This document shows, piece after piece, positions 1-3,655 of a DNA stretch of 3,655 nucleotides. Both the position numbers and the translations under genes were made by a program. Each line of letters starts with the position of its first letter. Position 1 is the stretch's first letter. The stretch is from NCBI GenBank assembly GCA_000004695.1, contig CH709179.1, positions 1 to 3,655 on the forward strand, written 5' to 3'. The notes below the pieces were generated by a model. The model saw nothing but the letters and a program-made list of their open reading frames with translations, had not been told where the DNA came from and did no database searches. Source of the DNA: Dictyostelium discoideum. Lineage: Eukaryota.

Positions 1-222
1 TCTGTGTACAAGGTAGGCAAGAACACACAAATTTCACAGGTTTGTCATTCAAAGGTAAGACTTTATCAATTCCGTAGAGCGCCTTTCGGAATGAAGAACA
101 GCCCTGCGCTACTTTAACAGATGGATACAATCGATCATAAAAGAGTGCGAGGACTTCCGCGAGAGCATACGTAGGACGACATCATTATCTTCTCAAAGAC
201 GTGAGATGACCATATCACTCAC
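1..222 (+). pseudogene. pol: Reverse transcriptase palm segment (pol), disrupted.
   Basis: Frame 1 reads ...LYQFRRAPFGMKNSPALL*QMDTI..., the conserved PFG-x-KNAPA-x-Q box, with TAA at 115-117 sitting at the conserved Gln/Arg position. Frame 3 reads A-Y-V at 165-173. After one extra nucleotide at about 174, frame 1 reads D-D-I-I-I-F-S-K-T at 175-201. Together these form a YVDD box split by a 1-nt frameshift. TGA at 202-204 is then followed in frame by DDHITHVNTVLQKL. Confidence 0.75.
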
Positions 223-1416
223 GTGAACACTGTTCTACAGAAATTAAGAAAAGAGAGAGTTTACTTAGCCCTCAACAAAGCTGAACTGTTCAAAGATAGT
301 GTCAAGTTTTTTGGTCATGTGATATCAAGAGATGGTTTCAAACCAGTTTTAGATAAGGTGGAAGCAATTAACAACCTACCAATTCCCACTACTGTCACAG
401 AAATAAGATCTTTTCTTGGAAGTTGTAACTACTTGAGGAGGCTCATTCCAAACTATTCCGAACTCACAGCCAGATTAGCAGCTCTCACAGGTATTAGAAC
501 AACGAGAATCACAATCACAGACGAGATAAAAGAAGACATCAAACGGTTAAAGCAAGCAATCACTTCAGCCCCGGTTATAGCTAAACCCGACTTCACCAAA
601 TCATTTGATGTTTACATCGATGCAAGTGACATAGGTACAGGTTGCGTTATCATGCAAGATGATGGTAATGGTAACATTAGGCCGATTCTTTACGATAGTT
701 GTCGATTCAACAAGTTCCTAAGAAATTACTCGACAACCGATAGAGAATTTCTAGCACTCATCAATGTATTGGATAGACACGGTTACATGTTGAAAGATAA
801 GAAGTTCAGGTTGTTTACAGATCACTTAAACTTGACATATTACGAGGAATTGAAAGAACCAACCAAGAGAATCATTAGGTATTTAGACAAAGCGAGTGAA
901 TATAAATTCGAGGTAATTCACGTCAGAGGAGAGGATAACAACATAGCAGATATGTTGAGTAGAGATGGAACATTCGATAGCACATGGGAACCAGAATTCA
1001 TTGATAAAATCAACAAGGAATACGTTGAATTTGAAACGAAAGAATCTGAGTGGTTTGATACTTTCAAGTCAAGACAGGATGTCGTCAACGTAGATGGGTT
1101 ATGGTATCTCATAGACGCCAAAACAGGATCCAAGAGATTACTACTGGTAGATAAAGAAACAATTAATCTAATATTAGAAGAAGCTCATTCAACAATTTAC
1201 TCTGGTCACTCAAGTAAGAATAAGATGGTTGATAAACTCAGATATAATTACTACTTTCCAAAGTTTATCAATCAAATAAAACGATTCGCCGAATCGTGTA
1301 CTGAGTGCCAGAAGAACAGAATCGAAAGAGCCAAGAGTGGTTTTCTTAATCCACTCCCGATACCATCTAGACCATGGATTGACATATCAATGGATTTCCT
1401 TAATCTTCCAAAATAA
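223..1416 (+). CDS. pol: pol polyprotein fragment: RT thumb and connection, RNase H, integrase N-terminal HHCC zinc finger and first catalytic Asp. This is the interior of a polyprotein, and the GTG 'start' at 223 is an ORF-caller artefact.
   Basis: The RT thumb is KAELFKDSVKFFGHVISRDG...RSFLGSCNYLRRLIP. The RNase H motifs are YIDASDIGTGCV (D), TTDREFLAL (E), LFTDHLNL (D) and DNNIADMLSRD (D). The pre-integrase region is DGLWYLID...LILEEAHS. The zinc finger is H(1186)-x6-H...C-x2-C (AESCTECQ), ending at 1308. The first DDE Asp is in ISMDF at 1393-1395. The frame ends at TAA 1414-1416, after which the same frame still reads NSGKDSVMVIVDYQK, which is integrase-like. Confidence 0.85.
   Translation: MNTVLQKLRKERVYLALNKAELFKDSVKFFGHVISRDGFKPVLDKVEAINNLPIPTTVTEIRSFLGSCNYLRRLIPNYSELTARLAALTGIRTTRITITDEIKEDIKRLKQAITSAPVIAKPDFTKSFDVYIDASDIGTGCVIMQDDGNGNIRPILYDSCRFNKFLRNYSTTDREFLALINVLDRHGYMLKDKKFRLFTDHLNLTYYEELKEPTKRIIRYLDKASEYKFEVIHVRGEDNNIADMLSRDGTFDSTWEPEFIDKINKEYVEFETKESEWFDTFKSRQDVVNVDGLWYLIDAKTGSKRLLLVDKETINLILEEAHSTIYSGHSSKNKMVDKLRYNYYFPKFINQIKRFAESCTECQKNRIERAKSGFLNPLPIPSRPWIDISMDFLNLPK
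559..966 (+). other. RNase H domain of pol (sub-feature of the CDS above).
   Basis: All four catalytic D/E/D/D motifs are present at canonical spacing: DASD, TDRE, TDH and NIADMLSRD. Confidence 0.8.
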
Positions 1417-1460
1417 AATTCAGGTAAAGACAGTGTGATGGTAATAGTAGATTATCAAAA

Positions 1461-2279
1461 ATGTGTAAGATAATTCCTTGCACCAAAGAATTAAAGGCCG
1501 ACGAAGCTGCTAAGTTGTTCTGGGACAACATAGTTTGTAACTTTGGTCTACCAGCAACCATAGTATCAGATAGGGATAAGCTAATCACCTCTGATTTATG
1601 GAACAACTTGATGGAAATTTCCGGAGTAAAACTAAAGATGACAGCCCCACGTCGACCACAAGCCGATGGTCAAACCGAAAGGATGAATAGAAACATTGTT
1701 AATCTATTATCAAAGATGACCTCTAACAGATTAGATTGGGATATAGAGATTAAATCAATCGAATTCGCAATCAACAACACCGTCAATTCATCGACTGGTC
1801 ATACTCCATTTTCAATACTACTTGGTTTCCATCCGAGAACACCATTGAACATCAACCCAGATTACAACCTGCCATATCTCGAAGCAGCCGAATATTATAG
1901 ACAAGCAGCTAGAGACAACATGTTGGAAGCACAAATAACAATGGCGTTACAATACAACAAGGATAGAGACGATTTCAAATACGAGGTTGGTGATCTTGTT
2001 TTGGTAAAGAGAGAGAAGGTCAACATCGCGATGATAAATGATAAGGATCAAAGTAAAGTCTTACCGAACTATTGCGGCCCATTTAAGATTGTCTCCAAGA
2101 AGAGTGAACTCAACTACTCAATAAGGATCCAGAACCATAAGGGTGGTCACAGAACTGTTCATGTCAGTGATATGAAACCGTTCATAGAAGATGATCGTAG
2201 AATATTCAAGAGTAGTGATTCAAATTATAAACCTTTGGAAGAAGAAATCGATAAGAAGTGGATAAAAGAAATAGAATGA
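1461..2279 (+). CDS. pol: Integrase catalytic core remainder and C-terminal GPF/GPY module. It continues the pol reading after a -1 frameshift near 1456-1465.
   Basis: Frame 3 reads IIPCTKELKADEAAKLFWDNIVCNFGLPATIVSDRD. The second catalytic Asp is at 1569-1571, then ...APRRPQADGQTERMN with the catalytic Glu at 1677-1679. The spacing is D-58-D-35-E. The downstream C-terminal signature is ...LPNYCGPFKIVSKK...HRTVHVSDMKPF (GPF / HVS.LKP). The frame ends at TGA 2277-2279. Confidence 0.85.
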   Translation: MCKIIPCTKELKADEAAKLFWDNIVCNFGLPATIVSDRDKLITSDLWNNLMEISGVKLKMTAPRRPQADGQTERMNRNIVNLLSKMTSNRLDWDIEIKSIEFAINNTVNSSTGHTPFSILLGFHPRTPLNINPDYNLPYLEAAEYYRQAARDNMLEAQITMALQYNKDRDDFKYEVGDLVLVKREKVNIAMINDKDQSKVLPNYCGPFKIVSKKSELNYSIRIQNHKGGHRTVHVSDMKPFIEDDRRIFKSSDSNYKPLEEEIDKKWIKEIE

Positions 2280-2455
2280 TTGGCAGAGGTTCAAGAATAG
2301 AATACAGAGTTAGATACATAGGTAAAACTGAAGATCACGATATGTGGTTACCATTATTCGCACTTGAAAAATGTGGAAAATTCATCAAAGCATACGAAGA
2401 TTTAAAAATATCACCAGTAGCTCCACAACCCTTTACCACTCAATTACGAAATTAG
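2261..2455 (+). CDS. C-terminal chromodomain of integrase (chromovirus targeting domain), reached through a frameshift from the integrase frame.
   Basis: Frame 2 reads DKRNRMIGRGSRIEYRVRYIGKTEDHDMWLPLFALEKCGKFIKAYEDL. Compare the chromodomain consensus ILDKR..G..EYLVKWKG...TWEP..L.C..LI..Y. The preceding integrase frame ends ...EEEIDKKWIKEIE*, which overlaps the same motif, so the shift lies within 2250-2285. Confidence 0.7.
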   Translation, partial: DKRNRMIGRGSRIEYRVRYIGKTEDHDMWLPLFALEKCGKFIKAYEDLKISPVAPQPFTTQLRN

Positions 2456-2472
2456 TTGGTTTGTAAAACTTA

Positions 2473-2473
<1 letters not shown>

Positions 2474-2517
<44 letters not shown>
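2474..2517 (+). repeat. Poly(A) homopolymer, 44 nt.
   Basis: Counted directly. It begins 18 nt after the pol/chromodomain stop codon. Confidence 0.95.
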
Positions 2518-2521
<4 letters not shown>

Positions 2522-2567
2522 CATATATAGTATAATCGGTAAGTAGCAAATCAAATTAAAAACAAAC

Positions 2568-2588
2568 AAAAAAAAAAAAAAAAAAAAA
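2568..2588 (+). repeat. Poly(A) homopolymer, 21 nt.
   Basis: Counted directly. Confidence 0.95.
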
Positions 2589-2596
2589 TATATAAA
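2589..2596 (+). promoter_or_regulatory. TATATAAA, a TATA-box-like motif about 220 bp upstream of the ORF ATG at 2816.
   Basis: The motif is seen in the sequence. AT-rich context makes chance occurrence likely, and the distance to the ATG is long. Confidence 0.15.
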
Positions 2597-2671
2597 CAAC
2601 AAAATATCTTCAAGTACAAATTTCAAATTATTATCCATTCAAGACAAATTCATCCGAGCGTCGATCACCTA

Positions 2672-2726
2672 CCAAATTGCAGCAAAATTGCGACAAAATT
2701 ACGACCAAATTGTGACTAAATCGTAA
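2672..2726 (+). repeat. Degenerate 11-bp tandem repeat, 5 copies, consensus about CAAAATTGCGA.
   Basis: The units are ccaaattgcag, caaaattgcga, caaaattacga, ccaaattgtga and ctaaatcgtaa. They are in phase at an 11-bp period, about one helical turn. Confidence 0.7.
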
Positions 2727-2746
2727 AAAAAAAAAAAAAAAAAAAA
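2725..2746 (+). repeat. Poly(A) homopolymer, 22 nt.
   Basis: Counted directly. Confidence 0.95.
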
Positions 2747-2779
2747 TAAAATAAAATAAAATAAAATAAAATTAAAATT
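2743..2779 (+). repeat. (AAAAT)n pentanucleotide microsatellite, about 6 units, degenerating at the 3' end.
   Basis: T residues recur every 5 nt at 2747, 2752, 2757, 2762, 2767 and 2772. Confidence 0.85.
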
Positions 2780-2815
2780 ATTTTATTTTCTTTCAATTGC
2801 GTGGCACAATCAACT

Positions 2816-3229
2816 ATGGCCGAAAATCTAAATCAAGAGTACAATCTACAAGCTCAATTCGACTACGACGAAAGTAGAAGAAGTTTATTCATCTTTCCAG
2901 AAGATATGGACAGAATAGATAATATCAACCGTGAACTCAACACACTTCAAATAGATTCAATAGAAATGTATGAGAGGGCCATTAAACTCGCAGTGACAGA
3001 ACTCGATTATCTTGACCTCATTTACAGAAGAAATTTCAATGCAGCATGCGTGAAATGTTCATTATGTCGTAAATACACAGCCCACAAGTTGGTATGTAGT
3101 AAATGTGCAAGGGCAATCCAAAGAAGAAGAGATGCAGCAATCGATGAAAGGAAAATGGAACGTCAAAAATTCTTGATCCGAAAGGAATCAACGGAACGAA
3201 AAGCAAAAAAAAGCAGTCATCAGAAGTAA
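2816..3229 (+). CDS. Hypothetical small protein, 137 aa from the first ATG. It has an acidic coiled N-terminal half, a Cys cluster C-x2-C-x2-C-x9-C-x2-C (zinc-ribbon/treble-clef-like) and a Lys/Arg-rich C-terminal tail. The ORF track's start at 2801 is a GTG artefact.
   Basis: The frame is open from 2765, with the first ATG at 2816 (caactATGg, A at -3, G at +4) and the stop TAA at 3227-3229. The Cys motif is CVKCSLCRKYTAHKLVCSKC. The tail is RRRDAAIDERKMERQKFLIRKESTERKAKKSSHQK. Codon usage, with frequent C-ending codons, resembles the pol ORF more than the surrounding AT-rich DNA. There is no recognisable homology by eye. Confidence 0.45.
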   Translation: MAENLNQEYNLQAQFDYDESRRSLFIFPEDMDRIDNINRELNTLQIDSIEMYERAIKLAVTELDYLDLIYRRNFNAACVKCSLCRKYTAHKLVCSKCARAIQRRRDAAIDERKMERQKFLIRKESTERKAKKSSHQK

Positions 3230-3270
3230 GGAGGCTACCGCAGGTAATAGAACTATGATATACCGTGGGT

Positions 3271-3386
<116 letters not shown>

Positions 3387-3390
3387 TAAG

Positions 3391-3423
<33 letters not shown>
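3391..3423 (+). repeat. Poly(A) homopolymer, 33 nt.
   Basis: Counted directly. Confidence 0.95.
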
Positions 3424-3425
<2 letters not shown>

Positions 3426-3435
3426 AAAGATGTTT

Positions 3436-3454
3436 AAAAAAAAAAAGGAGGGGA
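3436..3454 (+). promoter_or_regulatory. Polypurine-tract-like sequence A11-GGAGGGGA. It is a candidate PPT preceding a 3' LTR that would begin TG at 3458.
   Basis: A purine-only 19-mer ending in a G-run is followed by TA-TGTAAAG... In LTR retroelements the PPT abuts an LTR that starts with TG (established knowledge). No second LTR copy is in the window to confirm it. Confidence 0.3.
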
Positions 3455-3456
3455 TA

Positions 3457-3480
3457 TGTAAAGTTTTTTGATACTTTACA
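3457..3480. repeat. Palindrome/hairpin with 8-bp arms TGTAAAGT / ACTTTACA and an 8-nt spacer.
   Basis: The arms are perfect reverse complements, read directly from the sequence. It lies immediately after the PPT-like tract. Confidence 0.6.
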
Positions 3481-3655
3481 AAGTTCGGGTTGGGAAATCG
3501 AAATTAAAATTTAAAAAATTATTAAAATTAAAATAAAACCTTTTTTCGTTTTCCAAAAAATTAAGTTTTTCACTTTGAATCCAAATACCAATATTAGTAT
3601 TATTTATTAATTGGAATTCCTAAATATCTATTCAATTTACCCATCTTCATCAATA

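Follow-up and report, generated by a model that had tools for sequence, protein, structure and literature searches.

A candidate third gene located 3′ of pol in Skipper-type chromoviruses of the Dictyostelium discoideum species complex

Among the three reference retrotransposons of the model amoeba Dictyostelium discoideum is Skipper, which is used in work on targeting to centromeres and to tRNA genes and on control by RNAi and DNA methylation. An account by Leng et al. from 1998 is said to give Skipper three ORFs, namely gag, pro and pol. Extra ORFs of LTR retrotransposons are found mainly in plants and insects, mostly without an assigned function. Published descriptions draw Skipper with gag and pro-RT-RNH-IN-CHD as its two ORFs (PMC5006619 Fig. 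1 legend; PMC5633606), and in neither paper is a further Skipper gene placed 3′ of pol and ahead of the 3′ LTR. In the literature searched, the term “ORF3” stands beside Skipper-1 in two reviews only, where it is taken as that of DIRS-1. Dd_Skipper-2, formerly DGLT-P (GenBank AF474004; Spaller et al. 2016, PMC5006619), integrates 8–23 bp downstream of tRNA genes, and its D. discoideum copies are all degenerate. An additional ORF in the same position and on the same strand as the one reported here is known as aORF-3S, represented by the env-like ORFs of plant Athila and Bagy2 and of Drosophila gypsy (Vicient & Casacuberta 2020, PMC7264820); the term “chromovirus” does not occur in that paper, which is no survey of chromoviruses. 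In addition, the C. elegans element Cer1 encodes, besides GAG and POL, the accessory protein CERV, whose nuclear target is the RNA of Cer1 itself (PMC10309623).

The window analysed here is the whole of a 3,655-bp unplaced contig of D. discoideum AX4 and represents the 3′ half of a decayed Skipper-2 chromovirus. It contains the following features.

7–1416, + strand: pol, with the RT end, RNase H and the integrase H2C2 zinc domain (Pfam RT_RNaseH 1.7e-28, Integrase_H2C2 4e-14)
1461–2279, + strand: pol, with the C-terminal part of the integrase core and the SH3-like domain (Pfam SH3_Tf2-1 1.1e-9, rve 0.003)
2258–2455, + strand: probable pol chromodomain in a shifted frame, with the pol stop at 2453–2455
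2456–2815, + strand: A-rich spacer from pol to ORF3, with A runs at 2474–2517 and 2558–2588
2674–2721, + strand: tandem array of 11-nt units (AAATTGCGACA-like, 4.4 copies), then poly(A), from TRF and repeat finding
2816–3229, + strand: ORF3, 137 aa plus TAA, with the LFIFPEDMDRIDNIN motif, DYLD, C78xxC81-x12-C94xxC97 and a basic helix
3205–3212, + strand: A8 run, a frameshift site relative to relatives
3213–3389, + strand: former C-terminal extension of ORF3 in another frame, AVIRSKEATAGNRTMIYRGL plus 38 Asn, with the stop at 3387–3389
3436–3454, + strand: polypurine tract (PPT) AAAAAAAAAAAGGAGGGGA, then TA
3457–3655, + strand: 3′ LTR, starting TGTAAAGTTTTTTGATACTTTACA; the contig ends ~9 bp before the LTR end

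The pol domains matched by Pfam run from RNase H through Integrase_H2C2 to rve/SH3 on the + strand, which is the Ty3/gypsy order. This order and the AX4 host are shared with Dd_Skipper-2 and Skipper-1, and a probable chromodomain at the integrase C-terminus would be a further common trait. The Pfam Chromo match itself (E 2e-4) scores 21.6 bits, under the gathering score of 25.1, and tblastn shows homology of this segment with the chromodomain region of Skipper-1. The segment at 7–1416, in which a premature stop closes the ORF 223–1416, is 100% identical to DDB_G0294370 of AX4 and shares 89% amino-acid identity with pol of the intact L009 element. The segment at 1461–2279 is the gene DDB_G0294372 (P0100, 100% identical) and shares 95% amino-acid identity with L009 pol. 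These two pol fragments constitute the entire AX4 annotation of the contig. With its stops and frameshifts the window pol is degenerate, and the element is a dead Dd_Skipper-2 copy, a decaying relic. The window, which lacks the 5′ end of the element and stops inside the 3′ LTR, contains no tRNA gene.

The 3′ boundary of the internal region is defined by the junction between PPT and LTR. A first-pass annotation, made from the letters of the window, had pointed to a PPT-like tract at 3436–3454, and this is the true PPT: it is followed by TA-TGTAAAG, a junction as in Skipper-1 (aagaaggggga-ta-TGTAATG) and in the elements with paired LTRs, where gctggagga-ta-TGTAAAC lies directly 5′ of the 3′ LTR in L006 and L009. 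Starting from LTR position 1/13, the window LTR and the LTR pairs of L006, L009 and L010 are ~74% identical. By homology to these pairs, which are 99.5–100% identical, the LTR boundary maps to 3457 and not upstream of 2816. The LTR end, ...AAATTTAACA, is visible in L002; the 199 bp present in the window plus the ~9 bp inferred from L002 give an LTR of ~208 bp, equal to the published Dd_Skipper-2 LTR of ~208 bp (PMC5006619 Table 1). Because 3436–3454 is the PPT and the 3′ LTR starts at 3457, ORF3 (2816–3229) is internal to the retroelement, situated between the pol stop at 2455 and the PPT, which is the location that the annotation had made conditional on this tract.

L005 copy b, L006, L009 and L010 have a homologous spacer from pol to ORF3, and arrays equivalent to that at 2674–2721 occupy the same position in the last three of these. 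Skipper-1 carries a different unit at the array position (CGTACCAAAAC x4). A TAAAA/T-rich stretch, TATA-like and then oligo-dT, is located immediately upstream of the ORF3 ATG. Splicing from pol to ORF3 was considered and rejected, as the conserved GTAAGT of the spacer (window ~2539) lies 3′ of the pol stop and no AG acceptor occurs from the T-run to the ATG; splice signals linking a leader to ORF3 were not found.

The 137-aa frame on the pol strand is present at 2816–3229 as first annotated. Its GC content is 0.32–0.40, vs 0.04–0.25 in the flanks. An ATG-initiated ORF of at least 137 aa arises in 3 of 2000 mononucleotide shuffles of 2456–3456 and in 12 of 2000 random sequences of ORF3 composition; a chance origin of ORF3 is unlikely, and homology decides the matter. 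The annotated CxxCxxC-X9-CxxC cluster is literally present in the window (Cys 78, 81, 84, 94 and 97). Its middle residue, C84, is peculiar to the window copy, and the family alignment retains four Cys only, in the form CxxC-x12-CxxC. The K/R-rich tail is confirmed, with 15 K/R vs 6 D/E in the final 40 residues. The frame is real and at the same time shortened, since its stop at 3227–3229 comes after the A8-run frameshift. In the other frame, the lost extension ends in 38 Asn encoded by (AAT)38 at 3273–3386 and agrees with the C-termini ..AVIRNKDVITGNRIMVYRGLNNN of L005 copy b and ..GVRIMQIRRVNNN of P0186/P0190. The closer ORF3 relatives are ~150–190 aa long and have a C-terminal poly-Asn from (AAT)n.

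ORF3 follows 8 of the 12 pol 3′ ends examined, in a small sample of 11 loci. It is found 3′ of pol in the window, L005 copy b (a second D. discoideum Skipper-2), L006, L009 and L010, with a remnant in L001. L006, L009 and L010 are full-length Skipper-2-type elements with both LTRs, in which ORF3 lies 3′ of pol and 5′ of the PPT/LTR. Two Skipper-1 copies, L005 copy a and L011, have a distant homologue (~30% identity) of 128 aa, which lies 3′ of the chromodomain and 5′ of the PPT. The pol 3′ ends devoid of ORF3 belong to L002 and L003 (truncated or deleted), the Skipper-1-like L004 and Skipper-2 of D. purpureum; no ORF3 homologue was detected 3′ of pol in the last (L008) or in the divergent L004. 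Members retrieved with the family HMM lie solely 3′ of pol, except for one at locus L007. The linkage to this pol family is therefore multi-copy and holds in both Skipper lineages; the L007 member is linked to no pol.

The intact element L009 has the following gene order, and L006 and L010 are built alike.

L009 genes: gag 3057–4283, pol 4213–7779, ORF3 8001–8504

Its LTRs are identical at 212/212 positions and it is flanked by an AAAT target-site duplication. It sits 13 bp downstream of a tRNA-Thr gene, within the range of Dd_Skipper-2, and a polypyrimidine stretch lies 3′ of its 5′ LTR; in the relatives of the window such a stretch replaces the PBS, as in published Skipper elements. L009 is the youngest copy (LTRs 100% identical), yet Gly replaces the fourth Cys of its ORF3. 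L006 ORF3 has an N-terminal frameshift and L010 ORF3 an in-frame stop. In view of these three lesions, evidently not every insertion requires an intact ORF3 in cis. Moreover, D. purpureum Skipper-2 has LTRs that are 100% identical, an intact pol and ~85 bp from pol to LTR, with no ORF3, and thus ORF3 is dispensable for Skipper-type transposition in general.

At the protein level, the family has in common the LFIFPxDMxRIxxIN motif, DYLD, CxxC-x12-CxxC and the basic helix, with F-I-x-P-x-D..R....N invariant in the alignment. The four Cys are present in the window, P0186, P0188, L010 and Skipper-1 ORF3, and each position is missing in at least one copy: the fourth is Gly in P0190/L009, and the first and third are absent in L005 copy b. 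These comparisons establish a conserved CxxC-x12-CxxC core, encoded inside the element and linked to pol in Skipper-1 as well as Skipper-2. The dN/dS of ORF3 is 0.24–0.46, with values of 0.24–0.37 significantly <1 (0.37 for the window vs L009, Fisher p ~1e-5; 0.24 for L009 vs L010, Fisher p ~3e-6), demonstrating at the level of substitution patterns that purifying selection acts on a fast-evolving protein. Since the dS of ORF3 (0.99) equals that of pol in the same pair (0.76–1.0), the two genes have co-diverged, while at a common dS the ORF3 protein evolves 6–12 times faster than pol. Such a pattern is typical of factors at the host-defence interface and would fit an arms race.

A phmmer/HMMER search of 1.84 billion representatives returns three true relatives (E 9e-23, 7e-17 and 7e-15), and no homologue outside the D. 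discoideum complex is found among these representatives. The word-indexed search of ORF3 against proteins gives nothing at E <= 10, and the exact ORF3 sequence was not found as a recorded gene or protein. Pfam searches with ORF3 and all family members give scattered single-member matches only (E 0.001–0.24), among them FUR, Spt4 and HypA with one member each (E 0.003–0.09, not significant). The PDB profile search gives Fur matches only, which are not significant (E 0.022–0.9), and fold searches yield no match. The third Skipper gene is absent from the gag and pol descriptions in reviews, and in these searches its protein resembles nothing known.

The AF2 single-sequence model is poor (pLDDT 65), and AlphaFold with a 5-sequence alignment reaches pLDDT 78.8 and pTM 0.64. 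The model consists of helices and one hairpin, with β-strands at 70–77 and 87–91 and a helix at 95–135. The first CxxC is located at the β-hairpin knuckle, while the long basic helix carries the second at its N-terminus. This predicted arrangement is treble-clef-like and suggests that ORF3 may bind one zinc ion. Treble-clef and zinc-ribbon fingers are alike in having two CxxC pairs at a knuckle and a helix N-terminus, and in the best PDB profile matches the second CxxC aligns with the HHDHLICLDCGKV region of the Fur-family structural zinc site. Sequence and fold searches gave no significant match, and both are resemblances short of membership. The nucleocapsid CCHC zinc knuckle (CX2CX4HX4C) differs from CxxC-x12-CxxC, and Pfam zf-CCHC has no match in ORF3 or its family; an origin as a duplicated gag zinc knuckle was rejected, there being no similarity to the element's own gag. 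Directly after the second CxxC, the basic clusters QRRRD, VKKKR and RVKRNRK may form a nuclear-targeting signal or a nucleic-acid-binding surface. Taken together, ORF3 is a putative zinc-binding, nucleic-acid-binding accessory protein that is probably nuclear.

ORF3 shares with aORF-3S its presence in most family copies, a conserved protein and the lack of database similarity (PMC7264820). It differs from the env-like ORFs of that class in its size of 130–190 aa, its soluble character with no hydrophobic segment recognised by eye, and its Cys4 motif and basic helix; moreover, the host here is an amoebozoan and the element a chromovirus. Judged by sequence and model, ORF3 is an additional ORF and not env-like. 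CERV and retroviral Rev/Tat are plausible functional analogues of a small, basic and probably nuclear protein, a purely functional and speculative parallel, and neither sequence nor fold similarity to them was detected.

The reading we favour, with moderate confidence, is that Skipper-type chromoviruses of the D. discoideum species complex carry ORF3 as a genuine third gene, of which the window holds a slightly truncated relic. A 3′ accessory gene had been called unusual for a chromovirus, and both the multi-copy linkage to pol and the LTR boundary at 3457 support such a gene here. ORF3 might be expressed from its own internal promoter, with the TATA-like stretch and oligo-dT next to the ATG as candidate elements; A/T-rich promoter-like motifs are ubiquitous in Dictyostelium DNA, which counts against this promoter reading. 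The product would be a subgenomic mRNA with its poly(A) site in the 3′ LTR, and the protein would act in trans as an accessory factor handling element RNA or DNA. Candidate roles include RNA export or stabilisation, regulation via the adjacent 11-nt array and countering of silencing. ORF3 would not be a specifier of integration sites, because centromere-associated Skipper-1 and tRNA-targeting Skipper-2 both carry it. A conserved and selected third gene means that Skipper biology is incomplete as described, and it bears on how the marked Skipper constructs put forward in PMC5633606 are designed. In Dictyostelium, which is haploid and genetically tractable and whose RNAi mutants derepress Skipper, the function of an extra ORF could be tested directly.

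A different origin, which we regard as unlikely while deserving attention, is that ORF3 is, or derives from, a host gene with its own promoter that was captured by an ancestral Skipper, either as a passenger without a role in retrotransposition or to the benefit of the host, for instance by repressing the element. The L007 member, P0188, is an intact protein of 136 aa (L007 10001–10411) surrounded by ordinary host genes, and searches around it within L007 for gag, pol, LTR or retroelement remnants gave low-complexity matches only. P0188 and the L006 copy also have ~45 nt in common upstream of the ATG, ORF3 has a promoter-like context of its own, and Dp_Skipper-2 functions without it. Against capture, stand-alone copies number one, and no homologue outside the species complex is seen among the 1.84 billion representatives. 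P0188 is 34–42% identical to the Skipper-2 ORF3s, to which Skipper-1 ORF3 is less close (28–39%), values that fit derivation from the element as well as donation to it; the stand-alone copy may be a case of domestication or of capture. Furthermore, dN/dS <1 and a pol-like dS in two deeply diverged Skipper lineages argue for selection at the level of the element.

A more specific and rather doubtful proposal makes ORF3 a trans-acting nuclear zinc regulator that would recognise the upstream 11-nt array, whose unit would change together with the protein from Skipper-1 to Skipper-2, and control how the element is expressed, the fate of its RNA or its evasion of RNAi and heterochromatin silencing, with P0188 as a host-domesticated descendant. 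If true, it would represent a Tat/Rev/CERV-like regulatory layer in a protist chromovirus and a new protein fold family.

It is improbable that the frame is incidental and that conservation falls on an RNA or DNA stretch acting in cis between pol and the PPT, for instance in packaging, in plus-strand priming or as an antisense promoter. The 11-nt array, the A runs and (AAT)n are indeed conserved non-coding features, and several copies carry small ORF3 lesions. Synonymous sites are near saturation (dS ~1), yet the frame persists together with the four Cys and the N-terminal motif, and dN/dS is significantly <1. In addition, the Skipper-1 and Skipper-2 versions have protein motifs in common with no nucleotide-level match found between them, and Rfam has no match in the window.

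That the block 2464–3569 is foreign, a nested insertion or flanking host DNA with the LTR boundary just past pol, has next to no probability, since ORF3 occupies the same place in five other Skipper-2-type and two Skipper-1 copies; these two alternatives of the first-pass annotation are excluded. The L002 copy (92–96% identity) passes straight from window 2463 to 3574 with TTTG on both sides, a junction resembling an insertion with a 4-bp duplication, and such an insertion was rejected after the LTR start had been mapped. The L002 gap also takes the PPT and, from its start, 113 bp of the LTR, an LTR homologous to the pairs in L006, L009 and L010, and therefore L002, the sole copy that skips the block, carries a microhomology-mediated deletion of 1,106 bp.

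ORF3, the open reading frame between pol and the 3' LTR, is internal to the retroelement. The first-pass annotation had made this conditional on the polypurine tract (PPT) being the true 3' boundary of the internal region, and this boundary is confirmed: homology to the LTR starts at 3457, downstream of ORF3 and not upstream of 2816, and related elements with paired LTRs contain ORF3. The features of the window, all on the forward strand, are as follows.

223-1416, RNase H/integrase ORF, 100% identical to 'hypothetical protein DDB_G0294370, partial' of D. discoideum AX4
1461-2279, integrase ORF, 100% identical to DDB_G0294372 of D. discoideum AX4
2537-2545, 5' splice-site-like GTAAGTA in the pol-ORF3 spacer
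2674-2721, tandem array of an 11-nt unit
2816-3229, ORF3, 137 aa
3205-3212, A8 run in ORF3 with an extra base (frameshift)
3273-3386, (AAT)n, the poly-Asn coding tail of Skipper-2-type ORF3
3436-3454, PPT
3457 onward, LTR

The window, an entire unplaced AX4 contig, carries the 3' half of a decayed chromovirus from the Skipper group. Its Pfam domains follow the order RNase H, Integrase_H2C2, rve/SH3 and chromodomain (sub-threshold) on the plus strand, and pol is interrupted by a stop and a frameshift. LTR length and decay agree with Dd_Skipper-2 (formerly DGLT-P), which has a consensus of 6,178 bp, an LTR of 208 bp and 8 copies, 0 of them intact (PMC5006619 Table 1). No Rfam-type RNA family matches anywhere in the window.

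The 3' LTR junction reads aagaaggggga-ta-TGTAATGAATATTACA in a Skipper-1 element that retains both of its LTRs (L005 ~3155-9570), and window 3436-3480 reads aaaaaaaaaaaggagggga-ta-TGTAAAGTTTTTTGATACTTTACA. Three full-length Skipper-2-type elements of Dictyostelium cf. discoideum (loci L006, L009 and L010) have paired LTRs, which begin TGTAAACAATACTGATACTTTAC directly after gctggagga-ta. Homology between these pairs and the window begins at 3457 and includes the first LTR bases. The LTR end is visible in L002, a closely related copy from a different D. discoideum assembly (...AAATTTAACA), so the window LTR would be ~208 bp long, as published, and the contig stops ~9 bp short.

LTR pairs of the three full-length Skipper-2-type elements
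L006: 4680-4891 and 10507-10718, 211/212 identical
L009: 2726-2937 and 8617-8828, 212/212 identical
L010: 88% identity

L002 could be taken to place ORF3 outside the element. Window position 2463 is joined there directly to 3574, with TTTG on either side (L002 6520-6545 versus window 2455-2470 and 3560-3580), and 1,106 bp, namely the spacer, ORF3, the PPT and the first 113 bp of the LTR, are absent from a copy otherwise 92-96% identical. This reading is rejected, because the PPT/LTR junctions, the paired LTRs and the LTR end identify L002 as a deletion. The deletion between two TTTG microhomologies imitates an insertion with target-site duplication.

The 11 loci compared contain 12 pol 3' ends, and ORF3 lies downstream of 8 of them. 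The four ends without it belong to the L002 deletion, a copy cut short by other sequence (L003), a divergent Skipper-1-like copy in which no LTRs could be recognised (L004) and D. purpureum Skipper-2 (L008). In the D. discoideum Skipper-2 of L005 (copy b), the ORF3 block directly follows pol (window 1574-2401 at 85%, 2522-3413 at 79.5%), and its frameshifted ORF3 shows 65-76% identity to that of the window; L001 retains an ORF3 remnant fused to a truncated pol. HMMER searches of 1.84 billion representative proteins identified just three true relatives, P0186, P0187 and P0188 (E 9e-23 to 7e-15), each annotated as a 'hypothetical protein' in D. cf. discoideum. P0186, its cluster-mate P0190 (ORF3 of L009) and P0187 sit between the chromodomain and the 3' LTR in L006, L009 and L010. 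Moreover, two Skipper-1 copies carry a distant homologue of 128 aa at the equivalent position (L005 8717-9103 and L011 9001-9387; ~30% identity, tblastn E 2e-7, family-HMM E 1e-44).

The proposed linkage to this pol family thus holds for most pol ends, but one member stands alone: P0188, an intact 136-aa ORF among ordinary host genes (L007 10001-10411; D. cf. discoideum, GCA_054859205.1 JBTAPH010000042.1). No gag, pol or LTR is detectable near it in the 20-kb locus. The L007 and L006 copies have ~45 nt upstream of the ATG in common, and P0188 is a candidate domesticated copy or donor gene.

L009 shows the layout of an intact element in exemplary form. Its 5' LTR lies 13 bp past a tRNA-Thr(AGT) gene, and a polypyrimidine stretch replaces the PBS. 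The gag (408 aa) and pol (1,188 aa) genes overlap, ORF3 (167 aa) comes next, and (AAT)n, an A run, the PPT and finally the 3' LTR follow; the element has a 4-bp AAAT duplication. The intact Dp_Skipper-2 of D. purpureum (GL871030.1 6970-12645; LTRs 100% identical over the 300 nt reported, LTR spacing 5,361 bp, pol 1,219 aa) has neither ORF3 nor a repeat array, and its pol-LTR gap is only ~85 bp. Past this element, at a distance of 1 kb, there is a 281-aa ORF with no known function (13599-14444).

Selection was estimated by the Nei-Gojobori method, with significance from Fisher tests.

Divergence of ORF3 and other coding regions
Window vs L009, ORF3: dS 0.99, dN 0.37, dN/dS 0.37
Window vs L009, pol: dS 0.76-1.0, dN 0.03-0.06, dN/dS 0.03-0.08
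L009 vs L010, ORF3: dS 0.30, dN 0.074, dN/dS 0.24
L009 vs L010, pol: dS 0.033, dN 0.011, dN/dS 0.35
Window vs L005 copy b (both dead), ORF3: dS 0.26, dN 0.12, dN/dS 0.46
Window vs L005 copy b (both dead), integrase: dS 0.30, dN 0.11, dN/dS 0.36

The nonsynonymous deficit in ORF3 is significant in the two pairs with an intact-looking copy (p 1e-5 for window vs L009, 3e-6 for L009 vs L010), whereas the window vs L005 copy b values reflect post-insertion decay. Since the synonymous distances between window and L009 are equal, ORF3 and pol diverged together, the ORF3 protein evolving 6-12 times faster than pol. Position, linkage, conservation and selection support the earlier proposal of a 3' accessory gene between pol and PPT in a chromovirus. 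Between L009 and L010, pol dS is 0.033 versus 0.30 for ORF3, which suggests that the L010 3' module (ORF3 and LTR) derives from another sub-lineage; recombination seems to have exchanged it. The L010 LTRs show only 80-84% identity to the L006/L009-type LTR.

Within the window, GC is 0.32-0.40 inside ORF3 versus 0.04-0.25 in the surroundings, and an ORF of this length arises in 3/2000 shuffles and 12/2000 random sequences of ORF3 composition. The annotated cysteine cluster (residues 78, 81, 84, 94 and 97) and basic tail (15 K/R within the final 40 residues) are present as described, but the third cysteine is not common to the family. Because of the extra base in the A8 run, the 137-aa ORF is a truncated version: its final ~6 residues (..KSSHQK) are out of frame, and the frame continues from 3213 as AVIRSKEATAGNRTMIYRGL(N)38*. 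The window's own copy is a relic; what deserves attention is the family to which it belongs.

Family members share an N-terminal F-D-Y-x-E-x-R-R followed by LFIFPxDMERIDxIN, a further motif E-P-D-Y-L-D-(M/L)-F, a long charged helix and the core CxxC-x12-CxxC-A-R, with a basic cluster immediately after (QRRRD, RINRD, KKKRT, RVKRNRK). The Skipper-2-type frame runs through ..G.R(I/T)M.(I/Y)R(R/G)(V/L) into poly-Asn encoded by (AAT)n. The tail is variable, as the stand-alone and Skipper-1 versions terminate without poly-Asn; in Skipper-1, a comparable (AAT)n is located within the LTR, shortly past its start (L005 9200-9320).

Pfam gives no match for the window ORF3, and isolated sub-threshold single-member hits for family members (Spt4 zinc finger, FUR, HypA, zinc-ribbon). 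The family profile matches only Fur among all PDB sequences (E 0.02), aligning the second CxxC to Fur's HHDHLICLDCG. Structure prediction of the cysteine cluster (AlphaFold2, five-sequence alignment; pLDDT 78.8, pTM 0.64) yields helices 29-43, 49-61 and 63-68 and a beta hairpin (70-77, 87-91); C78/C81 follow its first strand, and C94/C97 start helix 95-135. Such a knuckle plus helix N-terminus defines the treble-clef arrangement of zinc fingers, which the predicted secondary structure suggests for the Cys4 core. ORF3 shows no similarity to the element's own gag and pol, and inspection by eye reveals no hydrophobic segment of the env-like kind.

Retrotransposons with an extra ORF 3' of pol are already known. 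The best-documented examples come from plant Ty3/gypsy and copia lineages and insect errantiviruses, where most such ORFs are env-like or have no known function (PMC7264820), and CERV, encoded by Cer1 of C. elegans, is required for genomic RNA export (PMC10309623). The descriptions of Skipper consulted give it gag and a pro-RT-RNH-IN-chromodomain ORF only (PMC5006619 Fig. 1 legend; PMC5633606). Searches of literature text brought up nothing relevant on an ORF3 or ORF4 of Skipper, although the original 1998/2001 papers possibly mention one. In the protein database, members of the family occur solely as unnamed 'hypothetical proteins' of assemblies deposited recently (GCA_0548...), and an AX4 ORF3 protein is absent. 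The ORF3-bearing elements are thus additional-ORF retrotransposons of a known kind, but here the extra ORF represents a new protein family and its carrier is a chromovirus from an amoebozoan model organism.

We infer that the ORF3 protein, translated from a subgenomic transcript, would fold around one zinc ion, be taken into the nucleus by its basic cluster and there act in trans on nucleic acid of the element. A role in choosing integration sites is unlikely, since ORF3 occurs both in centromeric Skipper-1 and in tRNA-targeting Skipper-2. ORF3 is not indispensable in cis, as indicated by small lesions in L006 and L010, by its absence from D. purpureum Skipper-2 and by L009, the youngest copy (LTRs 100% identical), in which Gly replaces the fourth conserved Cys (LICGIGARK; ORF3 at 8001-8504). 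Either this Cys is unneeded for transposition in cis, or the change dates from the last reverse transcription.

An A-rich spacer of ~220-360 bp separates the pol stop from the ORF3 ATG. The 60-80 nt immediately upstream of the ATG are made up of a TATA-like stretch and then an oligo-dT run (window, L005 copy b, L006, L009, L010, L007). Dictyostelium core promoters usually have this arrangement, but given the high A/T content of the genome it is weak evidence for an ORF3 promoter. Farther upstream, every copy retaining the spacer has 3-5 tandem 11-nt units followed by poly(A), which could be a binding-site array or promoter element. The Skipper-2-type unit is GACCAAATTGY-like (GACCAATTCGA/GACCAATTTGT in L006, L009 and L010), and Skipper-1 has another unit, CGTACCAAAAC x4, at the equivalent place.

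11-nt arrays in other loci
L006: ~9800-9850
L010: ~7895-7935
L005: 8418-8465

The splice-site-like GTAAGTA is conserved in three copies (window, L005 ~10835, L010 ~7775) and absent from L006 and L009; no acceptor joining pol or a leader to ORF3 was found before the ATG within the window. Finally, arrays of a ~12-nt AT-rich unit (TTAAATTAATTT-like) lie beside several Skipper copies in different loci (L004 11520-11800; L005 2005-2160, 2943-3097 and 9610-9729) and could belong to another repeat family or to centromeric sequence.
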